From: Parcubacteria bacterium C7867-008
Lineage (GTDB): Bacteria; Patescibacteriota; Minisyncoccia; Phycocordibacterales; Phycocordibacteraceae
Reading direction: 5' to 3'
Assembly (NCBI GenBank): GCA_001189215.1
Contig: LFCR01000002.1
Location: 140,677-173,687 of the forward strand
Length of the DNA: 33,011 nt
Part shown: piece by piece, positions 1 through 33,011 of the stretch
How the letters are laid out: each line of letters opens with the position of its first letter
Numbering within the stretch: position 1 is the first letter of the stretch
The notes under the pieces: model-generated
The model's input: only the letters and a program-made list of their open reading frames with translations
Told to the model about the DNA's origin: nothing
Databases searched by the model: none
Position numbers and translations under genes: made by a program

Positions 1-384
1 AATCACACCGATGCGATCAACGGTCTGATCCCAAGGCTTTCGTTCAAGTGCCTCTGCACTAAACTGACTGCTGTCACAAATACACACACGCATCCAAGCG
101 GTTGGAACTACCGATAGGAATTGATCATACCAACCACCACCTCGTCCAGTACGCGTTCCCGTTGCGTCAATTTTTGTACAAGGCATGAGAACACAAACAA
201 ATGCACCCTTTGATGCTCGCTTAGCTCGCTCCGCTTCTTCCCACGGATCAATGTCTAATCGGGGTGGAATGGGGTAGTGATCTTCTGGAACTTCAATAAA
301 ATGACTGTAATCAGCTTCACCCTCAAGAGCGGTATACGTCACATAGAATGGCTTACCATCAACTGTTTCTTCTTCGTAGGACAT
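1..384 (-). CDS. 5-formyltetrahydrofolate cyclo-ligase family protein, N-terminally short; C-terminus runs off the window
   Basis: Not in the supplied ORF track. The minus frame is open from the window edge to the ATG at 384-382. My translation is MSYEEETVDGKPFYV...AFVCVLMPCTKIDATGTRTGRGGGWYDQFLSVVPTAWMRVCICDSSQFSAEALERKPWDQTVDRIGVI. This matches the C-terminal core of the 5-FCL/MTHFS family (G-x-R-x-G-x-GGG-x-YD ... W-D-x-x-V-D). A stop lies 60 nt upstream of the ATG, so the usual N-terminal ~60 aa are absent. TATAAT (396-391, minus) lies 6 nt upstream of the ATG. Confidence 0.6.
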   Translation of the reverse strand, partial: MSYEEETVDGKPFYVTYTALEGEADYSHFIEVPEDHYPIPPRLDIDPWEEAERAKRASKGAFVCVLMPCTKIDATGTRTGRGGGWYDQFLSVVPTAWMRVCICDSSQFSAEALERKPWDQTVDRIGVI

Positions 385-468
385 GGCTAGATTATACCTC
401 CGCTTTCCCTCTGTTCTGTAATATGGCACTGTGGCGGGAGATCAACACAATTTTCGTGGAGAGAACCC

Positions 469-1539
469 ATGGGCGTACTGCCTATCCAGCTATTGCGTAA
501 CCTGCAGGGGGAATACATCACAGGCGTCGGTGACAAATTCCTCAACCCTGCTTCAATCGACATGCCATTGTCGTTCGAAGCGTTCCGGCTGGAGAGCGTG
601 TTCCTTCCGGAGAAAAACTTGAAGATTCGAGATATGTTCGACGTGGTCGGCGTGCGAGCACACGATCTCGCGAACCCTCTCGAAGTCGGTGTTGTGTACC
701 TTATTCGAGTCGATGGCACTTGGTCGTTGCCAAAGAGTGCATACGGCTACGCGAACCCAAAGTCATCAAGTGGCCGTGTGAACCTGTTCTGCCGCCTCCT
801 GGCCGACGGGGTCGACATGTACGATTTCATTCCGAAAGGGTGGAGTGGTGAATGTTGGATGCTGGTGCGTCCGGACAGTTTCCCCATCATCCTGCATGAG
901 GGATTGTCTGTCGCACAGCTTCGTGTCTTTGACGAGAAAGCTTTTTTGAGCGAGATGGACATGGAGGTTGCTGTCAGAAGGCACGGTCTCCTGTTCGATG
1001 CTGTGCGGAGGAAGATCCCGTTCGATGAACTTCACCTGCACGGTGACTCGCTCTACCTGACCCTCGCAGTCGGAAAGAACTTCGGCTACGAGTGTCGGGG
1101 GCTGCACAAGCCACTGGACTTCGGTGCGATTGGTACGCACAACCCCGCGGACTACTTCGTTCCAATCGAGGCACCGGACGGCTGCTACACGCTGCGGAAG
1201 GGCAACTTCTACATCCTCTCAACCTCTGAGCGGGTGATGGTTGCGCCGGGGCATTCGGCTGAACTCCGACCTATCGATCCTCGGCTTGGTGAATTCCGGT
1301 CGCATGCTGCAGGATACATCGATCCCGGTTGGGGATTTGGTCAGAATGGTGAAGTCTGCGGGCGGCCGATCACCCTTGAGGTGATCCCACACGAAGACTT
1401 CACGGTCCGTAACGGTCAACGGATTGCTCGTCTTCGCTACGAACGCATGAGCGCCGAACCGGACACGAACTACGATGCAGCACCTTCCAACTACCTGGTG
1501 CAAGAGGGACCTCGGCTCTCAAAACATTTCAGAACCTGA
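469..1539 (+). CDS. dcd: 2'-deoxycytidine 5'-triphosphate deaminase, long (~360 aa) tandem-domain DCD form
   Basis: 356-aa ORF with GGAGAG (458-463) 5 nt upstream of the ATG. It has two dCTP-deaminase/dUTPase-like halves. N half: GYANPKSSSGRVNLFCR..GWSGECWMLVRP..LSVAQLRVF. C half: FYILSTSERVMVAPGHSAELRPIDPRLGEFRSHAAGYIDPGWG..GRPITLEVIPHE..GQRIARLRYERM. The tail is GPRLSKHF. Confidence 0.75.
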   Translation: MGVLPIQLLRNLQGEYITGVGDKFLNPASIDMPLSFEAFRLESVFLPEKNLKIRDMFDVVGVRAHDLANPLEVGVVYLIRVDGTWSLPKSAYGYANPKSSSGRVNLFCRLLADGVDMYDFIPKGWSGECWMLVRPDSFPIILHEGLSVAQLRVFDEKAFLSEMDMEVAVRRHGLLFDAVRRKIPFDELHLHGDSLYLTLAVGKNFGYECRGLHKPLDFGAIGTHNPADYFVPIEAPDGCYTLRKGNFYILSTSERVMVAPGHSAELRPIDPRLGEFRSHAAGYIDPGWGFGQNGEVCGRPITLEVIPHEDFTVRNGQRIARLRYERMSAEPDTNYDAAPSNYLVQEGPRLSKHFRT

Positions 1540-1562
1540 GGAAAAATCTCGACAAGAGAAAT

Positions 1563-1597
1563 GGGCCGCGCGATGAAACGCGCGGCCCAGTTTGTTT
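1563..1597. terminator. Bidirectional intrinsic terminator between convergent dcd and thyX
   Basis: Perfect 10-bp GC stem GGGCCGCGCG (1563-1572) / CGCGCGGCCC (1579-1588) with loop ATGAAA, followed by AGTTTGTTTG. Confidence 0.7.
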
Positions 1598-1613
1598 GCC
1601 TCATTACGAAGCT

Positions 1614-3026
1614 TTACGACACATCACGCTCCACGATGTCTTGTTCGCCGCGCTTGAGGCTGAACTGGCTGGGTTCAGATTCAAGATGCAGTACAAGACC
1701 ATGCGGACCATAGTTCTTAGTGAGGACCTCAGCCATCTGGCTCGCACGATGGTGCAGTGTCGGGTGAACATCGTTACGTGCACGACGCTCAACGAGATAG
1801 GTATGTCCGCGCAGGTCGCCGGTAATTCGGATGGGCACACGGTATCCCATGGGAATGTAGTATTGGTCGATACGGTCTTCGAGTTCGAGTCGCTGTAGTG
1901 CTGCAAGTTGACGTGCAAGCAGTTCCATCGCTTCTGCGCGAAGATCGTCCGGTAGCTCGTTCAGGTACCAGGGTTCAAAGCCATACTCTTCAGAGAGCAG
2001 TGGCATAGGAACCGTAACTGAACGATGTCGTTCAAGGTCGCGGAATGAAGCGAAGTCTAAGAGGAACGAGAATTCGGCGGTGCCGCATTCTCGAACATCC
2101 CACGGCAGTTCGATACCGCGAGGGCGTGACCCAAAGACATCTGCATATTCGCGCATCCGTTCTGGACGCACGGCATCGTGCGTCAGAGCGAAGACAGGAA
2201 ACGTTGACGCGTCAGCGATGAAATACCCTGACCCTTGTTGAGCCATGTAGGCATACCACTCACGGTCCTTGTGCCGACTCTCCCAATCAGGATCATTTGC
2301 ACGATCCGTGAATGAGTGCGGGTACTCCTTTAGAAGCAGCCCCTCCATTACCTCGGCAACTTCACGCACTTCAGGAAGCGGATGGTTTCGCAACCACGGA
2401 AGCCGATCGCCAAACTGCCGAATCGTACCTGTCCACGTTAGATTCGTAGATGCGCCGGCAGGCAGGAAGCTCCGCATGGTGTCGAAGGCGCGAGCGTTGA
2501 TTGCTTTTGCATACTTCTTCAGATCACCGTCTCCGATGACGTCAAACGGATATCGTTCAGCAAGAACAATTTGCATCCTCTCGAGACCCTTGAGATAAAA
2601 GGCACGCCAGTTCTCAAGGATTTGAACAGATGCAGTTGATCCGACTGGATCAACGAATGGTTGGGAAGCAAAGTCGATATAGCGGGTTGAAGCCTCTTGT
2701 CCGTTGTAGAGCGGGAAGTGCTGAATCGCTTTCGCGGTCAACATTGAAACTCCCGAAATACTAACGAACACTTCACCCATGTCGCCGATGGACTGGTGCC
2801 CATACCCGACATAGAACTGTTCCATAAAGTTACCGGAACCGCTCTTTCCTAGTCGTGTCAGATGCTTACGGATGCCGCCGACGGAGCGGCTATCCATGGC
2901 ACCCAGCATTGCTTTGTCTTCAGAGGTGATGAGCGCGCCGGTATTCAGCACGAGCACTTCACCTCCTCCACTCAGCTGAGCACTGTGGTGTAAAAGGTCA
3001 GAAACCTCGCGCATAGAAACCTCCAT
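1614..3026 (-). CDS. thyX: Flavin-dependent thymidylate synthase ThyX-like, tandem two-domain form
   Basis: 470-aa ORF. Half 1: GHQSIGDMGEV...AKAIQHFPLYNGQEASTRY...ARAFDTMRSFLPAGASTNLTWTGTIRQF. Half 2: FSFLLDFASFRDLERHRSVTVPMPLLSEEY...GDLRGHTYLVERRA..VHPTLHHRASQM. Both halves follow the ThyX motif order (GHES..., RHR-x7-S-x-RY, R..LP...T...N.R). GGAGG (3024-3020) lies 5 nt upstream of the second ATG at 3014, which is the likelier start. Confidence 0.7.
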   Translation of the reverse strand: MEVSMREVSDLLHHSAQLSGGGEVLVLNTGALITSEDKAMLGAMDSRSVGGIRKHLTRLGKSGSGNFMEQFYVGYGHQSIGDMGEVFVSISGVSMLTAKAIQHFPLYNGQEASTRYIDFASQPFVDPVGSTASVQILENWRAFYLKGLERMQIVLAERYPFDVIGDGDLKKYAKAINARAFDTMRSFLPAGASTNLTWTGTIRQFGDRLPWLRNHPLPEVREVAEVMEGLLLKEYPHSFTDRANDPDWESRHKDREWYAYMAQQGSGYFIADASTFPVFALTHDAVRPERMREYADVFGSRPRGIELPWDVRECGTAEFSFLLDFASFRDLERHRSVTVPMPLLSEEYGFEPWYLNELPDDLRAEAMELLARQLAALQRLELEDRIDQYYIPMGYRVPIRITGDLRGHTYLVERRARNDVHPTLHHRASQMAEVLTKNYGPHGLVLHLESEPSQFSLKRGEQDIVERDVS

Positions 3027-3143
3027 AGTTGCGAGTCTAGCATGAGCATATAGGTCCTAGAGAAAAGCAGCAAACATGTTGTAATTGCAGGATTAAAGCA
3101 TCACTGATACGGTGCAGTAAGATTTGAACCAAAGGAACAGACC

Positions 3144-3791
3144 ATGATCTCGCACCCACTTTTCATTTCGTTCGATGGTGGTGAAGGAGTTGGTAAGTCC
3201 ACTCAGAGCAAACTCCTTCAAGAACGACTGCCCAATCTCTATCCAGATCTCAGATTCATGTTCACCAGGGAGCCGGGTGGTACGCCTTTTGGCGGACTGA
3301 TTCGCTCCTTGATACTGTCGGAGGATGCAGAAAAGGCAGACGCAAACACAATGTTTGGTTTGTTTGTGGCAGACCGGGCGCATCATCTGAGCACTGTAGT
3401 TCTTCCTGCACTCAATGCCGGGAAGGTGGTGATCTCAGACCGATTTGTTGCAGCAACTTTCGCGTACCAGGCGTATGCGATGGATGGGAAGATTTCTACT
3501 GAACTCTTCGACCAGTATTACAACGAACTGCTGGCGCGTCCGGACCTTACGATCCTCTTCGATCTGAGTGTGGAGGAGTCGCAGTGTCGCGTCGCGGCTC
3601 GGAGGGGTGAAATCAACCATTTCGATCTGCAAACCTCTGATTTCCACCGCAAACTTTTCGAAGGGTATCGCAAGTTCGCAACGGACTATCACACCCAGGA
3701 CAACCAAGTGGCTCTCGTTGACGCTGCTGGCGACGTCGAAACGGTGCATGAGCGCATTATGGACTTGCTCATTCCAGCGCTTTGCACATGA
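3144..3791 (+). CDS. tmk: Thymidylate kinase
   Basis: 215 aa. P-loop FISFDGGEGVGKSTQ, then FTREPGGTPFG..IR and DRF..ATFAYQ, typical of Tmk. Weak AAGGA lies 7 nt upstream. Confidence 0.9.
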   Translation: MISHPLFISFDGGEGVGKSTQSKLLQERLPNLYPDLRFMFTREPGGTPFGGLIRSLILSEDAEKADANTMFGLFVADRAHHLSTVVLPALNAGKVVISDRFVAATFAYQAYAMDGKISTELFDQYYNELLARPDLTILFDLSVEESQCRVAARRGEINHFDLQTSDFHRKLFEGYRKFATDYHTQDNQVALVDAAGDVETVHERIMDLLIPALCT

Positions 3792-3795
3792 AGCT

Positions 3796-3833
3796 GAGCC
3801 CGCGACCGGGAGGTCGCGGGCTCACTCACTTTT
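3796..3833 (+). terminator. Intrinsic terminator after tmk
   Basis: 12-bp stem GAGCCCGCGACC (3796-3807) / GGTCGCGGGCTC (3812-3823) with loop GGGA, followed by ACTCACTTTT. Confidence 0.7.
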
Positions 3834-3852
3834 AAGGTACTATGACTGCAAT

Positions 3853-5151
3853 ATGGACTACTCACACATACAAAACGAAGACCGCGATCTCTACTCCCTC
3901 ATAGAAGGGGAGGAGGCTCGTCAGCGCGAAGGACTTGAACTGATTCCTTCAGAGAACTACGTCTCAAGCGCCGTGCGCGAAGCAATGTCTTCTGCACTCA
4001 CAAACAAGTATTCAGAAGGATACCCAGGCAAGCGGTATTACGGTGGTCAGGAATACACAGACCAAATTGAAACACTCGCTATTGAACGAGCTAAAAAGAT
4101 CTTCGGTGCTGATCACGCAAACGTACAACCACTTGGTGGAGCAGCTGCAAACATTGCTGCGTACTTCGCATGGCTTGAACCAGGAGACACGATTCTCGGC
4201 ATGGACCTTGCACACGGCGGACATCTTACTCACGGTGCTCCTGTTACGTACATGGCGAAACTCTTTAAGTTCGTACGTTACGGCATGAAAGATCCAGACA
4301 CTGGCGAGATAGATTACAACCAGCTTCGTGAGATCGCTCTCAAGGAACGACCAAAGATTATCCTCGGAGGATTCTCTGGATACTCCCGCTCAATAGATTG
4401 GGCAAAGATCTCTGAGATCGCACGAGAAGTTGATGCTGTTGCTATGGCAGATGTTGCACACATTGCAGGACTTATTGCAGGGGGTGCTGCAGAGAATCCG
4501 TTTGATCATGGTTTCCAGATTGTTACGACCACCACACACAAAACACTTCGTGGTCCCCGTGGCGCCATGATCCTTTCGAAGGGAACGGTCTCTTCACCAC
4601 TACGTGCTCCTGAGAAGACGGTAGAGAATCTTCCAACACTTATCGATCGCAGCGTGTTTCCGGGCCTTCAAGGCGGACCACATATGCACCAGATCGCTGC
4701 AAAAGCAGTGGCGTTCAATGAAGCGCTCCATCCTAACTTCAAGACATATGCGCATCAGGTGGTAGCGAATGCCAAGGCAATGGCAGAAGTCTTTAAGGAA
4801 GAAGGGGTACGACTCATTGGTGGTGGTACAGACAATCACCTTATCCTTGCAGATGTGTATGGGTCTCTTGGTATCTCAGGTGGTGACGCAGAAACACTGC
4901 TTGATGCTGCAGGTATAACACTCAACAAGAACTCTATTGCAGGAGATACGCGTAAGCCATTTGATCCATCCGGCATCCGTTTCGGTACACCAGCAATAAC
5001 AACGCGTGGATTCAAAGAGGAACAAGTAACAGAGGTTGCTCGTATCATGATCGATGTTCTTAAAAACAAAGATGATGCAGCGGTGTCTAAAGCGCGAGCA
5101 TCCATAAAAGAACTTGCTGAAGCAAATCCTGTTCCTGAATCATTTATCTAG
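3853..5151 (+). CDS. glyA: Serine hydroxymethyltransferase
   Basis: The true start is at MDYSHIQNEDRDLYSLIEGEEARQREGLELIPSENYVS; the track ORF from 3568 overlaps tmk and crosses the terminator. Motifs: GYPGKRYYGG, HGGHLTHG, TTTTHKTLRGPRG (PLP lysine). TACTAT (3838-3843) lies 9 nt upstream of the ATG. Confidence 0.95.
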   Translation: MDYSHIQNEDRDLYSLIEGEEARQREGLELIPSENYVSSAVREAMSSALTNKYSEGYPGKRYYGGQEYTDQIETLAIERAKKIFGADHANVQPLGGAAANIAAYFAWLEPGDTILGMDLAHGGHLTHGAPVTYMAKLFKFVRYGMKDPDTGEIDYNQLREIALKERPKIILGGFSGYSRSIDWAKISEIAREVDAVAMADVAHIAGLIAGGAAENPFDHGFQIVTTTTHKTLRGPRGAMILSKGTVSSPLRAPEKTVENLPTLIDRSVFPGLQGGPHMHQIAAKAVAFNEALHPNFKTYAHQVVANAKAMAEVFKEEGVRLIGGGTDNHLILADVYGSLGISGGDAETLLDAAGITLNKNSIAGDTRKPFDPSGIRFGTPAITTRGFKEEQVTEVARIMIDVLKNKDDAAVSKARASIKELAEANPVPESFI

Positions 5152-5220
5152 TTTGACTATTTTCGTACATATAGTATTTTCCGCCTAGACCTGAATTCAC
5201 AGGAAACAGGAGATTAATTC

Positions 5221-5748
5221 ATGACGGCAGCCGTAAAAGCAGCTGTTGCTGACGATTCTGGTCGCAGCCAGCTGTACTGCTCGTTCTGTGGTCACTCACA
5301 GCACGAAGTTAAGAAACTCATTGCGGGGGGAGCAACTGTGTTCATCTGCGATGAGTGCGTGGGTCTATGTCTCGACATCATTGGTGAGGACTCGAGCTTT
5401 GCCGACGTCGAGCAGTTTGCCAGCTTGGGCCGGAGAAGTATTCGACGTCGTGCATGGATATCTATCCAAATGTCGGGTGGAGATTTCCTGAAGTCTGCGC
5501 TCGGTATCGACTTGCTCGAAGAGGGCAAGGATATTGGCTCGATGCAAGAAGTCGCCGCAAAGTTGTTGCACTGTCTCCGTGGACTGGTAATCGGAGCACA
5601 ATCGATCGAGGAGCTGCTTGCAGCAAAAAGGGCGATTCTGACAGACCTCGATGATGCCCACGCTATCTATGTCGGTGAAGATGAGCAAAAGCGACGCAAC
5701 CTTGCCGCTATTGAGGCTGAGATCGCAAGAAAAGGTGCCAGCACCTAA
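5221..5748 (+). CDS. Stand-alone ClpX-type C4 zinc-finger domain protein with an uncharacterised helical C-terminal region
   Basis: 175 aa. Residues ~17-55, [37 protein letters not shown], closely resemble the ClpX N-terminal zinc-binding domain (E. coli [36 protein letters not shown]). No AAA+ module follows. AGGAG (5208-5212) lies 8 nt upstream. Confidence 0.7.
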
Positions 5749-5773
5749 ACTCAGGTTGTTCTGTAAAAGATTG

Positions 5774-5803
5774 ACGCCCGCCTACTCGGTGGGCGTTTCT
5801 TTT
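5774..5803 (+). terminator. Intrinsic terminator after the ClpX-ZBD gene
   Basis: Stem ACGCCCGCC (5774-5782) / GGTGGGCGT (5788-5796) with one G-U pair and loop TACTC, followed by TTCTTTT. Confidence 0.6.
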
Positions 5804-5809
5804 GGGCCT

Positions 5810-5824
5810 ATTCTGCTATAGTCC
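5810..5824 (+). promoter_or_regulatory. Extended -10 promoter (TGcTATAGT), copy 1, 6 nt upstream of the ATG at 5829
   Basis: ATTCTGCTATAGTCC is identical over 15 nt to 6132-6146. The TATAGT hexamer is at 5817-5822. Confidence 0.5.
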
Positions 5825-5828
5825 TCAT

Positions 5829-6116
5829 ATGAAAGAGATGCACGATGAAGTGGTAGAGCAAATGCTTGAACGCATTGCTAATGCACTTGGGCAGATACAG
5901 AAATATCGTGCATCTCATCTAGACAACCCTCGTCTCGAAAACATCCTCACGCAGCTGGAACGTGTTGAGCACGTTCTCGAAGAGAAGGGCAGGCTGGAGT
6001 ATCGAGAGAAACTAGACCTAGATTTTCATCTCATTGAAGACACTCCTCTAGAAGGGAATTCTCATCTAGGTCGTGAGTTATATAGCATCAAGAATTTCAC
6101 CGAACATAACCTATAA
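5829..6116 (+). CDS. Hypothetical small helical protein (95 aa)
   Basis: MKEMHDEVVEQMLERIANALGQIQKYR...; no family recognised. The ATG at 5829 is preferred over the track's TTG at 5802 because the -10 element sits between them. Confidence 0.5.
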   Translation: MKEMHDEVVEQMLERIANALGQIQKYRASHLDNPRLENILTQLERVEHVLEEKGRLEYREKLDLDFHLIEDTPLEGNSHLGRELYSIKNFTEHNL

Positions 6117-6131
6117 GGTATTCCGGTGCTG

Positions 6132-6146
6132 ATTCTGCTATAGTCC
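6132..6146 (+). promoter_or_regulatory. Extended -10 promoter (TGcTATAGT), copy 2, 6 nt upstream of the argS ATG
   Basis: ATTCTGCTATAGTCC with TATAGT at 6139-6144 and the ATG at 6151. No SD. Confidence 0.5.
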
Positions 6147-6150
6147 CACT

Positions 6151-7827
6151 ATGGAAAACCGAATCCGCCAAGCGGTTCAGCAGTCCCTCGAAACACTCGG
6201 AGCAACCGGAGTGGCCTTTGCGGTGGAGTGGCCAGCTGATCCTGCACATGGAGACTTTGCCGTTAATGCGGGATTTGCAGCGAGCAAGATTCTTGGAAAG
6301 AATCCTCGTGAGATCGCTGAGGCAATTGCCCCTGCCCTCAAAGAAGCGCTCGGGGATGATGCAGCACACATTGAGGTTGCCGGTGCTGGTTTCATAAACA
6401 TCACGCTTTCAGCAAACGCTGTTGCAAAACTTCTAACAGAAGCAAAGGGTGATACGTGGGGTATTGGCACTGCGCACGCCGGTGAGCGGATCATGATCGA
6501 GTACTCAAACCCGAATCCATTTAAGGAGATGCACATAGGACACCTCATGAGTGCAATCATTGGCGAATCAATGTCTCGTCTGATGGAATCTTCAGGAGCT
6601 AATGTCGTACGTGATACGTACGGTGGTGACGTTGGTCCACATGTGGCGAAAGCAATCTGGGGCCTTCGAGATAACGGTGTTGCTGAAACACCAAGCGCTG
6701 AAGATATTGGAAACGCGTATGCGCACGGCGCACGCGCCTATGAAGAGAGTGAAACAATAAAGAAGGATATCGATGCATTGAACGCACAGATATACGCGAT
6801 GCTCGCAAAGGATCCTACAGAGCACTCCGAAGAGGAGCGTGTACTACATGACACGTGGATCCGCGGACGCGAAGTATCGGTTACTGCGTATCGAAAGCTC
6901 TGGGATCGCCTTGGTTCACATTTTGATTACACGATCTTCGAAAGTGATACGACACCTATCGGCATGCGTATCGTGCAGGATGAGATCAAGAATGGAGTCT
7001 TTGAAGAAAGTGAAGGAGCAGTTATTTATCGTGGTGAGAAGGTTGGTCTACATACTCTCGTATTCATTACCTCATACGGTACGCCAACATACGAAACAAA
7101 GGATATCGGTCTTGCGTTCTGGAAAGAGGAACACGCACCAACCGATAAGGTATTCATTCTCACCGCTGCTGAACAAGTAGGGCACTTCAAGATTGTTATT
7201 GCTGCACTCAATGAGTTCGCTCCACAGCTCGCAAACAAGATGCAGCATATCTCGCATGGCTTCCTCAAGCTCACGACTGGCAAGATGTCTTCTCGTGAAG
7301 GAAACGTTATCACCGCAGAAGAACTTATTCGTGATGTTATCGAACGTGCGAGTGAAAAGAACGAAGACCCACTCATAGCAGAACAAGTAGCACTTGGTGC
7401 CATTAAATACATGATCCTTCGTCAGGCACCTGGGGGAGACATCATCTTCGACATGGAGAAGTCTCTTTCTCTTGAGGGAGATTCAGGCCCTTATCTCCAG
7501 TACGCATTAGTACGTGCTACTTCAATTCTTGCTGCGTCCGAAGTGTCTCCCGCAACAACCACATCATTCGAAAACGAAGCACCACTTCTAGCGCGTATGA
7601 TCACACGCTTCCCTGAAGTCGTCGCACGAGCAGAAGAACTCCGTGGACCACATGTGCTCGTTACGTACCTCACCCAACTAGCAGGGGAGTGGAATTTTTT
7701 CTACGCGTCAGGAAAGATTATCGGAAGTGAGAACGAAGCGAGCACACTCGCACTCGTTCAAGCATTTGTTACGACCATGCGTAACGGTCTAACTATTCTC
7801 GCAATCCCCGTGCCAGAGAAAATGTAG
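6151..7827 (+). CDS. argS: Arginyl-tRNA synthetase
   Basis: 558 aa. ArgRS N-terminal add-on domain (ADPAHGDFAVNAGF..SKILGKNPREIAE), class I signature NPNPFKEMHIGHLMSAIIG, and the typical C-terminal ...PEKM ending in Met. Confidence 0.95.
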   Translation: MENRIRQAVQQSLETLGATGVAFAVEWPADPAHGDFAVNAGFAASKILGKNPREIAEAIAPALKEALGDDAAHIEVAGAGFINITLSANAVAKLLTEAKGDTWGIGTAHAGERIMIEYSNPNPFKEMHIGHLMSAIIGESMSRLMESSGANVVRDTYGGDVGPHVAKAIWGLRDNGVAETPSAEDIGNAYAHGARAYEESETIKKDIDALNAQIYAMLAKDPTEHSEEERVLHDTWIRGREVSVTAYRKLWDRLGSHFDYTIFESDTTPIGMRIVQDEIKNGVFEESEGAVIYRGEKVGLHTLVFITSYGTPTYETKDIGLAFWKEEHAPTDKVFILTAAEQVGHFKIVIAALNEFAPQLANKMQHISHGFLKLTTGKMSSREGNVITAEELIRDVIERASEKNEDPLIAEQVALGAIKYMILRQAPGGDIIFDMEKSLSLEGDSGPYLQYALVRATSILAASEVSPATTTSFENEAPLLARMITRFPEVVARAEELRGPHVLVTYLTQLAGEWNFFYASGKIIGSENEASTLALVQAFVTTMRNGLTILAIPVPEKM

Positions 7828-7904
7828 GTTGCGAAAGAGTACTAAAAGCGATAGGGTAGGCAACAGACTGTTCATCCAGGGCAGTTTAATAGGGAGGCGA
7901 AACG

Positions 7905-8195
7905 TTGTCGGATTTGGCGCAAGACGACTCGGATATCAACGCGAACCACGGCATCTATCGGCGGTTTCGGAAAGGGATCATGCGTGATCACTCCGACATC
8001 CTGATCGATGCTGGCGCGCAGGCCACGCCGCCGGTTTCAAGGGACCAGGCGGTCCTGGACAGTATCGACTTCGAAGACGGTCTGAAGACGCAGCGCGTCT
8101 TCAGACCACCGCACTACGTGATGCCCTATGTCTTGGCGGAGATCGCCAGGCTGAAGGGCGCCGGTGCGGGCACCCGTGAACTGCAGGCGGCCTAA
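7905..8195 (+). CDS. Hypothetical 96-aa protein in a high-GC islet (TTG start)
   Basis: GGGAGG (7892-7897) lies 7 nt upstream of the TTG. No family recognised. The C-terminal ...VLAEIARLKGAGAGTRELQAA* resembles the first helix of an HTH that stops abruptly. It contains a perfect 13-bp inverted repeat. Confidence 0.4.
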   Translation: MSDLAQDDSDINANHGIYRRFRKGIMRDHSDILIDAGAQATPPVSRDQAVLDSIDFEDGLKTQRVFRPPHYVMPYVLAEIARLKGAGAGTRELQAA

Positions 8196-8222
8196 CGAGG
8201 TTCGCCAACAACTGAAACAGAA

Positions 8223-8259
8223 GGCCCGGTCGCGCAAGCGTCCGGGCTGTTTCCTTTTT
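8223..8259 (+). terminator. Intrinsic terminator after the 7905 ORF
   Basis: GCCCGG (8224-8229) / CCGGGC (8242-8247) enclose CGC-GCAA-GCG, followed by TGTTTCCTTTTTA. Confidence 0.6.
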
Positions 8260-8287
8260 ATGGTACGAACGATAGGATAAGTAAATC

Positions 8288-11200
8288 ATGGCTGAAATGG
8301 AGAACGATGATAATCAGGTATCTGAAGTAGCAAAACGTGAGGAGGAAATCCTTGCGTATTGGAACGAACAGCAGACCTTCAAAGCTTCTCTTGAGAAACC
8401 ATCTCCTAATGGTGAGTACGTTTTCTACGATGGTCCTCCATTTGCAACTGGGCTCCCACATCACGGGCATATTCTTGCCGGCACTATAAAAGATGCGATA
8501 CCACGTTATAAGACGATGCGTGGTTTCCACGTGCGCCGCCGTTGGGGCTGGGACTCACACGGTTTGCCACTCGAGAACATCATCGAGAAAGAACTTGGCA
8601 TAAAGACGAAGCGAGATATCGAAGAGATGGGAGTTTCCGTATTTAACGAAGCAGCTCGTAACGCGGTACTTCGGTATGCAAATGAGTGGAAGCGCATCGT
8701 ACCTCGTATTGGTCGGTGGGTGGACATGGAGGATGACTATAAGACCATGGACACCACATACACAGAATCTGTGTGGTGGGCATTCAAGAGACTCTTTGAT
8801 AAGGATCTTATCGAAGAAGGGTTTAAAGTAATGCAACTATGTCCCCGTTGTGGAACAACACTCTCTAACTTTGAGGTCAGTCAGGGATACAAAGATATAA
8901 AAGATATAACTGCGTACGCAAAGTTTGAATTAGAAGATGAGCTCGGTACGTATCTTCTCGCATGGACCACCACGCCATGGACGCTTCCTGGAAATATCGC
9001 ACTCGCGCTTGGTACAGATATTGAATACGTAAAGGTAGAAAAGCAGGGAGGCCACTACATTCTTGCAGGAGCGCTTGTTGAAAAAGTATTTGGTGAGGAT
9101 CACGGCGATGTCACTCCAGTACATAAGTCCGAACTTCTTGGACGAGTATACAAGCCAGTGTTCCCAGGGGTAATCGATACACTTGCTGAAGGAAAGGAGC
9201 GAGACAAACTCGGTGCTGCATTCCATGTATACGAAGCAGACTTTGTTACCGCTGAAGATGGAACCGGTATCGTACACATTGCACCGGCATTCGGTGAAGA
9301 TGATCTCAGTCTCGCGCGAGTGCACGGACTACCGATAGTGCACCACGTAGATCGCGATGGCCGCATGATGAGTGCCGTACCTGCAGTTGCCGGAAAGCTC
9401 GCAAAGCCGAAAGGGCAGTGGTGGGAGACCGATGCACTTATTGTTGAATATCTCGGAGATAAACTTTTTAAAACAGAAGAAAAGGTACACAGCTATCCGC
9501 ATTGCTGGCGCTGCGATACACCGCTCCTCAACTATGCTTCTGGTTCATGGTTTGTTCGCGTGCCAACATTTAAAGACAAACTTGTTGCTGAGAATGAGAA
9601 GGTTGGATGGGTACCTGAAGCTATTGGAAAGAATCGTTTCGGTGATTGGCTTAACAATGCACGAGACTGGGCAATCTCACGTAGTCGCTATTGGGGTGCA
9701 CCTATTCCCGTATGGAAGAACGAGAAGACGGGGGCGCTTCAAGTATTTGGTTCCGTAGAAGATCTCAAGAAGCATGCAAAGAAGAGTGGCAACCGATACT
9801 TCGTCATGCGCCATGGTGAAGGTGAGCACAATATAAAGGGAGTTGCTGCTAAGGGAGACGAAACATTCCGTGCCGTATTAACGGAAACTGGTCGTGCTCA
9901 AGCTAAGAAGAATGCAGCAGCACTTGCACATGCAAATGTAACGCGCATTATTGCGTCACCACTTGCGCGTGGATGTGAGACCGCAGCAATTGTAAAAGAA
10001 ACACTCGGACTAACTAACGTAGAGATTGTCCAGGATGAGCGTCTCCGTGAATTCAACTTTGGTGAGCTAGATGGAAAACCGATAGGGGAATTTGTCCGGT
10101 GGCGTGAAGAAACTACATACGCAGATCGTATCCCAGGAGGGGAGAGCTACCAGGATGTTAAGAATCGTATTGGAGAAGTTCTCTACGAACTTGAACGTAC
10201 CTATCAAAACGAAACAATCCTTATCGTTACACATGGCGTAGGTATTGAGACAATCAATGCGGTTGCACAGGGAATAGATAAGGACGCTTCAAAGAAACTC
10301 TCTGCAGACATGGTACCTCTGTATGCAACACCACTTGAACTAGATTTCACGCCACTTCCACATAACACGGAATACGAACTTGATCTCCATCGTCCGTATA
10401 TCGATGAGTACGCATTGGTAGACACTGACGGATCTCTACTTCATCGTGTTGCTGATGTCTTTGATTGTTGGTTTGAATCTGGCTCAATGTCCTACGCGCA
10501 GGATCATTATCCGTTTGAGAAAGACAACTTTGATCCTGAAACCGGACTCTTCAAGAAATCCAAAGGATACCCAGCAGACTTCATTGCAGAAGGATTAGAC
10601 CAGACACGTGGCTGGTTCTATTCGATGATCGTCCTTGGTACGGCATTGTTTGGACATTCTCCGTATAAGCACGTGATCGTGAACGGTCTTATTCTCGCTG
10701 AAGACGGCAGGAAGATGTCTAAGAGTTTGAAGAACTATCCAGAACCTATGGATGTGGTGGCTAAGTACGGTGCAGACGCTCTTCGTCTCTATCTACTTTC
10801 TTCACCGCTCATGCGTTCTGAAGATCTCAGGTTCTCAGAGAAGGGGGTAGCGGAGGTAGGGAACAAGGTAATTGGTCGCTTGCACAACACACTCGTTTTC
10901 TACGAGACGTATGCGATGAATGATGTACCAGAAACAGTCTCAAGTACCCACGTACTTGATCGTTGGATCATGGCGCGCCTTAAGGAAGTGCGTGATGAAG
11001 TTACTGAGGGACTTGAGTCGTATGAACTCGATCGTGCAGCACGTCCTCTCGCACAACTGGTTGATGACCTTTCAACCTGGTATCTTAGACGATCACGTGA
11101 CCGTGTAAAAGATTCGGTCGATGCTGCAGCAACTATGCGCTGTGTACTTCGAACAACTGCATTGCTGTTCGCCCCATTCACACCTTTCTATGCTGAATAC

Positions 11201-11749
11201 CTGTGGCGCAACGTTAAATTCATTTCAGATCCTGAAAGTGTTCACCTTGCTGATTGGCCAGAACTCAAGGGTGCAGATCAGAAAACTCTGCTAGAAGATA
11301 TGGCACTTGTTCGTACACTTGCATCAGAAGCGCTTAAGCTGCGCCAGCAGGCAGGTATCGTAGTGCGTCAGCCACTCGCTTCACTTAGTGCACCCACTAT
11401 TCCAAGCACACCAGAACTCATAGAGATTCTCAAGGAAGAGGTCAATGTTAAGGATGTATTGAAGCACGAAGGTGACATGACACTCGATACAGAACTAACT
11501 GAGGAATTAAAGCGTGAGGGTGATGTACGTGCATTCATGCGTGCACTTGCAGATGCTCGTAAAGATATGAATCTTTCTCCAAAGGATAGTGTGATGGTTG
11601 TTGCCCACAGCGCGGCAAAAGAAATACTTGCGAACCTTACGCTGCCAGGACTTGCAGAACTCTCATTCGAAGATTCAGTTGATGGTCCGTATACTGCAGA
11701 ATTCTCTGCTATGAAGATTGGTTTTACCGTTACTCGCAATGCGGCATAA
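8288..11749 (+). CDS. ileS: Isoleucyl-tRNA synthetase (type 2-like) carrying an internal histidine-phosphatase domain
   Basis: 1153 aa. Motifs: PPFATGLPHHGHILAG (HIGH), WGWDSHGLP, WTTTPWTLPGN (editing CP1), WAISRSRYWGAPIPVW, GRKMSKSLKNYPEP (KMSKS). The extra ~200 aa are described in the next feature. Confidence 0.95.
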   Translation: MAEMENDDNQVSEVAKREEEILAYWNEQQTFKASLEKPSPNGEYVFYDGPPFATGLPHHGHILAGTIKDAIPRYKTMRGFHVRRRWGWDSHGLPLENIIEKELGIKTKRDIEEMGVSVFNEAARNAVLRYANEWKRIVPRIGRWVDMEDDYKTMDTTYTESVWWAFKRLFDKDLIEEGFKVMQLCPRCGTTLSNFEVSQGYKDIKDITAYAKFELEDELGTYLLAWTTTPWTLPGNIALALGTDIEYVKVEKQGGHYILAGALVEKVFGEDHGDVTPVHKSELLGRVYKPVFPGVIDTLAEGKERDKLGAAFHVYEADFVTAEDGTGIVHIAPAFGEDDLSLARVHGLPIVHHVDRDGRMMSAVPAVAGKLAKPKGQWWETDALIVEYLGDKLFKTEEKVHSYPHCWRCDTPLLNYASGSWFVRVPTFKDKLVAENEKVGWVPEAIGKNRFGDWLNNARDWAISRSRYWGAPIPVWKNEKTGALQVFGSVEDLKKHAKKSGNRYFVMRHGEGEHNIKGVAAKGDETFRAVLTETGRAQAKKNAAALAHANVTRIIASPLARGCETAAIVKETLGLTNVEIVQDERLREFNFGELDGKPIGEFVRWREETTYADRIPGGESYQDVKNRIGEVLYELERTYQNETILIVTHGVGIETINAVAQGIDKDASKKLSADMVPLYATPLELDFTPLPHNTEYELDLHRPYIDEYALVDTDGSLLHRVADVFDCWFESGSMSYAQDHYPFEKDNFDPETGLFKKSKGYPADFIAEGLDQTRGWFYSMIVLGTALFGHSPYKHVIVNGLILAEDGRKMSKSLKNYPEPMDVVAKYGADALRLYLLSSPLMRSEDLRFSEKGVAEVGNKVIGRLHNTLVFYETYAMNDVPETVSSTHVLDRWIMARLKEVRDEVTEGLESYELDRAARPLAQLVDDLSTWYLRRSRDRVKDSVDAAATMRCVLRTTALLFAPFTPFYAEYLWRNVKFISDPESVHLADWPELKGADQKTLLEDMALVRTLASEALKLRQQAGIVVRQPLASLSAPTIPSTPELIEILKEEVNVKDVLKHEGDMTLDTELTEELKREGDVRAFMRALADARKDMNLSPKDSVMVVAHSAAKEILANLTLPGLAELSFEDSVDGPYTAEFSAMKIGFTVTRNAA
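9770..10378 (+). other. In-frame histidine-phosphatase (phosphoglycerate-mutase-like) domain inserted in IleRS (aa ~495-697)
   Basis: NRYFVMRHGEGEHN (R508 H509 G510 at 9809-9817), LTETGRAQA, IIASPLARGCETA, ERLREFNFGELDG, IPGGESYQDV, ILIVTHGVGIE. This is the ordered motif set of the His_Phos_1 superfamily. Confidence 0.75.
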
Positions 11750-12308
11750 ATACACCACTGCTGCGTTAGTGCTCGCACGCTTTCCACTCTCGGAAGCAAG
11801 TTCGCTTGTAACATTACTCACGGCAGATTTTGGTGTGATACGTGCACGAAGTCAGGGATTGCGAAAACCTGGAGCAAAGATGAGTGCGGGGCTGCAGACA
11901 CTTGCTGAATCAGACGTGACCCTTCTAAAAGGGAAGGAGGGGTGGAGGATGGCAGGTTCTGTACTGGCTCGAGATTGGGCACACGTCTTACCGAAGGATG
12001 CACGAACTCGCGCCGGGCGGGTGGCCGAACTTATGCTTCGGTTTGTTCACGGTGAAGCCACAGACGCAACACTCTTTACGATCTATACGAATTTCATAAC
12101 CGTATTACCAACCCTTTCTGAGGTGGAACAGGACGCCGCAGAGTGTCTTGCGGTGCTTCGTATTCTTCGAACCCTTGGTCTTGATGCAGGTGTAATCCCA
12201 GGAGAAGGGGATGAAGATTACAGTGAAGCCACACGAGCTGTAGTACGTGCAGAGCGAACAGATATAATTTCTCGTATCAATCGTGGCATTGGTGCTTCGG
12301 GATTATAG
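11739..12308 (+). CDS. recO: DNA repair protein RecO
   Basis: MRHKYTTAALVLARFPLSEASSLVTLLTADFGVIRARSQGLRKPGAKMS... shows a RecO OB-fold N-terminus and helical C-terminus. The ATG at 11739 overlaps the ileS stop (11747-11749) by 11 nt, which suggests translational coupling. Confidence 0.8.
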   Translation: MRHKYTTAALVLARFPLSEASSLVTLLTADFGVIRARSQGLRKPGAKMSAGLQTLAESDVTLLKGKEGWRMAGSVLARDWAHVLPKDARTRAGRVAELMLRFVHGEATDATLFTIYTNFITVLPTLSEVEQDAAECLAVLRILRTLGLDAGVIPGEGDEDYSEATRAVVRAERTDIISRINRGIGASGL

Positions 12309-14194
12309 TGTCAGAGCCTTTGCGTGCACGGTATACTCTTCCTATGGCTGATCCGCTGGAAACACTTCGTGCACGACTCTATGCGTCGAAGCCTGTAGAG
12401 ACCGTTGCACCGAATACTCTTTCACAAACACGAGCACCGGCAGCGTCTGCGTGGGCACCTCCTCCACCTCCGGTTATAAAACCGCCTCATAAGAAACTGC
12501 CACCATCGCTCTGGTTCCTCATCATTGCAGGAGGTTTTTTCCTTATTACGGGTATTGCCGCGGCACTCTTTCTGGTCTTCGGCGGCCGTTCCATTTCTGC
12601 AGAGCACGTGACTATTGAAGTTCCAGGACAAACAACCATTGCCAGTGGGGATGCGGTACCAATCCTTATCTCAGTTAAGAATGAGAATCCGGTAGCGATG
12701 CTGAACGCAACAATAACGGTAGATCTTCCTGAAGGAACACGTGATGCGAATGATCCAAATAAAGCATTAGATCAATTCTCAGATTCACTGGGAGATATCG
12801 CACCAGATACTCGAGCCGAACGCACGGTAAATGCAATTCTGTTTGGTTCAGAGAATCAAATACTCACGATACCCATTAAGGTAGAGTATCGAACTCCAGG
12901 ATCAAATGCCGTATCTGTTAAGGAGCAGAAATATTTTGTTACGGTAACGACATCGCCGGTGTCGGTGAACGTACAGGGTATGAAAGAAGTAGAGAGTGGG
13001 GGATCAGTGACCGTGCGTGTAAATGTTCGTTCAAACGCAACTACACCACTCAAGAATATTGCTCTACTTGGTGCATACCCTCCGGGCTTTATCCCCGCCA
13101 GTGCATCTCCTGCAGCTTCAACCGGCTCGTACTTCTTGTTGGGAGAACTAGCGCCTGGTCAGGAAAAGATAATTACTGTTACTGGCACACTCTCCGGTTC
13201 TGAAGGAGATGATCGTGTATTCACGTTTACGGTTGGTACCGCAAAAGATGATGGCTCTCCAGCACTCGGTATTCCATACATGAGCAATCAGGCTGCAGTG
13301 GCAATTGCGAAACCGTTTCTTGGGGTTACCGTCTCACTTAATCGGGAGAATGGGGATGTGGTAACCGTGCCATCAGGACAATCGGTACAAGGTAATGTTT
13401 CGTGGAGGAATAGCCTGGGTGCACCCATTGCAAACGGGCAAGTGTTTGTAAAATTCAGCGGCAATGCATTTGACCCTGCTACGGTAGTTGCAGCAAACGG
13501 ATACTATCGTTCAAGTGACTCAACCATTGTCTTTAATAAAGAATCAACCGCAGGCCTCGCTCTCCTTCAACCAAATGATACGGGAGCAGGGACATTCACA
13601 TTCAGGCCAAAGCAAGGGGTGCGTAACCCAACCGTTAATCTGTTGGTAACGGTAGTGGGTACTCGTGCGGGAACGGGAGGTGGGGCACTTACCTCAACGC
13701 TCACTCGTACGCTTAAGATTGGTACCGGTCTCTCGCTTTCTTCGAAGATACTCCACACGAGTGGTGGCATCCCCAATACCGGCCCAATTCCTCCAACCGC
13801 TAATCAAGAAACTACCTATACTGTTCAGTTAACTGCACAGAATTCACTTAATGGTGTTGGTGGGGCAGTGGTTACAACAAAGCTACCTGCCTATGTAAGG
13901 TACACGGGAGTGACCAGTGCAGGAGGTACGCCAATCACGTATGATGAGACGGACCGAACGGTCTCCTGGAATATTGGTGAACTAACCCCAGACGACACCA
14001 AGACGGTATCGTTCCAGGTCGCAGTCTTGCCAAGTATTGCTCAGAAAGGTACAAGTCCTATAGTGATTCCAACACAAGCACTTACCGCTACGGACCGATT
14101 CACGCAGCAGCAGGTTACTGCAAGTGCTAATGCGCTCACCACGCAGACACCGGGAGATACGGGATACTCATCAGACAAGGGAGTCGTTAAATAA
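12308..14194 (+). CDS. Membrane-anchored surface protein with repeated Ig-like (CARDB/DUF11-like) domains
   Basis: Pro-rich N-terminus and one TM (LWFLIIAGGFFLITGIAAALFLVF). Then ~5 beta-rich repeats with motifs such as GDAVPILISVKNEN..ATITVDLPEG, LGELAPGQEKIITVTGTL, IGELTPDDTKTVSFQVAVLP. Start is either GTG 12308 (TAGTG overlap with the recO stop) or ATG 12344 (TATACT 12332-12337, 6 nt upstream). Confidence 0.7.
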   Translation: MSEPLRARYTLPMADPLETLRARLYASKPVETVAPNTLSQTRAPAASAWAPPPPPVIKPPHKKLPPSLWFLIIAGGFFLITGIAAALFLVFGGRSISAEHVTIEVPGQTTIASGDAVPILISVKNENPVAMLNATITVDLPEGTRDANDPNKALDQFSDSLGDIAPDTRAERTVNAILFGSENQILTIPIKVEYRTPGSNAVSVKEQKYFVTVTTSPVSVNVQGMKEVESGGSVTVRVNVRSNATTPLKNIALLGAYPPGFIPASASPAASTGSYFLLGELAPGQEKIITVTGTLSGSEGDDRVFTFTVGTAKDDGSPALGIPYMSNQAAVAIAKPFLGVTVSLNRENGDVVTVPSGQSVQGNVSWRNSLGAPIANGQVFVKFSGNAFDPATVVAANGYYRSSDSTIVFNKESTAGLALLQPNDTGAGTFTFRPKQGVRNPTVNLLVTVVGTRAGTGGGALTSTLTRTLKIGTGLSLSSKILHTSGGIPNTGPIPPTANQETTYTVQLTAQNSLNGVGGAVVTTKLPAYVRYTGVTSAGGTPITYDETDRTVSWNIGELTPDDTKTVSFQVAVLPSIAQKGTSPIVIPTQALTATDRFTQQQVTASANALTTQTPGDTGYSSDKGVVK

Positions 14195-14199
14195 CTTTT

Positions 14200-15585
14200 A
14201 TGGAGAAGAAACCAATCACGCTAGATACCATTATTGCGCTTTCAAAGCGACGCGGTTTTATTTTCCCTGGCTCTGAAGTATATGGCGGTCTTGCCGGTAC
14301 CTTTGATTACGGACCATTAGGCCTTGCACTCAAGAAAAACATTGAGAATCTCTGGTGGCGTACCTTTGTTGAGCTGCGTGACGATATGTATGGTATCGAG
14401 TCTGCAATTCTCATGAACCCTAAAGTATGGGAAACCAGTGGTCACGTAGGTGGTTTCAATGACCCACTGGTTATAGATCAGAAAACTAACAAGCGGTATC
14501 GTGCAGACCATCTCCTCGAAGAAGCAGGGGTGGATGTTGCAGGTATGTCTCTTTCAGACATGGGAGCAGCAATAAAGGAGAAGGGAATAGTAAGTCCTGA
14601 TGGCAACCCTCTCTCTGAGCCGCAGCAATTCAACATGATGTTCAAGACATCAGTTGGTTCTATTGAAGGAGGTGAGATGCCGGTCTATCTACGCCCAGAA
14701 ACTGCACAAGGTATGTTCGTTAACTTTAAGAACATTCAGGACTCATATCACCCAAAGCTTCCATTTGGTATCGCACAAATTGGTACATCATTCCGTAACG
14801 AAATCGCACCACGCGAATTCCTCTTCCGTGTGCGGGAACTTGAAATCATGGAGCTCGAGTATTTTATAAATGGTGCTGAGTGGGAGACAAACTTCGAACA
14901 CTGGCGAACACAGATGCTCGCATGGTTCACTGCTATCGGCTACGGTGCAGACGACATTAAGGAAGTGGAAGTAGAAGGCGCAGATCTTGCGCACTACTCA
15001 AAACGAACACTCGACTTCTATTTTAAATATCCAGGAGGATATAAGGAGATTGGGGGACTCGCATACCGAACAGACTTCGATCTTTCTAATCATATGGAAG
15101 CAACGAAGGAAGATCTTCGCTATCTCGATCCTGAAACAGGGGAGAAGACCGTACCGCATGTGATAGAACCGACGTTTGGCCTGGGTCGTCATGTACTCGC
15201 AAGTCTTGTCGCTGCATACGATGAAGATGAACTTGGGGGTGAGAGCCGTGTGGTGCTCAGACTTCCTCCCGCGGTTGCCCCTATAAAAGCTATGGTTGCA
15301 CCGCTTCTCAAGAACAAGCCTGAACTAGTGACTAAGGCACGCGAAGTGCGTGCGGAGCTACAGAAGGTTCATCCTGCAATCGCATGGGACGATAATGGCA
15401 ATATTGGTAAGCGCTATCGTCGTCAGGATGAGATCGGTACACCATTCTGCATCACGGTGGACTTCGATACCTTAGGAGAGAATCCCGAGCTTCTCGATAC
15501 CGTTACCCTCCGTCATCGCGACACGGGAGAGCAGGAGCGCCTTACTATCACCGAAGCAGCAGAACGCATCCGCACCAGCCTCTAA
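14200..15585 (+). CDS. glyQS: Glycyl-tRNA synthetase (alpha2 dimeric class II type)
   Basis: 461 aa. LSKRRGFIFPGSEVYGGLAGTFDYGPLG, YLRPETAQG, FRNEI.PR..LFRVREFEQ-like FRVRELEIMELEYF, and anticodon-binding C-terminus ...GKRYRRQDEIGTPFCITVD. Confidence 0.95.
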   Translation: MEKKPITLDTIIALSKRRGFIFPGSEVYGGLAGTFDYGPLGLALKKNIENLWWRTFVELRDDMYGIESAILMNPKVWETSGHVGGFNDPLVIDQKTNKRYRADHLLEEAGVDVAGMSLSDMGAAIKEKGIVSPDGNPLSEPQQFNMMFKTSVGSIEGGEMPVYLRPETAQGMFVNFKNIQDSYHPKLPFGIAQIGTSFRNEIAPREFLFRVRELEIMELEYFINGAEWETNFEHWRTQMLAWFTAIGYGADDIKEVEVEGADLAHYSKRTLDFYFKYPGGYKEIGGLAYRTDFDLSNHMEATKEDLRYLDPETGEKTVPHVIEPTFGLGRHVLASLVAAYDEDELGGESRVVLRLPPAVAPIKAMVAPLLKNKPELVTKAREVRAELQKVHPAIAWDDNGNIGKRYRRQDEIGTPFCITVDFDTLGENPELLDTVTLRHRDTGEQERLTITEAAERIRTSL

Positions 15586-15610
15586 ACGGCCATTGTGCTA
15601 GCATAGGGGT

Positions 15611-16657
15611 ATGGAAAAGCATACTTCGATTTCAATTACGACCGGTACATTCGTTCGAGCTATATTCGTTGCCACGTTGGCATACATGGCCTGGGTACTC
15701 CGGGATCTCGTATTGCTGGTTATTACGGCAATCGTTATCGCAACCGCAATCGAGCCGGGTGTGGTGTACTTTATGAAGCGCAAGATACCGCGTGTTATTT
15801 CAGTACTTGTTATGTATCTAATTGTGCTGGGTTCGCTCTTCAGTATCACGTACTTCTTTCTCCCACCGATTCTGTCTGACGCGCAGGGTGTGGTGACACA
15901 ACTTCCGCAATATCTTGAGGCATTCGATCTTCCGATTGCAGGTATTACCGATCTTGCACCCGTTACTGCACAGAGCGGAAACATTCAGTCCCTTCTACAA
16001 ACTATCTTTGCGTACCGCACCGCATTTGCAGATAGTTCTGAAGGAGCACTCCGTCTCGCATCCGTTATCTTTGGCGGACTCTTCTCGCTCATTCTTGTTA
16101 TCGTGCTTTCGTTCTATTTCGCCCTTCAAGAGACAGGAGTGGAGGACTTCCTTCGATTGGTAACACCGTCTCGTCAGGAGGGATATGTGGTTGGTCTCTG
16201 GCACCGTGCACAGAAAAAGATTGGTCAGTGGATGCAAGGACAATTGCTCCTCTCACTCATTGTTGGAGTAACGGTGTATCTTGGTCTCCTTATTCTTGGG
16301 GTACCGTACGCGCTCTTCCTCGCAATTATGGCGGCACTGTTTGATCTCATCCCTATCTTTGGCTCCTTTATTGCAGGTGTTGCTGCTGTAGTTATTGCAC
16401 TTTCTTCAGGTGGGTTCGCTCTCGGACTTCTCGTGGCTGGCCTGTACTTCATAGTTAACCAGCTTGAGGCACATCTGATCTATCCGCTGGTGGTGAACAA
16501 GGTTGTTGGTATCCCTCCACTCCTTGTGATTCTTGCGCTCATTGCCGGAGGTACTCTTATTGGATTCCTTGGTGTACTCCTTTCAGTCCCATTTGCAGCA
16601 GTATTGCGTGAGTTCGTAAACGACTACGATCAGCACAAGCGATCAGTTGCTGCATAA
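15611..16657 (+). CDS. AI-2E family transporter (PerM/UPF0118-like permease)
   Basis: 348 aa with ~8 TM segments and the typical C-terminal ...LIYPLVVNKVVGIPPLLVILALIAGGTLIGFLGVLLSVPFAAVL. TGcTAGCAT (15596-15604) lies 6 nt upstream of the ATG. Confidence 0.85.
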   Translation: MEKHTSISITTGTFVRAIFVATLAYMAWVLRDLVLLVITAIVIATAIEPGVVYFMKRKIPRVISVLVMYLIVLGSLFSITYFFLPPILSDAQGVVTQLPQYLEAFDLPIAGITDLAPVTAQSGNIQSLLQTIFAYRTAFADSSEGALRLASVIFGGLFSLILVIVLSFYFALQETGVEDFLRLVTPSRQEGYVVGLWHRAQKKIGQWMQGQLLLSLIVGVTVYLGLLILGVPYALFLAIMAALFDLIPIFGSFIAGVAAVVIALSSGGFALGLLVAGLYFIVNQLEAHLIYPLVVNKVVGIPPLLVILALIAGGTLIGFLGVLLSVPFAAVLREFVNDYDQHKRSVAA

Positions 16658-16668
16658 CGCTATCTGGT

Positions 16669-18108
16669 ATGGCTCGCTACATCACCACCACGCTTCCATA
16701 CGTGAATGCCGATCCACATATCGGATTTGCGGTTGAGTTGATACAAGCTGATATTCTCACGCGTATATGGAGACAGTCTGGTGAGACAGTCTTCTTCAAC
16801 ACCGGTACCGATGAGCATGGTCAGAAGATATTGCAGACCTCAGAGAAAGAGGGAAGAGATATACATGAGTATGTAGATCATTTCGCTGCTGAATTCGAAC
16901 GACTCAATGGAACCTTGGGTATATCAAACAGTGCGTTTGTTCGTACCACTAACCCAGCACACATTGAGGCAGCACAAGAGATGTGGCGAAGATGTCATGC
17001 AAAGGGAGATATATATAAGAAAGCATACTCGGGGCTGTATTGTGTTGGATGTGAATCATTTAAGACAGAGAAGGATATTGAGGATGGCCGCTGCATGATA
17101 CATACGCATCTCGAACTCCAGGAGATCGTTGAAGAAAACTATTTCTTCCGTCTCTCTAAGTACCAAGATGCGATTCTAGAATATCTTGATCGCCCGAACG
17201 TGATCGTACCGGAGTGGCGCCGTGAAGAAGCATTGAACTTCGTCCGCGGCGGCCTCGAAGATTTCAGTATCTCGCGCGATGTATCAAAACTCACCTGGGG
17301 TATTCCTGTACCCGATGATGATACTCAGGTGATGTATGTATGGTTTGACGCGCTCACAAGCTACATCTCAACCCTTGGCTGGCCAAGCGATCCAGCAGGC
17401 AACTTTGAAACGTACTGGAACGAGGGGAAAATCCTTCAGTTGGCAGGTAAGGATCAGGTCCGGTTCCAGTCAGTTATGTGGCAAGCAATGCTCATGTCTG
17501 CAGATATAAAGAATACCGATCAGGTGTTCTATCACGGCTTTATAAACTCTGGAGGACAGAAAATGTCCAAGTCATTGGGCAATGTAATAAGCCCCTATGA
17601 ATTGGTAGAGAAGTACGGTCGCGAAGTAACGCGCTATTTGCTCCTACGCCACGTGCATCCCGTAGAAGACTCTGATGTCACCTGGGAACGAATGGATGAG
17701 TGGTATACAGCAAACCTAGTAAATGGATTAGGTAACCTTGTGTCTCGTGTTATGAAACTTGCAGAGACGCATCTTTCAGAACCTGTGCAACTTACGCCGT
17801 ACGATACACGCGTGGAAGAACCATTCATCAAACTCATCAATGTGTATGAGTTCCAGCAAGCAATGGATCTTGTCTTTGATCACATCACTAAGGGTGATGA
17901 GTACATGACTACTTATGAGCCATACAAGAAAATTAAGGATCCTGAAACGGAAGATGATGCTCGGACTCATATAACCCAGCTCGTGAGGCACATTGCAAAG
18001 ATTGCCGCACATCTCGAGAGTGTTATGCCTGAAACAAGTACCGCAATTCTAACGGCAGTTCGCAGCAACACTAAACCGGAGAATCTATTCCCGCGTCTTC
18101 CAGCATAG
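16669..18108 (+). CDS. metG: Methionyl-tRNA synthetase (short form, no C-terminal Trbp111-like domain)
   Basis: 479 aa. TTTLPYVNADPHIGF (HIGH-like), CVGCESF...C.IH knuckle, GQKMSKSLGNVI (KMSKS). Confidence 0.95.
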   Translation: MARYITTTLPYVNADPHIGFAVELIQADILTRIWRQSGETVFFNTGTDEHGQKILQTSEKEGRDIHEYVDHFAAEFERLNGTLGISNSAFVRTTNPAHIEAAQEMWRRCHAKGDIYKKAYSGLYCVGCESFKTEKDIEDGRCMIHTHLELQEIVEENYFFRLSKYQDAILEYLDRPNVIVPEWRREEALNFVRGGLEDFSISRDVSKLTWGIPVPDDDTQVMYVWFDALTSYISTLGWPSDPAGNFETYWNEGKILQLAGKDQVRFQSVMWQAMLMSADIKNTDQVFYHGFINSGGQKMSKSLGNVISPYELVEKYGREVTRYLLLRHVHPVEDSDVTWERMDEWYTANLVNGLGNLVSRVMKLAETHLSEPVQLTPYDTRVEEPFIKLINVYEFQQAMDLVFDHITKGDEYMTTYEPYKKIKDPETEDDARTHITQLVRHIAKIAAHLESVMPETSTAILTAVRSNTKPENLFPRLPA

Positions 18109-18119
18109 AAAGCAAAACT

Positions 18120-18929
18120 ATGAAGTATTTTGATGCACACTGTCACATACAGTTCGATGCCTTTGCCGCTGACAGAGAAGAACTAATTCGCTCCATGGGC
18201 GAACAGGAAGTTGGTGGACTGGTGGTGGGTGTTGATCGTGTTTCCTCGGAACGTGCACTAGCGCTTGTGGACAATTATGACTCACTCTTTGCTGCAGTTG
18301 GTCTACATCCTAACGATTGCCCTGAAGAAGAGTTCCATATGTCTGTGTACCGAGCACTTGCGTCACACCCTAAGGTGCTTGCGATAGGTGAGTGTGGTTT
18401 GGACAACTACCGTCCTGAAGATCCTCAAACTACTAAGAAAAAACAACGAGAAGTATTCGAGCAACATATACAGCTTGCCATCGAGACAAACAAGCCGTTG
18501 ATGATTCATTCACGACCTTCCAAAGGAACGCAGGATGCGTACGAAGACACTATAGATATCCTAAAGAGCTACAAAAGGGAGCACGGAGACAAGGTTCGTG
18601 GTGACATGCACTTCTTTGTGGGAGGGGTAGAGGAGGCACGCCAGTTTGTGGATCTAGATTTCACCCTTTCCTATACCGCAGTCCTTACGTTCACCCAGGA
18701 CTATGATGAAGTGGTCCGTTTCGCGCCACTGACACATCTCCTTTCAGAAACCGACTCGCCCTATGTGGCCCCTGCTCCTAACCGAGGCAAGCGTAACGAT
18801 CCTCGCGCTGTACAGGCTGTTATTGGCGCTGTGGCACGTATAAGAGGAGAGAATGAGGAATTAGTGCGAGAACAGATCCTTTCAAACGCTGAGCGGGTCT
18901 TTGGTACTACCTTGCGGGGCCTAAAATAG
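18120..18929 (+). CDS. tatD: TatD-family metal-dependent hydrolase/DNase
   Basis: 269 aa. YFDAHCHIQF, AVGLHPND, IGECGLD, PLMIHSR, HFFVGG, LLSETDSPYVAP. Confidence 0.9.
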   Translation: MKYFDAHCHIQFDAFAADREELIRSMGEQEVGGLVVGVDRVSSERALALVDNYDSLFAAVGLHPNDCPEEEFHMSVYRALASHPKVLAIGECGLDNYRPEDPQTTKKKQREVFEQHIQLAIETNKPLMIHSRPSKGTQDAYEDTIDILKSYKREHGDKVRGDMHFFVGGVEEARQFVDLDFTLSYTAVLTFTQDYDEVVRFAPLTHLLSETDSPYVAPAPNRGKRNDPRAVQAVIGAVARIRGENEELVREQILSNAERVFGTTLRGLK

Positions 18930-18949
18930 CGTGGTAGTATCGCCCTATT

Positions 18950-19441
18950 ATGGCTACTGAGAAGATTTCAACCGAGGAGGAGGTCCTCGACACCGACCAC
19001 GCTGAACAGCGTGTATATGAGCTTGGATTCCACCTTGATCCGGAACTTCCGGAGACTGAGGTAAAGAAGAGCTACCAGGCTCTTCGTGATCTGATTGCAG
19101 GCAAGGGTTCAATCGTTGCTGAGGGTGAGCCTACCAAGATTCCTCTCGCATACACTATTTCTCGAACTGAGACCGGTGTTGGACGTCGTGATTTTGATAA
19201 CGCATTCTTCTGCTGGATTGCGTACGAAGTTACTGGTGCTGCACACGCTGAGGTACTTGAGGCTGCTAATGCAGAGAAGCGTATTATTCGCTTCCTCGAT
19301 CTCCGCACTACCAAGGATGAGGCAAAGCACTCTGAAGAGATGCAGGCTATTTTTGCTCAGATGGCAAATGACGAGGCTGCTCCTGAAGAAGAGACTGTTT
19401 CTGAGACCGAGCTTGATGCCGCTCTCAAGGAGGTTGTATAA
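18950..19441 (+). CDS. rpsF: 30S ribosomal protein S6 with N- and C-terminal acidic extensions
   Basis: The core RVYELGFHLDPELPE...GSIVAEGEPTKIPLAYTI...IIRFLDLR is S6-like, and the rpsF-ssb-rpsR order supports the call. TGgTAGTAT (18932-18940) lies 9 nt upstream of the ATG. Confidence 0.75.
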   Translation: MATEKISTEEEVLDTDHAEQRVYELGFHLDPELPETEVKKSYQALRDLIAGKGSIVAEGEPTKIPLAYTISRTETGVGRRDFDNAFFCWIAYEVTGAAHAEVLEAANAEKRIIRFLDLRTTKDEAKHSEEMQAIFAQMANDEAAPEEETVSETELDAALKEVV

Positions 19442-19468
19442 GCCTTTCCTAAAGGGAATATAAGAAAT

Positions 19469-19495
19469 AGCCGGGCATCTGCTCGGCTTTTTCTT
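19469..19495 (+). terminator. Intrinsic terminator or attenuator between rpsF and ssb
   Basis: 8-bp stem AGCCGGGC (19469-19476) / GCTCGGCT (19481-19488) with one G-U pair and loop ATCT, followed by TTTTTCTTT. Confidence 0.55.
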
Positions 19496-19573
19496 TAGTA
19501 TCCTCATAGGTCCTAGGCAGGGAAATCATGACTGGTATACTGGAATCAAGACCTAAACATCAGCCAAATAACT

Positions 19574-20074
19574 ATGTATCTCAACAAAGTATTGCTTTAC
19601 GGAAACCTTACTCGCGACCCTGAACTTCGGGCTATTCCTTCAGGACAACAAGTTGCATCATTTGGTATTGCAACAAACCGCACCTTCAAGAATAAGGAAG
19701 GGCAGCAACAGGATCAGACTGAATTTCATAATATTGTTGCCTTTGGTCGTACCGCTGAAGTAATGGGACAGTACCTCAAGAAGGGACGTCCGGTATATAT
19801 CGAGGGACGTATCCAGACTCGTTCTTGGGATAAGGATGGCGCTAAACAGTATCGTACGGAGATTGTTGTAGATAGCTTCCAGTTTGGTCCTCAGGCAGGT
19901 GGTTCTGATGGAGGTGCACGATCTGGTGGCAACAGTGCCCCAGCAGCGTCAGCAGGCACCAGTCGTCCTGCAAGTATTGCTCCTGAGACCGGAGGTGCTG
20001 ATGATTTCGGGGGTACTGGTGATGCTATCCAGTACCCAGACGATGAGATAAATCCTGAGGATATTCCTTTCTAG
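19574..20074 (+). CDS. ssb: Single-stranded DNA-binding protein
   Basis: 166 aa. OB fold ([16 protein letters not shown]...[14 protein letters not shown]...[12 protein letters not shown]), Gly/Ser/Ala-rich linker and acidic tail ...[11 protein letters not shown]. TGgTATACT (19533-19541) lies upstream. Confidence 0.95.
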
Positions 20075-20140
20075 ATCGATAATCGGCAACCATTGCAAAA
20101 TAAGGCCGAATCAGATAGGCTAGAGCAACCAACCACTTAT

Positions 20141-20347
20141 ATGGCACATCAATCAGAACGCGAGGAGATCGAGCACAAGAAATTCGTTGACTACAAGGAC
20201 GTAGCATACCTACGCCAGTTCACGAATACTCATGCAAAGATCATGGCTAAGAAGCGCAGTGGCGTTTCCGCAAGCCGTCAGCGAGAGATCGCTACAGCAA
20301 TCAAGCGGGCTCGTTTCATGGGGCTTCTCCCATACCTCGCAGCGTAA
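20141..20347 (+). CDS. rpsR: 30S ribosomal protein S18
   Basis: FVDYKDVAYLRQFTNTHAKIMAKKRSGVSASRQREIATAIKRARFMGLLPY. The ATG at 20141 is preferred; the track ORF begins at an upstream TTG (20093). Confidence 0.85.
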   Translation: MAHQSEREEIEHKKFVDYKDVAYLRQFTNTHAKIMAKKRSGVSASRQREIATAIKRARFMGLLPYLAA

Positions 20348-20357
20348 AGCGAATAAG

Positions 20358-20390
20358 AAAAACCGCTCCAGAAATGGAGCGGTTTTTCTT
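20358..20390. terminator. Intrinsic terminator after rpsR
   Basis: Perfect 13-bp stem AAAAACCGCTCCA (20358-20370) / TGGAGCGGTTTTT (20375-20387) with loop GAAA. Confidence 0.8.
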
Positions 20391-20464
20391 ATTGCCACCG
20401 CTCTTCTAGCATGCTTTCCTTTACGTAGAGGGCATTTCGCCTACATCAGTTCTAGGGGAACGAC

Positions 20465-20932
20465 ATGAACAAACTGCTCTTGAGCTGTGCACTTCTTGCA
20501 TTTGTTGCTCCGAATGCTCAGTCAAAGGAGTACCGTATCGGTGATACGGTGCATCACGAAGAACCCGAGTCCACTGCCGCCGCTACAGTGGCACACTGCC
20601 TCCTGTGGCCGCGCGATACTGAATACACCCTCCAGTTCACGATGCGGAGTCAGGACAAGGAGGCACGTAAATGGATCACGGAAGGTGAGGTCATCGAAAG
20701 AGGTAGACCGATCGTTGTGACGGTGCACCCGTACAAAGGGGAAGAGTACCGGACGTGCACTGAACGTAGCGCGACGCCGAAAGACCTCCAGCTTCCAGGA
20801 AAGGAAGCTCTTGCGGTCCTACAGCTGGCCGACGGCAGTAAGTTCGGGTATGCAGTCCGCAAGATTTCCGAAGAAGGGGACTCATTTGAGTTCCTTGCTG
20901 CAGGGCCGGTACCGGTCTCGAAGCACAACTAG
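20465..20932 (+). CDS. Hypothetical secreted protein (155 aa) in a high-GC islet
   Basis: Signal-peptide-like MNKLLLSCALLAFVAPNAQS. No family recognised. Purine-rich AGGGGAA (20454-20460) lies upstream of the ATG. Hand GC counts are 36/60 (20581-20640) and 35/60 (20761-20820). Confidence 0.55.
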   Translation: MNKLLLSCALLAFVAPNAQSKEYRIGDTVHHEEPESTAAATVAHCLLWPRDTEYTLQFTMRSQDKEARKWITEGEVIERGRPIVVTVHPYKGEEYRTCTERSATPKDLQLPGKEALAVLQLADGSKFGYAVRKISEEGDSFEFLAAGPVPVSKHN

Positions 20933-20955
20933 TCTACGTGCTGACATACAAAGAC

Positions 20956-20984
20956 GAAGGCCCGCGGTTTCCCGCGGGCCTTTT
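20956..20984. terminator. Bidirectional GC-rich terminator shared by the 20465 ORF and convergent efp
   Basis: GGCCCGCGG (20959-20967) / CCGCGGGCC (20972-20980) with loop TTTC. Flanking A/T pairs extend the stem, and TTTT lies downstream. Confidence 0.7.
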
Positions 20985-20995
20985 CGCATTTCTAT

Positions 20996-21571
20996 CTACG
21001 CTTTCTCCATTCGCTCCGTGTACTCACCACTATCAGTATTGATTCGAAGCACATCGCCTTCATTGATGAACATGGGAGTGCTGATCGTTGCACCAGACTC
21101 AACCGTTACATACTTGCTACCGCCAGTAGCGGTATCTCCCTTAACAGCTGGAGCTGCTTCGGTAACCTTAAGATCAACCTTGATAGGGATCTTCACGGTT
21201 GCTGGCTTATCTTTGTATGTCATCACTTCAACCGGAGCATTCTGAATAAGCCACTGCACCTTATCGTGTACGGATTCTTCTGGGAATGAGAAACGGTTCT
21301 TAGGATTTCCGGCTTCAGCAAACCAAGACTCCCCACGGTTGGTGTAGAGGTAGTTTGCGCTGATGGTAGCGATGTCTGCTTCTGGTACTGTCTCACTTTG
21401 ATGGAAGGAGATCTCTGTGACCTTGCCTGAGATAAGGTGACGAAGCTTGGTCTGATTAACCGGCTTACGTTGCTGCATGCGGAATACATGAGACGAAAGT
21501 ACTTCGTACGGTTCATTGTTGTATTCGATAACCTTCTTCTGAACGATTTCGTTATACGAAAGGATAGCCAT
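20996..21571 (-). CDS. efp: Elongation factor P (atypical tip loop)
   Basis: 191 aa with EF-P three-domain layout (NEIVQKKVIEYNNEPYEVLSSHV...TKLRHLISGKV...; C-terminal ...ATISTPMFINEGDVLRINTDSGEYTERM). The loop where KPGKG is expected reads FRMQQRKPVNQ. Confidence 0.9.
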   Translation of the reverse strand: MAILSYNEIVQKKVIEYNNEPYEVLSSHVFRMQQRKPVNQTKLRHLISGKVTEISFHQSETVPEADIATISANYLYTNRGESWFAEAGNPKNRFSFPEESVHDKVQWLIQNAPVEVMTYKDKPATVKIPIKVDLKVTEAAPAVKGDTATGGSKYVTVESGATISTPMFINEGDVLRINTDSGEYTERMEKA

Positions 21572-21639
21572 AATTGATTCTGCTAGAAACCGGAACGGGT
21601 CCGGCTGCGTTATAAAAGATGCCAGCCAGTTAGGTCTGG

Positions 21640-22254
21640 GTGACGAGTAACGGTATGATACAGGACGTGGGACGCAAGTCTAGTATATGGAGTGCTGAGT
21701 GGAAAGACGCTTCTGATGAGGTGGTGCTTTCAGAGTCCCGGAACCGCCCGGAGCTTTTTGCTCTTCTGGTAGAACGATATGAAGACGCCTTTCTCCGTAA
21801 AGCGAATTCGATCCTGTATCGCACCGAAGATGCTGAAGAGATGGTCCAAGATACCTTCACACGCATATACCTCTATGCGGACCGTTTCGTTCCTCAGGAG
21901 GGAGCACAGTTCTCCTCATGGGCATATGCGATCCTCATCCGTCTTTGCTTTACCCGATATCAGAAGATGAAGAAGGAGCGGGGAAGAACCATGGAGCTTG
22001 AACCGGAGACCTATGAACGTATTGCAGATGCCGATATCTTCCTAGAAGATCTCACCATTAGAGACGAAGTCCTTATGGCCATGGCTCGTATGCCGGAAAC
22101 CGCAAGCCGTATTCTTCGGTTACAGTTTCTTGAAGGCAAGACTCAGGAGGAGATTGCCACTATTGAGGGAGCATCTGTAGCAGCGGTTAAGACCCGAGTA
22201 CACCGAGCCAAGAAATCATTCAAAGAAGCATTTATATATGGAAAGAAGCAATAA
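21640..22254 (+). CDS. ECF-type RNA polymerase sigma-70 family factor
   Basis: Region 2: AEEMVQDTFTRIYLYADRF..FSSWAYAILIRLCFTRY. Region 4 HTH: ASRILRLQFLEGKTQEEIATIEGASVAAVKTRVHRAKKSF. Start is GTG 21640 or ATG 21655. Confidence 0.85.
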   Translation: MTSNGMIQDVGRKSSIWSAEWKDASDEVVLSESRNRPELFALLVERYEDAFLRKANSILYRTEDAEEMVQDTFTRIYLYADRFVPQEGAQFSSWAYAILIRLCFTRYQKMKKERGRTMELEPETYERIADADIFLEDLTIRDEVLMAMARMPETASRILRLQFLEGKTQEEIATIEGASVAAVKTRVHRAKKSFKEAFIYGKKQ

Positions 22255-22588
22255 TCATTCAGAGCATATGTCCGATATACAGAGCGTTGTGATGCGTCGT
22301 GTGCATACCGTGCATGCGATACGTCCGTTCATAAGCAGCACGATGCTCGCGGCGATTCTTTCGCTTGGATCCCTGTATCTCGTTGGCAGGGAAGTGTGGG
22401 TGGCAAAGGTCCTCGTGAACATACCGAACCCATTGAACGTAGTCAGTACGCTACGCTTCTTTGAAGTTGCATTCTTGAACACCACTACACTCGTACAGGT
22501 ACTCTGCGTGATTGTTGCGTTCAGTGTTGTGTGGATCTTACGGGATATGGTACGTGCACTTCGTCTTCCAGCGATGCGAATGGCATAA
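22238..22588 (+). CDS. Putative membrane anti-sigma factor / small membrane protein
   Basis: 116 aa, overlaps the sigma gene by 17 nt, with two predicted TM segments (MLAAILSLGSLYLVG; LVQVLCVIVAFSVVWIL). The assignment rests on position only. Confidence 0.45.
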   Translation: MERSNNHSEHMSDIQSVVMRRVHTVHAIRPFISSTMLAAILSLGSLYLVGREVWVAKVLVNIPNPLNVVSTLRFFEVAFLNTTTLVQVLCVIVAFSVVWILRDMVRALRLPAMRMA

Positions 22589-22596
22589 CTGGATAA

Positions 22597-22636
22597 GAAA
22601 ACAACCGACGCTCTTGAGCGTCAGTTGTTTTCTTTT
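22597..22636. terminator. Bidirectional terminator between the anti-sigma ORF and convergent recA
   Basis: GAAAACAACCGACGCTC (22597-22613) / GAGCGTCAGTTGTTTTC (22616-22632) with one mismatch. A-tract upstream and T-tract downstream. Confidence 0.65.
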
Positions 22637-22638
22637 AA

Positions 22639-23760
22639 CTACTCTGCAGCAAGCTTCGCACGAATCTGCTTCAGAATCTCATTAGCAATAGGTTTGTTTT
22701 CGCGGAGGAAGGTACGCGTTGCGTCATACCCACGTCCGAGCTTGGTTTCTCCGTAGCTGTAACTAGAACCAGATTTTGAAACGATATCGTATTTCTCACC
22801 AAGAGCGATGATCTCACCTTCGCGGGAGATACCCTCGTTATACATGAGATCGAACTCAGTGGTCTTGAATGGGGCAGCAACCTTGTTCTTTACTACCTTC
22901 ACACGCACCCGTCCTCCCACAACCTCTTCACCCTTTTTGATTTGGGCAATGCGGCGAATATCAAGACGGACTGAAGTGTAGAACTTAAGGGCCTTTCCAC
23001 CTGGAGTAGTTTCAGGATTACCAAACATCACACCGATCTGCATGCGGATTTGGTTGATGAAAATAACGATGGTTTGAGACTTGGCGGTGATAGCGGTCAG
23101 TTTACGGAGTGCCTGACTCATGAGGCGTGCCTGCTTACCCACATGGTGAGCACCCATGTCCCCCTCGATCTCATCCTTTGGGGTAAGGGCTGCAACGGAG
23201 TCTATAACGATCACTGATACAGAACCTGCACGAACAAGTGATTCAACAATCTCAAGTGCCTGCTCGCCAGTATCTGGCTGCGAGATGAGGAGTTCATCAA
23301 GCTTCACGCCAATCTTGCGTGCGTACTCCGGATCAAGGGCATGTTCTGCATCAACGAATGAACAAATACCACCTTTCTTTTGCGCCTCTGCGATTACATG
23401 GAGTGCCAGTGTTGTTTTACCTGAAGACTCAGGACCAAAGATTTCGATAATGCGTCCGCAGGGCATACCACCGATACCAAGTGCAGCATCAAGGCCAATA
23501 GAACCAGTTGGTATGAACGGCATAGCGGCAGGTTTGCCTGAGCCAAAGGTCATGATCGCTTCATCACCAAACTTTGTCTTGATCTCTTTTATAGCGAGTT
23601 CAATGGACTTGCGCTTTGCCTCGTCACCAACGGGCTGTGTACCGTCGGACTTCGTGGATTTCTTTGAACTCTTCTCACCATCTACAGCCTCTAGTGCAAG
23701 CTCGTCTTCAGAGCTTGATGATTTTGCAGACTTTTTTGCGGTGAATTTCTTTGCGGGCAT
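22639..23760 (-). CDS. recA: Recombinase RecA with ~50-aa Lys/Ser/Glu-rich N-terminal extension
   Basis: 373 aa. Motifs: [19 protein letters not shown] (Walker A), [32 protein letters not shown]. Canonical RecA begins near [20 protein letters not shown]. Confidence 0.97.
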
Positions 23761-23823
23761 AGCAGGAATATATTACGTATCTATAAGAATATTGTACCGT
23801 TTTTCGCACAGGTATCTATCGAA

Positions 23824-23846
23824 CAGGGGATACCGAGAGCCCCCTG
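23824..23846 (-). terminator. Weak hairpin downstream of the 106-aa ORF
   Basis: CAGGGG / CCCCTG 6-bp stem with an 11-nt loop and a poor U-tract. Confidence 0.3.
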
Positions 23847-23872
23847 GTATATAGGGTTATTTTAGGACTTCC

Positions 23873-24193
23873 TCAGGGAACTATTATTTCCTTATCTAGA
23901 CTGGTGGTGCGACCAAAACGATCCTTTGCTTTAAGAGTGATGGTGATACCTCCCCGAGGAAGGGTAAGGACCTTTGAGAATCGACCTTGTTCGTCAATAA
24001 GTAGAGTGTTTCCATCGAGGGTCAGTGTCTCAGTATGGAGCGCATGTCCTGAAAGAGTGGTGAAGCCATGTTCAGGTTCAACCAGTATTGGATCAACACG
24101 TATCTCTGGACCTCGTAGAAGAGGGAAGGCTTTAACCGCTCCGTATCCAATTAGAAGGATAAGGACACCGGCTATAACGTAACGGAACTGCAT
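23873..24193 (-). CDS. Hypothetical membrane-anchored beta-rich protein (106 aa)
   Basis: N-terminal TM (YVIAGVLILLIGYGAV). The start is 2 nt after the ftsK stop, so it is likely co-translated. No family recognised. Confidence 0.55.
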   Translation of the reverse strand: MQFRYVIAGVLILLIGYGAVKAFPLLRGPEIRVDPILVEPEHGFTTLSGHALHTETLTLDGNTLLIDEQGRFSKVLTLPRGGITITLKAKDRFGRTTSLDKEIIVP

Positions 24194-24195
24194 GG

Positions 24196-26382
24196 CTAAT
24201 AGTCTTCTTCGCTTTGAGTCTCTGCAGTAGCAGCACTGTTGTTACCAGAGAGTACATCACGTGGGCGTGAACCATCTGCAGGACCAATGACACCCTTTTC
24301 CTCAAGAATATCCATAAGACGTGCTGCACGAGAATATCCAATACGAAGCTTTCGCTGTAGGTACGAGGTAGAGGCGCGTCCGGCCTCCTCAACCGCTGCT
24401 TTCGCTTCACCGTATAGATCATCATCAACATCGTCATCTCCACCGGAAAGCATAATCGCATCGTTAGGTGCTTCCTGGACGGCACCGCCTGTACCAGCAC
24501 CAAGATCGAGACCGCCAAGCGTACCCGCATTGTGCTGCTTAATATAGGATACGACTTTCTTTACCTCTGTTTCACTGATGTAGGCAGTTTGAATACGTAC
24601 CGGTTTCTGCATATCAGCAGATTGGTAGAGCATGTCTCCTGAACCAAGGAGAAGTTCTGCACCTGATCCATCAAGAATAGTGCGAGAATCGATCTGACTT
24701 GCTACCTGGAGTGCCATACGAGTAGGGACGTTTGCCTTGATAAGGCCGGTGATGACGTTAACCGAAGGACGCTGTGTTGAGAGTACGAGGTGTATACCCA
24801 CAGCGCGGGACATCTGTGCTAGACGTACGATTGCCGCCTCAAGTTCGCGAGGGTAGGTCTGCATGATATCCGCAAGTTCATCGATAACAATTACGATGTA
24901 TGGCATTGCCTCAGGCATGTCTGCCTTTCCGCGTTTCTTCGCAGGCTCAAATACGGTCTTATGGTAGGAATCAATGTCGCGTACCTGTTCTTCTTCAAGG
25001 ATGGTGTAGCGTCGATCCATTTCCTTTGCTGCCCACTTGAGTGCCATGATGCACTTCTTAGGATCCGTGATAACGGGAGTCAGTAGGTGAGGGATACCAT
25101 TATATAGAGTGAGTTCAACACGCTTTGGATCCACCATGATGAACCGAAGTTGGTTAGGACCATTGCGATAGAGGAGGGAGGTGATAACGGCATGGATAGC
25201 CACTGACTTACCTGAACCCGTTGCACCGGCAATAAGGCCGTGTGGCATCTTAGCGATGTTTACGTAGTGAGGAGTTCCTGCAATATCACGACCAAGGCCA
25301 GCAAGGATTGGTTTGGTACTAGTGTTCCACTCAGGAGCAGAGAGCACGCCACCAAGACCAACCATCGCTTTTGATGCGTTCGGTACTTCAATACCAACAA
25401 GAGATTTGCCTGGGATAGGAGCTTCGATACGTACAGGATGTGCAGCAAGGGCTAGTTCGAGATTCTGCTGGAGTGCAACGATCTTCTGAAGACGTACTCC
25501 CTCCGCTGGCTTGATGGCATACCGAGTCACAGTCGGACCAACAGAGACTTCATCCATCTCTACAGAAATACCGAAGTTCTGGAACGTCCTCTTTATGATG
25601 TTTGCATTTGCCTTGATGTCTCCAACCCCTGGCTTGCCCTTGTCTTCTCCAAGCAGAGATACTGGAGGCGCATCATACTCTGCATCAAAGTTTGGAATAG
25701 CTGTACTTGAGGCTGAAACATTCTCTGGGCGATTGAAGTGAGTGATAGTCGGTTCTCGCTCCTCAACAGGCTGTTCCCCGGAGGCAGTTTGCTGTTCCTC
25801 ATCTGGTTCTTCAGTTTCTGCACGGTCCTCTTCATCTGTTTCACCCGAAGACCTGCGACCAGGGAGTCGTACCGCACCAATAGCATTACCAGCACGTGTG
25901 CCCATGTTTCCGATTGCCTGAGCTAACACCATTATGTCCGTCAGAATTCCTACACCGACTAGTATGAGAGCGAAGAGAAGAATCAATGCTCCCCATAGAC
26001 CAAAGAATTCTTCAGCAGCATGTCCGGCATAGAGACCAGCAGCTCCCCCAAGATTGGTTGAAAGATTCTGCGTGAGAATGCCCAAGAGTGTGAGAGTTGA
26101 GAAAACAATAATAGCGATTCCTGCTGCGGTGAGCGGGCTTACGAGCATGCGTTCCAAAATGATCGCCACACCTATAAGGATAATTACGATAGGGAGGAGG
26201 AAGGCGCCCACTCCAATAGTTCCAAATGCAAAACCAAAGACAGCTGAGCCTGCGATACCTGCTAGACCAAAGGCACCCAGTAGGAGGATTAGGCCCAGAC
26301 AAATAAGCAGTATCGATGCGACCCATTTAATGAGCGCACGGGAACTCTCCGCGTCTCTCTTTTTACTCTTTCGTTTTGCCAT
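24196..26382 (-). CDS. ftsK: DNA translocase FtsK/SpoIIIE
   Basis: 728 aa. N-terminal 4-5 TM segments and an acidic linker. Motor: GLIAGATGSGKSVAIH (Walker A), IVIVIDELADIM. Gamma wHTH: STSYLQRKLRIGYSRAARLMDILEEKGVIGP. TGgTAAAAT (26399-26391, minus) lies 8 nt upstream of the ATG. Confidence 0.95.
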   Translation of the reverse strand: MAKRKSKKRDAESSRALIKWVASILLICLGLILLLGAFGLAGIAGSAVFGFAFGTIGVGAFLLPIVIILIGVAIILERMLVSPLTAAGIAIIVFSTLTLLGILTQNLSTNLGGAAGLYAGHAAEEFFGLWGALILLFALILVGVGILTDIMVLAQAIGNMGTRAGNAIGAVRLPGRRSSGETDEEDRAETEEPDEEQQTASGEQPVEEREPTITHFNRPENVSASSTAIPNFDAEYDAPPVSLLGEDKGKPGVGDIKANANIIKRTFQNFGISVEMDEVSVGPTVTRYAIKPAEGVRLQKIVALQQNLELALAAHPVRIEAPIPGKSLVGIEVPNASKAMVGLGGVLSAPEWNTSTKPILAGLGRDIAGTPHYVNIAKMPHGLIAGATGSGKSVAIHAVITSLLYRNGPNQLRFIMVDPKRVELTLYNGIPHLLTPVITDPKKCIMALKWAAKEMDRRYTILEEEQVRDIDSYHKTVFEPAKKRGKADMPEAMPYIVIVIDELADIMQTYPRELEAAIVRLAQMSRAVGIHLVLSTQRPSVNVITGLIKANVPTRMALQVASQIDSRTILDGSGAELLLGSGDMLYQSADMQKPVRIQTAYISETEVKKVVSYIKQHNAGTLGGLDLGAGTGGAVQEAPNDAIMLSGGDDDVDDDLYGEAKAAVEEAGRASTSYLQRKLRIGYSRAARLMDILEEKGVIGPADGSRPRDVLSGNNSAATAETQSEEDY

Positions 26383-26522
26383 GTATCAGTATTTTACCAC
26401 CTTGCGTCTAAGTGTGATCACTAAAACTTCAGAGAATCAAAGACACTCAGGTAAAAGCTTTTCAAAGAGGAGCAGAGGGGTATACTTGTCCTTGAAGACC
26501 GATAAATTCATATAAGACATAC

Positions 26523-27344
26523 ATGGGTGATAAGGGACAAATAAAAGACACACAGATATCTAAGACGCATGAGAATAAGGCGTCTAGTACTGATTTCGTC
26601 CTAGAAAAAAGCATATTCTCAAACATTTTTGAAAAGGACATACGTAGAGTTTACATCTATAAAAAGGTAGAACGTCTCGCCAAAGCCATTCATCTTGTTG
26701 GTCCAGCATTTAGAAATTCACCTGCACTGCGCGATCGTATGGACCATGTCGCCGTGGGTCTGGTGGACGCAGCTATACTTCCTCCTAGTTCAGCACGAGA
26801 CGCTCTGTCACGTGAACTATTGGCACTCTCAAGCGTGCTCTCAATTGGACGCACCGGAGGTCTTCTTTCGAGCATGAACGCCGAACTCATTGCTAGAGAA
26901 GCACACACTCTTCTTCAAGAAATTGCTGCATACGAAGAACCACGACTCTTCCTAGATGACGCGCCGTCACTAGCAGAGTTAGCCAAGGAGCTTGCCTCGG
27001 AGCGACACACTACCTCATCTAGTCATCCAGCTCATGTTCAACAGGCCCTTCGTGTCCCGAGCGAACACCAGAGCAAAATGCAGGGGCCTCATTCAAGAAC
27101 CATGGCAACTTCTGATAAAGGACACATAAAGGACAAATTGAAACTATCGGACAAAAATAGCGACCGACAAGAAGCAATCATTTCAGTACTTCGTTCCAAA
27201 GGCCCTTCTTATATAAAGGATGTTTCAACCGTAATTCGTGATGTTAGCGAAAAGACCATTCAGCGTGAGCTACAAACTCTCGTAGAGCAGGGAACAGTGG
27301 TCCGTAACGGAGAGCGTCGTTGGACTACCTACGCCCTTTCTTAA
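26523..27344 (+). CDS. Putative DNA-binding protein: helical N-terminal domain plus C-terminal winged-helix (DeoR/HTH_11-like)
   Basis: 273 aa. The C-terminus RQEAIISVLRSKGPSYIKDVSTVIRDVSEKTIQRELQTLVEQGTVVRNGERRWTTYAL is wHTH-like. TATAAG (26511-26516) lies 6 nt upstream of the ATG. Confidence 0.6.
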   Translation: MGDKGQIKDTQISKTHENKASSTDFVLEKSIFSNIFEKDIRRVYIYKKVERLAKAIHLVGPAFRNSPALRDRMDHVAVGLVDAAILPPSSARDALSRELLALSSVLSIGRTGGLLSSMNAELIAREAHTLLQEIAAYEEPRLFLDDAPSLAELAKELASERHTTSSSHPAHVQQALRVPSEHQSKMQGPHSRTMATSDKGHIKDKLKLSDKNSDRQEAIISVLRSKGPSYIKDVSTVIRDVSEKTIQRELQTLVEQGTVVRNGERRWTTYALS

Positions 27345-27379
27345 GGAGAAAACCTGATCTAAATAGAAGCCGGTCTTCG

Positions 27380-27408
27380 TTGACTTTCTTCATGAAAACA
27401 CCTATGCT
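27380..27408 (+). promoter_or_regulatory. Sigma70-like promoter inside the long spacer
   Basis: TTGACT (27380-27385), 17-nt spacer, TATGCT (27403-27408). Confidence 0.35.
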
Positions 27409-27857
27409 TCGGGCTTGGGATAGCAGGAGAAATCTACCCAGATTTCCGGTTATCCACATTCGCGTATAGCTGTTTAGCACCTGCAGCTCTGTATACTTAC
27501 ACGGTACACAGAACGCATGGGGCGTAACGCTGAAACGGTTGAACGTTGACATTAACCAGGGCTTCACTTTGGTTCTGCTAAAGAGAACCCCGGACATAGT
27601 GCTCAGCAAAAGCATAGTGCTCGTCACGTAAGAAGTGGCGAGCCGGCCCGTCTCCTTTATCGGAGTGCGGGCATTCAGCACGGAAGCACTATACCGATAC
27701 GGATGGATACGGAATGCTACTGAATTTTGCCAACTAGCCGATGGGGCGCGGGTCGATACTGCGTCTTGTCGGGTAGTAAAGGAATGTTCGAAAACGGTGA
27801 GTCTCTTCGGAGTTTCATTGATTACAAAAATGCAAGCGGGTGTGTGCGATGCACTTT
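27409..27857 (+). ncRNA. Candidate structured RNA or long 5' leader, family unknown
   Basis: Hairpins at 27429-27446, 27571-27589, 27619-27643, 27646-27672 and 27799-27816 (UUCG loop). Alternative pairings around 27671-27725 and short direct repeats. No credible ORF on the + strand. Confidence 0.3.
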
Positions 27858-27914
27858 TAGTATTTATCGCACCGCACACGCTTCGTTCAAAAACTAATTA
27901 CAAAAGCAATTGTT

Positions 27915-29912
27915 ATGACAACTGCAACAACAAACGTAGTTGCAAAGATCGCAGCAGTCGTCGCAGGCCTCGGCCTCGTCGCTATGTCCTTTGCACCTGC
28001 AGTAAAGGCTGATACGACTTCTGACCTTCAGGCTCAGATCGCATCACTTCTCGCACAGATTTCATCACTTCAGTCTCAAATGGCTGGTGGTTCAACAAGT
28101 GCAAGCGTTATGTTCTCTAAGGACCTTACTATGGGTTCTCAGGGTTCTGACGTAACAGCTCTTCAGAACTGGCTTATCAGCAAGGGCTTTGCAATCACAG
28201 CTGGCGCTACCGGATACTTCGGTGCACAGACTAAGGCTGCTCTCGCTGCATACCAGGCTTCTGTAGGCATCTCTCCAGCAGCTGGATACTTTGGCCCGGT
28301 AACACGCGCTAAGGTAAACGCTTCTGCAGGTGGTACTACAGGCGGAACTACTGGAGGTACTACTGGTGGCAACACTGGTGGACTCAAGGGTGGTGAAGCT
28401 GATCTTCGTGATTTCAACCTCCGCTCTGAGGAATCAGACGGTAACGAGGGTGAGACCGACGTAGAAGTAGCTACTGCTGAGTTCGATGTAGACAGTGGCG
28501 ATGTAAAGGTTGAGCGTGCTGAGCTCACCATTCACGCAACAAACTCATCTCTCGAAGACAAGCCTTGGGACTTCATCGACAGCGTGTCGGTATGGTCTGA
28601 TGGCAAGAAGGTCGCTGAGATGAACGCAGACAGCCGTGAGGATTGGGACGAGGAGAACGTAGAGGCTTCTATCTTCGGTGGTTCAAACACTGACGATCAG
28701 TACACTATGTCTCTCGCAGGTCTCAACCACATCGTTCGTGAGGACGACATGGCAGAGCTCACATTCTCATTCGACATCAGCGATGATATCGATGATGCTG
28801 ATCTCGATCAGGAGTTCGAAGTAGCGGTTCTCGATGACGGTATCCGTGCTGTTGACTCCGAAGGAGTTGATCAGTACACAGGTAGCGACAGCGAGCTCGT
28901 AACCTTCGGTTTCGGATCTCAGGAGAACGGTAATCTCTCAATCCGCGAGGGTGATGAGAACCCTGATTCCGCTACTCTCAAGGTAGAGGATGATGAGACT
29001 TCTAACGAATACACAGTATTCGCATTCGAAATCCGTAACTCTGATGATTCAGACACACTCATCACTGATCTTACAATCCAGGCCACAACTTCTGACACTG
29101 GCAGCTTCTCTGACGTTGTACGAAATGCAACTCTCGTAGCTGACGGCGAGGAATTCGATGGTGATATCAACAACGTCGGTTCAAACGGCGATGGAAATAT
29201 CAGCTTCGATGACATGGATCTTCAGATCGATGGTGACAGCACAACAGCTTTCGAGCTTCGTGTTGAATTCGCATCACAGTCTGGTCACTACTCTGACGGC
29301 ACGACTGTCCTCTTCGGTCTTACCGCACAGGATGTTGAGGCTGAAGGTGTAGAGAGCGGTGACGATGTAGAACTTGCAGACATTGGTGGATCAGCAGCGT
29401 CTGAGACCCACACTGTTGCCCTCACCGGCTTCGATGTTGCTCCAGTATCTACATCTGAATCAGTTCAGACAACTGATACGATTGGTAACTCTTACGGAAC
29501 CTTCGTAATCAAGTTCGATGTTACTGCTGACGAGGACGATCCAACCTTCATTGACAACACCGCAGCAAGCAGCTCGGCTTCAGCTTCAACAACCGTTGGT
29601 GCTGTATACCGTGTCCTTCGTGACGGTGCAGTCTTCGCAGGTGTGTTCGATTCTTCGAACTCAGTTCTTACATCTACTGCAGATATGGAGAGCGGTGCGT
29701 ACCGTGTTGATGCAGGTGACACTGAGACATTCACTCTCACTGTTACTATCAACCCGGCTACAGCTGGTCTCTACGCAGTTGAGCTCTACGGTGTTAACTA
29801 CGCATCAACAGCTGCGCTAGCAACATCTGGTAGCGCATCTGACAACAGCACGTTCGCTGTCGACACAGATAACTCTGAGTTCGAGACCGATCCTGCTAAC
29901 ATCCCTGTCTAA
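27915..29912 (+). CDS. Secreted peptidoglycan-binding protein with a large acidic beta-rich C-terminal region
   Basis: 665 aa. Signal peptide (..VAMSFAPAVKA/DT), coiled segment LQAQIASLLAQISSLQSQ, PG_binding_1-like GSQGSDVTALQNWLISKGF...GYFGAQTKAALAAYQ...GYFGPVTRAKV, a (GGTT)n linker, then ~480 Asp/Glu/Ser/Thr-rich residues. Confidence 0.75.
   Translation: MTTATTNVVAKIAAVVAGLGLVAMSFAPAVKADTTSDLQAQIASLLAQISSLQSQMAGGSTSASVMFSKDLTMGSQGSDVTALQNWLISKGFAITAGATGYFGAQTKAALAAYQASVGISPAAGYFGPVTRAKVNASAGGTTGGTTGGTTGGNTGGLKGGEADLRDFNLRSEESDGNEGETDVEVATAEFDVDSGDVKVERAELTIHATNSSLEDKPWDFIDSVSVWSDGKKVAEMNADSREDWDEENVEASIFGGSNTDDQYTMSLAGLNHIVREDDMAELTFSFDISDDIDDADLDQEFEVAVLDDGIRAVDSEGVDQYTGSDSELVTFGFGSQENGNLSIREGDENPDSATLKVEDDETSNEYTVFAFEIRNSDDSDTLITDLTIQATTSDTGSFSDVVRNATLVADGEEFDGDINNVGSNGDGNISFDDMDLQIDGDSTTAFELRVEFASQSGHYSDGTTVLFGLTAQDVEAEGVESGDDVELADIGGSAASETHTVALTGFDVAPVSTSESVQTTDTIGNSYGTFVIKFDVTADEDDPTFIDNTAASSSASASTTVGAVYRVLRDGAVFAGVFDSSNSVLTSTADMESGAYRVDAGDTETFTLTVTINPATAGLYAVELYGVNYASTAALATSGSASDNSTFAVDTDNSEFETDPANIPV
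28329..28382 (+). repeat. Tandem 12-nt coding repeat (GGN GGN ACN ACN) x4.5 encoding GGTTGGTTGGTTGGNTGG
   Basis: ggtggtactaca / ggcggaactact / ggaggtactact / ggtggcaacact / ggtgga. Confidence 0.8.
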
Positions 29913-29952
29913 TAGCGACGAGAGCAATCTCGCTTAGCTACTAGCTAGAGAA

Positions 29953-29984
29953 AGCAAAAGCCCCGCGAAAGCGGGGCTTTTGCT
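29953..29984 (+). terminator. Intrinsic terminator after the PG-binding protein gene
   Basis: Perfect 14-bp stem AGCAAAAGCCCCGC / GCGGGGCTTTTGCT with GAAA loop. Confidence 0.8.
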
Positions 29985-30010
29985 ATATGTATATGGTATT
30001 CTCACAATAT

Positions 30011-30145
30011 ATGGCAGATGACCCACGCGACCAGAAGGAAATGCGCTCATCCGTACTCCACTTCATGACCTTTACCGGTGGATTTCTGATTATCCTCACC
30101 GTAGCTTTGTCGCTTTTCAGCTACACCTCAGCTTCAGGAGTATAA
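30011..30145 (+). CDS. Possible 44-aa single-TM protein
   Basis: Not in the track (under 60 aa). MADDPRDQKEMRSSVLHFMTFTGGFLIILTVALSLFSYTSASGV. TGgTATTCT (29994-30002) lies 8 nt upstream of the ATG, matching the local leaderless pattern. No SecE-like motif seen. Confidence 0.4.
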   Translation: MADDPRDQKEMRSSVLHFMTFTGGFLIILTVALSLFSYTSASGV

Positions 30146-30147
30146 GT

Positions 30148-30176
30148 TTGCGCATTGGGAGTCTTCATCGTATAGT
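30148..30176 (+). promoter_or_regulatory. Sigma70-like promoter for rplJ-rplL
   Basis: TTGCGC (30148-30153), 17-nt spacer, TATAGT (30171-30176). Confidence 0.45.
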
Positions 30177-30287
30177 CTCAGGGTACGGACCGAAGACAGC
30201 GAGCATCTTTGCTTTAGAGCAGGGAAGAAGACTCGCCGAGGGAAGGACAGGAAATGTATACGCATTTTCTTTCCGACTTGTCTCCAC

Positions 30288-30321
30288 GAACGGTCCACGC
30301 AGCATGCTGCGCGGACCGTTC
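30288..30321 (+). promoter_or_regulatory. Long near-perfect hairpin in the rplJ 5' leader (possible L10 autoregulatory or attenuator element)
   Basis: GAACGGTCCACGCAGC / GCTGCGCGGACCGTTC gives 16 positions with one A-C mismatch. It lies 28 nt upstream of the rplJ ATG. Confidence 0.4.
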
Positions 30322-30348
30322 ACGTTTCGTACATAACAAACCCAGCAC

Positions 30349-30843
30349 ATGGCAATTACCAAACAAAAGAAAGAGGATATCGTCGGAAAGGTCGGCGAAG
30401 CACTCGAGAACGCGGCTTCCGTTGTTTTCGTGCACTTCAAGGGTCTCTCAGTGGCAGACACCTCTGCGATGCGCAAGAGCTTGAAGGGCGAGGGTATTGG
30501 CTACTACGTAGCTAAGAAGACTCTCCTTCGACGTGCACTTGAGGCGAAAGGATACACAGGATCAATTCCGGAACTTCCGGGTGAGATCGCAGTAGCGTGG
30601 AGCAACTCAGATGTGACGAGCGCACCGCGCGGAATCTTCGAACACGGCAAGAAGCACAAGGATGCGCTCTCTATCGTTGGCGGTGTATTCGATGGTTCAT
30701 ACCTCGATGCGCGCGCAATGATGGCAGTAGCTACCATCCCACCGGTACCGGTACTTCGTGGCATGTTCGTCAACGTGATCAACAGCCCAATCCAGGGTCT
30801 CGTAATCGCGCTCGACCAGATTGCGCAGAAGAAGGCAGCATAA
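30349..30843 (+). CDS. rplJ: 50S ribosomal protein L10
   Basis: 164 aa. KQKKEDIVGKVGEALENAASVVFVHFKGLSVADTSAMRKSLKGEG..YYVAKKTLLRRAL. Adjacent to rplL. Confidence 0.9.
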   Translation: MAITKQKKEDIVGKVGEALENAASVVFVHFKGLSVADTSAMRKSLKGEGIGYYVAKKTLLRRALEAKGYTGSIPELPGEIAVAWSNSDVTSAPRGIFEHGKKHKDALSIVGGVFDGSYLDARAMMAVATIPPVPVLRGMFVNVINSPIQGLVIALDQIAQKKAA

Positions 30844-30871
30844 CTCTTAGAAACGTTTTAATTACAATCAT

Positions 30872-31357
30872 ATGGATGAAATCAAGGATGAGACCGTGGT
30901 AGAGACGTCTGAAGAGACTTCACTTCCAGTGGCAGAAGAGACTCCTGTTGCAGCACCTGCAGCAGAAGAGGTGGAGGTAGAAGTACCTGCAAAGTTCAAG
31001 AAGATCGTCTCTGAAATTGAGGAGATGAGCGTCATGGAGCTTTCTGAGCTCGTGAAGGTCTTCGAGAAGAAGTTCGGAGTTTCTGCAGCTGCAGTAGCAG
31101 TTGCTGGACCAGCAGCAGGTGGTGCAGCAGGTGGTGAGGACGAGAAGTCCACAGCAACTGTTGAGCTTACTGACGCAGGTGCAAACAAGATTTCCGTGAT
31201 CAAGGTGGTCAAGGAAGTACTTGCACTCGGTCTTAAGGAAGCTAAGGACCTCGTTGACGGCGTACCTAGCGTTCTCAAGGAGAACATCAGCAAGGACGAA
31301 GCTAACGAGCTCAAGAAGAAGCTCGAAGAGGCTGGTGCAAAGGTTACCCTCAAGTAA
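30872..31357 (+). CDS. rplL: 50S ribosomal protein L7/L12 with ~40-aa acidic N-terminal extension
   Basis: The canonical part starts at [30 protein letters not shown] and ends at ...[51 protein letters not shown]. Confidence 0.9.
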
Positions 31358-31379
31358 TCTTACTCATAATCTAGCGAAT

Positions 31380-31415
31380 AAAGGACACGCCCCGCATACG
31401 CGGGGCGTGTCCTTT
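31380..31415 (+). terminator. Intrinsic terminator after rplL
   Basis: Perfect 16-bp stem AAAGGACACGCCCCGC / GCGGGGCGTGTCCTTT with loop ATAC. Confidence 0.8.
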
Positions 31416-31493
31416 ACCATTTGGTATCCCCGAAGTGAAGGTCGTCAAGACTTGTGCAGAGCTATAAAAGACAGGTACAATGCCATCACTTAC

Positions 31494-32069
31494 ATGGATC
31501 CTCTTGCCCGCCTGTTTGGTTCATTTGCCCGCCTCAAACTGATTCGTCTCTTCCTATTCAATGACGATACAGCGTTCGGCGTTACAGATATTTCGTTCCG
31601 TACGAAGACTCCTAAAGACCAGGTACGAAAGGAAATTACACAGTTACTTGCAGCAGAAGTAATTCGTAAGCGTACAGGGAAGGGGGTTGCAGCATATATT
31701 GCGAACAAGCGTTTCAATCATTACGAAGCCCTCATGGCATTCATGCGTGCCACTACGGATCTCAATGATGCAGATATAGTTGCAATACTTAAGAAAGCAG
31801 GAGCGCTTCGCTTGGTGGCAATGTCCGGACTCTTCACTGGTGCCATAGAGACAAAAATAGATCTTCTTATTGTTGGAGACAATCTTGATGACAAGCACCT
31901 AGAAGCAGCAGTACATTCTCTCGAAGCACATTTCGGACGCGAATTATCGTATGCTTCGTTTAGTACGGAAGACTTCCGCTATCGTGTAGGGGTCTATGAT
32001 CGCCTGATTCGTGATGTCTTTGATTACCCGCACCGCACTATCCTCGATAAGATCGGGATCCGAGCCTAA
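31494..32069 (+). CDS. Putative wHTH protein with C-terminal nucleotidyltransferase-like segment
   Basis: 191 aa from the ATG at 31494; the track ORF from 31221 overlaps rplL and its terminator. N-terminus FARLKLIRLFLFNDDTAFGVTDISFRTKTPKDQVRKEITQLLAAEVIRKR is ArsR/wHTH-like. The C-terminus has GLFTGAIETKIDLLIVGD, reminiscent of minimal NTase folds. Confidence 0.5.
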   Translation: MDPLARLFGSFARLKLIRLFLFNDDTAFGVTDISFRTKTPKDQVRKEITQLLAAEVIRKRTGKGVAAYIANKRFNHYEALMAFMRATTDLNDADIVAILKKAGALRLVAMSGLFTGAIETKIDLLIVGDNLDDKHLEAAVHSLEAHFGRELSYASFSTEDFRYRVGVYDRLIRDVFDYPHRTILDKIGIRA

Positions 32070-32070
32070 G

Positions 32071-32088
32071 AGCCCTGTCCACAGGGCT
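32071..32088 (+). terminator. Weak hairpin after the 31494 ORF
   Basis: AGCCCTG / CAGGGCT with loop TCCA. No U-tract. Confidence 0.3.
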
Positions 32089-32174
32089 TCATGAACCCTA
32101 CCAATACCCTTGGTACACTTTTAGTAAGCAGGCCTGTTTCCTGCAGGTTACTCACTTAATATCCCAAATACCTT

Positions 32175-32855
32175 ATGTTCCTCTATTCATGGGCTGATGT
32201 CCTTACGCAATCCTTCCAGAATCTTTCTTGGGGAATTATTCAGTTTCTCCCGAATCTTCTTGCTGCGGTCATCATCTTCGTACTCGGTTGGGTTATCGGC
32301 GCTGTTATCGGTCGTCTTATTGCTCAGGTTATCTCAGCAATAAAGGTTGATCAGGCGCTTCGCTCTGCAGGTGTTGATCGTGTTGTTACTCGCGCAGGAT
32401 TCACCCTTAACTCGGGTGCATTCCTCGGTGCTCTCGTAAAGTGGTTCTTCATCGTTCTTGGTCTCCTTGTCGCACTTAGCGTCCTTGGCCTTAACGATGT
32501 AAGCATGTTCCTCGGTGCGGTAGTACTCGGCTACCTTCCACAAGTCATCATCGCAGTACTCATCCTTATGGTTGCAGCGGTGGTTGCAGAGGCAGTGCAG
32601 CGTCTTGTTTCAGCAAGTGCACATGCAGCAGGTATTCGCTCAGCGAATCTCCTTGGTGCTATCGCTCGCTGGGCTATCTGGATCTTCGCTATCCTTGCAG
32701 CACTTAACCACCTTCAGGTGGCCAATGAGCTCATCCAGCCGCTCTTCACAGGCATCGTAGTAGCGTTTGCTCTGGCATTCGGCCTCGCATTCGGCCTCGG
32801 TGGCCAGCAGGCAGCTGCTAAGATGATCGAGAAGCTCCAGCACGAGGTTAAGTAA
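32175..32855 (+). CDS. Membrane protein with repeated conserved-TM-helix units (PF05552/CmpX-like)
   Basis: 226 aa. Repeated pattern of a TM helix followed by an amphipathic stretch (LPNLLAAVIIFVLGWVIGAVIGRLIAQVI; LPQVIIAVLILMVAAVVAEAVQRLV). Confidence 0.55.
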   Translation: MFLYSWADVLTQSFQNLSWGIIQFLPNLLAAVIIFVLGWVIGAVIGRLIAQVISAIKVDQALRSAGVDRVVTRAGFTLNSGAFLGALVKWFFIVLGLLVALSVLGLNDVSMFLGAVVLGYLPQVIIAVLILMVAAVVAEAVQRLVSASAHAAGIRSANLLGAIARWAIWIFAILAALNHLQVANELIQPLFTGIVVAFALAFGLAFGLGGQQAAAKMIEKLQHEVK

Positions 32856-32872
32856 TACCTACGTTTCTAGGG

Positions 32873-32910
32873 AAAACAGCCACCTCAAAAGGGTGGCTGT
32901 TTTCTTTTTA
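32873..32910 (+). terminator. Intrinsic terminator after the membrane protein gene
   Basis: 12-bp stem AAAACAGCCACC / GGTGGCTGTTTT with loop TCAAAAG, followed by CTTTTT. Confidence 0.8.
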
Positions 32911-32920
32911 GACCCTTTAG

Positions 32921-32949
32921 TTGACAGGCATTTTTGCCTCCTATATACT
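32921..32949 (+). promoter_or_regulatory. Near-consensus sigma70 promoter at the window edge
   Basis: TTGACA (32921-32926), exact 17-nt spacer, TATACT (32944-32949). No start codon with an open frame follows in the remaining 62 nt. Confidence 0.6.
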
Positions 32950-33011
32950 CCTCCTACGTGTTAATAACCACGAAGTCAGCGACCAATCGTACGGAGCGAT
33001 AGCCAGTCAGC

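Follow-up and report, generated by a model that had tools for sequence, protein, structure and literature searches.

A histidine-phosphatase domain nested within the isoleucyl-tRNA synthetase of Patescibacteria

We analysed a stretch of 33,011 nucleotides, referred to here as the window, in which one ileS gene is visible. This gene lies between two synteny partners:

6151–7827, + strand: argS, upstream partner of ileS, from neighbourhood comparison
8288–11749, + strand: ileS, 1153 aa, encoding a type-2 (eukaryote/MupA-like) IleRS with a nested phosphatase domain
11718–12308, + strand: recO-like gene, downstream partner, in the same order at loci with a stand-alone phosphatase gene

The product of the 8288–11749 ORF is a type-2 class Ia IleRS. 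The NCBIfam model TIGR00392 (ileS) matched the 1153-aa protein with 839.5 bits (cutoff, 621.4), while the valS and leuS models scored below their own cutoffs. In common with type-2 IleRS enzymes related to MupA and MupB, it has the HIGH, KMSKS and CP1 motifs, a DUF5915-type C-terminus and the CP3 position. Its sequence and fold are, over the whole body, those of Thermus thermophilus IleRS (1ILE) and Priestia megaterium IleRS2 (8C8U–8C9D), with TM scores of 0.82–0.91; the AF2 model of the whole protein (pLDDT 92.5, pTM 0.87) was matched by Foldseek to 1ILE with a TMt of 0.91 and to 8C9D with 0.82. The functional signatures of the synthetase are as follows:

8459–8470, + strand: HIGH signature H58-H59-G60-H61 of the synthetic site, read from the sequence
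8966–9304, + strand: CP1 editing-domain motifs TTTPWTLPGN (aa 227–236) and GTGIVHIAPAFGEDD (aa 325–339), from alignment
10712–10726, + strand: KMSKS loop, K809–S813, read from the sequence

In an alignment of 119 sequences, P57, K809 and K812 were invariant and H58, G60 and H61 nearly so (at least 90%). Invariant columns in CP1 were W226, T227, T228, T229, W231, T232, P234, N236, G325, G327, H330 and D339, and the motif GTGIVHxAPAFGxxD was invariant or nearly so. The CP1 editing domain thus appears intact, and by its motifs (HIGH, KMSKS and CP1 editing) the enzyme is fully equipped, with both aminoacylation and editing predicted.

The window IleRS differs from other type-2 enzymes in the subdomain called CP3 (name taken from PMC7191050), where a catalytic domain of ~190 aa occupies the place of a loop of ~5 residues at the tip of the zinc knuckle. 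In the alignment to 1ILE, residues 15–499 correspond to T. thermophilus 11–482 and residues 698–1012 to 488–809; by these breakpoints, ~198 residues stand in place of the ~5-residue loop. The preliminary description had located about 200 extra, in-frame residues at 9770–10378 (aa 495–697), between segments normally joined by a short linker or small zinc knuckle, which agrees with this alignment. The Pfam tRNA-synt_1 match is likewise split into two pieces, one covering aa 21–500 (profile positions 2–270) and the rest following the insert. The distance from the anchor WGxPIPxW to the anchor DxWxxSG was 51–67 aa in 46 IleRS of various phyla that lack the insert, and 241–268 aa in single-insert enzymes. 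The region is laid out as follows:

9713–9784, + strand: first half of the CP3 knuckle, aa ~476–499, with the CxxC zinc ligands gone (KNEKTGALQVFGSVEDLKK), from alignment
9785–10357, + strand: nested His_Phos_1 domain (PhoE/PspA-like), aa ~500–690, from Pfam, AF2 and Foldseek
9809–9814, + strand: R508-H509 of the RHG motif, phosphate-binding arginine and nucleophilic histidine, conserved in 121/121
9968–9970, + strand: R561, second phosphate-binding arginine, conserved in 121/121
10049–10051, + strand: E588, general acid/base (proton donor), E in 117 and D in 4 of 121
10232–10234, + strand: H649 of the THG motif, second catalytic histidine, conserved in 121/121
10358–10471, + strand: second half of CP3 (PLPHN..YELDLHRPYID...DVFDCWFESG), with the CxC zinc ligands gone, from alignment; it picks up the T. 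thermophilus alignment at residue 488

The insert is a complete branch-1 histidine phosphatase. Pfam His_Phos_1 (PF00300) covers aa 505–673 with E = 8.3e-35 (120.6 bits; cutoff, 21.7), spanning profile positions 2–171 of 194, as the preliminary description had anticipated. The ordered motif set that it had read was also recovered (R508-H509-G510, S557..R561..T565, E588..G592, P616-G-G-E619-S and T648-H649-G650), with its catalytic positions intact; N515 was conserved in 118/121 homologues. The domain is well ordered in the AF2 model, with pLDDT 89–98 across aa 500–700 and strands running from aa 503–508 to aa 682–685, and the insert modelled alone reached a pLDDT of 94.9. Foldseek matched this model with probability 1.0 and a TM score of ~0.7 to 4IJ5, 4PZ9, 1H2E and 1FZT, and with a TM score of ~0.7 also to 6NRU. 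Fold, size and the R-H...R...E...H set are shared with the metal-independent phosphoserine phosphatase PspA of Hydrogenobacter thermophilus (4IJ5), and the same likeness extends to Bacillus stearothermophilus PhoE (1H2E), mycobacterial GpgP (Rv2419c, 4PZ9) and the alpha-ribazole phosphatase CobC (6NRU/6E4B); identity to these compact branch-1 enzymes is 24–30% at a TM score of ~0.7. Of more than 200 copies, tandem, alternative-site and free-standing ones among them, ~97% had all five catalytic residues intact, and R508-H509 was retained in almost all copies whatever the site. The domain is therefore predicted to be an active phosphatase, and we hold this prediction with considerable confidence.

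The insert is PGAM-like by fold alone. Since mutase-specific models scored far under their cutoffs (dPGM_arch, 80–84 bits against 225; GpmB, 68–73 against 261; PRK14115, 28.6 against 305), we regard it as a phosphatase and not a mutase; the dPGM identity also fails because the residue after E588 is Phe, where dPGM expects Arg after the catalytic Glu. The CobC equivalog (TIGR03162, 80–84 bits against 162.9) and the PspA equivalog (PhserinePhPspA, 65–70 bits against 350) were rejected as well. No NCBIfam equivalog model reached its cutoff on the insert, so known substrate assignments are not transferable. PspA, PhoE, GpgP and CobC are, moreover, free-standing and often dimeric metabolic enzymes, whereas the domain described here occurs within or beside an aminoacyl-tRNA synthetase. 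The best NCBIfam partial match was to PRK07238, the bifunctional RNase H/acid phosphatase of the Mycobacterium tuberculosis Rv2228c type (89.7 bits; cutoff, 326). It shows that a His_Phos domain can be combined with a nucleic-acid enzyme, but as an end-to-end fusion with a different partner, whereas the domain here is nested. An IleRS with an extra catalytic domain, an N-acetyltransferase, is already curated as a named exception family (NF040702, ileS_w_GNAT); the window protein does not belong to it (291 bits; cutoff, 1999), and its added domain is of another kind.

Because the window stems from a metagenome-type genome and the C-terminal junction has a conserved P691-H692-N693 whose H-N dipeptide is superficially intein-like, an assembly chimera, a frameshift artefact or an intein-like selfish insert had to be considered. 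The insert architecture was found in all of at least 120 homologues listed (52–90% identity), whose contigs (NCBI, JGI, ENA and Logan) were assembled independently; the junctions recur in these and in a gene that is 90% identical and co-linear codon for codon. On the insert, dN/dS was 0.051, against 0.032–0.049 on the synthetase body; purifying selection on the insert is thus on par with that on the body. Recurrence and selection together refute an assembly or frameshift artefact. The GC content of the insert (0.45–0.48) is in line with the rest of ileS. An intein is rejected by the His_Phos fold, by the lack of a Hint/intein Pfam match and by the variable residue that follows H692-N693 among homologues, and the PLP at the junction is native CP3 sequence, found in T. 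thermophilus IleRS too. The earlier statement that intein-type termini are lacking therefore holds, and explanations of this whole class are negligible in probability.

The zinc ligands of CP3 are kept by T. thermophilus IleRS and many relatives and lost in the window's IleRS. Thirty enzymes carry the zinc knuckle and the insert together. From an argument of evolutionary polarity based on zinc-ligand retention, the ligands appear to have been lost in the window's clade after the domain was gained. This loss, together with the rigid docking of the domain in the AF2 model, would fit a non-catalytic module that serves as a scaffold or ligand sensor in place of the zinc knuckle and has given up turnover. 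Against this stand the thirty enzymes that combine both elements and the near-universal retention of the five catalytic residues; a domain that served purely as a scaffold should not have kept its nucleophile and acid/base at 30–40% overall identity. We accordingly judge a non-catalytic role to be very improbable.

The phosphatase subfamily to which the domain belongs is specific to Patescibacteria and marked by the signature N-x-[YF]-[FY]-x-[LM]-RHG; in sister lineages it exists as a gene of its own of ~190 aa. The order argS–phosphatase–ileS was seen in seven of the eight stand-alone relatives examined, and one stand-alone relative sits apart from ileS. Five of the seven loci show the whole ileS, which is insert-less (931–950 aa), and in four of these five the two genes abut or overlap. 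Insert-less IleRS from such loci have an intact CxxC...CxC zinc knuckle. Another candidate stand-alone gene, P0122, was rejected because it is a fragment of an insert-bearing ileS broken by a frameshift. In the window, the 460-bp argS–ileS spacer yielded only sub-threshold noise against Rfam, with no T-box or other RNA; a small ORF within it was rejected as a remnant phosphatase gene, being unrelated. Since the free gene adjoins insert-less ileS genes with intact zinc knuckles, the ancestral state would be a free phosphatase gene beside ileS, and the nested form would be a Rosetta-stone fusion of an operon partner. As in other Rosetta-stone fusions, the components are adjacent or overlapping genes in some genomes and one polypeptide elsewhere; unlike simple gene fusions, this one is an internal loop insertion in an essential enzyme, repeated across loops and hosts.

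We then considered how widely the domain occurs. The genome scan used the full-length alignment; the insert alignment has no stretch conserved enough. The insert profile matched 498 representative clusters at E ≤ 1e-30, and IleRS sequence flanked the insert in 106 of the best 150 of these. The domain is therefore a lineage-wide trait of many Patescibacteria and not unique to the window's genome. Gain and loss are patchy, with insert-less IleRS in sister lineages as well, and copy number varies from one to four, some IleRS having two to four copies. The module occupies at least three different IleRS loops, the insertions in other loops being found in Peribacteria and Gracilibacteria. In a neighbour-joining tree of the IleRS body, read only locally given bootstrap values below 30 at its deep nodes, insert-bearing and insert-less enzymes are sister taxa with bootstrap 100, which indicates that the fusion is dispensable. 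The domain diverges fast (39% against 62% identity). Beyond IleRS, it is nested in ValRS (P0250 and P0163, and also at the Gracilibacteria locus L090) and fused to TsaC (P0223, on which TIGR00057 exceeds its cutoff). Examples in ValRS and TsaC are few. The preliminary description had suggested that the architecture might be undescribed. As regards the literature this stands: our targeted full-text searches found no description of a phosphatase-bearing IleRS, and no curated NCBIfam model for one exists. As regards the databases it does not, since it is already present there as an automatic Pfam architecture, NCBI labelling the proteins, for example, 'class I tRNA ligase family protein'.

These distributions bear on whether the phosphatase has anything to do with aminoacylation. 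A housekeeping phosphatase of the phosphoserine or phosphosugar type, without any part in aminoacylation, might simply have been carried by local rearrangements of streamlined genomes into tolerant surface loops of the adjacent, essential ileS, with which it would be co-expressed. Its nearest solved structures are free small-molecule phosphatases, the range of loops and copy numbers argues against a need for precise geometry, and both the relative located away from ileS and the dispensability of the fusion between sister taxa agree with such piggy-backing. However, argS, the other direct neighbour, never carried the domain among the best 150 of the 498 representatives, whereas IleRS gained it at three or more sites and the paralogous ValRS as well as TsaC took up the same subfamily. 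The overlap of the phosphatase stop with the ileS start suggests translational coupling, and the docked placement in the whole-protein model (pTM 0.87) would indicate that an interface has evolved and that the domain is not just loosely tethered. Piggy-backing is the most serious of the alternatives, though in our estimation unlikely. Instead, we think it on balance probable, by a modest margin, that the domain is functionally coupled to IleRS beyond mere co-encoding.

If there is such coupling, one possible target is the tRNA. The preliminary description had listed the removal of 2′/3′- or cyclic phosphate from tRNA ends before charging as the first of several possible roles, and the idea can be widened to repair of the CCA end, in which a 2′/3′-phosphate or a 3′-pyrophosphate installed by a toxSAS-type toxin would be cleared. 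The main hosts, IleRS and ValRS, bind tRNA; the PRK07238 match lies in the phosphatase half of a nucleic-acid enzyme; and a role in conflict would suit a module that is patchily spread, diverges rapidly and varies in copy number. A mechanism that relies on precise positioning is made less likely by the module's presence at varied loops, in one to four copies, as a separate gene and on TsaC, whose catalysis does not use the tRNA 3′ end. In addition, contact of CP3 with tRNA is not described in the IleRS–tRNA structure literature examined, the active site is capped like those of small-molecule enzymes, and general repair would not be expected to pair almost solely with IleRS. No PADLOC defence model matched the insert or the TsaC fusion, and a stand-alone relative, P0241, gave a marginal match (E = 4.6e-4, 18 bits); a defence-system component was rejected, PADLOC giving it no support. 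We consider repair of tRNA ends improbable.

Alternatively, the domain may act on its own host. HipA/HipT-like toxins inactivate class I synthetases by phosphorylating the KMSKS loop, and the His_Phos superfamily includes the protein phosphatases PGAM5, Sts-1 and SixA. By analogy, a built-in protein phosphatase might keep S811 and S813 of KMSKS dephosphorylated and so confer immunity to such kinases. Each kinase toxin targets one synthetase, which would explain the bias toward IleRS; the best structural match is a phosphoserine phosphatase, and the evolutionary pattern is conflict-like. This reading draws its case from analogy, however, and the cap over the active site is typical of small-molecule enzymes. 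The gene neighbourhoods examined contained no kinase partner, and IleRS, ValRS and TsaC are not known to be phosphorylated. We regard it as a distinctly slim prospect, behind tRNA-end repair.

The reading that we favour, tentatively and as the strongest single candidate, is that the domain is an active phosphohydrolase of the small-molecule type and a dedicated partner of IleRS. Catalysis in the superfamily is established to proceed through a phospho-histidine intermediate. By this mechanism, R508, R561 and H649 would bind the terminal phosphoryl group, H509 would attack it to form the phospho-histidine, and E588 would protonate the leaving group and then activate water. The fold and cap resemble those of the small-molecule phosphatases PspA, GpgP, PhoE and CobC, and IleRS, ValRS and TsaC all catalyze ATP → acyl-AMP + PPi. 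The module has been recruited independently into these adenylate-forming enzymes. Given the small-molecule-type cap and this choice of hosts, the domain may be a phosphohydrolase, tethered in cis, whose target is a small ligand of the adenylation step that bears a terminal phosphate.

As the sole product common to the three hosts, inorganic pyrophosphate is the most parsimonious candidate substrate, and its removal would pull adenylate formation forward. It is our leading guess, but a guess that we would not expect to be borne out. In the alignment of 121 homologues we saw no conserved basic residues for a second phosphate beyond the generic core, which is a mild argument against PPi. An inorganic pyrophosphatase is reported from complete genomes of Peribacteria (PMC4736985), so that in this lineage, at least, the cell does not need the module as its only PPase. 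A generic role in PPi removal also leaves the host bias (225 IleRS against 2 ValRS) unexplained, although this bias could be a trace of the ancestral gene neighbourhood.

A domain that diverges fast, varies in copy number and is gained and lost patchily resembles an accessory or conflict-related activity more than a component of core metabolism. We raise the possibility, itself doubtful though somewhat less so than PPi as the substrate, that the module represents either an unrecognised class of accessory catalytic domain for adenylate-forming translation enzymes, taken up repeatedly and in several copies because it reverses a phosphorylation-type lesion, or a fourth family of inorganic pyrophosphatases, metal-independent and tethered at the source of PPi. 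If lesion reversal is true, the target would be the tRNA 3′ end, the synthetase's own ATP-site serines or a phosphorylated inhibitor, and a repair or immunity activity would be built into essential synthetases.

Aminoacyl-tRNA synthetases are among the best-studied enzymes, and their accessory domains for editing, tRNA binding and signalling have each revealed new biology. IleRS is also the target of mupirocin, and the domain alters the surface of this antibiotic target. The family offers a clean natural case of an essential enzyme that has repeatedly taken up an inserted domain, and its three arrangements (separate gene, nested domain and other hosts) give three independent handles on function. 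Since NCBI often names these proteins no more specifically than by their ligase class, a curated model like ileS_w_GNAT would improve the annotation of CPR genomes. More broadly, the finding suggests that the translation machinery includes an enzyme partnership not described before: a phosphatase in IleRS that is conserved across a large bacterial radiation, under selection and apparently active implies that a phosphate-ester or phosphoanhydride step is coupled to tRNA charging, a step absent from current models of translation.

Translation of the window gave the ileS reading frame of 1153 aa exactly as the preliminary description quoted it, and AlphaFold2 secondary structure gave the best boundaries of the phosphatase domain nested within it:

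8288–11749, + strand: ileS open reading frame, 1153 aa
9785–10357, + strand: phosphatase domain, aa ~500–690

The Pfam His_Phos_1 model matches aa 505–673 (E = 8.3e-35; 120.6 bits, gathering score 21.7) and splits tRNA-synt_1 around the domain, which bears out the histidine-phosphatase insert proposed at 9770–10378. Membership tests identified the protein as IleRS and the insert as branch 1 of the His_Phos superfamily; the whole protein exceeds the NCBIfam ileS equivalog cutoff (839.5 vs 621.4 bits), with the type-2 mupirocin-resistant MupA and MupB models as runners-up. In phmmer alignment with Thermus thermophilus IleRS (1ILE), Tth 11–482 matches query 15–499 and Tth 488–809 matches query 698–1012, so that ~198 residues occupy the place of ~5 in Thermus (KARATK/PLPEPFDPHRPY). 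In single-insert IleRSs 241–268 aa separate WGxPIPxW from DxWxxSG, as against 51–67 aa in 46 IleRS genes of many phyla that lack the insert. The insert has the same base composition as the remainder of ileS, and tests for membership among inteins, which had already been doubted, and known defence components were both negative.

The preliminary description had proposed surveying orthologues. PF00300 and PF00133 are both present in 120/120 best homologues (90% down to 52% identity; NCBI, JGI, ENA and Logan assemblies), whose named taxa are Parcubacteria, Paceibacterota, Kaiserbacteria or "Patescibacteria group", and an exhaustive search with the insert profile matched 498 representative clusters at E ≤ 1e-30. 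An artefact or intein is thereby extremely improbable. In 121 aligned sequences R508, H509, R561 and H649 never vary, position 588 has E in 117 and D in 4, and 118 retain N515, so the earlier reading of an intact catalytic set holds. Overall identity to the query is lower in the insert than in the synthetase body (39% vs 62%). Compared with the ileS gene of Parcubacteria bacterium C7867-007 (90% identical), the insert has a dN/dS of 0.051, the catalytic body 0.032–0.049 and the C-terminal domain 0.088, rough values since dS is near saturation. These data show that the branch-1 catalytic machinery of the insert is intact and under selection.

An AlphaFold2 model from the homologue alignment (mean pLDDT 92.5, pTM 0.87) has pLDDT 89–98 throughout aa 500–700, linkers included, and the insert is therefore predicted to be ordered and docked on the synthetase rather than floppily tethered. 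Docking would also suit a non-catalytic scaffold, which beside an invariant catalytic set seems very unlikely. The synthetase part resembles type-2 IleRS structures (TM 0.82–0.91), and the columns of the HIGH, KMSKS and CP1 editing motifs are invariant or nearly so. That the domain dephosphorylates proteins and guards the KMSKS serines in cis we consider quite improbable. The nearest structures to a model of the insert alone (pLDDT 94.9) are compact free-standing small-molecule phosphatases (TM ~0.7, 24–30% identity), namely the metal-independent phosphoserine phosphatase of H. thermophilus, the mycobacterial glucosyl-3-phosphoglycerate phosphatase, PhoE, a riboflavin-pathway histidine phosphatase, CobC and TIGAR. 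The NCBIfam equivalog models for dPGM, GpmB, CobC, PspA and SixA all score the insert far under cutoff, and membership tests for dPGM, CobC and PspA were negative. True mutases carry Arg directly after the catalytic Glu, whereas the insert has Phe there. Taken with the equivalog scores, this makes the insert "PGAM-like" in fold only, and substrate annotation is not transferable.

The insertion site is the CP3 subdomain, which in Candida albicans IleRS comprises residues 473–534 and follows CP2, ahead of the Rossmann fold's second half; CP3 has a zinc-binding motif in the T. thermophilus enzyme and none in those of Candida and S. aureus (PMC7191050). No cysteines flank the insert on either side in the window IleRS. 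A complete CxxC...CxC knuckle surrounds the insert in 30 other insert-bearing IleRSs and is also present in insert-less ileS products beside a stand-alone phosphatase gene. The phosphatase would therefore have been inserted at the tip loop of a zinc knuckle that was then still intact, the window's clade later losing the zinc ligands. Removal of (pyro)phosphate at the tRNA 3′ end would suit a host that handles tRNA; we found no description of tRNA contacts of CP3 in the papers examined on IleRS–tRNA structures, and regard this activity as improbable.

The insert-profile search also recovered ~190-aa Met-start proteins matching profile positions 7–192, encoded by free-standing genes of the insert's subfamily (hp):

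P0241: argS, hp, ileS (931 aa), gap 1 bp
P0284: argS, hp, ileS (938 aa), overlap 10 nt
L015, a Staskawiczbacteria species genome: hp, ileS (950 aa), abutting
P0317 and P0333: argS, hp, ileS (950 aa)
P0262 and P0320: argS, hp, next gene cut by contig end
P0326: stand-alone gene elsewhere, adjoining secA

The window shares with these loci the order argS, (hp), ileS, recO, DUF11/CLIPPER protein, proS. A second profile search found ~27 further stand-alone proteins of this type (E ≤ 1e-41), one labelled "isoleucyl-tRNA synthetase" by JGI, and nested and stand-alone copies have the signature N-x-[YF]-[FY]-x-[LM]-RHG in common. Separate adjacent or overlapping genes in some genomes and a single polypeptide in others are classical Rosetta-stone evidence, pointing to a dedicated partnership of phosphatase and IleRS that is functional and probably physical too.

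Another apparent stand-alone protein, P0122, proved spurious, being a piece of an insert-bearing ileS in about eight frame-shifted pieces (L087, 937–6869), probably through long-read assembly errors; L087 also has an IS605 OrfB/TnpB-like gene and cas1 between argS and ileS. Two independent loci with the order argS, phosphatase, ileS have diversity-generating retroelement genes (bAvd and reverse transcriptase RVT_1) upstream of argS, directly before it in L100 (647–2135) and with one intervening AA_kinase gene in L098 (851–2230).

Further features of the window were:

7828–8287: argS–ileS spacer, 460 bp, GC-rich (up to 0.61 vs ~0.47 around)
7905–8195, + strand: 96-aa ORF in this spacer, TTG start, no Pfam hit
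~8220–8259: GC-rich hairpin and T-run after the 96-aa ORF
1614–3026, − strand: 469-aa ORF, partial ThyX (Thy1) match at aa 65–235 as sole Pfam hit
3568–5151, + strand: SHMT ORF, GTG start ~100 codons upstream of its Pfam SHMT match

The spacer is the exact place of the stand-alone phosphatase gene in relatives; the 96-aa ORF was rejected as a phosphatase remnant, and Rfam found no RNA in the spacer. The 90%-identical genome has a 106-aa ORF in the same place (L102, 2588–2908), with faint similarity (...MPDYVKVLVDKAR... against ...VMPYVLAEIARLK...). The ThyX ORF, in a nucleotide cluster of dCTP deaminase, thyX, tmk and glyA, is about twice the usual length and so may be duplicated, extended or miscalled at its start. 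As listed, the SHMT ORF shares ~220 bp with tmk, and its true start is probably further downstream.

The domain's hosts and architectures were parsed from the best 150 of at least 498 representative clusters:

106/150: flanked by IleRS sequence
17/150: complete, stand-alone-like
6/150: di-domain proteins, no flank seen
2/150: ValRS
1/150: TsaC fusion
18/150: ambiguous fragments

Within this set, 12 synthetases have at least two copies, and no ArgRS, although encoded by the other neighbour in the operon, was seen to bear the domain. A Peribacteria IleRS of 1472 aa (P0214; L010 = CAYRXE010000008.1, 3001–7131) has a tandem pair in CP3. Other IleRSs (P0193, P0218, P0249, P0269; Peribacteria/Gracilibacteria species genomes L103–L105) use a second site, the loop ahead of the PADFIAEG strand (query aa ~740–760), or a third, the junction of the catalytic/SC-fold and anticodon-binding domains (aa ~878–888). 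By NCBIfam, with BLAST agreeing, P0250 (valS 849 vs ileS 361 bits) and P0163 (411 vs 199 bits) are ValRSs: the former, 1538 aa, has two copies and ~230 unassigned residues at aa 634–865; the latter, a fragment, has four copies. A Gracilibacteria species genome (L090) encodes a ValRS whose single copy lies at the CP3-equivalent site. P0223, on a single 3.7-kb contig (L088, 977–2140), is a threonylcarbamoyl-AMP synthase of the TsaC/Sua5 family (TIGR00057, 146.8 vs cutoff 123.2 bits) with the phosphatase at its C-terminus. The full catalytic set is kept in nearly all copies at all sites, the clearest exception at alternative sites being P0250 copy 1 (catalytic E to A). The module is thus promiscuous, yet within a narrow host set, the ValRS and TsaC cases being few. 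The scattered sites and variable copy number indicate that proximity to the host matters and precise geometry does not.

Domain copies share a mean pairwise identity of about 32%, and stand-alone clusters are closest to particular CP3 copies (44–46%). When the IleRS bodies were compared by neighbour joining, deep nodes of the tree lacked support; well-supported mixed groupings include that of insert-bearing P0302 with insert-less L066 and L048 (bootstrap 100), and one clade (bootstrap 92–98) unites P0287, with a CP3 site, and P0193 and P0218, with the other two sites. Domain gain, loss and relocation have therefore recurred. From zinc-ligand retention we infer, without claiming demonstration, an ancestral state of adjacent gene plus intact knuckle. 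The nearest insert-less relatives of the P0193, P0218 and P0287 IleRSs (Peribacteria/Gracilibacteria) are those of the spirochaetes Treponema and Salinispira, not of other Patescibacteria, which hints at horizontal ileS transfer in a tree whose deep nodes are unsupported.

By the superfamily's established mechanism, R508, R561 and H649 would hold the terminal phosphoryl group, H509 would form the phospho-enzyme and E588 would act as acid/base. The hosts IleRS, ValRS and TsaC have in common the reaction type ATP + acid → acyl-AMP + PPi, with PPi as the sole common product. Given this product, the small-molecule-like fold with its cap, and the indication that proximity suffices, we rank first a tethered hydrolase whose substrate is a small ligand of the adenylation step with a terminal phosphate, PPi being the simplest. 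That the insert is functionally coupled to the synthetase in some way we consider slightly favoured; PPi itself is a tentative and rather doubtful candidate. Against this first choice count the lack of additional conserved basic residues in the 121-sequence alignment, a conventional pyrophosphatase in Peribacteria (PMC4736985) and the module's fast, patchy evolution, commoner in accessory or conflict functions. A metabolic phosphatase piggy-backing on ileS is possible, if not the expected answer.

An additional catalytic domain on IleRS has a precedent in the NCBIfam ileS_w_GNAT model, and a His_Phos domain on a nucleic-acid enzyme in RNase H/acid phosphatase. The preliminary description knew of no account of this architecture, and our literature searches likewise turned up no aminoacyl-tRNA synthetase reported with a histidine phosphatase inside it or as its genetic partner; databases hold the architecture solely as automatic domain hits. 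The components come from well-known families, and their combination is widespread and robust. The biology could be new should the phosphatase's target prove to be tRNA or IleRS itself, or should it represent a pyrophosphatase of a new type.

Follow-up and report, generated by a model that had tools for sequence, protein, structure and literature searches.

A conserved promoter and a long folded 5' leader precede the gene for a peptidoglycan-binding surface protein in Parcubacteria bacterium C7867-008

Genes flanking the spacer

The window, meaning the whole stretch of 33,011 nt that was analysed, contains a spacer of 570 nt (27345-27914) between the stop of a helix-turn-helix (HTH) gene at 27344 and the ATG at 27915. 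This spacer holds a conserved promoter and the folded 5' leader, of about 500 nt (~27416-27914), of a surface-protein mRNA. A sequence-only reading of the window had given the same length for the spacer and had stated that the others were at most ~200 nt; the second statement does not fit the ORF map made here, on which gaps of 460 nt (7828-8287) and 436 nt (29913-30348) are also without an ORF of at least 100 aa.

The gene downstream of the leader (27915-29912, + strand) encodes a secreted protein of 665 aa. Its N-terminal segment is hydrophobic and signal-like, and it also has a PG_binding_1 domain (Pfam PF01471, E = 5e-10) and a long acidic region rich in Thr and Ser. Secreted Paceibacteria proteins with peptidoglycan-binding domains (PGBD) are suspected of a role in host attachment, and in three Paceibacteria the five signal-peptide genes with the highest expression include ones for PGBD proteins (PMC10936435). 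The partner gene upstream (26523-27344, + strand) is always linked to the element and encodes a protein of 273 aa in which a disordered linker joins a four-helix bundle to a C-terminal winged helix. AlphaFold2 placed the helices at residues 29-136 and the winged helix-turn-helix at 207-272 with pLDDT above 85. The protein has 1645 homologues; Pfam returned HTH_DeoR alone, the structural matches in the PDB were weak, and structure and sequence searches with the N-terminal domain were likewise weak.

The order HTH gene, element, PGBD gene on one strand was found in 75 of 80 related Paceibacteria loci, the remaining five being cut short. Across Paceibacteria the element occurs once per genome before the same gene, and a covariance model (CM) matched each locus once and found no other copy in the window. 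The leader is 315-685 nt long in the relatives, falling into a long form and a short form, and its 3' limit is always the start codon of the same PGBD gene. The downstream gene had at one point seemed variable and sometimes on the minus strand. This was an artefact of spurious antisense ORFs, and tblastn recovered the same PGBD gene on the + strand everywhere. ACTACAAAAGC was discarded as a 3' anchor of the element, being coding sequence in the short-form relatives. Comparison with a phage collection showed no similarity that would point to a phage or mobile origin, and literature searches returned no prior description of the leader RNA.

Promoter and transcription

A promoter-like TTGACT-17-TATGCT had been proposed by eye, and a consensus scan recovered it as a putative sigma-70-type promoter on the + strand at 27380-27408, with a -35 element TTGACT (27380-27385), a 17-nt spacer and a -10 element TATGCT (27403-27408). 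In 68 of the 78 related loci the same architecture, TTGAC-N17-TAnnnT, recurs at an unchanged position. This agrees with sigma-70-type promoters, whose TTGACA-like -35 and TAnnnT -10 hexamers are 17 ± 1 bp apart. Transcription would be predicted to start at ~27415-27417. A second -10-like sequence, TAGTAT at 27858-27863, had also been suggested; it lies in a hairpin loop and has no support as a promoter.

Words from the leader were present in 24 metatranscriptomes. The RNA contigs are assemblies from relatives rather than reads of this organism and may include DNA carry-over. These contigs start just 3' of the point equivalent to the promoter and none crosses it. One covers positions 4895-5194 of locus L027, running from inside the 5'-terminal helix P1 through an invariant 9-mer (the box) to the ATG, and another begins ~12 nt past the predicted start. 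A contig of 1913 nt with a depth of 172 spans both leader and coding sequence, and further contigs running from leader to coding sequence were found. Of 69 loci, 66 lack any terminator-like site within ~150 nt of the ATG, and the downstream gene has no separate promoter-like conserved block.

The conserved synteny, the conserved promoter, the usual absence of a terminator before the ATG and the contigs reading from leader into coding sequence together support the leader reading, and the element is very probably a transcribed, structured cis-leader of the peptidoglycan-binding surface-protein mRNA (27915-29912). Such a leader was one of two options offered by the sequence-only reading. The other was an independent RNA of ~400-450 nt. 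A trans-acting non-coding RNA gene of this kind, for a housekeeping or a novel RNA and next to the surface-protein gene by position only, could draw on the strong promoter of its own, on a size, multi-domain fold and invariant loops resembling those of large non-coding RNAs, and on the possibility that processing releases the leader. It is nevertheless very unlikely, given that the 66 loci just mentioned have no terminator-like site near the ATG, that the element extends in every case to the start codon of one and the same gene, with RNA contigs continuous into the coding sequence, and that neither Rfam nor ARAGORN recognised RNase P, tmRNA, SRP or 6S RNA.

The 5' helix and the invariant 9-mer

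Helix P1 (27417-27457, + strand) is present in the minimum free energy (MFE) fold. Its 5' strand (27417-27427) and 3' strand (27446-27457) enclose the GAAAUCU/AGAUUUC hairpin at 27429-27446, and it pairs the first bases of the predicted transcript with the invariant TTATCCAC. With the start site as predicted, P1 begins 0-2 nt past it in the relatives (GUGGUAGC..) and at 27417-27418 in the window. Over 69 sequences 82% of P1 cells were paired, against 36-51% when the partner strand was slid. Many of the pairs are G·U; the pair of alignment columns 12 and 147, for example, is GC in 21 sequences, CG in 15, GU in 14 and UG in 4.

The first 8 nt of the invariant 9-mer TTATCCACA (27450-27458, + strand) form part of the 3' strand of P1, and the 9-mer matches the DnaA-box consensus at every position. 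All 78 of the 78 loci carry it unaltered, and the invariant block of the alignment is exactly these nine columns, while the P1 5' strand facing it varies and is compensated by G·U and A-U changes. TTATCCACA is the sole perfect copy in the 33-kb window, with three one-mismatch sites elsewhere, below the chance expectation. An origin of replication was rejected: the DnaA box is single, dnaA and dnaN are absent from the window, there is no AT-rich unwinding region and the regional GC is 0.48-0.51.

Downstream of the box a hairpin at 27489-27511 (+ strand) carries UAUACU at 27492-27497, which is invariant, as TATACT, in the alignments; its local folding gave a mean z of -1.16 over 69 sequences. 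Measured from the start of the box, TATACT is 38-43 nt away in 64 of 69 loci and 50-52 nt away in 4. No conserved structure was detected in the spacer between box and UAUACU (mean z = +0.24) although its length is tightly fixed, and this hints at a constraint at the level of DNA. A hairpin 'H3' seen there by eye in several sequences was rejected, as RNAalifold found nothing and the mean z was that same +0.24.

Part of the conservation might reflect binding of DnaA or the HTH protein to TTATCCACA within the early transcribed region, as a roadblock or operator or, with TATACT lying 38-43 bp downstream, as an activator-dependent internal promoter. This is consistent with an invariant block that is exactly the 9-bp DnaA-box consensus and is more conserved than its RNA pairing partner, with a spacer that has no conserved fold, and with a fixed distance that is longer by about one helical turn in four of the five outliers (50-52 bp). 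In addition, the HTH gene's own promoter uses TATACT as its -10 hexamer, and in 8 loci an inverted TGTGGA(T/C)AA precedes the HTH start codon by ~95 nt. DnaA is a known transcription regulator and in E. coli prefers pairs of closely spaced sites (PMC11317965). The box is, in contrast, single and outside any cluster, P1 shows it to be transcribed and paired, TATACT has no -35 element at the right distance, and the RNA contigs do not start consistently after it. That part of the conservation acts at the level of DNA is a rather unlikely reading, though it is compatible with the RNA leader and would leave that leader in place. UAUACU may work in the RNA, perhaps also as a -10 element.

Folded domains of the leader

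The RNA leader continues with a conserved junction (27519-27560, + strand) of the form GGGGCG..CUGAAACG..UUGACAUUAACCAGGGC, replaced in short forms by GGGCGUACUUUGAUAACUGAAUAG; it appears as a block of conservation in both the nhmmer profile and the alignments. In short forms RNAalifold paired GGGCGUAC with GUGCUCC near the start codon, a pairing backed by one-sided changes only.

The middle domain (27561-27726, + strand) is lineage-specific, and the short form lacks it. Within it lie a hairpin whose GUAAGAA loop is conserved (27619-27643), a second hairpin CCCGUCUCC/GGAG.CGGG (27646-27672) and ACGGA(A/U)G repeats (27680-27716), all on the + strand. The core domain (27727-27781, + strand) comprises UUGCCAACUA, a long hairpin that covaries and has a conserved apical loop, GGGUCGAUACU (27750-27760), in which the conserved loop sequence is GGUCGAUAC, and then GUAGU. 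The 3' region (27795-27887, + strand) folds with a variable UUCG-capped hairpin (~27799-27816), GAUUAC at 27820-27825 and a long hairpin (~27834-27883); GATTA(C) and the long hairpin are kept among the long forms. The translation-initiation region (27888-27917, + strand) is A/U-rich and without a Shine-Dalgarno sequence before the ATG at 27915, and the relatives carry ..UUAACAAUUGUUAUG at this place. Shine-Dalgarno sequences are missing from most genes in the window.

All the individual hairpins picked out by eye were reproduced: those at 27429-27446, 27571-27589, 27619-27643, 27646-27672 and 27844-27872 and the UUCG stem (~27803-27812) occur in the MFE fold or a constrained fold, and the direct repeats are in the sequence as described. 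The two mutually exclusive pairings, 27671-27676 with 27712-27717 and 27673-27678 with 27720-27725, were not borne out, as 46% and 36% of their cells were paired in 30 relatives, no more than in shuffled or slid controls. These alternative pairings are not conserved and lend no support to a switchable leader. Another alternative pairing, GAUAAC/GUUAUC, was rejected since GAUAAC is not kept in long forms.

The MFE of the + strand was -197.7 kcal/mol compared with -164 ± 6.6 for shuffled sequences (z = -5.08, with 0 of 100 shuffles as good), and the - strand gave z = -3.42. The CM score at the core domain in the window was 65.7 bits on the + strand and 15.7 bits on the - strand, and over the loci 44-92 bits and at most 32 bits, respectively. 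The frequent G·U pairs, together with the fold z and the CM scores, assign the element to the + strand.

RNAalifold gave no structure on the gappy whole-domain alignments (A3, A5 and A6), and helices were then counted on named structures. Three helix sets covary, namely the 5'-terminal helix, the two middle-domain hairpins and the core hairpin; in each tested set 0 of 500 shuffles reached the observed covariation score, and the paired fraction was about twice that of the slid controls. For the middle hairpins 71.6% of cells were paired in 30 long-form sequences (34-48% when slid), and the GUAAGAA hairpin has changes on both sides at 9 of 9 pairs, its score again reached by 0 of 500 shuffles. 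The core hairpin was paired in 94.7% of cells over 68 sequences (31-54% when slid), and its double-change cells number 132, whereas shuffles gave 47 ± 5 (0 of 500 as high). RNAalifold of the short forms added 12 pairs with compensatory changes. The element has an evolutionarily maintained fold comprising P1, the UAUACU hairpin, a lineage-variable middle domain, the core hairpin and the 3' hairpin. Both the absence of a matching Rfam family and the covariation of the helices bear out the proposal of an unclassified structured RNA.

The antisense frame, which had been put forward as a sign of constraint, does exist as a 184-codon ORF (27325-27879, - strand), but an antisense frame that is at least 90% stop-free was found in only 2 of 69 leaders, and the open frame is a chance feature of this genome. 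That it is a real protein gene can practically be dismissed: beyond the presence of the ORF in the window there is little comparably long open frame in the related leaders (the same 2 of 69), Pfam gave no match to the product, and the substitutions track RNA pairing, with + strand G·U pairs, and not codon periodicity.

Terminator-like hairpins

In most relatives the hairpin enclosed by P1 is GGCCGGAAACGGyC followed by a U run, resembling a terminator, and the hairpin sequence itself is conserved. A GC hairpin with a U run lies between the P1 strands in 43 of 69 leaders by strict criteria and in more by eye; the U run is absent from the window and its closest relatives. There are 18 more terminator-like matches 3' of the box, of which 13 are a second, short-form hairpin AGUCCuuGCGGGGACUuuUGUUCC ~45-60 nt past the box.

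The U-run hairpin in P1 of most relatives and the second one in short forms fit attenuation better than pure stabilisation. In an attenuator or riboswitch-like arrangement, binding of a ligand or protein to the folded leader would decide whether the polymerase stops at these hairpins or whether the start-codon region is accessible; the many invariant unpaired nucleotides, as found in aptamers, and the regulator-like gene that always adjoins would suit it. The first terminator-like hairpin, however, is 5' of nearly all the conserved structure, so the fold could sense nothing before the polymerase arrives. Besides the missing U run in the window and closest relatives, no conserved pair of alternative helices was found, the candidates proposed earlier having failed, and an RNA contig passes through the hairpin without a break. 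The hairpin may be no more than the terminator of the upstream HTH gene, which lacks any other. An attenuator is a rather unlikely reading.

Possible function of the leader

A cis-leader could act on the mRNA in the following way. Helix P1 would sequester the nucleotides transcribed first, and the compact structure that follows it would shield the mRNA from decay that depends on the 5' end, while the unstructured A/U-rich stretch before the AUG would allow ribosomes to load. The combination might give a long-lived, heavily translated mRNA for an abundant secreted protein. We infer that stabilisation and boosting of expression, possibly with added control, may be the main job of the leader, and put the chances of this a little short of even. 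A point against it is that a simple stabiliser needs neither 300-600 nt nor invariant single-stranded blocks of 9-10 nt. Many unpaired nucleotides are invariant, which suggests that the leader may also be a docking site for a protein or some other factor, the candidates being the adjoining HTH/four-helix-bundle protein or DnaA at TTATCCACA. For the combined explanation, a cis-leader with a stabilising and boosting role, a probability of roughly 0.6 seems appropriate, a figure that is a compromise between its two parts.

It is conceivable, though improbable, that the leader belongs to a new class of large structured RNAs and plays a biochemical part in its own right, beyond that of a passive stabiliser, for example as a platform sensing a protein or ligand that couples synthesis of the host-attachment surface protein to the state of the cell. 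It might do so via DnaA at the transcribed TTATCCACA, via the adjoining four-helix-bundle/winged-helix protein, or both, control being exerted at the terminator-like hairpin close to the promoter.

Paceibacteria (CPR) are ultra-small and mostly uncultured episymbionts. A multi-domain leader of 315-685 nt that is conserved across the class, fused to one gene and absent from Rfam would rank among the largest cis-acting RNA structures of bacteria. It offers a handle on the control of a key surface protein in reduced genomes, a marker RNA already present in metatranscriptomes from many biomes and a candidate for structural study. The invariant DnaA-box sequence in its 5' helix makes a link between replication control and envelope synthesis testable.

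Comparison with known systems

Searching the whole window and 17 related loci with the 4227 models of Rfam 15, including RNase P, tmRNA, SRP, 6S, T-box, ydaO, glmS, OLE, GOLLD, ROOL, HEARO, raiA and lysM motifs, gave 0 matches at gathering thresholds. At E ≤ 10, with the window region and one short-form locus as queries, only chance matches of miRNA or snoRNA type (13-20 bits) appeared, and ARAGORN found no tRNA or tmRNA in the window. By eye, the GUAAGAA loop, the T-loop-like GGUCGAUAC and ACAGAA are alike to parts of RNase P, tmRNA, SRP and 6S RNA; these were rejected on the Rfam and ARAGORN results and on the fusion of the element to a coding sequence, in agreement with the sequence-only reading, which had seen no match to the four. 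As regards tmRNA in particular, the GGUCGAUAC hairpin has a stem of 8-14 bp and is followed by 130 more conserved nt.

With DnaA-box transcriptional control sites the element shares a perfect 9-mer consensus, TTATCCACA, invariant in all loci. Its box is a putative site that, unlike theirs, is single, transcribed and paired in P1 and is not near dnaA or an origin-like region. Like ydaO/c-di-AMP, glmS and lysM-type riboswitches or attenuators, it occupies the 5' UTR of a peptidoglycan-related gene, has conserved unpaired nucleotides and in many relatives has terminator-like hairpins. It differs from them in that their models do not match, a conserved alternative pairing was not found and the terminator-like hairpin precedes the conserved fold.

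Stem-loops at the 5' terminus reportedly stabilise the ompA mRNA of E. coli, the aprE mRNA of B. subtilis and the slpA (S-layer) mRNA of Lactobacillus. The element would appear analogous to these leaders in being a long untranslated leader for a secreted or surface protein whose expression is very high, with a stem at or near the predicted 5' end and co-transcription with the coding sequence. In contrast to them it is 3-5 times longer (315-685 nt), multi-domain and provided with class-wide invariant loops and junctions; it has no sequence or Rfam relationship to them, and its effect on half-life is a prediction. Finally, although the Rfam models of OLE, GOLLD, ROOL, HEARO and the raiA motif do not match even at E ≤ 10 and the element is a cis-leader fused to one gene, it resembles these large structured bacterial RNAs, whose functions are unknown or recently found, in exceeding 300 nt, in its multiple domains and strong covariation, and in having come to light through comparative genomics of lineages that are uncultured or little studied.

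Conservation of the spacer and its neighbouring genes

The window stems from a Paceibacteria/Parcubacteria (CPR) genome. With a probability of roughly 90%, its spacer at 27345–27914 contains a + strand leader that is transcribed, is structured and belongs to a single, highly expressed gene. On the 5' side of the spacer is a gene for a 273-aa protein (26523–27344, the HTH gene), whose sole Pfam domain is a C-terminal DeoR-like winged helix, and on its 3' side a gene for a 665-aa protein (27915–29912, the PGBD gene) whose N-terminus is hydrophobic and in which Pfam detects a PG_binding_1 domain. Eighty loci (L001–L080) were retrieved from species-representative genomes via an alignment of the upstream protein, the relatives numbering 584 in total. 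The spacer, singled out in the sequence-only reading as a possible RNA, proved to be conserved, being homologous in essentially all 80 loci by BLASTN and three rounds of nhmmer. The conserved blocks correspond to ∼27445–27560 and ∼27725–27910 in the window, and the middle part, ∼27560–27725, is absent from short-form leaders. Counted from the predicted start to the ATG, the leader is 315–400 nt in the short form, 450–575 nt in the long form (∼500 nt in the window) and ∼685 nt in the longest class of two loci. In 75 of the 80 loci the element is followed on the + strand by a PGBD-protein homologue, in a version of either 620–690 aa or ∼1150 aa; the other five loci are truncated. The same pair of genes thus always flanks the element, which extends as far as the start codon of the downstream one.

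Since the upstream protein is strictly linked to the leader, it is the obvious candidate for a regulator. AlphaFold2 predicts a confident four-helix bundle (residues 29–136), a disordered linker of ∼65 residues and a winged helix (residues 207–272). Structural matches in the PDB were weak (E ≥ 7e-3), the winged helix resembling Zalpha/MarR/ArsR-type domains and the bundle resembling four-helix-bundle proteins of the “S23 ribosomal protein family”. Sequence searches of PDB and NCBIfam added nothing. The protein shares 83% identity with one from Parcubacteria bacterium C7867-007. Its 1645 homologues, almost none of them named, form a large uncharacterised family; some sources label it ‘ArsR family regulator’. 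The HTH gene has its own promoter, conserved as TTGCnn-N17-TATACT (window 26440–26522; the 170 nt 5' of the HTH gene across L001–L080). Repeated GGACA/TGTCC words with an operator-like look, for example GGACATATACTTGTCC, follow and flank this promoter.

Promoter and transcripts

The sequence TTGAC(N)-17 nt-TAnnnT is found directly 3' of the stop codon of the upstream gene in 68 of 78 loci, often with TGn immediately 5' of the −10 element. The promoter proposed earlier for the window (TTGACT 27380–85, TATGCT 27403–08) is one instance of this conserved feature. In the relatives the seventh nucleotide past the −10 element is the G of a conserved GUGGUAGCGAC, and by correspondence transcription in the window would start at ∼27415–27417.

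Close relatives of the leader are present in public metatranscriptome assemblies. Contigs from RNA libraries map to 27679–27991, 27825–28034, 27881–28051 and 27834–28010 on the window, extents which show that they cross from leader to coding sequence. At L014, contigs of 554–573 nt from three rhizosphere runs cover the middle domain, the core and ∼190 nt of coding sequence. At the short-form locus L027, a single contig (4895–5194) runs from inside the 5'-terminal helix P1 through TTATCCACA and UAUACU to the ATG, another starts ∼12 nt past the predicted start, and a third of 1913 nt covers leader and coding sequence at a depth of 172. None of the L027 contigs crosses the promoter. Words of the short-form leader occur in 24 metatranscriptomes from freshwater, ice, sediment, soil, peat, groundwater and sludge. 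All these RNA contigs are assemblies from relatives and their depth is a poor gauge of expression, yet they agree with a leader-plus-coding-sequence transcript from the conserved promoter. No terminator-like site is found close to the ATG in 66 of 69 loci. A published metatranscriptomic study (PMC10936435) placed peptidoglycan-binding-domain proteins within the top five signal-peptide genes by expression in three Paceibacteria.

Folding and covariation

The + strand of the spacer folds with −197.7 kcal/mol against −164 ± 6.6 kcal/mol for dinucleotide shuffles (z = −5.08), while the − strand gives z = −3.42. Helix P1 is formed between the 5'-most nucleotides of the transcript and ..YGUUAUCCAC (27417–27427 with 27446–27457, + strand) and encloses the GAAAUCU/AGAUUUC hairpin that had been noticed by eye. 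In a 69-sequence alignment 82% of the alignment cells of P1 were paired, compared with 36–51% when the 3' partner was slid by 1–3 columns, and none of 500 shuffles matched the covariation score. Pair 12–147 alternates between GC (21), CG (15), GU (14) and UG (4). The core hairpin (27727–27781, + strand, apical loop GGGUCGAUACU) was paired in 94.7% of cells against 31–54% in slid controls, with 132 double-change cells against 47 ± 5 in shuffles (0/500 as high); several of its pairs switch from CG to GC or from GC to AU in 24–35 sequences. Hairpins 27619–27643 and 27646–27672, also in the sequence-only reading, are middle-domain hairpins with covariation support, paired in 71.6% of cells against 34–48% in slid controls. 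The first has a conserved GUAAGAA loop and compensatory changes at 9 of 9 pairs in 30 long-form sequences. RNAalifold found in short-form leaders a variable hairpin with strong covariation and a possible long-range pairing of GGGCGUAC with a GUGCUCC just 5' of the start codon, the latter pairing being supported by one-sided changes only.

The core covariance model scored 44–92 bits on the + strand and at most 32 bits on the − strand, with a single hit in each locus and none elsewhere in the 33-kb window. These scores, and frequent G·U pairs that on the opposite strand would turn into A·C mismatches, assign the element to the + strand. Two other early suggestions did not survive alignment: the two “mutually exclusive” pairings did not exceed the controls, with 46% and 36% of cells paired, and the long antisense open frame is kept in only 2 of 69 leaders. 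A hairpin seen by eye between the 9-mer at 27450–27458 and UAUACU was rejected as it lacked statistical support.

The DnaA-box sequence, TATACT and terminator-like hairpins

The 9-mer at 27450–27458 is the exact DnaA-box consensus TTATCCACA in 78/78 loci and the only perfect DnaA box in the window. It is more conserved than its P1 partner, whose changes are absorbed through G·U/A-U switches. Such invariance suggests that the sequence itself is under an additional constraint, possibly as a site on the DNA or the RNA to which DnaA or another protein binds. Against DnaA, the site here is single whereas E. coli DnaA prefers paired sites (PMC11317965). Inverted DnaA-box-like words, TGTGGA(T/C)AA, lie ∼91–97 nt 5' of the HTH start codon in L005, L007, L009, L013, L019 and L025, with another variant, TGTGGAGAA, at much the same position in L077 and a forward one-mismatch box TAATCCACA in L071. 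These are eight loci in all, so the box may be a marker of both transcription units.

The invariant TATACT (27492–27497) follows the box start at a distance of 38–43 nt in 64 of 69 loci; among the five outliers, four have a distance about one DNA helical turn longer (50–52 nt). No conserved sequence or fold was found between the two, and the promoter of the HTH gene itself has TATACT as its −10 hexamer. TATACT may therefore belong to an internal, activator-dependent promoter; however, this would lack a −35 element and consistent RNA 5' ends.

A conserved GGCCGGAAACGGyC hairpin with a U run lies between the P1 strands in at least 43 of 69 relatives. Its role may be no more than to end transcription of the upstream gene, for which there is no other terminator, or it may be an attenuator of the leader. 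Since the U run is missing from the window and its nearest relatives, termination here is not universal. Short-form leaders alone have another conserved terminator-like hairpin, AGUCCuuGCGGGGACU followed by UUUUGUUCC, ∼45–60 nt past the box (∼4987–5011 in L027).

Other features of the window

An ORF of 1153 aa (8288–11749) encodes an isoleucyl/valyl-type class I tRNA synthetase with a confident His_Phos_1 histidine-phosphatase domain (residues 505–673, E = 8e-35) inserted in its middle, an unusual fusion. Gaps at 7828–8287 (460 nt), upstream of this synthetase, and 29913–30348 (436 nt), upstream of rplJ, have no ORF of ≥100 aa, and Rfam gave no L10 leader or T-box in either. The second contains a one-mismatch DnaA-box-like TTATCCTCA at 30090. 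A Shine-Dalgarno sequence is recognisable within 25 nt of the start codon in almost none of the 21 genes. In many short-form relatives a perfect 12-nt palindrome, TAACAATTGTTA, lies directly 5' of the ATG (e.g. L027 5172–5187), of which CAATTG alone remains in the window (27904–27914). The palindrome may serve in protein binding or in translation initiation.

Proposed function and relation to known RNAs

By analogy, stabilisation of the mRNA is tentatively proposed as the function of the leader. P1 would sequester the 5' end of the transcript, the compact fold would shield the message from 5'-end-dependent decay, and the A/U-rich stretch 5' of the AUG would be kept open for ribosomes; as for most genes of the window, no Shine-Dalgarno sequence precedes this AUG. 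The assignment is a cautious one because the invariance of the box, its distance from TATACT and the terminator-like hairpins go beyond what a stabiliser needs.

No Rfam 15 family was found in the whole window at gathering thresholds, E ≤ 10 gave only chance miRNA-type matches, and ARAGORN found no tRNA or tmRNA. The element thus belongs to no Rfam family, as its initial description as unclassified had anticipated, and literature searches found no description of it. It is therefore classed as a very large cis-acting leader RNA of a new family; a more specific activity we consider rather unlikely. In the ompA, aprE and S-layer slpA leaders the 5' end is sequestered and the message is protected from 5'-end-dependent decay. 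The element would work like such a 5'-UTR stabiliser or like a regulatory leader, and in size and conservation it is similar to those large structured RNAs that comparative genomics has brought to light.
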